DNA of 64,000 bases from Eledone cirrhosa. Lineage: Eukaryota. The notes beneath the pieces are model-generated. The model saw nothing but the letters and a program-made list of their open reading frames with translations. It did no database searches and had not been told where the DNA came from. Made by a program: the position numbers and the translations under genes. The stretch lies in assembly GCA_964016885.1 (NCBI GenBank), contig OZ024743.1, positions 259,346,001 to 259,410,000 on the forward strand. Reading direction: 5' to 3'. Positions 1-64,000 of the stretch are shown piece after piece (within the stretch, counting starts at the first letter, position 1; each line of letters starts with the position of its first letter).

Positions 1-724
1 CAGTTCGTTTTAAGGAATCTATTAGCAGTTGTGGCTACAATGTCGACAGCCGAATTAAATTCATTGACGAAATATCTTTGGAAAGATTGAGGAAAACAGG
101 TTTACAGTGAAACAAAGTATAAGATATAAATAATATATATATATAACAAAATATATATAAGCAATTTTCCAATTGAAATAACCCCAGTGTGGTATTAATT
201 TCACCGAAGGGACATAGAAGAAAAAAGTAATGTGATGAGTTTAAACAGAATAAAAAGAGAATAAAGAAAGGTAGAAAATGTATCCATTTTCATAAAATAT
301 AATTGTTTCTACTTTAGGCACAAGGCCAGCAATTACCCAGTGCATTACTGGTACTAAAATATAATAAAATATAATTATGAGTATATGTATGCCTAGATGT
401 CAAAGATCTACCAATATGAACAACATCTTTGAATACACAGTGGCTAAGAAATTGTTAGCTGCTTTACAGTTCCCCCTTTTTACATTATTTTCTTTATCTT
501 CTTTTTTACGTCCATTTTGCCTCCAGTTGGCCTACCATTTTTATTATTTCTCCGTCTACCTTGCTTTTGTTTCTTACCTGTAAGGAGATTAGATACCCCC
601 CCCTAGTCTACCATGGGTTATTAGCTCTATACGGACGTTTAAATTGATTAAATGAATAGATATAAATAGCTTAATTTATGGATATATATATATGCATAAT
701 TTGATTTAAGAGTGTATTATATAT

Positions 725-1060
725 GTGGTTAGAGTGTTGGGCTCACGATTTTAAAGTTGTGAGATCGATTTGCGACCATGTGTTTTGTACCCGAGCAAAA
801 CACTTACTGTATTTCCCGGCGTCGAAGACGCTACTTTTTTCCTAAAATAAGTTTCGAAAATCTACCATTCGTCCTGGAGGCCGTAGGTTGCTTATTATTT
901 TTTTTCAAATTTTTGGTTGTCAAAATTAGGGTGCGTCCTCGAGAGCGAAGCGTCTTCGGCGCCGGAAATAGGTAAGTTTACATTGCTCCAGTCTACTCAG
1001 TTGAAAAAAATGACTTGTACTCTATAACCGAAAGGATCATCCAAGTCACACACTGAGGCT
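725..1060 (+). mobile_element. tRNA-derived SINE (split by the MITE)
   Basis: A-box-like GTGGTTAGAGTG head, B-box-like GATCGATT, body GAGCAAAACACT...TTGCTCCAGTCTACTCAG. Related copies at 1350-1630(-), 25015-25260(-), 50890-51115(-) and 56535-56650(+). Confidence 0.65.
807..972. mobile_element. pogo/Tigger-like MITE inserted in a SINE
   Basis: Imperfect TIRs CTGTATTTCCCGGCGTCGAAGACGC / GCGTCTTCGGCGCCGGAAATAGG flanked by TA (805-806, 973-974). It interrupts a tRNA-SINE-like sequence (725-1060). Confidence 0.75.
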
Positions 1061-2440
1061 CCCTGGAAACTTCGTTATAAATACACATATGGAATGCTGC
1101 TTTGTGGGGAGGATAAATCGACTACAGTACTTAATTGGTACTCTATATAACCGATACCAGAAGGATAAAAGACAATGTTGACCACGGCAGGATTTGAACT
1201 AAGAAAGAAACCGGAACAAATACTGTTAAGTTTTAACTACCCAATCAGTCCTTCACAGTCTAAAGAATAAAAGTGGAAGATATGCAATGCAGTTGTTTTC
1301 CAGTTTATAGATAATTCAGGTTGTTTTCTTCGTTAATACAATTATCTAAAGTCTGTCTCAAGATCGGGACTAATTAGGCTTGTGCCTATTCCGGTTTTCT
1401 TGGCATTAAGTGACAGAGAGTACAATATTTCCCCACTGGACATTATGTGAGTTCATTGCAGGGTTACCCACCCCCACCCGACTACTGCTGGTATTCCTTT
1501 TTAGCTCAGGATACTGGAGCAACGTAAAATGAAATGTGTTGATCAAGAATACAACATATAACCTTGTCCAGGAATAGAACTCACGAGATCATGATCGTAT
1601 GTCCAACAACCCTAACCACAAGGCCACACGTCTACAATATAAATGGGAAGGCTATAAACATCGAAGCCATTAATCTTTTCCAAAAGGAAATTGCATTCAA
1701 AAGAAAATGTCATTAAAATGCGATGTTCGTTCACAATGTCAAGAAATCTACTGTGGCAAAAATTGCCTGGATATTTAGCGCCCTAGGTTCGCTCAACAAT
1801 ATATATCCCCTTTTTCTAGTTTTGCATACCATTCGCCTCCCCAAAACAATTTCAAATTAGTTTCTTAAGGTGATGGACTAGGCTTTTGACTCTTCTTACT
1901 CTAACCACATTACGTACATTACTACACAATGCACACTCAATATCGCCAATTCATGTGACAGATCATCACACCACACGACCTTCTCCACCACTAGGGATAT
2001 TTCCACAATAATGACACAAGGAAAAGATGTTTATTGATTTATTTATTGACGACAGGAAATTACTATATTTAATTTGATTATACAAATTTGTAAAGCTGCG
2101 ATCCTTTAAAATTCAGTAATGCGCCAAAGGCAGCTTTCTAGTTGTATTTAAAAGTAGAATTGACTCTGTTTGTACAATGACTCCTTTAATGACCCCGTTA
2201 ATGGAATATAAAATGACTATCAAATAACAAATGTTTGTACGAACCAAATGTAGCATACTGTAAGTCTATATTAGGGGAAAAAGGTTTCATATTATATCAT
2301 CTTGTATAAAACAAATTAATAATGTGGAAATCTCATTTTTTTTATCAAGGAGTTAATGAAATAGTACTTATCTATCTACGTACGCACTGATTTAATGCCA
2401 GTAAAACTGGTTCGATCTACGTTGTTTTCAATTTATCATT

Positions 2441-3130
2441 AACTAGCATTAAAGCCCGGCCTTGCTCGGGGTCAGTAAGTTACCAAAGTTAGGTTGCACC
2501 ACCCATTTTATGGCAGCACTTTTTTGTCTGCCAGGCACTGGGTGAATGAATTGCAGACCTGGACTGCCGAAGCAGGAGCTGCGCCAGCAGTGACAATTGT
2601 AGTTTCGCCTATGGATATTATCTCTGCGCAAAGAAGTGTTGAAATTTATTGTTTCACAGTACTTGCGCAACACGCGCGTAGACGATGCCAGCCGAACAAC
2701 AGAGCTGCGATGGAGTTGTTCTGCATGGTTGTCTAATGTGTGTTTTCTAAATTTAAGACAGTAGGGAGGGGTGTGATATGGGGGAGAGTTAGCTGCTGTT
2801 TCTAACAGGTTTAGTGACCTCATAGAGGATATGTTTTGTAAATTTAAGACAGTAGGGAGTGGTGTAATATGGGGGAGAGTTAGCTGCTGTTTCTAGCATG
2901 TTTAGTGACCTCATAGAAGATATTATTGTGTATAGTAAATGAACTGATACTTCTTTCTTCCACGTTCGTTGATAGATGTTTTAAAAAAGATTTATCGCTA
3001 TTTTTGTTGTTGTTGAATAAATGTATCTGTTGCTTTTGAATAATTGTTATTTCGTATGAAATGTAATAAGTTCTCTTTGTCATTGAAGTAAATAAATGTT
3101 TGACCGTTCCACACTCAAAAACAAACGTTC

Positions 3131-3192
<62 letters not shown>

Positions 3193-3252
3193 AGTTTGTA
3201 AGTTTAATCATCATCATCATCATTATCTATAAAATGCAGATTGTTGTTGTTG

Positions 3253-3338
<86 letters not shown>

Positions 3339-3564
3339 ATGTTTCATGTTTATACATTTTCACAATTTCAAACCGATTCGACTCAACGTCTGTAAGAATG
3401 TTGTAAATGGTCGAACTTGGGTCATCGACTATTTATTTCATTCACACTCACCTACAATTACGGAAATAATCGATAAAACTAAATACATGACGCTTTACCC
3501 CTTTAATACAATCAGATTATCTCTCTCTACTCTCCTTAAACTTTAAGAGAGAGAGAGAGAGAGA

Positions 3565-3652
<88 letters not shown>

Positions 3653-4923
3653 GAGAGAGAACGTTTGTTTTTGAGTGTGGAACGGTCAAACATTTATTTA
3701 CTTCAATGACAAAGAGAACTTATTACATTTCATACAAAACAATTATTCAAAAGCAACAGATACATTTATTCAACAACAACAAAAATAGCGATAAATCTTT
3801 TTTAAAACATCTATCAACGAACGTGGAAGAAAGAAGTATCAGTTCATTTACTATACACAATAATATCATCTATGAGGTCACTAAACCTGCTAGAAACAGC
3901 AGCTAACTCTCCCCCATATCACACCACTCCCTACTGTCTTAAATTTACAAAACATATCCTCTATAAGGTCACTAAACCTGCTAGAAACAGCAGCTAACTC
4001 TACCCCATATTCAAAAGCAACAGATAAATTTATTCAACAACAAAAAAAATAGCGATAAATCTTTTAAAAAATATCTATCAACGAACGTGGAAGAAAGAAG
4101 TAACAGTTCATTTACTATACACAATAATATCCTCTATGAGGTCACTAAACCTGCTAGAAACAGCAGCTAACTCTCCCCCATATCACACCCCTCCCTACTG
4201 TCTTAAATTTAGAAAACACACATTAGACAACCATGCAGAACAACTCCATCGCAGCTCTGTTGTTCGGCTAGCATCGTCTACGCGCGTGTTGCGCAAGTAC
4301 CGTGAAACAATAAATTTCAACACTTCTTTGCACAGATATAATATTCATAGGCGAAACTACAATTGTCACTGCTGGCGCAGCTCCTGCTTCGGCAGTCCAG
4401 GTCTGCAATTCATTCACCCAGTGCCTGGCAGACAAAAAAAGTGCTGCCATAAAATGTGTGGTGCAACCTAACTTTGGTAACTTACTGACCCGGAGCAACG
4501 CCGGATTTAATGATAGTTATCTATAAAAGGCAGATTGTTGTTGTTGTGGGTGTGTGTGTGCATGTTCCATGTTTATACATTTGTACAATTTCAAACCGAT
4601 TCGACTCAACGTCTGTAAGAATGTTGTAAATGGTCGAACTTGGGTCGACAACTATTTATTTCATTCACACTCACCCACGATTACGGAAATAATCGATAAA
4701 ACTACATACATGCTGCAACTTTCTGTGATGAAGGGGAGTAAAGAGAGAAATCTGATTGTATTAGAGGGGTAAAGCGTCATGTATTTAGTTTTATCCATTA
4801 TTTCCGTAATTCTGGGTGAATTTGAATGAAATAAATAGTCGTTGACCCAAGATAGACCATTTACAACCTTCTTACAGATTTTCAGTCGAATCTGTTTGAA
4901 ATTGTGCAATTGTATAAACATGG

Positions 4924-5022
<99 letters not shown>

Positions 5023-5070
5023 CTGCCTTTTATAGATAACAACAATCTGCCTTTTATAGATAATGATGAT
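2441..5070. mobile_element. Nested Helentron/HINE-like (Helitron-associated) non-autonomous elements in opposite orientations
   Basis: The + copy begins AACTAGCATTAAAGCCCGGCCTTGCTCGGG (2441), resumes at ~4737 and ends (CA)n-(CAA)n-CTGCCTTTTATAGATAATGATGAT (~5070). A full - copy lies at ~3224-4518 and a further partial - copy at 4519-4710. The result is long inverted repeats (2450-3125 vs 3660-4500). The terminal motifs match the HINE/DINE-1-like layout. Confidence 0.6.
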
Positions 5071-5689
5071 AACAGTTCAAATTTTCTAAATGACAGCAGA
5101 TTGTGGGGCGGAAAGGCTCAATTGCAATAATCGCAGTACTTGACTGGTACATAATTTTGTGGATCTCGGAAAGATAGAATGATCGGTTGATCTAAGTGGG
5201 ATTTGGACTAAGAACGTGAACAGCCGGAAGAAATACCACAAGTCATTTCGTCCGACACTCAAACGATTGTGCCAGGCGATTAGAACGTTCCAGAACAAAG
5301 AGAAAGCCGCAATAAAATATCCCAACCATATATGATCTGGAACTAAAGTTAGAAATCATAGTTTCATAACAATCCATTCTAGATTTCCAGTAAAAAAAAA
5401 TATTTGGCTGATAAATTCTGTGTAAATTGTATCAATTGCATGATTGAAATAGAGTTGTGTTTTTCACACAAAAATATGTTCCAAAGGAAATGTAAATTGA
5501 TCTACCAATCTTGCCCGAGACACGTTCTTTGTCGTTAAGATCTATTTAAAAGTTTCAAGTCTCAGACCAATTTCAGTTTTGCTACTCAACACAAATTGCA
5601 GCATTGAACCTCAATTGGGGGAAAACCATGACAACAGAATCGTAGAAATATACATTGTCCTTTCTCTCCACTTTCTGAAAAATTCCTTA

Positions 5690-6016
5690 TAGTGCATTAT
5701 AGCATATTCTAGTTTATTATAGTTCATTATATTTTATTATAGTTTATTAGAGTATATTAGAGTATATTGTAGTTTATTACAGTATAATGCAGTTTATTAT
5801 AGTTTATTACAGTTTATTATAGTTTAATACAGTATATTATAGTTCATTTATTATGGTTTATTATAGTTTATTATGGTTTATTATATATTATTATGGTTTA
5901 TTATGGTTTATTATAGTTAATTATATTTTAGGTAATTTATTTTAGTTTATTATAGATCATTATAGTTTATTATAGTATATTATAATATATTAGAGTATAT
6001 TATAGTATATTATAGT
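5690..6016. repeat. Degenerate 10-bp satellite (TTATAGTTTA)n
   Basis: Visible tandem periodicity. It resumes after the LINE insert at ~6495-6700. Confidence 0.85.
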
Positions 6017-6495
6017 ATGGAAATCAAACTTGCCGGCCAAAGTGAAAAGGAATTTCTTCAGAGTTGCTGTGGAATCTGTGCTTGTTTATGGCTCTATCGC
6101 TTGGACGCTAACGTCGAAACTGGAGAAAAAAAAAGACGAGGTATACACACGTATGCTCCGTGCTGCTTTAAACGTATCTTGGAGGGAACACCCAGCAAAT
6201 AAGGATCTCTATGACAACATACCACCTATCAGCAGGTCAATACGTGGACAGAGACTCAGATTTTCTGGCCACTGTTGGCGCAGCAAGGCGGAAATAGCAG
6301 GTGATGTATTGTTATGGAGTCCATATCATGGAGCAAGAAACGCTGGTCGTCCCAAGAAGACATACGTCAAACAACTTGAGGACGATACTGGATGCACTGC
6401 GGAAGAACTGGAAAACGCTATGAGAGACAGAGATGGATGGAGGAAACGTGTCGTAGAAAGCCAAGCAAGCTCGACCTGATGATGATGATGATGAT
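6017..6495 (+). mobile_element. 5'-truncated RTE-like LINE 3' end with (GAT)n tail
   Basis: ORF 6030-6479 has VESVLVYG..W, RLRFSGHCWR, GRPKKTY and DRDGWR, the RT thumb/C-terminus of RTE-type LINEs. (TGA)n follows directly. Confidence 0.85.
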
Positions 6496-6539
6496 AGTTT
6501 ATTGTAGTTTAATATAATTTATTATAGTTCATTATAGTT

Positions 6540-6650
6540 TATTTCAAATCCCGCCAGGTTAACTTTGCCTTTCATCCTTACGGGGTTGATAAAATAAAGT
6601 ACCAGTAATGTACTGGGTAATTGATGGCCTTGTGCTAAAAGTAGAAACAA
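6540..6650 (+). mobile_element. Abundant SINE family (core TTCAAATCCCGCCGAGGTCAACTTTGCCTTTCATCC...GATAAAATAAAGTACCAG), representative copy
   Basis: The same core recurs at about 1110-1210(-), 5120-5280(-), 8150-8310(-), 11595-11790, 13540-13625(-), 21250-21410, 21590-21690(-), 25480-25670(-), 34600-34810, 35200-35345, 35375-35580, 51355-51560, 51580-51800, 52540-52650 and 61650-61780. Confidence 0.75.
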
Positions 6651-6748
6651 TTATAGTTTATTTTAGTTTATTATAATTTATTATATTCCATTATAATATA
6701 ACAATATATTAGACTTAATTATAGCATATTTAAATTGGAAGGCCCATG

Positions 6749-6785
<37 letters not shown>

Positions 6786-7092
6786 GTGTGTGCGCGCGCG
6801 CGTGTATGTATGTGTGTGTGTGTGTGTATATATATACATACACACACACTTAGAAACCCTTTCTATTTAGCAGGATACAGTAATGATGTATTCGTTTCTT
6901 TGAAATCACCGGTTGTGATTTCATTCAACATCACCATCTCTCTCTCTCTTCCTTTCAAAATATTTTCCCATTATGCGCCCTTTTGGCTGTATTACATTAC
7001 AGACAAGCAAGCAAGCAATCAATCACATAGTTTTAGTAGTATACAAGCAAGCAAGCAAGCAATCACAGACTTTTAGTAATATATAGATAGAT

Positions 7093-7845
7093 ATCTTTCT
7101 TTATTTGCCACATGGACGTACAAAAATGGGATATTACAAGACGTGACGGCGGGGGTTTTACATAAAATATTTAACAATGATAAATAACATTAAAGTATGT
7201 AAAAATAAAACAATTGAAATCCTCATTGGGGGCGGAGGGGGGGACGACGACGCTACTGCGAGGTTGTTTTACACCCCGTGGATAGAACAACCCTCAACAC
7301 CAGGAACACGTTTTGTAGGTGTTCCCGTCTTCCCTCTGTTTATCTTCCTCAACCTACAGATTTATATACAGAGCAGGCCCATTCACCCGGGCCATTTTCG
7401 CTACATTTACCCACCTTTCAGCGCATTTACTGGGGTGTAGAACCTCTCTCTCCACTTTCACCTTCCTTCTGAAGTGGTACTTAAAGAAGGGGATGAGTTG
7501 TTGTCCGGAGAGAAAGATGCTTGCCCTCAGTCCTTTTAACCTCGTCCACCGTATTACCTCTTTCGCCATAGCCACCAGACAGAGGAAGACCGCCTCTCTT
7601 TCATTGTTAAATGAAGGCGGCGGGGTGATCCTCACGATGGACTCGGTTGACAATTGGATGCGTCCTACACATGACAGTAGCTGTTCGACATAATTCCACA
7701 GGCCGGTCACCCCTGGGCACTGAACAATTGCGTGCAGAACGGTTTCGATGTCCTGCTCGCTTCTAGGACAGGTCCTTTTGGCAGGATCTCTGCCAGGGCG
7801 TCCGTGCCTGTAGATTTTGTCTCGAACTGGTAGAGCTCCTCGGTA
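7093..7845 (-). mobile_element. Tx1/L1-type LINE 3' fragment (zf-RVT region)
   Basis: The minus strand encodes RGALPVRDKIYRH...CPRSEQDIETVLHAIVQC..LWNYVEQLLS and has an AATAAA-type tail. Same family as 33023-34100. Confidence 0.75.
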
Positions 7846-8645
7846 TAGATACTATAGATTGATAGATAGTACATTATAGTTTATTTTAGTTTATTTTAAT
7901 CTATGTTTTAAATGAATGTTTTACAGTATTTAATGTGTTGCTAACTCAATTTTACGTTCAAATCCTCTAAAGTAGCAAACTATGTTTTCCTTACAGACAT
8001 CAATCTACCCAAATTTAAGATGAACTTCAACTACATCAAACTCATTAGTCTACAAGGGTCTCTCAATGTCAAAGGTGTTGAACTTTCCTTGCAAATTTAA
8101 TGCAAAAACAAAATTTTAACTCGTACAAATATATCGATTTTTCATATTGACACAAGGTACGAAGGAGGGGGCATAGTTGCTGGAATGAACGTTTCTACTT
8201 AAGTCGTTTGTATTTCATCGATCTCAAACACATAAAAGACAAAATTGATCTTGATGGAATTTGAACTTTGAACGCAAATTGAAAGGCATTTAGTTTGGCG
8301 CGAAGCATTTTCTGTCAATCAAATAGTCTTTTAATGGGTCTAAACTACAAATGTCGGTACCATAGTTGATTGGATACTGTCTACTATAACCCTTATTCAA
8401 AAGAACGGATAATTATTTAGAATAGTAGATTATTTCAAAAGAACCAATAATTATTTTACATATTCAAAAGATCCGATAATTTGTTCAAGTATGGCAATTG
8501 TGACGAACGAATGTGGGGAGTGCACGTGTGTGTGCGTATGTGTGTATGTATTTGTGTATGGGGGGGGGGGTGCGTGTGTGTCTGTATGTATTTGTGTATA
8601 CGTGTGTGTATGTGTGTGTGTTTGTGTGTGTGTTTGTGTTTTTGA

Positions 8646-8683
<38 letters not shown>

Positions 8684-9051
8684 CCGCGTGCCGTTGTATG
8701 CTGTGGTGTTCGTGTCATAAGAAATGATGTATGTGTGTACGGGGTTATGTGTTTGCCATTATATGTAATGTGTGCTTGAATGCAGAGTTTGTTTGCATGT
8801 ATGTATATATGTATATATGAATGCATTGACGTACGTGGAATTCTACGTGAGCTGTGAACATTTTTATCTTATATACGACGGTTCGATTAATAATCCGTAT
8901 TGTTCAGCCACACCAGCTTCAAGTAGGTACAACGTATAAATATAAAATACTTTATTAATGTGTACTGAGTTTCAACAAATCATAGTGAAAAGTGGCATAG
9001 AGGATACTAAAAAAATTCAACACACACACACCACACACACACATACATACA

Positions 9052-9110
<59 letters not shown>

Positions 9111-12006
9111 TATCAGAGGTTAATGTAATCTTTGTCTTTCATTCTTCCAGAGTTGCCTAAAATAGTTCGTCAAGCGTTGGTATGGCTTGACTATTAATTG
9201 ACTATATCTTAACCCCAAATGTATAGCGTTGTGCATAGGTTAAAAAATCAATATAAGGAAGCTTCAATTTAACATATTTGCTACAAAATTCTCTCTCGGG
9301 AATATGTCGTATTGTTTATGTGTATGTGTCGACTTTTTTGAGGTAGCAATTAGTGAAGATCTTTTTAGGCCTAATGATATCATGAAATCATTGATAATAG
9401 ATTGATGTGTATGTATGTGGGTGGTGTGTGGGTGGGTGATGAATCTCCGTCCATTCTAACGAGGAGTGTTCCAGATGTTTGATGAATGGAACAGACAGCT
9501 CGTGAAATTAATATGCAAGTCACCAAGCATTTCAAATACACATGTACGTTATAGTATTTATTAGGAAGCGTATTTATCGGAAACGGTGTGGTATGATGGC
9601 AAGCCCTTTGAGATATATCTGTATGGAATAGATCAATGTAAAATATAGTATCTTGCTCAAGGAGACAATACCATAGCACATTGTTCGATTACTAATATTA
9701 CGTGTGTGTTAACAGGGCTTCGTTTCAAACCCTAAATACATTTTGTAGTACTGTATAGCATTGGAACAGAACACATAACGCACCAGTAATACATACGTAC
9801 ATACATATATACACACACACGTACATACATACACATTCACGCACACACACGCACGCATACACAAACTCATATATGTGTGCATATGTATATATATATATAT
9901 TAAAGAACGATGCAAGTAGAATGAGGTTAAAGGTGAAAAAGGCAAAATATATACAAATAAAACTTAGAAATATGTGCACACAGAAAATAATTTAGTCGAA
10001 TGAAATAAAAAGAAACGGATCTGACGTTTCGGGTTAAACACTTTATCAAAGCAGAGTAAAAACAGAAAAGAAGTATGAGTGAATGAAGAAACGTATTATG
10101 AATTACACGTCTGTCAACGCCAGGTAATTAGCTGAGGTTTTCATAGAAACTAAATTTGAAGCTAACGGGAAACACATACGTCATGAATTGGTCAGCGCAT
10201 TTTTTATTTGCTTCATAAACAGGTTTTTGTTTATTGCTACTCTGAGACAGTTATTTAGTGAGCGTTCCAAATTGTCTCGTCAAATCTACTTTTGCAATAT
10301 AACTCATTGAGTTGTGATAGTTCTAGTTAAATATCTATCATGGCCAGATATATATCATGCCGAGCAAATGAATGAATAAGACAACAAATTTGACCTTAAA
10401 GAATGTGAATAAATAATTTGCCACCCACAGACAAAAATATCATCTCTTTGCAACTACGTATTTCAACTATTTTCTGTTAGAAAGACTGTAAATACGTGTC
10501 GTCGAGATAGCTTACGCCAACAGCTATAGATAAAAAGAAAATAGCAACAATTTGGTGATTAACATATGACTAAACGTCAAGTAGATGTTTACATTTTAAC
10601 AGAGCGAAACGTGCTGATATAAGAGTGTGTATGAGAGAGAATAAAAATATGAACGCCAGGTGCTCACAATTTAATCGCCCCCTCCTATATATCCTTCTTT
10701 TATCTTCTTTCATAAACGTCTTATACCTGCACGTCTCTATGTGTTGAAATATAAATATTTATCCGCCATTCAATCCTTGGTTAATCGCCAATATCTCTAA
10801 TTTAATTGTTGAACCAACCAGCGATAGCCAGAGATCCACTATGCGATCCCCACTGACTTGCTAGAAACAGCTGTGGAATCCCCCGAAATCACAGCTTGCC
10901 GTTTTAGAAATGAAATGGTCATTGGACAATAGGTTTATATAGGACACACTGATAGACAGGATGGCCACGACTGGGAGGTTTTATCCCAGTTCTCCTTGGT
11001 AAGTGTTGATCTGAGGTTAAGCAACACTAACAAAAACATATAATTGTTCAAGATATAGTTAGTATGTAAAGTATAAATAGGTTCGTATAAAAGCTTCTAA
11101 CAGATGTCAATGAATGTTACCGTCTATAACAAGATATTTCCAATATAATCAAGTTGAAAGGAACCCCTCAAGCAAGGTACAAAATATGCTAAGCTGAAGA
11201 ACAGCAGGATCTGATAACATGTACTGGTAGTTAAAGGCTTTCAAATGTTTATTAGTATATATTTATATACGATGAACTTCTGCAGCTTACGTGTGCTAAA
11301 TTACTCTCACAGGGCATTGGTCAATATCAGTTTATAGTAGCAGACATTTGCCAGTGGTGCTGCACAATGCAAGTAAACCACGTAGTTGCAAAGATGATTC
11401 TTTGACGACTGGAAAATGATGAAGTACCATGCTCTCATATATTGATATGGTTACACTGCAAATAATTAGTTATAATAACCATTGTCAATTCTATGTTTAT
11501 TCGAACAGCAGTTCTTTTCTAAAGGTTCTTAATTCTATCAAGTTTGGTTATTTATTATGTTTCTTATACTATTTTATTATTTTACTAGTCGGAAGGGCGG
11601 CGGATTGGCGAAATAATTAGTGTGCCGGACACCATGCTTCACAGCATAGTTACGGCCCTTTACGTTTTGATTTCAAATCCCACCGAGGTTAGCTTTGCCT
11701 TTTATCCATATGTATCAGTGACGCACTGAAGTCAATTTAATCTACTTTCCCCTCCCAAACATTGTTGGCGTTGTACCTAAATTAGAAATCATCATTTTAC
11801 TAGTTTCAGTCATTAGGCTGTGGTCATTCTGGGGCACCGCTTTGATTTAGTTAAAAATATTAACTTCAGTACTTATTTTTTAAACATCAAACCCGGTATT
11901 TAGTTTATCCATCTTTTTTTGTCGAACTGCTAAGTTTTTAAACATAGACACGAACATACATACACATACATAAACACACATACACACACGCACACGCATA
12001 AACAAG

Positions 12007-12090
<84 letters not shown>

Positions 12091-12093
<3 letters not shown>

Positions 12094-12191
12094 CGAAGGA
12101 AATGTGGTAAGGAACCAGATGGACCATAACGCATCCTGAAATAGGCGTCGAAACGGCTTGAGCTCAGCCGTCGGGGTCCTACTCGTTCCTA
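12091..12191. mobile_element. Short fold-back repeat family 'GGTAAGGAACCAG', copy 1, inside (TA)n
   Basis: Shares sequence with 27745-27890, 43357-43543 and 49467-49638. It switches strand internally at ~12136. Confidence 0.7.
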
Positions 12192-12256
12192 TATATATAT
12201 ATATATTTATATCTATATATATATATATTTATATATATATATACATATATATATAC

Positions 12257-12321
<65 letters not shown>

Positions 12322-12322
12322 C

Positions 12323-12454
<132 letters not shown>

Positions 12455-12952
12455 ATCTATGTGTATCTTTCTGTATGTAGGTGTGTGTCTGTGTGTGTGT
12501 TGACAGGTTTCAGTTTCTGTCCAAAAATATCACTCACAAGAAATTGGTGAAGCCGAGGATATCGTAGAAGATAATGCACCCCGCAGTGTGACTGAACCCA
12601 GAGCCACGTGGTTGCGCAGCCGACTCCTGAACCACACAGCATTTCCATCATCAGTTCATTTGTTTTGTTTGTTAGTTCTTTTATAAACATTTTTGTTTAG
12701 ATTGTCAGTTCTGTACTTCTGCATTTCATCATTGTCTAATACTTTGTTCTAAGTATCAGCTTAATGTTTGCTACAATATCTTTCTGGTTTTCTGCGTAAA
12801 AAAAGCTATTTATTTTAGCCTAGCCTTATTTTGATAATACATTTCGAGTAGATTGAAGATATCAAGAGATAACCTGGTGACAGCAATATTGTGTTATATA
12901 TACATACATACATACAAACACACACACGCACACACACCAACACACACACACA

Positions 12953-13004
<52 letters not shown>

Positions 13005-13129
13005 ATTAATTAGAAGTCAATAGGTTAGAATTTACCTCATTTATTCGTTAAAAAAATCAATGTCAGTTGCTTAACTAACACAAAATATACCAAGTATATA
13101 TTTATATATAATGATGATGTTGAACTCTC

Positions 13130-15100
13130 CCGTTGTATTAGACGTATGAGGGTTCAACAGACTTCTCAGTTCATCTACACAGCAAGCCGGATTTAATGCA
13201 GATGACAGGATTTTGAACGGGGCAGGATGAAAGGTTTGATCGAATCATGGTAATAGATTTTAGATCATGACGATGTAGCAGACGAGATTTCTTTATACCT
13301 TCATGGCAAACAGTTTTCCATTTTCTACGATCAGCATCTAATGTTTCAAAAGAAGTAAGAAATAAGTTCTCAGACATAAGATTGTACTTCAGTTTGTCTT
13401 TTCGTCTGAGTACTGGTCTGCCTACATTATGGGCACCATCCTAAAACTGAATGTATAACAGTACCTTTGGTGTGCAGTCATCAGTCATCCGTAGAACAGG
13501 ACCAGCCGATCTAAGTTAGACTTGTATCAGTAATAATTGTTTCTACGTTTGGCACAAGGCCAGGAATACATTACTGGTTCTTTATTTTATTGACCTCGTA
13601 AGGATGAAAGGCAAAGTTAACCTCGAATGCAATCCTACTAATGTTGCATCTCTTGAAGAGGTCGGCATTGGAGATATAACCACAAATAGAACAAAAACAA
13701 TGTTTTTGAAAGACATAAAGTTTATACTTGTGGGTGCGATAAATTGGACATGCCTCTGAGCCGCATAAGAATGTTGTCAGCACCATTGCAAGATACACTG
13801 CCACTTTCGTTTTCAGGGACATACTTCTGACACCTGATAGATGATGATGTAGTTTGCCAAAAAAAGTCATTTGTTTTGGAGACGCGATTGATTATCTCAT
13901 TATCCAGGGATGCAGAGGTGTTTACATTGTTGCTAATGTAAGTAAAATAATTCACATGCTCCAGTTCCTTGCCATTGACAGTGATGGGAATACGGGAATT
14001 CCCGTCTCCCGTTTGTCTGTGTTAAACATTTTTTACTTGCCTGGGCGTTCGCTTTGGTTGTTGCACCATCCCAGTCTTCTTGATACCGATTGTTAAACTA
14101 AACGCGTTACAGGCAAGCAAGAAGATGTTCATCAATTCTTGGGTCACATTGAGTAATGTTGCAACAAATGCAACATCATCAGCAAACACTTATTCCACGA
14201 CTACCACGTGTTGATGTTAGAGTTTTACCCTTAAAGGGTTGATGGTTGGACAGTCCACCTCATGTGTGGAATTCAAATCTGACACTAAAGTCACCAAATG
14301 TATACTGGAGCATTACAGAGAAGAACAGAGAAAAGAGATCAGCAGCCCTAACACAACCCTGCTTCGTACCGTTTGTGACACCAAAGTATTCAGAGCATTC
14401 GCCATTTCAGATATCTGATGATTTCATGTCCTCATGAAAAGACATGATGATATTCAGCATATCATGATGTATGCCAAGCTTTATGAGGATTTTTCAGATA
14501 GTGTTGCGGTTGACAGCGCCAAGGGCTTTGGTAAAGTCGACCATAACTATAAACAGCTTCTTCTTTTGACGAGCCTTCTCTGTAATTTAGTAAAGGCAGA
14601 TCATGTCAATAGTACCCCGACCAGTGCGGGAATCACATTGATTTTCAGAGTAGATATCATCAATAATTCTGGGTATAATTCTGTTGAGAATAACACGTCC
14701 GATGCCGCGCGAGAAGAGAAAAGGGAGAATGTTCTTGAACAATTGGATTATAGATGCATCTCTGAACGCTTGAGTGATACGGCCGACCTTCCAGATTTCT
14801 AGAAATACTCGAAGAAGCTTACAAACTTGTATTTGACCATCATATTTGAAAATCTCATGAACTTTATTGGATAAGAGTTACATGATATCGGCTTGTACTT
14901 CATTCAAACGTGGATTGAATGCTAATTCGGGTCTTTGTGCAATAGATGGTGTTACATCTTCATCTACTCAGCGTTAAAGACATTCTCAAAGTGTTCATTC
15001 TAGTGAGAGAGTATCTCATCTTTTTATGTAGGGTTCTATCATCAAAGGATAGAATTGGTTTTGACCTGATCCCCTTCTTTCCTCTTGTTATTGCTGTTAT
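13130..15100 (-). pseudogene. Heavily degraded RTE LINE (RT region)
   Basis: Fragments: DFTKALGAVNR (DFTKAFD-like), GTKQGCVRAADLFSLFFS, VFADDVAFVA, LDNEIINRVSK, TKVAVYLAMVLTTFLCGSEA, DRRKWK. Many stops and frameshifts, plus a SINE insertion. Confidence 0.8.
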
Positions 15101-16032
15101 TGAAAAACATCGGTAAACTTTACTCGATCGAATGTAGTTGGTGAAATATGCTACTGTAGTAGCGGTATAAAAGGGAGATAGAGAAGACAGCATATCAGTG
15201 GTGAAACAGCTGGAGTGCATTAACGAGCACTATTCAGACATAAACTGGAGCTATGTCCACTTTTCAAGCAGAAACTACAAAACATACACCCACGAAACCA
15301 TATATAGTATTATTTACCTTCTTACAGGGAAGGTGTGTATAACATTTATTTTGTAATGTATTTGATTTCAATTCTTAAATTTTCGTCTTCATATCGACAA
15401 AAGCCGAATACGTTGCCTTATGATTATTTTCCTTTCTCTGCTTTCTTTTCATTTTTGGACAACATTCATTGGCAGAATTAATATAAAACCGATGGGGCCA
15501 CTAACCGGTGACTAGATATGAGTGAATGGATAACCAGATCTCTTAACCCGCCACTGTTTGTCCTGTGTATATGTTAGTAATCAGTAAGCCAACCAGATAG
15601 ACCTTAGTGGGACAGTACGATCTGATATAAATAGCAACGAAATTTCACTGAAGTCACACCTTATACTCTTATTTATGTATATACATACGGACCTTTAACT
15701 TGGATTGTTCTTTAGTAGCTCGACCTACAGGTAATGTATATATGAATATATGAGTCAATGAGAGAGACCTTTCTAGATAAATTTGGTTGAAATCGCATCG
15801 CTATGTTTAAATTACGCCCTCCGGTTTAATGTATGTATGAGCCGATAGGGAAGACCTTAATGTGGTAGATTGATCTGCCAGAGTTAGTCACGGATTCTTC
15901 CTCAAACTACATTTTACAATCTTATGCATATATATTTATTTGTATACATGTATGTATGTATGTATGTATGTATGTATGTATGTATGTATGTATGTATGTA
16001 TGTATGTATGTATGTATGTATGTATGTATGTT

Positions 16033-16443
16033 GGGAGAGATGACCCCTTAGCCTTTATCAAGGCAGAATTCTAGGAGAAGGAAAACTCTGATATAACACC
16101 TGCAACTCTGATGGTATCCAATGATGTTGACTTGTTCTTCCTTTTGGTAAATATCATCTTGGTTAAGAGATTGGGACTGGCTTTGTGCAGTGCCTTTGCT
16201 CACTATAAAAGCTTCACGGCACAGGCATTGCTTTATATCTGGAGATATCTCTGCACTTGTCGTCACATGGTACCATGGGCCCAGCACTATGTGTCAATAA
16301 TGGTCACAAGTGTAGTGTTTGTACCAGAGTTTTCAAGTCGCTGGTTGGACTAAAAAGTCACACTCGTTCAGCGCATCGGTAGGGGTTCTCCTACATGGAT
16401 ATAAAGTAGTGGCCGTATTCGAAAACGAGTTGGCAGCCACCAT
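16033..16443 (+). mobile_element. Non-autonomous RTE-derived short element, 5'-truncated copy
   Basis: Near-identical to 39895-40305 and ends in an RTE-like 3' terminus CGAAAACGAGTTGGCAGCCACCAT. Confidence 0.7.
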
Positions 16444-16990
16444 GTATAAGTCAATGAGGGAGACAACTAGATGGTAGATAGATGTGGTTGAAATAGCTAC
16501 CACACCTCCCCCCAAACCAAACCCTTGATTCTCTCAAGATTTTCGATGGCACAAAATTAGCTATTGAAAATATGATGCCCTATATACAGGATGTTTACAA
16601 CCAAGTTAGGAAACTTTTCTAGAATGGCTCAAACGTCAACAGATTTCTCAATTAGATTAAAACAGCTTCATTTACCTCACAGATACGGCTTTGATATGCC
16701 GAGAGACGGATTAAACTTGCAGGGGTTACCTGGTTCAAAATTTCATCGCCTGTTATTTATGGTAGCAAAAACGATTTGAGGAAGGTGGGGAGGGGGTTTT
16801 AAATATTATGCGGCCCATAGCTACAGTCCGGCCATCCATCCCTACCCTTAACCAGCCACTAGCTATGACCATGACTATATCTCATTACTGATGATCTAAA
16901 TATGGTAGATACTGTCATTTCACATCGTCAGTTTTATGTGGCAATCTCTTTACCTCAGCCCCTTAATTCAATGCAATTTTAGTGTCAAAT

Positions 16991-17155
<165 letters not shown>

Positions 17156-17337
17156 TTCCAAAGAAGACGGTCTGATAGAACTTATATATGAGGTCTGGTA
17201 GTATACAGCTATATAATTGCTATAGATCAGACAATATGTCAATATGATCACTCCTCCGAAACGGTCGTAAAACAATGATATGAACAGGTAGAATAACTCG
17301 ACTTTGTTGTTATTATTTTCATTGTTAAAGTAATAAC

Positions 17338-17483
<146 letters not shown>

Positions 17484-17588
17484 ATAAAGAGAGAAAGGGA
17501 GTGAGATATGTACACATGTACGTACACACATATCCCCATTATATATATATAATGGGGATATTGCTGGCCTTGTGCCTAAAGTAGAAAC

Positions 17589-17642
<54 letters not shown>

Positions 17643-17674
17643 GTATGTATATATGTATGTATATATGTATATTT

Positions 17675-18358
17675 ATGTATGGAGAGTTGGTTAAAGGAAA
17701 ACGACCGCCACATAAACCAAAAAAGAAGTATAAGGATTCCTTGAAAGCCTCTTTGAAAGACGCTAACATCTCTGCTGATACATGGGAAAATATTGCTGCT
17801 GATCGTAATAAATGGAGAAAGACTGTATATGAGGGAAAAGTTGCCTTTGAGGCATCTCGAATCGCATACGAGAAAGTAAAGCGGGATGTGAGGAAGGGCA
17901 TTGCTGTTGCACTTCCAGACGGCGAGGGTCCTCCTATGGTGCTGACATGCAGCGTCTGTGCAAGACTCTGATTAAGCAAAGCTGGACTCGAAAGTCATCT
18001 TCGCAGTCATAAAGTAAGACCAGTGGTTGACTACCAGGCTGCTGTTGGAGATGCTACTCATCATGCTTGCCAAACATGTGGTAGAGAATGTAAATCAGTA
18101 GGAGGGCTCAAGCGACATGCAAAAGTACATGAACTCCAACCACAGCCGGCTATTCGCAGTGAATGTTTTGGTTGCCGACTCTGTGCAAGACATTTTAGAT
18201 CATTGGCTGGGCTAAAAAGCCACATTCGATCGCAGCGATGTTAGTTGCTATCGTGTGTGTGTGTGTGTGTGTATAGATATGTTTATGTGTGTGCGTGTGT
18301 GTGTTTATATATATGTATATGTATATTATTATTGTTTTTGTTGTCGTTATTATTATTG

Positions 18359-18402
<44 letters not shown>

Positions 18403-18525
18403 AACCCTTGTGGTTAATAAAGAAAGCATTATTATTGTTATTAATGTATATGTGTGTATGTATATATGTGTGTATATATATATATATTTCTTTTTTTTTA
18501 TTTTATTTTATTTTTTATTTATTTA

Positions 18526-18563
<38 letters not shown>

Positions 18564-18610
18564 CTCCTCGTGCAATGGCCATACTCGATAACGAGGGGGC
18601 AGCCATCATA
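17675..18610 (+). mobile_element. RTE LINE 3' end encoding three C2H2 zinc fingers, with the 3' UTR expanded by microsatellites
   Basis: MYGELVKGKRPPHKPKKKYKDSLK...WENIAADRNKWR, then CSVC...HLRSH, CQTC...HAKVH and CRLC...HIRS, with an in-frame stop at ~17969. Terminal GGCCATACTCGATAACGAGGGGGCAGCCATCAT at 18577-18609. Confidence 0.85.
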
Positions 18611-19170
18611 TATGTATGTATATACGTATGTAAGAGTGTAATGTGAATGTGAATGTAAGCATTTTGATATGAAATTCTGTGCTGAAACCGAAAACAGAAG
18701 TGGCTATATCCTGAATTATAGAGCTATTTTTGCAAATAATAATCTCGATAATTGATTGTAATTAGTATTATCTTCTTTATTATTTAAATATTTAATGGCT
18801 AGTATCAAAATCAGCTGTCTCACTTTGGTGACCTCAAACTAACCCTGACTTACGTGGTTTAGTGCAAAGATCACAGATGCGTCATAAATGATGTCGATAC
18901 TAGCAACACAATAATAAATTATGAAATAGATTAAACTCTGTCTAAACTTTAATTTTGTAATATATTTTGTAATATAAATGATAACTAAAGTATTAAGAAA
19001 TATTATCGTCATCATTGATAGAATCGATTAAGACGAAGATATATAAATAAAATCAAAACAAAACACAACAGAATCAGGTTAAATAGTTCAGAAAATTTTA
19101 ATTGCAGTGACTAATAAACGGAGACACGTGTTTGTTACTGAGAAGAAATATCTTTATAAACTACTCCTCA

Positions 19171-19229
<59 letters not shown>

Positions 19230-19232
<3 letters not shown>

Positions 19233-19788
19233 TAGTAGCGGTACCCGGCGTTGCACGGGATAACGTATTGTGAAATATATAACCGCCTTAGCTAAGCCTA
19301 GTATTGCCACAACCACGGCTGGAAAAGATGTAAGGGTCTAGTGGTACGTAAGTAAGCAGCACTGTGTCTTAAAACGTGAGGAAGAAGTTGTGTGCACTTA
19401 CCAACTGTTTGGGGAATGAGTGTGAGATTTGTCTTGAGCAAGCGTGGCAGAATAACGGGAGGCAGCAGACAGCCAGACATACAGACATTTATTATAAGGA
19501 CGCCTTCTGGACGCAGAGCGAATTGTAGGAAGTGACGTAATGGGCGCGACGTTGTATGTATGTATCTATCTAAAAAGAGAAAGACTAAGAATTATAGAGA
19601 GAGATCGCTAAATCGCCTAATGCGGCCCCTAGGGCATTGAACATTTGAAATTGTTTGGGCTCAGAACACTCCCTGAAACATAAGTATTACATGTGTAAAG
19701 TTTGAAAACAGTCCGTTGGGTGGTTCTCTAGTTTTAGGGATACAAACTCACACACACACAGACATCCTCAGTTTTATATATATAGATG
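19230..19788 (+). mobile_element. Helentron/HINE-like non-autonomous element(s)
   Basis: Starts ACTAGTAGCGGTACCCGGCGTTGCACGGG, has internal GTGTAAAGTTTGAAAAC, and ends (CA)n-GACATCCTCAGTTTTATATATATAGAT. Confidence 0.7.
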
Positions 19789-19933
19789 TATGTCTATAAT
19801 GTCCTGAAACATCCGTGACCCGTAGTAGACAATTGACGAAGGGGAAACTGTCCATCTCTTGTTTGTGTCGCCTTACCTTCTAACATTCGTTATCAGTAAC
19901 TACACAGCCTTATCTTCCTCAATCCATATTTTC

Positions 19934-19996
<63 letters not shown>

Positions 19997-21719
19997 CATT
20001 TTTATTCTCCATATATTTCATCATTATATATATATATAACGTAGATCTAGCTACAAGCTATATTTCATGCTCCACTCCAATAATTATATTTTCTCCCCAA
20101 ACTGCCAAAAACACACATCTATTTGGATATGCGCAACAATTTATGTACAAGTTATGTTTATCGCATATCGAGGTTTTCTGACCATTTTAGAGTGCAAAGA
20201 ACTAAACTAATCATTACAACGTCTATACACATATATAAATATACATCTTTATGTACACAAGACCGGTTCCTGTATATTTAGTACCGTAAAACAGCTTTAC
20301 AATGTGTATCCCATTCTCCCAGTTATGCACCCTATCCTCACAAATAGAATAATTTAAACTTGCACTTTCTTAATCTGATTGTTCTAGATATTTACACTTC
20401 TTACTCTGACCACACTAAGAACATTACTAAGCTTGCATTTTCCAATTCACAATCCACACATCCACGGCAAAGATTGAGTGTACTATATATTTCTGGCAAT
20501 GTTAGAACAATCTGACCCTCCCCAAATATAATAACAAGTGTTTTAACACACGATTTCATATCAAAAACCTTGCAAAACAGATACATCGCCGATTTCTTTA
20601 TTGATTGCAGGAAATTATTAATTATTTAGTTTATATCATTAAAACTCTGCTTCTTCGCGGTTCAGTAATTCGCTGCTCAAATTCTTGCGTACTTGGTAGC
20701 AGCCTGGTTTGCCTATTGGTAGTATTAGCCATGTCTGCATGGAATTCATACTGATATTTATTTTAGTATCTGTATACATAGTTGGTAGGAATGTAGTCAA
20801 TGGAGACAAAATGATGTCCAACAATAATGCGATATCAATGAAATTTTCAGTCTCTTTCCTGATATACCTCTCCAGTAATTAAGCTTAACCAAATAACCAT
20901 CATAATTGTTTTTTGTTTTTTTTTAATAATAATTTACAGGCATCTTCACATATAATGATACGATGACTAATCTTGAAATTCTTTTCGATTTGAGCAAGGT
21001 ATTCTACTTAATTCCAGACTTTAAATTACTTTCATGAATTAATTTAAAATAATATATCCTGTGTTGCTCAAACTGAAGGGATATATGCAGTACAATACAC
21101 TAAACCGTACCACACCCTTTTGGTGGTTGTTTCATTAAAAGGGGAACGAAATAACGAAGAAAACAACAGGCACCCAACAACGATGTCTTTACTTTGTCAT
21201 TCAATCTCAGACATTTCAACCAAAAGTCCCCAATGCTTTAAATAAAGGAAGAGGTGGCGAATTGGCAGTCATTAGAACGTCGGATTGAATGCTTTGGAGT
21301 ATTTGTTACGGCTTTATGCACTCTAGGTTTAAATTCCACCGATGTTAATTTTGCCTTTCGTATTTTCGATGTCGATAAATAAAGTACCAGTCCAGTACTG
21401 GAGGCGATACTTCCTACATCACTGTTTGCTCAATTTATCTCCCCCTTTCCCTTTCTCACTTTCTTTGAGAGAAATCAACTGAGTTGTGGCCTGAAGAGGA
21501 ATGGGTCCCGTCAAGTTTATAGCCACGTCGGCGCCTTTACAACTCCACCTGGAGTTAGCCTATGAATGGATGGAAATATTATAATAACTGTTTCTACTTT
21601 TGGCACAAGGTCAGCAATTACCCAGTGAATTACTGGTACTTTATTTTATCGACCCCCATAACGATGAAATGCAAAGTTAACCTTGTTGATGAGTTAGGTT
21701 GGGCTAAGGATTTCAGATA

Positions 21720-22310
21720 TAAATTACATTTATCAGGTTAAATGTTATGTTCGGAAAAAGCAGCAACAAATGATGCTTTGCATGAACGAGGGAGTCTACA
21801 CGAGGCGGTTTTACATGCTAGTAAGCACAGCAAAAGCTCTCTCAAATTGCACCATATCATCTTCAAAATAGAAGGGCACACTGTATAATGCATGTTTGAA
21901 AAAGAAAAGAAATAGTGCTGGATATCATTTAAACATAGGCTTACTCGATCCGAACATTTCATAAGTTGCCGTGTAACACTGTTTACATTTTATTTATAAC
22001 TTTGTCGGGGTTGGCTTGAGGTTAGAGAAGTACTTATGATCTTTTCTAGAATCAGTAGAAGGGAAGGAGGAAGGTGCCCTCAAACTGGAACCCGCTTTTG
22101 AGTAATGAGTTAGTTGAGCAGCCAGAACATTTCGCAGCGATTCGAGTCCACAATTAATTATTGATGCTAAGTTAAAGAGACTAACAACTTCGCTCATATG
22201 GCTAACCGTTTTCAGAAAACAATCAACAATAACTTTGCATTTCTTTTCTAATATTCTATGAAGTAAAGCGATTCTATTTAGGTGAAGGAAACTAATAATC
22301 ATTTATTCAT
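21720..22310 (-). pseudogene. Very degraded LINE RT remnant (tentative)
   Basis: The minus strand gives LCLNDI and FEDDMV, which resemble INDL and FADD RT motifs at the expected spacing. Confidence 0.35.
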
Positions 22311-23154
22311 ACAAGTCCGGCGCCTGATTATGTATCGCCCTACACTAGCCCTATAATCAACGACACCTTCTCTCGGGTACGCGCTCCATTATCCCTAAAT
22401 AAAATTAATTCAACTTACAGTTTGGCAAGCTGACAAGCCTAGTTTTTGATACTTCATCTTTTGATCACACCAAGAAAATGACTAAGTCTGCATTTTCCAC
22501 TATACAGACCATACCCATGCCAAAGCGTGTTATAGGTCATACAACCCTGCTATCCTTTTCAACACTATGGATATTTCCGCAACGCTGCTACGTGGCAAAG
22601 ATGTTCAGTGATTAATTTATTGTTCTCATGAAATTATTACATATCTAAGGTTATGTTAAATGCAGTTAAGTATTCAAGGTTAATACAGTTAAATATTCAA
22701 GGTTAAGTTAAAAACAGTTAAGTATTTAAGGTTAAGTTAAGTACACATAATTGTATAAAACTGTGATCCTGTAGGATTCAGTAATGCAACCAGCTGCCTA
22801 GTTGGTCTTAATGGTAGCGCCGACCCAGTATCTATAACAATGTTCTTTTAATAATCAAAGCAGAAAGCTGTTTTCTACAATTTATCAGGTTCTTAATTAA
22901 ATCAGCAGTGCACTATCCCATTGTCTTCTCCAGATCTCTAAACAAGGCATACATAGAATGTTCTGGTGTATTTAACTGTCTTATGTCGTCACTACGCGAC
23001 ATGTAATGTAAACAAAGGAACTTCATCCTACAAAAGAATTTGAAATGTTTGTAAGTGCGCACGCACGCACGCCCCCCCCCCCCCACACACACATTCACAC
23101 ATTTGCAAATCATTGGCGATTACATGTGTGTCTTATTAAATGAGCTCCCCGTCC

Positions 23155-23215
<61 letters not shown>

Positions 23216-23479
23216 TTGTATTCACGCGGTAACTTTTCTTTGTCTTATGAACGTATCTCTGCATTTATATACATACATATATATAAATAAACAAACACAC
23301 ACGTACAAAGACAATTTAGCGAAAAGTTAAAGTTGATTTATTTGAAACTTGGACTGAGTAGTTTCACGATATTTCAGGCTCCCGGTTCATCAGAGACTGA
23401 CGTCATGAACATGTGAGATTGATTACATAGTCAGGGAGCACTATTGGTTACATACTATTGGTTACATAAAGAAAAGTGA

Positions 23480-23995
23480 ATGACAGAAAACAAGATGTTA
23501 GTAGGGAGAGAAAGAGCAGGATGAATGAAGAAGAGAAAGTGAAATAATAATATAGCGTGGGGAGAAGGTATAACAGAAGCAATAAAAAAGAATGAAAAGA
23601 AATGGGAATAACTGAGGAGGAAGAAGGAGAAGAAGAAGAAGAAGAAGAAGAAGAAGAAGAAGAAGAAGAAGAAGAAGAAGAAGAATGAGGAGGAAGTGGA
23701 TGAGGATGATGGTGATGATGATATGATGATGATGATGAGGAGGAGGGGGAAGAGGAGGAGGAGGAGGAAGAGGAGGAGGAGAGGAGGAGGAGGAGGAGGA
23801 GGAGGGGAAACGAAGAAGACGAACAAAAACGCAGAAGTAGAAAAACGAGAAGAATGCAACATAGGAGATGACGAAGAAGGTTTAGACGAAAATGAAGGAA
23901 AATGTGAAGATGAGAAGGATGAAGAAGATTACGAAGGAGAAAGAGAAGACGAAGATGAAGAGAAGTGGAATAAATACGGACAGAAGAAGGCAGAT
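23480..23995. repeat. Purine-rich low-complexity tract (GAA/GAG/GAT)n
   Basis: Compound trinucleotide repeats. A similar tract lies at 31090-31450. Confidence 0.85.
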
Positions 23996-24156
23996 AAAGT
24001 GGCACTATATAGCGCGTGGCACTATATAGCGTGTTTCATCATAGGCGTGTATATGAAACCTTATAAGATATGTTTATGTATAATAAACATACGAGAATCT
24101 CGCTGTGAACTTTTATAAGCTCTGGGCTTGTCACGGTTATCTCAGTAAGGCGAGAA

Positions 24157-24199
24157 CGCCAATTAGCTATTTCTAGATTTTTATCCGTCATCAGTGACA
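24157..24199 (-). ncRNA. Degenerate type I hammerhead motif
   Basis: Reverse complement reads tgtca-CTGATGA-c-ggat-aaaa-atct-a-GAAA-t-agct-a-AT-tggcg. Stems I and II pair and the loop III is palindromic, but U16.1 is replaced by A. Confidence 0.55.
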
Positions 24200-24544
24200 T
24201 TTATTCACAAGATATTGAGATGTTCTGTCACAAGATCAGGCTCGTGGAGAGATTGGCCAAATACTACCTCCAGACAAAGAATATTTCTGACAATTAGACG
24301 TTTATGGAACCAAACTCCCAATGTCACTACCTCCGTCTCTCCCACTCTCACCATCTTTCACTGTCATGAGCAAGTGTCGGCTCACTCGCTGGCGACCTGC
24401 GGCTCCGGCGGACAGAAGAGATAACATAGGCTAAAGCTTCTATGATTTTTCCATAAAAATCATTGGCTGGAGATGGTCACTTCTACATATATCGTATGAA
24501 ACATCGACTGAAGATGTTCACTGGAGATGCATATATATTGCATG

Positions 24545-24575
<31 letters not shown>

Positions 24576-24740
24576 CGACAACGACGACAAGAAGAAGAAG
24601 AAGAAGAAGAAGAAGAAGAAGAAGAAGAAGAAGAAGAAGAAGGTGATGAAGAGACATGAGAGAAAAATATATTTTCTTTGCCAAACAAGTGAAATTTCCA
24701 TTGTGGTAAAAGCGGTGTGAAAGATTGAACGCATGTACTC

Positions 24741-24775
<35 letters not shown>

Positions 24776-25919
24776 GTAAATCAATGCTGAAGATAAATAT
24801 AGCATGTGTATTGGTTTTTGATTAATTGGTTGCGTTAAAGATATATGTATATGTATATATATATATATGTGGAGAGGGCGCTGGATGTATGTGTCTGTGT
24901 TTGTAGATTAAATGTTAACTTAAAAGTAATGTGTATCTATCTCTCTATCTATCTCTGACTCTCTCTCTTTCTCTCTCTCTCGTATATAATATGTATATAT
25001 ATCTAAAAGTCTAGTCTAAAGTCTGTCTTAAGCCAGAAGGCTCATTTGGCCAGTGCTTATCCGGCTTCATGGCGTGAAGCGACTGAGAGTATAAGACTCC
25101 CCTCTTGACAGGACACCAGTCCATATCCTATTGCTGGTACTCATTTTCAGCTGAGTATAGTGGAGCAACGCGAAATGAAATATATTGCTCAAGAACACAA
25201 CACGCAACCCACGACGTTATGACCGTGATTCCAACACCTTTACTACTAGGCCACATGCCTCCATATATATATATAAGTATGTGTGTGTGTGTGTGTGTGT
25301 GTAAAGAAACTCGGATCTATAGTTTGTGAAATGTCCAGTTTCATTACAATTGCATAAACAACACTACATATTGGTTGGGTACACCCTTTTCTCCTTCTTG
25401 ATCTCGGCTATGCATTTGCAAACACATACACCATACAACCATTTAATTTTCTATATAGGTATTACCAACACAAATATAATGGTTTCAAGACCAGCGATTT
25501 GGGGGAGAGGAAAGTCGATTAAATCGACATCAGCGCTTGAGTGGTACTTTATTTTATCGACCTTATAAGGATGAAATGCAAAGCTAAACTGGGTGGGATT
25601 TGAACCCAGAATGTGAAGTGCCGTAACTCTATGCCATTGAGCAGGGTGTCCGACGTTTTACGGATTCTGCCAAACGAAAGAAAAACGATTGAACAGCGAG
25701 AGATTTTGAAACAAAATTAAACCAAAAATGAAAATAATAATGCAGAAAACGTATGGGAAAAAAAATGGGAAAGAAATGACAACGCTGAGACATTTCGGGT
25801 TAAGCGTGTTATCGAAGGAGAGTAAAACTAGAAAGGGATAAGAATGGAATACGATATATATTAGAATTATACCAAACTGGTGAATAGCTGCGATTCAAAC
25901 TGTTATAGCCTACCACACC

Positions 25920-26021
<102 letters not shown>

Positions 26022-26192
26022 CTCTCTCTCTATATATATATATCCATATATATATATAATATAGAAATGGCTTCTACGTGACTAGAACTATTTTCTTCGG
26101 GAGAAATTATCAGAGTTAGAATTATACCAAACTGGAATAGACCATACATACATACATACATACATACATACATACATACATACATACATACA

Positions 26193-26226
<34 letters not shown>

Positions 26227-26249
26227 CATACATACATATATATATATAA

Positions 26250-26600
26250 ATGTAGTTTTTCGAATATTAATAATAACGTTCGATTCGTTTGCAATTATGA
26301 AAACAAGCCTCAATTTTATAGCCATGTCAGTAGAATGAACCGTTCATTCTAGCTCTGAGAGTTTGGCAGGTGAACAGTGAGCTGTACTAATGAAGGGTGA
26401 TACTCAGAAACATTAGCGTCTGCAGTTCTGTTCACATGCCAACACGAGAGCAAGAATGAAGGGTTCATGCTACTAACTTGGCTATAAATTGAGGCTTGTT
26501 TGCATAATTGCAAACGAATCGGATGTTATTATTAATATTCGAAAAACTCAGATTACATTTATTGTATTCACCCATGTAGAGCGAAACAAGTTTTCTTTTA
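26250..26600 (+). mobile_element. Fold-back element (arms ~26250-26324 / 26479-26548) with a hammerhead in the spacer
   Basis: The inverted arms are visible and the element is flanked by (TA)n/(TACA)n tracts. Confidence 0.7.
26361..26443 (+). ncRNA. Type I hammerhead with long stem I and G5A core change
   Basis: ttggcaggtgaacagtgagctgta-CTAATGA-a-gggt-gat-actc-a-GAAA-c-attagc-g-TC-tgcagttctgttcacatgccaa. Predicted GUC site at 26420. Confidence 0.7.
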
Positions 26601-26627
26601 TATATATATATATATGTATGTATTATG

Positions 26628-26756
<129 letters not shown>

Positions 26757-26805
26757 ATATATATATAGTTAAAAGAATAGAGGTGTAACACACAAGTTAT
26801 TATTA

Positions 26806-27183
26806 ATTGGTAAACGGAATAGAAAATGCTGACAAATTGTTCACAGTTGAAAAATAGTTTAATTAGGAATAAAAGAGTATTAGTGATTGTATTGGTTAGT
26901 ATTCAGTTGTGGTTTTAAGTTTTTACCGGTTGCGCATTTCTAAATGCTTTTCAAAAATAATTTTGAGATAGTGCGTCCGTGTTGTTAGCTCTGATCTGAG
27001 CTAACAACACGGACGCTCTATCTTAAAATTATTTTTGAAAAGCATTTAGAAATGCGCAACCGGTAAAAACTTAAAACCACAACTGAATACTAACCAATAC
27101 AATCACTAATACTCTTTTATTCCTAATTAAACTATTTTTCAACTGTGAACAATTTGTCAGCATTTTCTATTCCGTTTACCAAT
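26806..27183. repeat. Near-perfect palindrome with 186-bp arms and a 6-nt centre (26992-26997)
   Basis: The arms pair end to end (coordinate sum 53989) with about 2 mismatches. It lies between (TA)n tracts. Confidence 0.95.
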
Positions 27184-27193
27184 ATATATATAT

Positions 27194-27490
27194 TTAACTC
27201 ACTCAATATGCAAATTAGGCTGCTCAGCCGTTAATTTTCATAAGGAAATTATATACTTTCGAACGTTCAACTATCTGGCAGATGGGTAAACGGTGCTGAT
27301 GATAGCTAACAAGCTTGAAACTAGTACATCGTTCCTGTGTCAGTGTTGAACAAAAAGGTGACGTGGTTGCCTTAACACCGTATGGCATAAATACAGGCTG
27401 TTCAGTTTGTTGACAAACGAACAAAGCGGCGTTATAATAAGCGTCCGCTAAACTGATGCGTGCATATATGTATGTGTACCTGTATGTATA

Positions 27491-27560
<70 letters not shown>

Positions 27561-27670
27561 TGCTACTGTACGTCTGTATACATATATGTATGTACGTATA
27601 CATACATATTTACATTTAAGTAAGTGCCATACTAAGAGTGAGAAATGAAATTTCGTTTTCATTTTTTTCA
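27194..27670 (+). mobile_element. Retrozyme-like HHR repeat, single diverged unit
   Basis: Homologous to 45675-46075 along its length and has no ORF. Confidence 0.8.
27291..27331 (+). ncRNA. Minimal type I hammerhead ribozyme
   Basis: cggtg-CTGATGA-t-agct-aaca-agct-t-GAAA-ctag-TA-catcg. GUA site at 27326 and palindromic CUAG loop III. Confidence 0.85.
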
Positions 27671-27671
27671 A

Positions 27672-27723
<52 letters not shown>

Positions 27724-27744
27724 ATTAAATGTAAATATATATCA

Positions 27745-27890
27745 CAAAGGTGTGGTAAGATACCAGGTGGATCATAACGCACCAGAGTACTCAATACTTA
27801 GGGTAGTAGAATGGTTAATAGAAAAAGAGTCAGGACACCGACGGCTGAGCTCCGGCCGTCTCGACAGCTAGATCCGGACAGCGCCACCAC
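27745..27890. mobile_element. 'GGTAAGGAACCAG' family copy 2 (diverged, no inverted arm)
   Basis: Similar to 43357-43480. Confidence 0.65.
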
Positions 27891-27926
27891 ATATATATAT
27901 CATATATATATATATATATATATATA

Positions 27927-30197
27927 TCATCATCATCATCATCATCATCATCAGGTTTAGCGTCCGTGTTCCACGCTTGCATGGGTTTGGACGGGGGTTT
28001 TCCCACTTGAGGCAAGAGTGGTTGTCTTGCTCGCATAGGACTGTCTGGCGGGTTTTCTACAGTTGGATGCCCTTCCTAGCACCAACCACATTTACAGTGT
28101 GGGGCTGGGAGGTTTTTACCGTGTTGCCTACACGGCCACATTACAGCGTGGACTGTCTGGCGGGTTTTCTACAGCTGGATGCCCTTCCTAACACCAACCA
28201 CATTTACAGTGTGGGGCTGGGAGGTTTTTACCGTGTTGCCTACACGGCCACATTTACAGCGTGGACTGTGTGTTTTTTTGTCGTGACACCTACACGATCT
28301 CATTTGTTTCGGCCTGGATGTTGTGGGACCAACATAACTTTACATTGAAAGGGGCGGTGTGGATGGGGTGGAGGTGGTGGGACGGGGGGTGTGTTTTGAT
28401 AGAGATGCCTACTGACTGTAGTAGGTTTTTACTTTGTATTTAGGTAAGGCGGGTCTTCTCTATTACTGAGTACCGCCAAAGGTCTCGGTCCAGTGACATT
28501 GTCTTGGAGAGGTGTAAGCGTGTGAAGTCGGAATTTATCAGCTCGTCCATGTTTTTCTGGGTCTGCCTACTCCGTGGCTACCGTCTATCTTTATTGCCCT
28601 GCACTTTGTTATACAGCTGTCGTCTTTCATGCGCATCACGTGACCGTACCAACGTAGCCTTCTCTCGAGTAAACAACATCTGATCCCTCTTATTTCTAAT
28701 TTTTTTTCCTTAGTTCACGTATATTACTATTGCACATCCAGCGGAGCATGCAAGCTTCGTTCCTCTCTAGTCTGCGTATATCCTCTGCACACAATGCCCA
28801 GGTCTCACTGCCATGCAGCATTGCTGTTCGTATGCAGGCATCGTATAACCTGCCTTTCATTTCTAGGGAGAACCCTCTAGCGGCTAATAGTGGTATAAGC
28901 TCTCTGAACTTTTTCCATCCAGTTCTGACTCTAGCTACTGTACTTTCAGAGTACCCTCCCCCACTGCTGATTTTGTCACCCAGATAACGGAAGCTGTCCA
29001 CTATTTCTATAGAACCCTCTGCGCAGTTGAAGGAGCTAGTATTTTGTGGGCACTTGCTGCTACTTATTGCACCAGAGCACCGGCCACATGTAAAATCTAT
29101 GTTCTTAGTTAGCTTACCTGTGATCCCACTACATCTTTTATGCACCCATACTTTGCATTTGGGACATAAAATGGAGTTTCTACCTACGCCTTTCCTACAC
29201 ACTGAGCATGGCCATTTCCCAGATGGGACTGCCGCCTTATTTTCTTTCCTACAAACTAGAACATTAGTCTTAGCCAGGTTAATTTTAAGGCCTTTTGATT
29301 CTCGGCCGTGCTACCATGTTTGGAATTTCTTCTCTAGTTCGGTCATTGATTCAGCTATGAGCGTTAGATGATCTGCGTATAGGAGTTCCCATGGGAAGCC
29401 GGTCTTGAACTCCTCTGTTATAGCCTGAAGGGCAATAATAAATAGTAGGGGGCTAAGAACAGAGCCCTGATGGACACCAACTTTTACGCTAAACTCTTCA
29501 CTATATTCGTTGTTAATTCTAACCTTACTGACTGTTTCTTTATACATGGCTTGTATAGCTCTCACAAGCCATTCGTCAACACCTAGCTTTGTAAGAGACC
29601 ACCAGATAATGGAACGGGGGACTCTGTCGAAGGCTTTCTCCAAGTCGACGAAAGCTAAGTATAGGGGTTTACTTTTAGCTAGGTACTTCTCCTGTAGTTG
29701 TCGTACAATGAAAAGAGCGTCTGTGGTACTTTTGCCTGACACAAACCCGAACTGCATTTCATCTAGATCAATTCTCTCTCTGATTAGTTGCGCTATTACT
29801 TTTTCCGTGACCTTCATGACCTGGTCGATTAATTTAATGCCTCTATAGTTACTCCTATCTAGGGCATCTCCTTTTCCCTTATAGCAGTTAACGATGATGC
29901 TGCTACGCCAGTCCTTCGGAACAACCCCATTCTGTACGACTTGGTTAACTATCCGGGTGACCATGGTGTGTCCCACCGAACCAGATGCCTTCAGCATCTC
30001 AGCAACTATTTCCGAAGGACCAGCCGCCTTACCCGTCTTCATATCTTTGATTGCCTTGCTTATTGTACTACCCTAGACTAACACTGCTGGTCCCTCTATT
30101 GGGTCGATGTGGGGGAGACTGTCTTTCTCCCATTTGTTCTCCTCATTTAGAAGCCTTTCGTAGTGACACTTCCAAGCTACCTTCTTATCAGCGTTGG
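27927..30197 (-). mobile_element. 5'-truncated RTE-type LINE (RT plus PHD-like finger) with (GAT)n tail
   Basis: ORF 29311-30042 has KAAGPSEI, NYRGIKL, QFGF, FVDLEKAFDRVPR, GVHQGSVLSPLLF and LLYADH. ORF 28696-29202 has C..CRKGVGRNSILCPKCKVWVHKRC...CGRC, FRYLG and LHGSETW. There is a ~112-bp tandem duplication in the 3' UTR (28038-28270). Both sides are flanked by (TA)n. Confidence 0.95.
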
Positions 30198-30464
30198 ATA
30201 TATATATATATATATACATACATACATATATGTGTGCGCAAATAAGCACCTACTTACAACAACACATGTAGAGACGGAAAGATAGGTACATAATTTTTTA
30301 ATAATAAAAATGAATTATATTTTGCGTGAAATATGTCCTGCTGAGGAAAGTCAATATATCTTCTAGACGAAATATAATTATGAATGTCTTAATAAATCAG
30401 AAGCCCACAATCGATTGCTTGAAATATATGCTAAATATTATACCTCCTACGTATAGCTTTAACA

Positions 30465-31010
30465 TAAAGTCAACATAAGCAACATTAAATACAGTCAATA
30501 TAGACAACATAATACAGTCAACATAAACAACATATAATACTATCAGCATAGACAACATATAATACTGTCCACGTAGACAACATATAATACTGTCAACATA
30601 GACAATATATAACACTCTTAGCATAGACAACATTTAATACTGTCCACGTAGACAACATATAATGCTGTCAACATAGACAACATATAATACTGTCAACATA
30701 GACAACATAATACTATCAACATAGACAACATATAATACTGTCAACATAGACAGCATATAATACTGTCAACATAGACAACAATAAATGCAGTCAATATAGA
30801 AAACATATTGTATAATCAACATAGTTAACATTTAATACTGTCAACACAGACAACATTAAATTTAGTCAACAAATTTAATTCAGTCAACTAAGACAACATT
30901 TAATGCAGTCAACATAAATGACATTTAATGCAGGCAACATAAATAACATTTAATGCAGGCAACATAGACAATATTTAATGCAGTCAGTCAACATGGATAT
31001 TTAATACGGT
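30465..31010. repeat. ~21-23 bp minisatellite (CAACATAGACAACATATAATACTGT)
   Basis: Clear tandem units that degenerate toward the right end. Confidence 0.9.
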
Positions 31011-32834
31011 CGGTACAGACATTCTCTTGGTATACAATAAATTTACAGGGGTAGTTTGTAATTTAATGGTAAATTGATAAAACGATACGAGCAGTAAAAG
31101 GAAGAAAAGGAACAAGAATGAAGAATGAGAATGAAGAAGAAGAGGAGAATTGGGTAGGAAAGAAAGAGAAAGAGAAAGAGAAAGAATGGGGAAGAGAAGA
31201 AAATGGTGTCAGAAAAAAAGGAGACAGGCAGAAGAAAAGATGAGAAATTAGGAAAAGAAAAGAAAGTTGAAGAAAAAAGAAACGGGACAAAAGAAGAAGA
31301 AAGAAGAAAGACGGGAAAAGGAGGAAAGAAGTAGAAAAAGAAGAAAAGAATAAATCAAAGAAAAAAGGAGCAGAAGGCGGAAGAATAAGAAGAAGACACA
31401 GAAGAAGAATATAAAGGTAAAGAAAGAAAAGGAGCAAAAGAATATTAAGAAAATATGGGAGCCATATATATAATAGTAGCACCAGTGCCGGGGATATTTG
31501 GAATAGCTTATGTAAAAAAGTCCATTGGAGTGTTTTAAAGAATAAACAACAACAAAATAAAACGATGGAAAATATTTAAAAACTGTATAAAAATACCAAT
31601 AACTGAGGAAAATAAAGTACTAATGAACAGATTACAAGGCGAAACTAATAGAAAACATTACCAGGAAAAACTAATAGAAAAGATTCCAAGGCGAAACCTA
31701 AAATAACATTGACTACTGAAGGCAATGTTATTGATTGGTACGCATTGGCAATAAAAGCAGTAATCTTTTGTGACAATAGTCTCTCTCTTTCTCTCTCTCT
31801 CTCTCCCTATCTTTATCTTACTGTCTCCCCATTGTTCGTGACAAACCTACATTTTAGTGAGACAATAACCAACAGTAGTAAGCCGTATAAATTAATTCTC
31901 AATTCTTCTTCTTAACAAATACACTGATTACTTCTGATATGGTTTATTTTAGTTATGCATATAATAAATATCAGTATTTCCCTCTAGACCACTTTTATAC
32001 CTTTAGGTTTCACCGCCATCTTCGTAGTTCTTGCTTTCTTCTCTCCCTCTCATCTACGTTTCTCTCTCTTTCTCTTTCTGTCGTTATATGTCTCACACTC
32101 TGTCTCTCTATCTTTCTCTCTCTCCCCTCCCTTTCTGTCGCTTCTTCTTTGTCTCAGTCTTTCACTCGATGAACCTGTTAACATTTAACCCTTTCATTAT
32201 CATATTTCTCACGAAACACTGCCTATTATTTTCAAATTAAATAGAAAGTAATCAAGAGTCTTGAGGGATTTAGTAATATGAATAACATTCCAATATTTAT
32301 TTCGTGTTTGGAACATAACTTAACAAAGTTTCTCACTTAAGATTTTAGATAAATAGAAATACTTTAAAATATACAATATTGTATTATATAACCATGGGCA
32401 TTTCTCCGTATTTATTTTATATTTGTCTCGGCATCGCTTGTTATTATAAATGCTGTCACAAACTCTCACTGAGTTCGTTCCAAGCGAATGTTTCGATTCA
32501 GACCTCCTTTCTAAATAGGAAAAAATGGGAGTTTTGTTTTGAAAATCATCATTTACGCCTTTATCTACTACTGAAATTCTCTCTTTTTTTTCAAAATTTC
32601 CGGAAATCACCGGAAAAAAGGTGAAATGGATGATAGACAACATTGTTCTCCGTGGCGATGATTTCGTCATTTAGTCCGTTGATAAAACAACTGGGACATT
32701 AGTCGTCGGAACCGACGGAGGTCCAACAACAACAACCTCATAAAGCACAAACTATGAAATTGGTTTTTATGGAGGAGAGAGGGAAAGATGAGAATCAGAT
32801 TCTTCACAGCATCCATTATGCACCTGAAAACAAA

Positions 32835-32884
32835 TCTATTCTACTACTACTACTACTACTACTACTAATCTACTGCTGCTACTG

Positions 32885-32926
<42 letters not shown>

Positions 32927-32934
32927 ATCTACTG

Positions 32935-32971
<37 letters not shown>
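32835..32971. repeat. (CTA)n microsatellite
   Basis: Read directly from the sequence. Confidence 0.95.
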
Positions 32972-33022
32972 CTTAGGTACCCATTTAAACACTAATATGA
33001 TAGAACTGTTGACAGTAATATT

Positions 33023-34100
33023 GATTTCATTTATTGGCCACAATGGCCGACAAATGGGGGACAATACAAAAGACTGAGACAGTGGGGTTTACATATACAA
33101 CATGTAAACAATATAAATAACAATAACAAAGTAACAAGAAAAATACAAGAAAAATTCCCCAATAGGGGGGATGACCACCCTGGGTTCACTCAGGTACCCC
33201 ACCAATCCTGAACGACCCGACGCTTCGAGAGCACCCTGGAAGGGTACCCATCTCCTCATCAAATTTACCCACCTACAGGCGCATGATCAGAGTAGGCCCA
33301 CACACACGGGCCATTCTCTCCACATTCACCCACCTTTCAGCAAATGTACTGGGGGGCACCTTCCTTTTCAAGTGAAACTTGGAGAAGTTGATGAGGGATT
33401 GGCCGAAGAGAAAAGTGTCTGTCTTCAGTCCTTTCAACCTAGTCCACCATACAACCTCTTTTACTACTGCCACCAGACAGAGGAAAATTGCCTGCCCTTC
33501 CTGGCCAAAAGAAGGCGGCGGGTCGATCTTCACTATGGACTCGGCGGATAGCCGGATCCATTCTACACGCGACAACAGCTGTTCAACATAACTCCACAAG
33601 ACAGTAATGCACGGACACTGGACGAGTGCGTGCAGAACGGTTTCGTTGCTCTGCGCGCATCTCGGGCAGGTCAGCAGTTCCGTACCTGTAGAGTTTATCT
33701 CGAATCGGCAGTGCCCCCCGGTAGCACTGCCAAGCGAGAGATTTTGGGAAATTATCCATCGTCCTCGACTCGAAAGTCCTCCGGAACAGACTGGTTAGTT
33801 CGACTTCCTCGACGCCCAAAGCCTCTCCGAGTGCGTCGTCGCACTTGCCGACCACTAATCCTCTATAGAACTCGAGAGTGGAAGTTCCACTGACTTCATT
33901 GCCCGCCTGGTAGAGGGCAGTGAGTGCCTGGCAACATTCCAGATGCCAGTCACCTAGTCTCAGTCTCTCTTGATCCAGGACTGCAGCTCAGTCAAAGAGA
34001 CAAGCTGCGGAAAGGCCCGTCTGACAAATGGCGACCACACCGTTTAGGCAGAATATCTGGAGATGCGGCAGTCTCAGCGTGTGTCTGCGCATCATTAGTC
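33023..34100 (-). mobile_element. Tx1/L1-type LINE 3' fragment with a 19-bp target-site duplication
   Basis: SLAWQCYRGALPIRDKLYRYG (zf-RVT) and LWSYVEQLLS...VVWWTR. TSD AACTGTTGACAGTAATATT at 33004-33022 and 34101-34119. Confidence 0.9.
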
Positions 34101-35665
34101 AACTGTTGACAGTAATATTAAAAGAGCCAAGAGACTTGATATGAGACATAACCTCATGGAAAGGCGGCTATAACATGGGGAAGTGTGAGTCATATCAACA
34201 ACATCAAAAACAACTTGGGAATTTCTCATGGCGGTAATGGTAATCCTAGATGTATAGGGTCCCTTGATTATATCCCTTTCTACACAATTGTCCTCTAGTT
34301 AATGTGTCTCACTGTAGCTGTAGCCATGATAGTTTCCTTACAGTAGATTCTGTCTAACCTTACCATAAGTTTCTTTTCTGTTAATCTCTCTTTTTAATGT
34401 TCGCTCATCTATTCCTCTTGTGGCAAATAAAATAGTTTTTTCATTAGAGTGGCTGCTTCGCTGAATAGCTGGAGCGTCAGACAAATTGCCTTGTGGTATT
34501 TGTCCCGCCTCATAACGTTCTGAGTGCAAATTTGTTGTTGATATTGTTGTTGTTGTTGTTATTTCTGTTATTATTATTATTGTTGTTGTTGCGATAGGGC
34601 AATGGATGGTATAATGAGTCAAAATGTCGGCATTATTTAGTAACATCCACTTACGATCAATGTTCAAATTCCAGTAGAATCGATTTTTCCCTTTCATCTT
34701 TCTTCGGTCGATAAACTAAATATCAGTCAAGGACTGTCGTGGAATTAAACGACTATAACCCGCTATCTTTAAATGTGTGACCTTGGTGATAGTCTAAGGA
34801 AATGATTATTGCTAAGAAGACGGTGGATTTCGTAATCAGTCTGGTATACTACAGAATGTCTTGCAGCATTTAATTATGTATCTTCATCTACTGAAGATAA
34901 ATGCCACCTAAGTTCACTTTCACTCATATTTATCCGAGACCTATAAGGCGATCACCTGATACATATTCAATTAATTTTACTCATCCTCAAATATTCGTGG
35001 CCTCGTGTCAATTTTCGAAATTGTATATTCGAAATAACACGCTATGCATAGTTTAAAACGTTTAATATCAAATTGTTGAAACTGTCCCTGAAGTGATTAT
35101 ATCAACTTTAAACAACCCATCACAATTCTACGTACATATATTATTATATTCTAAACGATTACCTAAGTTAGTTATGTTAATAAATCCATCTACATCCGTA
35201 CGTTCCGAATTCAAATCACATGGAGGTCAACTTTGCTTTTCATCCTTTCAGGGTCGATAACATAAAGTACCAGTCACACACCAGAGTCGATGTAATCGAC
35301 TTGAAATGTTCCTACGTATTATTTGCCTTGTGATTAAATTAGAAATCTTTATTACATTTTTCTGAATGGAGGGTTTATTAGAGCGCCGGACAAAATGTCA
35401 TATACTATTTAGTTATGGCACTTTACTTTCGAGGTTCGAAACCTGCCGAGGTTAACTTTGCCTTTCATCTTTCTGGAGTCGCAAAAAAAAAGTACCTCTT
35501 AACCATTGGGTTGTTGAAATGGATATATCACCTCCTCCATAAAAAATTGCTGGTGTTGTGCCTAAATTGGAAACCATTAATAGATGGACTATATAAATCG
35601 AGCGTTTTATTCAGTGATCTTTCATCTTTCTTCTACCAATGCAGCTTCAATGATTTATATAGCAA

Positions 35666-35695
<30 letters not shown>

Positions 35696-35705
<10 letters not shown>

Positions 35706-36121
35706 AGATCAAAAGATGGTTAAAAGAGTTCCATGTATTTTATTATGCGCATTTCAAAAACAAATATCATCATGCAATAACATTTGTGTTTTCATCAGAT
35801 AAAATAGGAAGACATGATATGAAGGTTAAAAAACACTTGTGAATAGTGCAGTTTTAAATCAACATATCATATTGATTTAAAACTGCACTATTCACAAGTG
35901 TTTTTTAACCTTCATATCATGTCTTCCTATTTTATCTGATGAAAACACAAATGTTATTGCATGATGATATTTGTTTTTGAAATGCGCATAATAAAATACA
36001 TGGAACTCTTTTAACCATCTTTTGATTTTATATATTATGTATACTCCAGTCCTACAAACTGTAGAGTGCTTCTTATCCGATATCTGCATTGCTTTATTGT
36101 ACTACAACAAAACTCACCTTC

Positions 36122-36125
<4 letters not shown>
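35696..36125 (+). mobile_element. Fold-back HHR element: 167-bp arms (35696-35862 / 35872-36038) plus an ~85-bp unpaired tail, inside (TA)n
   Basis: The arms pair (coordinate sum 71734) with about 1 mismatch, and there is a hammerhead in each arm. Confidence 0.9.
35928..35998 (+). ncRNA. Type I hammerhead ribozyme (mirror copy on the - strand at 35736-35806)
   Basis: tattttat-CTGATGA-[aaac-acaaatgttatt-gcat-gatgatatttgt-tttt]-GAAA-t-gcgc-a-TA-ataaaata. 8-bp stem I and AUA site at 35990. Confidence 0.9.
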
Positions 36126-36166
<41 letters not shown>

Positions 36167-36364
36167 ATACTTGGGGAGGGTCATATTTGTGTAATATTGC
36201 CAGAATTAATAACAGAACACACTCACTGTTTGGTTGGTTTTCGCTTTTCGCTTCTGTGTCTTTTATATCGGTAATCTAATTCATTCGGTCCTCAATGTTG
36301 CCATTGACTGACCAACGGTAAAAAATAATACAGATACAATATAGACACAAACATATATATAGTT

Positions 36365-36407
36365 TATCAAAGTTCTTTCGTTGCACATCTGCAACATCGT
36401 CAGTGGT
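36365..36407 (-). ncRNA. Minimal hammerhead-like motif at the PLE 3' end
   Basis: Reverse complement reads acca-CTGACGA-t-gttgca-gatg-tgcaac-GAAA-gaac-TT-tgat. Stem II is strong, stems I and III are weak. Confidence 0.65.
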
Positions 36408-36702
36408 GCTATTGTTTCCTCACGTTGCATTGTATTTTCTACGCCATCTTTATTTAGTCTGTTTATATATTTATTTATTTAGTTATTTTATTTTGTCTTC
36501 TTTGCGCATGCGTTTGCGTGTGTGTATAGTGTTTTGTTTGATGTGTGTTCGTGATTGGGTGACTGTGTATTGGTTAATGTAGTCTATCTTTACTAGTGTG
36601 TGTTTATATGTGTTTGTTGTTATTGTGCTTGTGTATTTATTTATTTATTTATTTATTTATCTATTTATTTATTTACACTTCTCTTAGGTCAGTGTTGTTT
36701 AT

Positions 36703-36996
36703 TTAGGTGTTGTTGTTATTCCATTCATTCTTTCTGTTTAGCCTTGGCGTTCTAAGTTCTATTTCACTGGCCTCTCTGATTTGCCTATCTGCTGGGTCAT
36801 TTCTATGTTTATATATTATTCTAATTTCTATGTTGTCTATGTTACCGTCGTGTTGTTGTCTGGCATGTTCGTATAGTACTGAACCGTCTTTTAGTCCTTT
36901 TAGTTCCCCCCAGTGTTGGTCTGTCCTTTCTCCTATGCTACGAGCTGTTTCGCCTATGTATGTTGTTGTCATGTTCTGCAAGTACCCTCTGTACAT
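36703..36996 (-). pseudogene. GIY-YIG endonuclease domain of the Penelope-like element
   Basis: YIGETARSIGERTDQH...LYEHARQQH...RQIREASEIELRTPRLN. Confidence 0.9.
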
Positions 36997-38294
36997 CTTA
37001 TACTATAGACTACGTTTCTAGTTTTACAGTTTATCCGAGGATTTACCTTACATATGATACATTTCCTATTAGTACAGTGGGTTTTCTTAAAAGGGTAGGT
37101 TTTACTGATCAGGGATTTTATGGTGGTTCCTGGCTTTTCTACCACCTTAATCTTTAAGTGGGTCTTTCTCAGGGCCTTTCTACACTGGTTAGCTAATTTC
37201 CCTCCAGGGTTAGCGTTCACAAACATGACACTCTGGTATCTCTGGTTGTCGTACCATGAGGTGGCTTTCCTTATCTTATGTCTAGCCCTATCTAAGCTAT
37301 TCTATGATTTGCTCCTGTATAATGGGCAAATTCCTTTCATGTCCAGTTCTATGAGGGTCTTATACTTCTCCATGTCTCCTTCGTATACTCTGACTCTGTC
37401 TCTTTGGTTGTAGCCATAGAACTGCATGTGGTTGATGAAGTGTTGGATGTGTCTTTCCATTTCTGTTGGGTCGCACATGCGGGACACATTCTTCATCACT
37501 CGTACCAAATCTGCGATCAGAATATTAAACTTAGCACTACTGGACATTGCTGAGTTTTTGAGTATCAGGTATTTGGAGGCTATGGGTTCAGCATAGTGTG
37601 AGTGGAGAATTTGGGCTCTCTCGTCTATAGTGTTAATCCAGAGTTCCGTGTCTAATACAGGTAGTCTATTTTTAGGGTGTTTGGAAGGGTAGTCGATAGT
37701 TACAGTTATACTCTGGTCTATGGAATTAGCTATCTGCTGGATGCTTTCCATTGTGCTACGTTCTAAATCAAACTTGTTAGTGCTCTCTAGTGGGGGTGTT
37801 CTTATAACTATATTGATATCGTCTACGTAACGAGAGTACATGATGAGGTCTATGGAGATCTTTAAGTCTTCTTTCCCACCATACCATAAAAAATTTGGCA
37901 ACATCACCAGCTATGCTGACGCCAATGGCTGCTCCCTCATTTTGTATGTAGATCTTCTCGTTGAACTTGAATATGTGGCCCTTTAGGGAAGTTTTGATAC
38001 TAGCCCCTATTGCATGTGCGACCATTTTTCTTACCTGATCATTGTTTTGTGGTGTCCGTATAGCTTTGGTCCACCCAATCCACCTTCCCATGGGAGTCTT
38101 TTTAGCCATTGAGGTTATGGTGGGGGTTCTACTTCTTATGGGTCTACTGGGGAAGAAACGTCTAAGGTCATGGCTATCTAGGTAGTCAGTGTCGTAGGTA
38201 AGTCTAAGTAGGAGGCCCAGTTCGTCTGTGTCGACGTCGGTCCACATCATCATGTGAGCGTTGGGGATTATATATATATATAGACACACATATA

Positions 38295-38377
<83 letters not shown>

Positions 38378-38402
38378 ATGCTTATTATATACAAAAATAT
38401 AA

Positions 38403-38492
<90 letters not shown>

Positions 38493-39068
38493 CAGAAAGA
38501 GTAGGTATTGCTTCAGTAAATATATTTATCAGAACAGAAAATTGACAATGTCAAAATAAATCAGAAATATAGAATTGATTATATTTACATGAGAAAGATT
38601 TGTGTTACTGGTTCAGTTAATGGCAACGTGAATTGTTGCTAATTGAAATATGCTTACTTCGTTGAGACAACTGAAACCACCATATTCCATTAATAGCCGA
38701 CGAAGGACCATATAATAAACAACTTTATCTGCTGGAAATAGTAGGTGTATCATCTACAAATCAGATCATACTGTCCTTAAAACGGAAGAACATGGATAAT
38801 ATATTCCTAAATACACTGTACTTATCAAAAACACGGGAGGGGTTTAGCTGGAAAGTGTTTTATTATAGATGTCTTCTAGTTTAAAATAGACGCTGTGTAA
38901 GCATAATGGGGTGGCTAAGTAGTTCGCTTCGTAACCACATTGTTGTGTGTTCAGTCTTAGTAATAATAATAAATTGGAAGACTAAAATACAAAGAGGGCT
39001 CGATAAGATAAATATATATCAAATATATAAAAACCGTAGAGCAAATATTTATTAAAATAACAGATTAA

Positions 39069-39119
39069 AGTTTAAGCAAAGAATCGCTGCTTTCACTCTT
39101 AACGGGATCTTCTGAAACT
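39069..39119 (-). ncRNA. Variant hammerhead (CAGAAGA core), HHR-A
   Basis: Reverse complement reads agttt-CAGAAGA-t-cccgttaagag-t-GAAA-gca-gcgattctt-tgc-TT-aaact. The same variant core occurs at 54018-54068. Confidence 0.65.
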
Positions 39120-39317
39120 CTACGGTTTTTATATATATTATATATATATATAATCCTTATCGAGCCCTCTTCGGATTTTAGACTTCACATCTATTATTAT
39201 TGCTATTTATTTGGGAGGACTGCTGGATTTTCTAATCTACCAGTCTCTTAGCGCTGAGGGAGACCATCACCATTCTATTAATGTCGATATAATTCTTATA
39301 TCGATATTATTAGGGCA

Positions 39318-39441
39318 TCCACTGATGAGTTTATAAGAGCCCGCTTGTGTATAAAACTATCGATTATATACAAGTTTCTACATAACTTGGAAATTATTTA
39401 TCCCAAATTGTAGAAATCTTATAACGAAACGGCCGTCTGGA
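39318..39441 (+). ncRNA. Type I hammerhead with a large branched stem II, HHR-B
   Basis: tcca-CTGATGA-gtttataaga-[two hairpins]-tcttataac-GAAA-c-ggcc-g-TC-tgga. GUC site at 39437. Confidence 0.9.
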
Positions 39442-39619
39442 AGGAAAGAGATATTTATTTAATAATGTCTCATATAAAATAATACAACCAGCTATCCACG
39501 AAATACTGATTAGTTATCCCCCCAAACACTAAATTGGGATAATACTTAAGTATATCCTAATGTTTGTTGAGTGAGATGGAGTTGGTCGGAGTATCGCTTA
39601 AGGCTTTCTCTGTTTATGT

Positions 39620-39662
<43 letters not shown>

Positions 39663-39695
39663 TATTGTATATATATATATATACAATACATAAAC

Positions 39696-40431
<736 letters not shown>

Positions 40432-41479
40432 GTGTGTGTGCGTGTGTGTGGTATGTATCTATATTTTTGTTTGTATTTGTGTCTGTGTTTATCGTCCCGT
40501 AATCTTGTGGTACGACAAAAAAAAGATAAGAATATGTTCCAGACCTCATAAAATATGTACAGGGGTCTATATGATCGACGAAACCAAGGCACCGATCTAG
40601 CATGTCCCAGTATAATGCCTGACACCAGTAAATGAGTGAAAATAACATATTCTATGAAATATATTTAAGTACGTTCAACTTACGCTGATCGGTTCTTTCA
40701 GTCTTGTTATGTGATTTTGTATATCTTGATGGGTTGCCTAGCATTAGAAGTTTTCTTTAATGGATTCTTATTCATGGATGCACCATGGCTGAATAGTCAA
40801 GAGGTCAGCTCCGCAATCATTAATTCCCAACTCGATTCCACATTTTGGGCGTCATTTACCATTGCTTCGTGTCGACCCATGCCTCATAGGTGAAATTGTG
40901 TAGATGGAAACTGCTTGGAATCCGTAGGATGAACTCTACGTGTTATTCAATGGGCAGGACTTGTCACATACTGTGTCAGACTAATTTCCACTAATAACTG
41001 TGTAAAGGGTACATGTGTCTGTGGATTGCTCAACCACTTGCACGTTAATTTCTTGAGCTGTTTTTCCCGTTGATCAAACAACTGGAACATGCTTCATCGA
41101 AATCGACGTAGGCCCATCGATTCAACGCATCGCATTCTCTACTTTAAAGAAAACAATCACGTGTGCAATGCCAAAGTAAACCTCTGTCAGTATTCAGAAA
41201 GTTGCAATATCGTTTAACAATATTTGATAGAGAAGAAAACATTTTGATGGATTCTTCAATTTGTTATGAATTTATATCAACAATGATGTTTACAATACAA
41301 TGAAATATAATTTCTAATTTTCTAGCAAATTTGGATCAAGTGGAATTGGACTTTACTTTGTTTTCATTTATCGCAATTTTGAAATAGAAGCAGACGAATG
41401 ACGACGACAATAGTTGTAGAAACTAGGAAGAGAATTTAAATCTAGTAAACATTGATAGATTCATGTACACCTGACGTGA

Positions 41480-41845
41480 ATCAGTACAGCATGAAATAGC
41501 TAAATCGAACATCTATGTGGCCATTGCTCTGGGGGTATTGAAAATTACGACATAGTGATGTATCAGTGAGCTGACTTAGACCAATTACATCAATTGTCAA
41601 GTCAAGAGTACTGAAACTATACGGCCATATAAAAAGATCAACTTGAGGTTTGAATAAGTTACGCCTGGAAGGAAGGTTGGCTGGTAAGAGAAGCAGAGGC
41701 CGGCAGCTAAGACGATGGCTTGACAATATGAACTTATGGACTGGACTTGATCTTTGCTCTTTGAACTCTGCTGCTGGTGATCGAACTTTGTGGAAAGAGA
41801 TATCGCATGTTGATGCGCAGTCTGCAACTGGCGGAGTTTAGCGTC
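41480..41845 (+). pseudogene. LINE (RTE-like) 3' coding remnant
   Basis: LKLYGHIKR, LEGRLAGKRSRGRQLRRWLDN, AGDRTLWK. Confidence 0.75.
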
Positions 41846-43356
41846 ACAAAAAGATGTTTTCAAACTGAGATTCTATATTAATCTTGAACCAAAACCATCT
41901 ACCGTCTACTTAACATTCTTCACAAATCCACGGATACATTACCAGTGTTTCAGACATGAGACACTGGGTGTCACTAGTCTTACATCATTCAGCCTCTTCA
42001 AGTAGCCTGATCGAGGTTGTCAAGCCTCAACCTTTGTCCAAGTGGAATGCTATTACTCACAACGATCTCTTCTCTTCAGTCATAGCTACCTAGATGTCCT
42101 CTTTGCTACTTCCAAATTGGTTTTGATGGCTCTCCCCTAGCTCAATAAAGTTAGAAAACAATAAGCTAAATTATGTGAGAAAGTTATGTAAACAAATTTG
42201 TTTTAGAAGAAATGTGGCGAAAATAATTGGAAAGAATTAGAATTTCAGATCTACGTGTTTCATCAGGGAAACTAAATTTGATGGTTCGTTGACATATCAG
42301 TTATGTAAACAAATATATGAATGTTGTTTAGCACTTGTGCTAAGATATCTACAATGAAAGATACACTTTAAGAATCTCGTGTTATCTAAGATATAGAATT
42401 TTTTTAAAATTACAAATCTATTCCTGGATGCAAGAAATAGTATTTCAATGATACTGTAGGTAGCAGAATCTCTACAACGCTTTGGCTTGTGGCCATTTAT
42501 CGATTTCATTGGATTGTTAGTGTAAAATGTTATTGAAGTTTTCAATGTTGTATAGAATGCGATTATTACAACTGAAGATCTGCAAGTTGACAGAAAGGGT
42601 AGATCACTGGATTAAATGCTTAGTTTCCGACCTCTAGGGCGTCTTCATTGTTGTTCAGCATAGAGAAATTGTTAAGCTAATACAAGTAGTATAAATCGAT
42701 TCATTCAATAGAATGTACTACCTACAAACATGGGCCTCTTGTATAGAGAAAATATATAATTATTATAAACTGTCATATCAGCGTACGTTTGTATTTTCTT
42801 TAGTATGCATGACAAGAGATTTCCTGTCTTGTGACAGGACAAATGGTTTCTTATGAAATGACAGACAAGTTACTTTCCATCTTAAGATAAGTTTCCATTT
42901 ATTGAAAATTATTTATCATTTTCCTCGACAGTATTCTCTTTTTTTCTTTAGTTTTATGGTGCATTATTTTCTTCGTCAATTTAATCGAGTACTTCATTCC
43001 CTCATATTGCTTCACTTCCCAGTTATGTTTCTATTCATTTATTATACATATTACAATGGCGTTTGATATAACTAAATATAGAACATTAAACCATCTAGGT
43101 CAGAGTTCTAATTCTACTTGGTTAAGCATTAAATTTCAATCATCGGGCTGAAATACACAGCAGATATATAACCGGCAACATGCAATCTGTTGTACTATAT
43201 CTCAACAAGCACTGCCCTCAGAGAGAGAGAGAGAGAGAGGGGGGAGAGGGAGAACGAGAGAGAGAGAGATTACAAGGTCAACAATCAAAAGCAGTAAAAT
43301 AAGAACAAATTACAATGCACATTATTTGGTTAATATATACGTATATATATATATAT

Positions 43357-43538
43357 CAAAGGAATTGTGGTAAGGAACCAGATGGACCATAACGCACCAG
43401 AGTACTCAATACTTAGGGTAGTAGAGTGGGAAATAGGAAAAAGTATGACCCCGACGGCAGAGCTCAAGCCGTTTCGATGGCTATTTCAGAAATAGCCGTC
43501 GAAACGGCTTGAGCTCTGCCGTCGGGGTCATACTTTTT

Positions 43539-43543
<5 letters not shown>
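43357..43543. mobile_element. 'GGTAAGGAACCAG' family copy 3 with a 111-bp palindrome (43433-43543)
   Basis: Centre at 43488 with one mismatch. It contains GAAA-cggc-ttgagctct-gccg-TC-gggg, the 3' half of a hammerhead. Confidence 0.85.
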
Positions 43544-43580
<37 letters not shown>

Positions 43581-43879
43581 AGTGTGTGTGTGTATTATAT
43601 ATATATATAAAATAGACTTAGGGACTGAAAATAAGGGGCTAGCAGCCACTAAAAAGTATCAAACTCTCCATCTGTCAGCTGTCAGCTTTCATTTGGCGTA
43701 AATGTAACGTACTTCAAGTGATACATAATTTTTTCCGTATATTCAGCTAATCTCTATTTATGGAGTACACATAAAATGCTATTTACATATGCACGAGTGC
43801 CGAAACGCCGATCACTTGTGATTTGCAGCTGTCATGGGGATATATACCTATTGGATACTCATGCACGTTCCTGGGATCA

Positions 43880-44530
43880 TACGGTTTCAATTGGAAGCTC
43901 AGCCTTTGGGTAAGCTTTCGTGGTAGATGAGTTTAATATATTCGTAGTCGATATTCAGGTTGTATCCATATCCCGATTTATCAAAAGGCGTTGTTATTAG
44001 ATTCACTTTATATCGGTTTGTGTAGAGATAACTTGTGGTTAGTATGTTTAGATTCCTTAGGGTTCCTCTTTGTGCTTATATTGTCTCACAGGCTCGCACC
44101 CCATTTAATGAACTAAATGAACCCCCATTTAATGAACTGTCTGTGTTTTATTGTGCTGTCTTCGGTTTTGGTATTTAGGCGTTGAGACTGGGAGATGTTC
44201 GTTTGACTACTATCTAAACGTTTTAGGAAGGTTCTAAGTAGCATATGTGGCATGTACTGAACAGGTCGGCTCTTATGTTAATTACATGTGTCCCACTTCT
44301 AATTATTTCCATAGCTTCCGTTACGCTTAAACTAGAGATATCAGAGCCACCTTTGTTTGGATGTGCAGATCTAACCTTGGACTTCAACAAAGAATATTTT
44401 ATTTTACTTAGTTTAATCTCCATACTAATTCCTACAGTGCTGTATTTTTCTCTAAACCAGACCATTAAAGGTGAGACCGTGGTTAGACCACCCGTCCTTA
44501 AATCTTGTCTAGCACAACAGAGGACCACCG
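43880..44530 (-). pseudogene. Highly degraded Penelope-like thumb/GIY-YIG remnant (tentative)
   Basis: Minus-strand pieces TVGISMEIK, RLNTKTED, CRACETI, NLNIDYEYIKLIYHES appear in PLE order. Confidence 0.4.
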
Positions 44531-45059
44531 AGAGAGAATACCGAGACTAGACAAAGAACACTAGAATAGAGAAATTAAAAAGATCGACTGATAACTAAAT
44601 GAATGAAGATTGATTCCGACTGGGAATCTAGAAGTAAGTTAACATCTGATCGCAACCAGGCACATTCAGCCTGTAATGACTGTCAACAACCCATCAATAA
44701 CATAAGTGTGCCATCAAAATAACTAACACATGCGTGCATGCAGAAATACAAACTTCACCCAATCAACATAGCTAGCACACCCCGCAAGTAGCCATAGCAG
44801 ATTAGATTAACGCAACTATATAATACAGTGGCATACACAACCATGAAGTGTGTTAGTGCCGGGCGATTATCATATATGTATATAGACGTACAGTAGTATG
44901 TATATATATATATACATACATGCACAGATATATATATGTACGTATGGATTCACCGAACATTTATTATAATGTTCGGTGTGTTTGTAAACAAACATCCCGA
45001 ATTAAGCCGTACAGTGTCTAGCAACCATCGTTGCTCATTTGTTCAACACTGACCAAGGA

Positions 45060-45102
45060 ACGCTCTACTAGTTTCAAGCTTATTAGCTATCGTCAGCAAC
45101 GT
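45060..45102 (-). ncRNA. Minimal type I hammerhead (tandem unit 1)
   Basis: Reverse complement reads acgttg-CTGACGA-tagctaataagctt-GAAA-ctag-TA-gagcgt. The first stem I pair is mismatched. Confidence 0.8.
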
Positions 45103-45493
45103 ATACCTTCCTGCCAGATGATTGAACATCTGAAAGTATATACTTTCCTTATGCATATTAACGGCTGAGCAGCCTAATTTGCATATCGAGTGAGTTAATC
45201 GGCCGGGCGCACCGAAAACGATAAACGGAAAAAATGAAACGAAATTTCATTTCTCACTCTTACTACGGCTGTTACTTACATATAAGTATGTACACGTACA
45301 TACATATATGTATATAGACGTACAGTAGTATGTTTATATATATATATATATACATGCACACACATATATATGTACGTATGGATTCACCGAACATTTATTA
45401 TAATGCTCGGTGTGTTTGTAAACAAACAGCCCGAATTAAGCCGGACAGTGTCTAGCAACCATCGTTGTTCATTTGTTCAACACTGACAAAGGA

Positions 45494-45536
45494 ACGCTCT
45501 GCTAGTTTCAATCTTATTAGCTATCGTCAGCAACGT
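45494..45536 (-). ncRNA. Minimal hammerhead, mutated (U16.1C)
   Basis: Reverse complement reads acgttg-CTGACGA-tagctaataagatt-GAAA-ctag-CA-gagcgt. Confidence 0.7.
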
Positions 45537-45771
45537 ATACCTTCCTGCCAGATGATTTTACGTCTGAAAGTATATATTTTCCTTATGCATGTTGAACAAA
45601 TCAGCCGTACTAAAAGTGAGAAATGAAATTTCGTTTCATTTTTTTCCGTTTATCGTTTTCGGTGCGCCCGGCCGATTACCTCACTCAATATGCAAATTAG
45701 GCTGCTCAGCCGTTAATATGCATAAGGTGAGTATATACTTTCAGACGTTCAATCATCTGGCAGGAAGGTAT

Positions 45772-45814
45772 ATGTTGCTGACGATAGCTAATAAGCTTGA
45801 AACTAGTACAGCGT
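45772..45814 (+). ncRNA. Minimal type I hammerhead (inverted unit), intact core
   Basis: atgttg-CTGACGA-t-agct-aata-agct-t-GAAA-ctag-TA-cagcgt. GUA site at 45808. Confidence 0.85.
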
Positions 45815-46135
45815 TCCTTTGTCAGTGTTGAACAAATGAGCAACGATGGTTGCTAGAAACTGTACGGCTTAATTCGGGATGTTTGTTTACAAACACACCG
45901 AACATTATAATAAATGTTCGGTGAATCCATACGTACATATATATATATGTGTGCATGTATGTATATATATACATACTACTGTACGTCTGTACACATATAT
46001 GTATGTACGTGTACATAGTTATATTTAAGTAACAACCGTACTAAGAGTGGGAAATGAAATATCGTTTCATTTTCTCCACAGTTAATTTATTTGGCAATCA
46101 ATGTTTATTGGTGATTGACCAACGGTTAAAAATAC

Positions 46136-46216
<81 letters not shown>

Positions 46217-46236
46217 ATGAAATGAAATATATGAAA

Positions 46237-47680
46237 TATATGAAATATAAGAATCAAAGAACTGTTCAAAACATTATTGTGCTTACAGCTGTTTCCTCCA
46301 AACCGAGGTTTGGATTCTTCGGAGCAATTTATTAATGCATGGACAGTTATATGACCTCCTTTTCAGCCGAGAGACATACCAATACATATTCAAACATTGA
46401 TACATATTCAAACATTGTGGGTCAACATTCATTACAGAATTTAGAGTGGCAGTACACACTTCGAGATTACATTTATATTAATAGGTACAATCAAAAATCA
46501 AAGATATAGGTTAAAGTACAACATGAAGATAAGTGGTTATATAGTGCAAATGTTATATGTGTGGCACGCATGTGCGTCTTGTTTATATAGTGTGGCAGAG
46601 AGATATGTGTGGTAGAGGCACTTAGGTAGGTAAATAAGAGTGTTAGGTTGGTAGATCTGGTGGCAAAGTCTTTATATGATTGATATAGTCTGTGTGTGGA
46701 GAAATATTATAAGCATTAAAGATAGTGCAAGCATTAAAAGTGTTATAAGTATTGGAGATGCACAGCGCAGGGATGTCAAGTAATTCATGTACTTCGGCAT
46801 TTTCATGGTCAAGGGAGTGTATATTTCGATTATATGCCTTTCACATAATCCACGACAATCCAGTTAAAGAACACCAGACTACGATCTCTAACTGGATTGT
46901 CGTGGATTATGTGAAAGGCATATAATCGAAATATACACTCCCTTGACCATGAAAATGCCGAAGTACATGAATTACTTGACATCCCTGCGCTGTGCATCTC
47001 CAATACTTATAACACTTTTAATGCTTGCACTATCTTTAATGCTTATAATATTTCTCCACACACAGACTATATCAATCATATAAAGACTTTGCCACCAGAT
47101 CTACCAACCTAACACTCTTATTTACCTACCTAAGTGCCTCTACCACACATATCTCTCTGCCACACTATATAAACAAGACGCACATGCGTGCCACACATAT
47201 AACATTTGCACTATATAACCACTTATCTTCATGTTGTACTTTAACCTATATCTTTGATTTTTGATTGTACCTATTAATATAAATGTAATCTCGAAGTGTG
47301 TACTGCCACTCTAAATTCTGTAATGAATGTTGACCCACAATGTTTGAATATGTATCAATGTTTGAATATGTATTGGTATGTCTCTCGGCTGAAAAGGAGG
47401 TCATATAACTGTCCATGCATTAATAAATTGCTCCGAAGAATCCAAACCTCGGTTTGGAGGAAACAGCTGTAAGCACAATAATGTTTTGAACAGTTCTTTG
47501 ATTCTTATATTTCATATAACTGCTCTGTAAATCATCTGATGTTTTTGCATTGAGCTACTTAACTTACTGGTAATAAGGTAGTAATACATTACTGCCTACC
47601 ACTGTTTAGGGTGTGTGTAAAATACTTACAACTGCTTAAGGTTTTGTGTTTACATAACCATAAATAGTATAACTAATACT
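46237..47680 (+). mobile_element. Penelope-like 3' end with inverted pLTR: 634-bp arms (46237-46870 / 46885-47518), 14-nt loop and ~160-bp tail
   Basis: The constant coordinate sum 93755 holds at the ends, the centre and the HHRs. The right arm begins with DCRGLCERHIIEIYTP, which resembles a GIY-YIG C-terminus. (TA)n on both sides. Confidence 0.9.
47429..47475 (+). ncRNA. Hammerhead with CCGAAGA (U4C) core (mirror copy on the - strand at 46280-46326)
   Basis: tgct-CCGAAGA-a-tccaaac-ctcg-gtttgga-g-GAAA-c-agct-g-TA-agca. GUA site at 47471. Confidence 0.8.
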
Positions 47681-47700
47681 ATATATATATATATATATAT

Positions 47701-47939
47701 AGTCTATCAAAGTTCTTTATTTGCACATCTGCAACATCATCAGTGGTACTATTATGTTTCCTCCTGTTGTAGTGTACGGTATTTTTATTTTATTTCTTTA
47801 TTTATTTCTTCTTGTCTCCGTCCCTACGAGTGTGTTTGCGTGTGTGTATAATGTTTGGTGTGTGTGTTCGCGATTGAGTGTATGTGCTTTTGTTTTTTAT
47901 TTTATCTTTGTTTACTAGTGTGTGTTTATATGTTTGTTG

Positions 47940-47998
<59 letters not shown>

Positions 47999-48510
47999 CT
48001 ATGTTTCCCTTAAGTCAGTATTGTTTGTTTGAGTGTGGTTGTTAATGTTATTCTATTCATTTTTCTGTTTAACTTTGGTCTTCTTAGTTCTAACTCAGTT
48101 GCTTCTCTGATTTGCTTACCTGTTGAGTAATTTCTATGTTTAGATATTATTTTAATTTCTATGTTATCTATATTACCGTCATGCCTTTGTCTGACGTGTT
48201 CGTATAGTACAGAGCCGTTTTTTTGTGGTTTTAGTTCCACATGGATTTGGTATATTCTTTCTCTTATGCTTCTAGCTGTTTCACCTATGTATGTCGTTGT
48301 CATGTTTCTGTAAGTACCCTCTGTACATCTTATGCTATAGACTACATTTCTAGTATTACAGTTTATCTGGGGGTTCATTTTACAGAGACGGAGACAAGAA
48401 TAAATAAATAAACAAATAAAATAATAAATGGCGTAGACATACAATACAACAGGAGGAAACACAATAGAACCACTGATGAAGTTGGTGATGAGCAACGAAA
48501 GAACTTTGAT

Positions 48511-48515
<5 letters not shown>
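47701..48515 (-). mobile_element. Second copy of the 36-38 kb PLE family: GIY-YIG plus 3' UTR (-) with an inverted 3' end (48380-48515, +)
   Basis: NPQINCNTRNVVYSIRC..YIGETARS..REATELELRRPKLN. Both termini read GAACTTTGATAGACT followed by (AT)n. Confidence 0.92.
48468..48509 (+). ncRNA. Hammerhead-like motif in the inverted PLE end (degenerate sister at 47706-47746, -)
   Basis: acca-CTGATGA-a-gttg...caac-GAAA-gaac-TT-tgat. Confidence 0.6.
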
Positions 48516-48599
<84 letters not shown>

Positions 48600-48603
<4 letters not shown>

Positions 48604-48810
48604 GTATTTTTAACCGTTGGTCAATCAATGGTAAACATTGATTGCCAAATAAATTAACTATGGAGATATAAAAGATACAGAAGCGAAAACCAACCAAACA
48701 GTGAGTGTGTTCTGTTATTATTTCTGGCAATATTATTACAACAATATGACCCTCTCCAAGTATAACAATATTTCTTTCGACACACGATTTCATATCAAAA
48801 ACTTTGCAAA
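48600..48810. repeat. Unclassified dispersed repeat next to PLE/hairpin inserts
   Basis: Homologous to 36162-36330 (reverse complement), 46073-46140 (reverse complement) and 20490-20580. Confidence 0.65.
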
Positions 48811-48851
48811 ACACACACACACACATACACACACACACACACACACACATG

Positions 48852-48883
<32 letters not shown>

Positions 48884-48893
48884 TGTATGTATG

Positions 48894-48942
<49 letters not shown>

Positions 48943-49466
48943 GCATGTGTATATATATATATGTATATATATCTATATACACAATATATTTAGAAACACA
49001 CAGATACATGCGGACACACACATATACATGAATATATCCATGAGTTAATGGTGCCAACCTTAACCGATGTTGCTCTATGAATAACTGGGACAGACCAATC
49101 CGGTTGGATTAGACTGAACCAGTATCAGAGCTAAAAGTACATTATGAAGTGGTATTTTTTTCGGGGTTATAAGAGGCTTAGCTCTGTTTCTTGACCGTTG
49201 TATCACGTGACTATCTCCCCCTCCGCCTTTTGGGATTCTTTCTCACATCATATAGACGCGTTCTTGAAGCTAGTAAAACGAGGTATCCTCTTGATAAGTC
49301 GGCAGACCACGCAAAAGCTCTATATCTTTATGATGTATTGTTTTTGTTTATGCCACGAAACTACGTAGTCGAGGAATCTAGAAGCAGTTTAGGTATGATA
49401 CATCTTATTACTAATTATATCTAAATGTTTCTTCTCTCTTAATAATATATATCTATATATATATAT

Positions 49467-49635
49467 AACGAAGGAAATGTGGTAAGGAACCAGGTGGACC
49501 ATAACGCACCAAACTACTCAATACTTAGGGTAGTAGAGTGGGTAATAGGAACGAGTAGGACCCCCACGGCTGAGCTCAGTCCAGAATTAGCCGTCGAAAC
49601 GGCTTGAGCTCAGCCATCGGGGTACTACTCGTTCC

Positions 49636-49638
<3 letters not shown>
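49467..49638. mobile_element. 'GGTAAGGAACCAG' family copy 4 with a hairpin
   Basis: Arms ~49546-49578 / 49605-49638, inside (TA)n. Confidence 0.8.
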
Positions 49639-49670
<32 letters not shown>

Positions 49671-52600
49671 TATCGAGAATCGGAATCTCGGCCCACGAAA
49701 TAACGAAACACAATCTTCGAAAAGTGTGGCAAAGTGCTCAATAGTTTGGATAAACCAGAGCTATAACTAACGTTTAAATACCAACACACTGAGCTAATGC
49801 TTAAAATCATTCGCACAGCCGAAAAAACGACCAAGAAAATTCGGGTCAGACAAATAATATATATATTATATATTATTATATATATATTATTTATCATGTA
49901 ACATATATATATGGAAATGCCAAACAACGCTGTTTTAATATTCGTTAATATATATATGATTGGATTACTTTACCTTTCAGGCTGTTATATATATATTATA
50001 TTTTTCTGTCGGAATATGCTCCTGTGCACCTATATTTGTTTTCTGTATACATCGATTTTGAAATATATGATTAGTTGTTAATGTTTCTCGGAATTTTATG
50101 TAGATTCATTCTAATATACGACATGTATTTTAAACGGATTCTTTGAATTTCTTAGAGAAAATTAGAACCCAGACCAGCTGTGATTTCCTCACAAAATATA
50201 ATAAATCGAACGTTATTACTCTTTGTATTTGATCAAATCTAATTAAATACATTAACGCTTGTATGATCAGTAATATTATGTTAACGTTACTTCTCTCTTT
50301 GTTTTATGACTTTCTCCAGAAAATCAATAAGAGAAATAGCTATATATCTTTCTTTTGCGTAGTTTCTTCTTTAGCCACACTGCATAGAATGTATCGATAA
50401 TTTTAGTACGTTTTGATGACCAAAGGTTATAGCATGATAAACAATACAAATATTTTATCTAAACAGCTAACAAACATTGATGATGGATTGCTTTGTATAT
50501 AAACTAAATAAAAATAAACGAAGAGAGATGAGATTTTATATTTAAGTCGCAAAACAGAAGATAAATCAATATGCAATGATAGTAAGGTAAATATATGTCG
50601 TAGCCCCCAAGAGATCCATAAAACCAATGTGCGCTCTCAGTTTGATCGTGTTAAGCACATTATAAATATAGCTTCCCCTTCACTAAGTAGATCAGAAGTC
50701 AGTTACTGATAGCATTGCTATACATTCTGACATTTATTACCTACATTTAAGGAGAATTAAAACAGGTATAATTAAATCATCTCCCCATAGACGCAATGAA
50801 ACCTATGCGGCAGCGTATTTGAACTCCTAACCAAATAGTTATTAGCACAATGCATAACACGCATTTGCGCTAACAATCTCTGCATGATTAAAGTCTGTCT
50901 CAAACCCAGAGGCCCATCAGAACGTAGCTTATCCGTGCTTCATTGGTTAAACCCCACCAATACTGATGCAGCTGGTACTCATTTTAAGCTCAGTAGACTG
51001 GAGTGACGGGAAAATGAAGTGTTTCGTTCAAGATTAAATACAACGCCCCACCTGATTCAGAAATCGAACCTATGAGATAAGGATCGTCAGTCCAACACCC
51101 TAACCACTAGGCCTAATATCTATCAGATCCGACTACCCTATAATCATTGGTCTTCATTATGTTCTCCTGGTCAGTGATATTTTCATTTTGTGGACGTTTA
51201 TATATTGCTTGTTTCCGCGACACCCATTCGATTCTTGACAAGGTTAATGCTTGCAACAAGCTACATATACGATGTTATAAATGGTGCAGTAGAATATAGT
51301 TAGTAACTACTACAATGTATCATATTGTCCTCATTACGTTTTTATGTTAGAAATGCATTGGCAGAGTCGTTAGAAGGTCGGATAAATGTTTAGCAATATT
51401 TGTGCTGGATTTGTAGTTCTGGGTTCAAATACATCCGAGGTCAATTTTATCTTTCATCCTCGTGGGGTCGATAAAATAAAGTACCAGTGACATACCGGGT
51501 TGATGTAATCGAATTTCAGATCCTCAAAAATTGTTGGCCTTCTGCCTGAATTAAAAATCATATGTTAGTGTTAGAGCAGTTGATTGGCAGAGTCATCTGA
51601 GTATCTAACAAATGCTTTGCGGAGTCAGTTTTAATTCTTTACGTACTAAGTTCAAATCTCACCGAGGTCAGATTTGCTTTACATCCTCCCGGACTCGATA
51701 AAATAAGTATCTTAAATACTGGGTTATCGACCTTCCCCACATAAAAAAAAAAAATACAACAAAAAAAAATTGCTGGCCTTGCATTTAAATTAGAATCCAT
51801 TATAGATAAATCTTCTCTTGTATATTACATATTTTAATACTTGCAAAATGTTGCTATCTCACACGACCAGATAACTGAAGGCAATATCACGTGTTTGCAT
51901 TGTTCGTTTTAAATGTTTCATTGATGTCTAAATTATCGCTTTTTTATGGTTTAATCAAAGTGAAATAACCGATCAAAATCCATAAAATTACACTACGGTA
52001 AAATCGCTCAGACATATCAATTCAGATAACTTTTAATGTTTACTAACTAAATCGACTTTTAAAATGGTTTGCTTCAATTGCGGCGAAGTGAGCCATAATA
52101 TTGCTTGATGAGATAAATATATACGTAAAAACACACACACACACGCGCGCACACACACAGACGCAGGCACACACAGACACAGACACACACACACGCGAGG
52201 GAGCGCTCGCACGCACACACATACTCACACAAATACACATACACACACTGCATTGTAAACAGGACAATAAATATATTTAGTAAGTCGAAAATATCGATTT
52301 TCTTATTTGTGGATTAGGTTCAATGTCATATTTGAATGAATCTAAACTCCATAATTTTGTTGTTTTTAGTCATCATAAAATATGTTCGCCGTAATATCTG
52401 GTATCTGTTTGTGGTTGCAGCTTAGCAAAGCAGGCCATACCTGGTCGAGCAGATATATAATCAAAGCCCTTAGGATTATGACAATGGCGTCATTATTAAA
52501 TTTTTTTTACATTTAGACACAGTATTTGCAAGAATAGGCGACGATTTGGACAATCATTAGAATGTCTGATAGAATGCTTTGCAATATTCATTCCAACTCT

Positions 52601-53834
52601 GCACTCTGTGTTCAAATTTATCGAGGTAAAAAAGAAAGTACCAGTCCGTATAACCATGCCCATTACGAGCTGAGGATCCGTTAAGGTGAAACAATTGTTC
52701 TCGGTATGGTGAACTAACTGTTGTGTAACCACTTATATATATATATATACTCAAAATGATCAAAAGCCAAGATTAAGAACTTAAGTTTATTCTTTGAATT
52801 CTAAATCCGTTTCAATACGGTTTCAATAGTACATGAATATTAAAACAATCGGAAATAATTAATTACTGATTATTAACACTATACATAATACATATAACTA
52901 CATTTCTGCATGAAATGTGAGAAGGAACATAGTTTACGAAATTAAAAAAAATACTAAGAATAAACCCCATATTAAACTATTAAACACTGGGCATAAAACA
53001 ACTAATTAAATATAAAGACACATTGTACATGGGGTTGTTGCAACGTGCAAAATATATATAAGAAGGATACATAAATGATATTTATATATATATAATAAGT
53101 TGATGGACTCAGCATAGGTATCAATGCAAGGACGCGTTGCATCTCAGCGTACTCAGTAGGCAATGTAAAATACACTCCCAGAGTATACACATAGTTATTC
53201 GCTTGAATACAACACACGTAAACGGGTACCTATAATAGTTCCCGAACTCGAGTTTCTACCACACTTAATGCAGCAGTTCTGCTCCCGTCATAAGCTTTCA
53301 GCCAACGTGTCTCAAACAAAAATTAATAAGTAGTGAAAAATTGGTTATTAGAAAAAGCAGTCTCACATCGCTGTATGATAGAATGGTAGCATTCGGCTCA
53401 AGTCCCATGGCGAGAAAATCGCGATAGTAACAATGGTAGTGCCTACAACCTTTCTGGACATTAAATGCCAACACAGCGATATAGTTAGCACGCTGGTTAG
53501 CGACCAGCGAGGTGCGTAAAGCAGTCTATTTCACAACCTATACGATTCAATATGTGAGTGAGAGAGAAAATGTATAGCAGGAATTAGAGCGCATATCAAA
53601 ACAGTACACAATAAAAATGTGAAAAATTGTTTAACTTACTCTCATTAATCTGACACAACATTTGTGTTTGTGTATATATTTAAAGTCACACCAAATTACA
53701 AAGCAAAAACAAAAACAAAAAAACCAACAAAGTTTCACATCAAGAATCTGATCTTTGCCATGCCATGTATCAAGGATTTTTAACACATAGTAATGTGATC
53801 GTGGTACCGTAGTGATATTCATCACGAGCAGAAC

Positions 53835-53904
<70 letters not shown>

Positions 53905-53907
<3 letters not shown>

Positions 53908-54184
53908 TAATAATAATAAACGTAAAGACAAAAATCCGAAGAGGGCTCGATAAGGATAATATATATATCAAATATTTAAAAACCATAGAGCAAATAATTA
54001 TTAAAATAACAGATTAGAGTTTAAGCAAATAATTGCTGCTTTCACCCTTAACGGGATCTTCTGAAACTAAAAAAAAATTCAATCTGTGGACGTAGAAGTA
54101 AATATTTCGAAAATCGGTTACAACGTTTTTTCGAAATATTTACTTCTGCGCCGACAGATGGATTTCTTTTTAGTTTCAGAAGAT
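53905..54184. mobile_element. Second copy of the 39-kb family with a hairpin at 54056-54184
   Basis: Matches 38960-39119 and has an imperfect palindrome centred near 54120. Confidence 0.8.
54018..54068 (-). ncRNA. Variant hammerhead (CAGAAGA core)
   Basis: Reverse complement reads agttt-CAGAAGA-t-ccc-gttaa-ggg-t-GAAA-gca-gcaattatt-tgc-TT-aaact. Confidence 0.7.
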
Positions 54185-54199
54185 ATATACCCCCCCCCC

Positions 54200-54270
<71 letters not shown>

Positions 54271-55030
54271 CAAACATATATATATATATATATGTATGTA
54301 TGGCGTTAACAAAAGTGAATCAATATTGCCAATTGATAATATTTTGAAGCTCAATTTATTTATCTCATTGTAGATAGATATATAGAAGAGTTGTTGTTTA
54401 ATAAAAGACGATATGTGACAAATAATACTACAGGGTATATACAATAAATTACAATGATAAAATATATTTATTAAACTATTTAATTGCCTTAGAAAGTTTC
54501 AATACAAGTTATTTAACTGATGCTTATGTTATAACAATTTAATAAAAACAGGAAAAATATATTAAGTACATCTTCAAATTAATTATGAATGATTATATAA
54601 TGAATTGGTAAGCAGCAAGCGCCAAAGAAAAGATGGTTGTTTATTGTGGCTAATTGTTGAGGCTTATTACTCGGGAATGTCGTCTGTGAACTCAGTATCA
54701 ACAGAAACTAAATTTTCAATAACTGTAACAGTATAAATAAGGAAAGACTCAAGGGTAGAGTATGAGGGACGGGGAGATGGGGAGGATAGATGTTCTTGAA
54801 TGGGTCTCTAAGAAGGGAAGGAAGGGAGTTGCGTAAAGAGAAAGGCAAAGACAAGGAAGTAAAAAAAAGGAACTACGAGAAATATAAAAAAAACTACGGA
54901 CATGGTATGTGCGGAGACAAACCACAACCCCCCATCTCAATTTTACATTCGAAAATCTAAAAACTGCGAAACTGGTAAATAAATATTCTTAAAAGACTCC
55001 AGTTGCATTTTCAATTTCCTTTCTTTATAT

Positions 55031-55560
55031 ATATATATACATATTTCACTGAGGACTATCAGTTATGACAGCCTCAGCTCTTCAGACAGCGAAGCCTGAA
55101 ATAAACATGAAAGTTCTCACGAAAATTTAAAGTTTGGAAAAATCCAATAATTTCCCCCCAAAATTGTTCTTTTCATGATACAGGGAGCCAGCTGAACGCG
55201 TGGTGTTGTTTCTTCGACGGCCTCCCCCTTTCTTGGGGGGGGGGGGGGGGGGTTATTGAATTTTTCCAAATTTAAAGTTTCTTAAGAACTTTCTTCAATG
55301 TTTATTTTAGGTTTCGCCGTCTGAAGAGCTCAGGCTATCATAACTGATAGTCCTCAGTGAAATATGTATAACGGAGTTTTAAATAAACCTGAATCAACTG
55401 AATTTAGCTTCCGATCTTTTGTTAATATATAATGCTCCGACTTGCACCATTTATACAGGTCTTTGAGCGCTTTTTTTTATCTGCTTTGCAACCGACAGAC
55501 CATAATATGGTCCGCACAACTCTGCTCGGTTGACCCCTCCCATGCTCTTTCTCTCTCTGT

Positions 55561-55565
<5 letters not shown>
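55031..55565 (+). mobile_element. Older fold-back HHR element (arms ~55031-55162 / 55232-55370) plus tail
   Basis: Diverged inverted arms between (TA)n tracts. Confidence 0.75.
55317..55374 (+). ncRNA. Type I hammerhead ribozyme (mirror copy on the - strand at ~55035-55090)
   Basis: ccgt-CTGAAGA-gctcagg-ctatca-taac-tgatag-t-cctcagt-GAAA-t-atgt-a-TA-acgg. AUA site at 55370. Confidence 0.85.
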
Positions 55566-55652
<87 letters not shown>

Positions 55653-55685
55653 TTATATACACATACAGACACACACTCACGCACG

Positions 55686-55941
55686 CACAGCTCCGATACT
55701 ATGGGCATGTGGTTAGAATGTCTTAGGAATGAATCGCTGGATAGACTTTACGGGCAAAACCAACTGGCAAGAAACCCTGGTGTGGACCCTGAGCAACATG
55801 GTTGGATAACATTGGCTGGTCTCACTTAGCGAACCAGCCGGATCAGTTTGAGACAGTTGCTTCCGGCAGGACCCATTGAAAGGAGTGTTTGAGAATTCTT
55901 CCCCCATGACACTCTCAGGAATAAGTGGGCGAAGAAGAAGA

Positions 55942-55943
<2 letters not shown>
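55686..55943 (+). mobile_element. LINE 3' end with (GAA)n tail
   Basis: [12 protein letters not shown]...[17 protein letters not shown]. Related to 59135-59290. Confidence 0.75.
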
Positions 55944-55995
<52 letters not shown>

Positions 55996-56949
55996 AGTAA
56001 GTATGTTTTGAAACAGTGAGCGAGTTTGAAATTAGAAAATATATAGCTTTCACCGTATTTATATATATATACACATACATATAAATATATATATATACAT
56101 ACACACACACACACTTATATATATATGTATATATACAATCAAAACAGATATTCGCTTTGAAGTTATTGACACCTTCAGAGAATATATATTACATTTCGTT
56201 CACATTTAATATGTGATCATTCAGTTGAAAGTTTTAAACACTAGTATTTAAAACACCCACATAATATACATATATTACGTAGATATAGAAACAAAAACAA
56301 TAAAAACTGCCTTTACATGAAGGAGAATAACAGTTATTAACGTTGATATAATAATGTCTGCTATGAAACCGCTTCTCAGAATCTCATTGATAGTGTCATT
56401 CAGATATGAAACCGAATACAAAGACATTATATTATGAATAGCTAATGAAAGATATTGAAAATCATGAAATTTTAAAACACATTCAACTCATTATATACAA
56501 CAGACACACGGTACAATATAAATAAATGAATCGGAGCATGTCCTAGTGGGTAGAGTGATTGAACACTATCATTGGATCGTGGGTTCGATTCCTGGCCCGG
56601 TTGTCGCTTTCTGCTCTTGAGCAGAACACTTCATTCTACGTTGCATTTCATAATACGAGTTGGGGTTACTATCATTAAAACACTCAAGAAAGATTCTATG
56701 AGATGCAACCTGATAGGAGGCCAGCTACACCTGTGTAAGTATGAGCTGTATGAGCAAAATGATATAGCTGAGGGCCATATAAATAAAATGTCAGAGAAAC
56801 GTACAGAATCCACTGCAATATGGCTGGAAACAGAAATGACACCAATATCGCTTCGCTCTTCGTGCGGGATAACAAGGGACGCATTCAGGCAATAGATAGA
56901 GGAGCCCGTTCAAAAGATATATTGCAGTCTCCACCTCAACACTGTAAGA

Positions 56950-59295
56950 ACTGGCGATTGGCCTGCTACATGTACTGGTAGGCGAGGGATGGAAGCACAC
57001 AAGTACGTATCTCGAGACCCTAGAAAGGGCCTGGAAGGGTGCAAACCATGATAAATTTTAATTAGAACGTTACAACCCAACACGTGAATGAGGCTAGATG
57101 CTATCGGTTACATCTAGTCGGGGTTTCCTCAACAAAGTTCCGTGGCTCTGGTACTGTAGATTTGGATGAAGGATAGAAACTCGACGTTTCAGGTGTGGCG
57201 CCAGAAAGAACTGCCCAAGTGTATGCATGGGGACACCCATTGGGAGGCGGGGGGATGTCTATCTGCGCCAAACAGAGAGACCAAATACAGATCCTTCCTC
57301 GATGAACTCACTACAGCGTTAGATGTGGTTAAGACTGTTCCATATATCCTAACTGAAGATTTCAATACACATGTTGGCACTGACTATCTGACAGGGAAAG
57401 GAGTAATTGGACGGAATGACGATCCCGATCTAAATAAGAATGGCGAGACTTTACTAGACCTCTGTTCTAGTAACGAACTCTACTATGAACACTTTCTCCC
57501 AGCGCAAAGACAAGTATAAATACATATAGTATAAAGGGAATCGGGATAAATAATTGATTTTGTCAGTGTACTTGATCCTTTCGATTCTGTGCTGGATGTT
57601 TGTGTTAAAACAGAGGGTGAGTTTTCAACAGATCACTATCTAGATATCTGTAGCCATAGATTACCTAAAGCCAAGAGAGCCCATAATTATTATTGGTCTT
57701 GCTTGACCTGCTGGATAAAGTGGGAAGCACTGGCATTGAAGGAAGTCAGGAACAGGCTTTTGGATACTATTACATTCAAACTCAGATAACTTCTTGAGGA
57801 AGTAGTGCACGGTAAAACGGTGTAGAGAGTCTTCAGCTCGACTGATTCATCGTCAACTGTTAAATACTGCGGATGAAAGCATCTAGGTGTGGTTCTAGGT
57901 GGCAGGAGAATCTCCTGCATCAACCAGGAGGTTAAAGATGCCATCCAACCAAAGAATGAGACTTACAAATGATGGTTCAAAAATAAGTCCTCCGTGTATT
58001 TGCGGTACAAGTAGGCGCAAAACGTCGCAGTAGAAGCAGTAAAGTTGTCCAAATTTAAGATATAAGAGGACTTTGGGATAAGCTAGAATCTGACTTCAGG
58101 TCAGCGAATAAAGGGGTCTTGCATACAATCCACCAACTTCGAAATACGAGATGTTAAAAGCCTTTTGTGTGTGCCGGGTTGCCTGGATTTCTGGAAATTG
58201 GGACTGATAATTACAATCCTTAAAAGGGAATGATGAGGGATTGTTCCATTTAGAGAGGAATCTCATTGTTAACCATTCCCTGTAAAGTCAGTGTTAAATA
58301 TCTGACAAAGAAATATAAGGATATTGTCGAATCCAAGCTAGCCGACCAAATAACCATATTCCGGCAAGTCTTTGAGAAATTGTAGGACTAATTCCAAGAA
58401 GTGTATTCTTGTTTCATAGACCTCGAAAAGGCATACGAGTGCGTTCCACGGGAAGTTTCTGCAAGGATATGGCATCGATGGACATATTTTTGTTGCCCTG
58501 ATGTCTTTATATGAAGCGCTAAAATTTGGGTTCAAATAAATGGTGCTAAGTCGAAACCATTCGATATCGGTGTTAGACTCCACTAAAGGTGCACACAATC
58601 ACTTCTCCTGTTGGTTATCTTCTAGATAGGATTGGCATGCGCAGCCGGGTTGGAAGTGGTGGTATCAGCGCTGGCAGATGTAGCATTAGTCGGCTGGAAT
58701 TTGCGGACAGCAATTACGATTTAACTCGTTTGAAGCTAATGTCTGATATGCACTTAATATGTTTGCTCCCAGAAGCTGCACGGTAGGAATGAAATTATGC
58801 GTTACGAAGACGGAGTCACTCGTCCTCTCAAGGAAGCCTGCGCAGTGTCAACTGAAGCAGTATCTCGGTGCCCATGTTCATGAGTGATGGATGGCAGGAG
58901 ACTGAATTAATTGCAAGAATTGCAGGAGCTGGTGTAGTAATGCGTAAAACTTAGCATTCGATTATCAGAAGCCACACTCACTATCTTCAATTCGGCATTG
59001 GTGCCAACCCTTGTCTATAGTCATTAATCTTGGGTAATGATAGAAAGAATACGATCGCGAATACAAACGGCTGAACTGGGGTTCCTCCGAAATGGTTGGA
59101 GTAACGTTACTCGATAGAGTTCATAGCTGAGAGATTACAGCTCCGATATTACAAATATGTGGTTAGAATGTCTCAGGATAAAAAATCACGACACATTTTA
59201 CGGGCAAAGCCAACTGGCGGGAGACCCATTATATATCTCGAGCCAAATGTTTGGATAACATACTTGAACTCGGCTCGTCTCGCTTGGGATCTATA
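56950..59295 (+). pseudogene. Degraded RTE-type LINE (APE endonuclease plus RT)
   Basis: ILTEDFNTHVG (GDFNA-like), NKNGETLLDLC, STDHYL, RGISLLTIP, CFIDLEKAYECVPR, LEFADS, QLRYY..VVRMS. Many stops. Confidence 0.85.
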
Positions 59296-60421
59296 ATCGT
59301 TCAAGGCCTAGTAATACATCATTCTGGGATCTGCACCATATACAGCTGCCTAGTTGCTCTTAATAGCAACGCTGGTTCAGATCATGAGCTAGCAACAACT
59401 ATGTATTAAGGAAACAACGAAAGCTCAAAGAAAAACAAACCATGAAAAGGCAAATGGTCGAGTTAATACTGTATATTATTCACAAATTACGACCTGCGAG
59501 AAATATGACTCAAATATCCATAAGATTAATCCTGTCTGAAAAAAAGAAGGCCGCATTGTGTATTTTACTTTTCATAGCGAGTCTCTCATGTATTTCTGGT
59601 GCCTGTGTTTATTTTACATATGGTATATTATTCCATATACGCTCCTATACCGAACAACACTATGTTAATGTTATCACCAATATAGTTCAAGATACAGAAT
59701 GACTTGAAGATGGGATACTTCTTCAGGTATAAACATAAACAAATCTAAATGAAAGTAGCGTTGTGTTTTCCGTTTAATATAGAAGATTATTACCTATTTG
59801 TAGAAGTTGCCTCCAAAACCTTGTTATCAAAAGCTTACGTCTCGAGAAACAATTTGCAAAAGATTTACAACTTAACCGAATTCCGAGCTATGCTACTATT
59901 GCAGTAAAGCAGACGCCATTGTATGTGGTTGAACATTGTCATGTTCTTTACGTCTTCTCTACACCTGATTTAAAACCCATACATTAGATAACAGATTTCT
60001 GCAAGTCACTAATTGCGTATAGAACAAACTTCAAGAAACTGCATTCTGTGGCAACACAGCTAACAGAATAGATTAAATTGTCTACTGCACAAACATCTGT
60101 CACTTTCACCTACGAAAGTGCAGTGAAGCAATGATTAGCCTTTTGGTCATTTCCTTGACGTGTTTTACTATGTTCAATAAGCTTATTGCTCACGAATCTG
60201 TTTTACATTGAAATATACATACATACAAACAAAAATCAAATCAAAATTAAGAGAAAAAGAGAACATACATGCATACATCCATACACATATACCCCCCTCC
60301 CCCCACACACGCGCACACGCACACGTACACACACGCACGCACATGCACACACGCACGCACACACACGCACATGCACACACACACAGACACACACACACGC
60401 CAACACACACACACACGTGCC

Positions 60422-60483
<62 letters not shown>

Positions 60484-63400
60484 AAATGCACTTTATAAAT
60501 ATCTATCAATATTACTTTAGGCGTAGAAAATGTTTAATATTACAGATATATGAATCTAGAAAAAAATGCCTCTACATTATCTGCTAGTTAGTGCGAAGCT
60601 CCATAATGTCAAACATCTTCTAGGACAATTTAATCGAATATAGCCCGTCTCTAAAAATGTGCAGCCTTGTACAAATGTGAAAATATTATAAAACATTAAA
60701 AATTCATGTGATCGTTATTCTGATCACCGTAAGGCTTAGGAATTGACATCTGTTAAATGAAAATTGCAATTGTAAGCAATAAACGCTCCGTTATTGAATG
60801 AATATAAAGTAGATGGCATTTTAAATGTCCTATAAAATAATTCTAAATTCGTATTCCCATTGCGCAATAGTTATTAAAATGATGCAGATATAAATTAACT
60901 GAACGGCATGCATTTTAAGTGCATGTAGCTATGCAAATTAGAGAACACTAACATTATATATTTTAGAGAAATATTTTGTTACTATTGAAATATTATGCTT
61001 TGGAATAGCAGTTAAAATCCCCAGAGGAACAAATGCCAGATGATTATATTGAGGCATAAAGTGTTTGGAATGGTAAATGTTTATATCTTCCTAAGCACTA
61101 GTGGAGACAGGATTAATAGTTCGAAAAACATTACAGAATTTAGTATCATCTTTAGAAAGAAATTTGAGATTAAATTGGAATTTCCTTTTCATGCTGTCAG
61201 GATCTATAACTTATTTGTCAATTACTAATTATGTATTAGTGTTAATTACGATTACTATGATTCATCCATACAAAATTTAATACTGTGTCTGGTAAACATA
61301 GTTATATATGTCATTTTATGCAAACACTGTGAAGTAGAAGCAAGTTCCACATAAATAAAATATACAATTAGAGATCCTAGGGTAGCTATCAATTTTAATT
61401 ACACCTATAATTTTCTAATAAAAGATCTGAACGTCACACAATCTTATTCATGTGATCCAGCGAAATGCACATTTGTCTCTAAGAAATAAACCAATATTGT
61501 ATTTTACTATTTTTGATGCCTAAGTATAGGACTATAAGAAATAGATTCCTTTTATATTGTATTCCCTAAATTCAATTATACTTTGTTCGTTTAAAATATT
61601 ATTGTATTCTATAAACCTCAGATATTACATATCTTTCTTAAAACGGTCGATTTGCAGTGTTGTTTGAGTGTCGGATATAATGCGTTGCGATATTTGTTCC
61701 GGCTCTCTGCGATTTGAGTTCACATCCCGCCATGTCAACTTTTTCTTCCATCCATTTGGGGTTGACAAATACCTTCCCTCGATATTCCTCTGGATTGATG
61801 ACAGTAAGCAGTATATATGTGCTCCTACATATTGGGTCGATGACTGTGAGGGAGTTTGTGTGCTCGCGACTACATATGCCCATTAGTAAGGTTTGGTACA
61901 GCTTAGATTATAAGTGATGGCCATAGTTGTATACCTTTATGTGTTGAGAGAAGTACTGTTCACTGATGGAAATTTCATTCAATCCTATAGAAAATACTTC
62001 TTCAAAGCAACAAAGCCCAGATGCATACGTTTGAACTATACAATTTATACACAGTCTTTCTTTTATATCTTAAAACTGTTGAAATGAATTGCTATTCCAG
62101 CCTTTCCACTCTTACCTATTCGTATACAAATTCTTTCACTAGCATGAGCGTTTATTATAATGTAAACTTGAACACTTTTTTATAAATGATATAACCTCTC
62201 TACTGTTAAACACCAATTGACATTGTTTACAAAGCGTACATGATATTTAATATAAACAGAAATAGCGTATAAGTGGTTTAGTACCATGGCCCATATATAT
62301 GCTTATATTTACTAGAAATGGTATAAAAACAATACATACTGCCCTTAACCCCATTAATAAATTATTCTGAAACATCCATTGTAACACCTCCGCTTTTTCT
62401 GCGAGATATTTATCGTGAAAACACAGTAGTTTACATATACTAACATTAGTCACCAACCATGAACGTTTTGAATTCGCGGACAGATTTCTGAAATTTACAA
62501 AGAAAAGAAATGACTAAAAAAGAATAAAAATAAATAAGAAACAGAAGCTATAAATAGAATGATCTTTAAAAAAGTATTTCAATAGTCGTGAAACTTTCTT
62601 GTCAATTATTCTTGTTGATGATTGATGAAATATTAATATGTCTCGGAATTGAATTCTATTAATCAATACAGACATATTCATGTAATGAATCTTTCTTTTG
62701 TGTATCGAAAACTAGCCAGATATTAGAGGTTTAAAAAAAGTAATTTAAATTCCTCTCAGAGACATTTTTAATTGCTTCTATTAAAACAATAATTCTCAGA
62801 AATAGATTCTCGAATTAACAGGATCCATTAGTTTAAATTTTATTTTCATTCTATGCAGAATTATGTAAAAGAAGAAAAGAATATTAATCACCGTCGTGTA
62901 TACCACACCATACCAAATTTATCTTTATAGAAGTTTGAGCTAGACTAGTCCAACTGAAAAATAACTTCATAAAATATATATTTAAATGAAGTTATAGCAG
63001 AAATGAACATGTCGCAAAACACGTCTTTAACAGCTTTTAGTAAATTTCAGTTCCGTCCTAAGTTCAAATCTCACCGATGTAGTGAACTTTTACACAAAAG
63101 CTAAAGGCTATAGATATATTAAAATATAATTTGGAATGAGTTATTCATATATTTATCTGGCTTCATACTGTAAACCTCTATAATACACTCGTTTTTATAA
63201 TAAATGAGATTGCGCATAACTATCATCGTATTTGGGAACCGAACCAACCATGCACACACACACTCACACACTCTCTCTTGTACACACACACACAGGTATA
63301 TATATATATATACATTACTTCACACACCAACTACCATTTATGAATGGACTACTACCCAACGAGAGAAAAGACAGAAAAAACAGCACAAATAATAAGATGC

Positions 63401-63967
63401 TATGCCATTAGAGAGAACAGGTAAAATGAGTATGAGTAAAATAAATATAAGAAAAATAAGAAGAAAAGTAATGAAATAGAAGTTAAAGAATAAATTGAAG
63501 TCTGTTGGTTTAGTCTACATTGTAGATGGATCCACACATATAATTAATTGGGACTAGAATATGTTTAAAGAGTGGAACGGTGTTTTCAAGGAGAAAGTTA
63601 ATTGGAAATTCAGATAAAAATTTCAGATAAAATCATACACAGGAAGAAAATTCGCATGACATTTTTGCACACACACACACACAGACAGACAGACACACAC
63701 ACACACAAACACACACAGACAGACAGACATACACACACACATACACAGGCATACATATACACACACATACACACATACACACACAGAGAGACACACAGAG
63801 GCACACACACACACATATATTTATATATTTATATATGTATCTTTGTATCTATGTGTGTATGTATATATGTATGTAGAAGGTAAACAGAAATAACAAAAAT
63901 AACAAACACAAACGGCACAGTACATGGAGGAAATATATTAGATTAACACTTGAAATAGCAGGAAGGG

Positions 63968-64000
63968 AGTCTTAATGTTTCGGACACTAGTCCTTCATCA
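63968..64000 (-). ncRNA. Minimal hammerhead cut by the window edge
   Basis: Reverse complement reads (C)TGATGA-a-ggac-tagt-gtcc-GAAA-cat-TA-agac. C3 and the 5' strand of stem I lie beyond the window. Confidence 0.7.

What the first reader, a model, noticed from the sequence alone, without database searches (positions are those of the whole stretch)
38960..39545. Element with two different hammerheads in series, one with a CAGAAGA core and one with a branched ~97-nt stem II
Seen: unfolding the inversion puts HHR-A (U4A core, conserved again at 54018-54068) about 350 nt upstream of HHR-B on the same sense RNA. Stem II of HHR-B carries two extra hairpins (cttgtgtataa/ttatatacaag and tttctaca..ttgg/ccaa..tgtagaaa), forming a multi-way junction. 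Inference: a heterologous HHR pair could excise a ~350-nt RNA, and the stem II domain might be a protein-binding or regulatory module. Such large stem II inserts are unusual in minimal HHRs.
Basis: partly seen in the sequence, partly recalled or inferred. Interest (0 to 1): 0.75.

Follow-up and report, generated by a model that had tools for sequence, protein, structure and literature searches.

The report
Branched hammerhead retrozyme abutting Penelope end
The two hammerhead motifs belong to two unrelated jumping repeats joined in this way at only one spot found in this animal genome; the second, with an oversized branched arm kept across five related repeat families, is predicted to cut its own RNA, while the first carries a fixed core change that likely cripples it.

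Summary
Both motifs exist, but they are not one element. They lie on opposite strands, and their junction pattern matches once in the 3-Gb genome.

HHR-A (CAGAAGA core) is the terminal repeat of a Hydra-clade Penelope-like retrotransposon. The genome has 23,394 exact copies with A4 and 106 with U4, and no excess of 5' ends at the predicted cut.

HHR-B belongs to a separate ~760-nt non-coding retrozyme. Its 3' end is fixed at GTATTG|(TA)n in 89 of 90 sampled sites, and some copies exceed one unit. Both families target (TA)n, so they meet by nesting; the 350-nt excised RNA is not supported.

What survives is HHR-B's 97-nt stem II with two extra hairpins. It recurs in five related families (four compared over the monomer: 62-79% identical), with double-sided changes in 18 of 36 pairs. 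A conserved GGGY/GCCC match suggests a pseudoknot, and stem III stays palindromic. Cleavage is untested.

The scan noted both features earlier on other DNA of this genome (e1-8673761, e1-10304421, e1-10330111). Verdict: new structural variant of a known kind.

The parts
38958..39119 (-). Family A (Hydra-clade Penelope-like element) 3' terminal repeat, inverted arm; 5'-truncated, ends ATTATTAC
   Evidence: 97-98% identical to the 40 best-scored of 2,192 candidates; family ends ATTATTAC|(TA)n; ORF upstream in other copies
39069..39119 (-). HHR-A: type I hammerhead-shaped motif with A4 (39113), U10.1.U11.1, CUU triplet, predicted cut between 39074 and 39073; stem II has a private C.A mismatch here
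   Evidence: sequence; 23,394 vs 106 exact matches for A4 vs U4; no fold signal; no 5'-end excess at the cut
39118..39205 (+). Second, more diverged family A 3' end (direct arm, head-to-head with the first); carries no hammerhead
   Evidence: 84% to the inverted arm, alignment
39195..39222 (+). A-to-B junction; only TAT remains of A's (TA)n tail
   Evidence: pattern matches once in the genome
39206..39623 (+). 5'-truncated copy of family B1, a ~760-nt non-coding retrozyme; 3' end GTATTG followed by (TA)n
   Evidence: 95-97% to the top copies, 2,418 candidates; circularly permuted tandem structure; longest ATG ORF 43 aa in two long copies
39313..39316 (+). GGGC just 5' of stem I, predicted pseudoknot partner of GCCC
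   Evidence: GGGY present in the majority line or most copies of all five families; no double-sided change
39318..39441 (+). HHR-B: type I hammerhead, canonical CUGAUGA/GAAA/GUC core, predicted cut after 39437
   Evidence: covariation
39329..39425 (+). 97-nt stem II: 9-bp base helix, GCCCG linker (39339-43), hairpin IIa (39344-74), hairpin IIb (39375-39416) forming a three-way junction
   Evidence: MFE fold; double-sided changes in 4/8, 7/10 and 3/8 pairs
39624..39683 (.). (TA)n target microsatellite with a short CAATGTATTG insert
39684..39699 (-). 16-nt inverted copy of B's 3' end, tail-to-tail across the (TA)n
53905..54068 (-). Another solitary family A end with the CAGAAGA motif, no B attached
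   Evidence: 90% to 38958-39119; sequence

Best explanation
The locus is a composite of two independent (TA)n-targeting repeats: a head-to-head pair of Penelope-like (Hydra-clade) element ends carrying a likely crippled U4A hammerhead, and a truncated non-coding retrozyme that likely inserted into that pair's TA tail and carries a branched hammerhead predicted to self-cleave. Shown: separate families, opposite strands, unique junction, fixed B 3' end, copies longer than one unit, covarying branched stem II. Inferred mechanism for B: more-than-unit transcripts are cut by HHR-B, probably as a dimer through the palindromic stem III, with a GGGY/GCCC pseudoknot replacing the usual loop I-loop II contact. 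The ~760-nt product is re-ligated or stays multimeric. A Penelope RT/GIY-YIG enzyme nicks (TA)n, primes at B's internal AU-rich site and copies 50-1,200 nt through the intact ribozyme junction. The two extra hairpins are a conserved structural domain whose role (folding scaffold, or handle for the borrowed RT) is open.
For: Non-linkage. An A core lies on the same strand within 1.5 kb upstream of a B core in 5 of 149 B loci (sets partly overlap), at five different distances (240-1,309 nt), always across TA runs; 0 of 89 A loci show it. Family A is a PLE: RT LYRDDG, DKT, RWR, CxCX5C linker, GIY-YIG match the Hydra description (PMC8557442 section 11). Family B: 3' end at monomer 181-194 in 89 of 90 sites; 65 of 90 cross the cut site and 9 exceed one monomer; relatives B2-B4 occur as tandem copies with 679-, 703- and 998-nt periods. 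Structure: 89% of cells paired vs 33-45% in slid controls, 18 of 36 pairs with double-sided changes. Stem III is a different palindrome in B1, B4 and B5 and near-palindromic in B2 and B3. 10 B 5' ends fall within 21 nt after the cut (3.8 expected, p=0.006) and none in the 42 nt before it (7.1 expected).
Against: No cleavage or RNA data. The 5'-end excess at B's cut is not unique: two other windows score better. Exact A/T-flanked junctions number only 5 at the cut vs 0 and 3 at controls. Covariation comes from five lineages, so each change is about one event; pairs with double changes exceed shuffles only weakly (28/500), and the inner part of hairpin IIb shows none. Unconstrained RNAalifold recovered stems I, II-base, III and the base of IIa but not IIb. 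The 30 rows were picked for an intact core and GCCC, so GCCC invariance in that alignment is by construction; unselected B1 copies have it in 25 of 29. The pseudoknot shows only one-sided changes, and the same pairing appears as a competing nested helix in the MFE folds of B2, B4 and one B5 copy. The order of insertion at this locus and the mobilising enzyme were not determined.
Confidence: 0.8

Rival explanations
1. The composite arose in one event by template jumping: a Hydra-type RT copied B RNA, jumped to family A RNA at A's normal priming site, and met a second A cDNA primed from the other strand. This would make family A the enzyme donor for B. It is still a one-off chimera, not a two-ribozyme element.
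For: The junction falls exactly at A's usual 3' end with no (TA)n left. Head-to-head A pairs are common. Both families end in (TA)n.
Against: The other A-then-B neighbours keep TA runs between them, as nesting predicts. The two A arms are different variants. Nothing ties B to A's enzyme rather than to other PLEs in the genome.
Confidence: 0.2
2. One reading: a single element whose sense RNA carries HHR-A and HHR-B in series and excises a ~350-nt RNA.
For: The unfolded spacing is 352 nt. One other locus (L025) has A then B on one strand 240 nt apart.
Against: Opposite strands here. Junction unique. L025 has a different, TA-filled junction. Copy numbers differ greatly: 23,394 exact A-core matches vs 344 and 292 for two B1 motifs. 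Each family has its own upstream sequence.
Confidence: 0.02
3. HHR-B's branched domain is kept for RT recognition or RNA stability, and HHR-B cleaves little or not at all in vivo; copies come from uncut multimeric transcripts.
For: 65 of 90 copies read through an intact cut site. Family A spread to more than 23,000 copies with a core change expected to be damaging. PLE hammerheads cleave poorly in vitro (PMC4209133).
Against: All five B families keep a consensus core and an NUH triplet while stems and loops diverge. There is some 5'-end excess just after the cut. Read-through is equally expected from circular templates.
Confidence: 0.2

Closest known systems
Metazoan non-LTR retrozymes (Cervera and de la Pena 2020, PMC7229834, passages and sections 14-15 read; Li et al. 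2026, bioRxiv 10.64898/2026.07.22.740005, parts 1-2 of 5 read)
   Same: Non-coding, low-GC repeat (33%) with one type I hammerhead per unit; monomers to tandem copies; palindromic short stem III suited to dimer cleavage; coexists with PLEs. A U.U mismatch at the base of stem II (B2, B4) has a precedent in axolotl HHR_Amex2.
   Different: Stem II is 95-97 nt with a three-way junction instead of a short hairpin. Units are 680-1,000 nt, at the top of the reported range (51-972 bp). B1 is mostly dispersed 5'-truncated copies in (TA)n. Circular RNA and cleavage are not shown here.
Pseudoknot-stabilised hammerheads (Perreault et al. 2011, PMC3088659, passages and sections 7-8 read)
   Same: Base-pairing between stem I and stem II regions replaces loop-loop contacts; reported for all three types, about 40% of representatives.
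   Different: Here the predicted partner is a junction linker 9 bp up a branched stem II. It is inferred from conservation only, not from double-sided covariation or mutagenesis.
Hydra-clade Penelope-like elements and their pLTR hammerheads (Craig et al. 2021, PMC8557442, passages and section 11 read; Cervera and de la Pena 2014, PMC4209133, parts 1-2 of 4 read)
   Same: Family A has DKT, RWR (RWK-like), the CxCX5C linker, C-terminal GIY-YIG with CxxC and CxH motifs, (TA)n targeting, inverted 5'-truncated copies, and a hammerhead-shaped motif in the terminal repeat.
   Different: The paper reports canonical HHRs in Hydra elements; family A has A4 in 99.5% of exact matches. U4C is reported as a tolerated natural variant (PMC3088659 passage); I found no natural U4A in searches.

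Membership tests
Type I hammerhead (HHR-B) | CUGANGA, GAAA and NUH core in order, with stems I-III | tested here: met
   RF00163 sub-threshold match, 19.5 bits
Type I hammerhead (HHR-B) | Stems supported by compensatory changes | tested here: met
   stem I 3/4, stem II base 4/8, stem III 1/3 pairs with double-sided changes across five families
Type I hammerhead (HHR-B) | [quoted passage not shown] | tested here: inconclusive
   GGGY/GCCC complementarity of 4-5 bp in 29 of 30 selected rows, one-sided changes only
Type I hammerhead (HHR-B) | Self-cleavage at NUH | not testable with these tools
   only an indirect, weak 5'-end excess
Type I hammerhead (HHR-A) | Conserved core with U4 | tested here: not met
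   A4 in 23,394 vs U4 in 106 exact matches; no Rfam hammerhead match
Type I hammerhead (HHR-A) | Three stems around the core | tested here: inconclusive
   stems can be drawn but fold z-scores are about 0, and no diverged family was available for covariation
Type I hammerhead (HHR-A) | Self-cleavage | not testable with these tools
   no genomic footprint: TA junctions number 103 at the cut vs 73, 140 and 186 at controls
Non-LTR retrozyme (family B) | Non-coding repeat unit with one type I HHR | tested here: met
   762-nt unit; longest ATG ORFs 40-46 aa in B1-B4 samples
Non-LTR retrozyme (family B) | Tandem or more-than-unit genomic copies | tested here: met
   B1 copies up to about 1.6 units, some with two cut-site junctions; tandem copies in B2, B3 and B4
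Non-LTR retrozyme (family B) | Expressed as linear and circular RNA | not testable with these tools
   no RNA run available (see Tried and rejected)
Hydra-clade PLE (family A) | RT plus C-terminal GIY-YIG, DKT, RWK-like motif, CxCX5C linker, CxxC/CxH around E and N, (TA)n targeting | tested here: met
   motifs read in P0001 and P0002 (CxxC intact in L201 and L205) against PMC8557442 section 11; no tree built; Pfam and PDB gave no significant hit
Hydra-clade PLE (family A) | Canonical HHR in the terminal repeat | tested here: not met
   U4A fixed

The most novel reading that the evidence does not exclude
A superfamily of animal retrozymes (at least five families, thousands of copies) uses an active hammerhead of undescribed architecture. 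Stem II is expanded into a three-way junction whose GCCC linker forms a pseudoknot with the strand 5' of stem I, and the two extra hairpins act as the handle by which the RNA recruits a Penelope RT or gates cleavage. Meanwhile the autonomous Hydra element next to it has spread to more than 23,000 copies with a dead U4A ribozyme.
Probability: 0.35. Interest if true: 0.65.

Novelty: new variant of a known kind. Interest (0 to 1): 0.4.

Why it matters
The proposed two-ribozyme device is an accident of nesting, which is ordinary in (TA)n-rich genomes. The branched, probably pseudoknotted hammerhead is missed by Rfam's threshold and by short-stem descriptors, so retrozyme surveys undercount such families. 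It offers a natural scaffold for testing how peripheral domains tune hammerhead cleavage and how non-autonomous RNAs recruit Penelope RTs. The U4A family is a natural test of whether Penelope-like elements need a working ribozyme, which PMC8557442 calls unclear.

Tried and rejected
Whole-window Rfam scan: only microsatellite and palindrome noise, no hammerhead among the 150 rows shown of 178. Repeat finder was swamped by microsatellites.

Search for RNA runs holding family B: no RNA holder listed, no evidence either way. Contigs of four runs of unrecorded kind (one study) support the left flank-A junction (38850-39006), but no listed piece bridges the A-B junction, which proves nothing.

Clade assignment therefore rests on motifs.

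A hidden U4 subfamily of A was rejected: the 15 of 106 U4 sites examined are ordinary A copies, several at inversion junctions.

In 30 unbiased A copies, 17 5' ends lie at +4 to +65 after the predicted cut and 13 upstream. That looked like a cleavage step, but genome-wide junction counts showed no peak at the cut.

tblastn found PLE pieces near some B loci. I did not inspect each junction and did not identify an autonomous partner. The covariance model found no sixth family in the 100 of about 300 sources searched.

Literature searches listed no natural hammerhead with a branched stem II and no natural U4A core. Most hits were seen only as listings. Lunse et al. 2017 on PLE hammerhead variants was not held, and no supplements were read (for example Perreault Figs S6-S7, Craig file S2), so either feature may be described there.

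Full report
Setting. The window is G000:C4:259346001-259410000 of a 3.0-Gb animal genome rich in microsatellites.

Observation. HHR-B is on the + strand at 39318-39441 with a canonical core, a 97-nt stem II and a GUC site after 39437. Rfam sees it only below threshold (RF00163, 19.5 bits vs 34). HHR-A is on the - strand at 39119-39069 with CAGAAGA, a U.U pair at the base of stem II and a CUU triplet. It has no Rfam match and no folding signal. The inversion is real and the unfolded distance between the predicted cuts is 352 nt, but no single transcript of this locus carries both motifs in sense.

Two families, not one. A search with 39200-39560 gave 2,418 candidates, 40 scored. In 28 of 29 other fetched copies similarity starts at window 39204-39210, and upstream lies B's own sequence, (TA)n or unrelated DNA (partly cut). 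A search with 38958-39119 gave 2,192 candidates. All 29 other fetched copies end at ATTATTAC, followed by TA repeats or by A's own downstream sequence, and none has B within 1.5 kb. A degenerate pattern across the A-B junction matches once in the genome. Across 149 B loci (partly overlapping sets), 5 have an A core upstream on the same strand, at 240, 470, 559, 829 and 1,309 nt, each with TA runs between; 0 of 89 A loci do.

Family A. Tandem copies place the motif between the end of one ORF and the start of the next. The protein has RT motif LYRDDG, a CxCX5C linker, GIY-YIG (AYIGLT) and C-terminal CxxC/CxH-type motifs, plus RWR and DKT. This matches the Hydra clade as described in PMC8557442 section 11, including (TA)n targeting. 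Earlier scan notes named the clade and prompted this check. A4 is the founding state: 23,394 exact matches versus 106 with U4, and the 15 U4 sites examined are ordinary copies. Mutations in the CUGA turn gave low activity in a deep scan of another hammerhead (PMC9901934 passages), while U10.1.U11.1 and U4C are tolerated natural variants (PMC3088659). (TA)n junctions at the predicted cut (103) are not above matched positions at +7 (73), -28 (140) and -46 (186). I infer a weak or dead ribozyme, at about 75%. The window copy is further damaged by a stem II mismatch and loss of the distal stem I strand.

Family B. The unit is 762 nt, 33% GC and non-coding. I sampled the first 90 of 344 exact hits to a 3'-end motif, in genome order. 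In 89 the 3' end lies at monomer 181-194, mostly followed by (TA)n, and 5' ends are scattered. Of the 90, 65 cross the ribozyme cut site and 9 exceed one monomer (L120 and L121 are one insertion). This points to a circular or multimeric template primed internally, as proposed for retrozymes and PLEs (PMC7229834, PMC4209133). Ten 5' ends fall in the 21 nt after the cut (3.8 expected) and none in the 42 nt before it (7.1 expected). Two other windows are as enriched, one of them next to where the window copy itself starts, and exact junction counts are 5 vs 0 and 3. This is weak evidence for cleavage in vivo.

The branched stem II is real. Flanks revealed four relatives, B2-B5; B1-B4 monomers are 62-79% identical in aligned segments, with periods of 762, 679, 703 and 998 nt. 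I aligned six intact copies per family, selected for core and GCCC. With the structure I wrote, 89% of cells pair, against 79% in shuffles and 33-45% in slid controls. Eighteen of 36 pairs change on both sides: stem I 3/4, stem II base 4/8, IIa 7/10, IIb 3/8, inner IIb 0/3, stem III 1/3. There are only five lineages, the pair-count measure beats shuffles weakly (28/500), and unconstrained RNAalifold missed IIb; single folds of all six sequences tested show IIa, five show the outer IIb helix in full, and the remaining B5 copy keeps only the inner one. Stem III is a palindrome in different sequences (ACGGCCGT, ACGATCGT, ACAATTGT), fitting dimer cleavage. A GCCC linker after the stem II base helix and GGGY just 5' of stem I are kept in all five families and can form 4-5 bp. 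This fits the pseudoknots that brace stems I and II in many hammerheads (PMC3088659 section 7), but only one-sided changes occur, and the same pairing could be an inactive alternative fold. I put the pseudoknot at about 60%.

How the locus arose (inferred). A head-to-head pair of A ends formed first, a structure common in this family and typical of PLEs (PMC8557442 passage). B was then copied into A's TA tail, leaving TAT at the junction and (TA)n on its right. Template jumping in one event is the main rival.

Novelty. Retrozymes, PLE hammerheads and nesting in microsatellites are known. I found no natural branched stem II or U4A core in eight literature searches, with the gaps listed under Tried and rejected. 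Earlier scan notes on other DNA of this genome describe a two-hairpin stem II domain (e1-8673761), pseudoknotted long-stem retrozymes (e1-9820071, e1-9585305) and the fixed U4A family (e1-10304421, e1-10330111); sequence look-ups found no look-alike notes. These notes are not independent support. Verdict: the headline claim is refuted; HHR-B is a new structural variant of a known kind, untested for cleavage; interest 0.4.

Noticed in passing
window 35691-38260 (-): Broken Penelope-like element of another family (YVDD, CX4CxxC linker, GIY-YIG) with a fold-back end at 35691-36043 that carries a CTGATGA hammerhead on both strands (35798 -, 35936 +).
   Followed up: partly
window about 47430 (+); L289, L261: Hammerhead-like motif with a CCGAAGA/CCGATGA (U4C) core, 20-nt stem II and palindromic stem III, recurring in other loci.
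   Followed up: no
window 55321 (+): Another type I hammerhead-like motif with a 31-nt stem II.
   Followed up: no
window 39700-40290: A different repeat directly right of B that also flanks B copies in L002, L008 and L016; identity not determined.
   Followed up: no
L080, L143, L192, L157, L139 and other flanks: Many further hammerhead families with stem II of 12-85 nt, frequently with a mismatch at 10.1-11.1 and palindromic stem III.
   Followed up: no
family A, L032-L060 upstream of the motif: ~130-nt tandem subrepeats in the 3' UTR, and a second fixed 3' end about 25 nt after the predicted cut (TTTTAATAAA|TA), used in many head-to-head pairs.
   Followed up: partly
L337 upstream: Reverse-order chimera: a B-like 3' end joined directly to family A sequence 92 nt before A's predicted cut.
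   Followed up: no
window 46237-47518 and 26801-27188: Long near-perfect palindromes (634-nt and 194-nt arms), possibly double-primed insertions.
   Followed up: no
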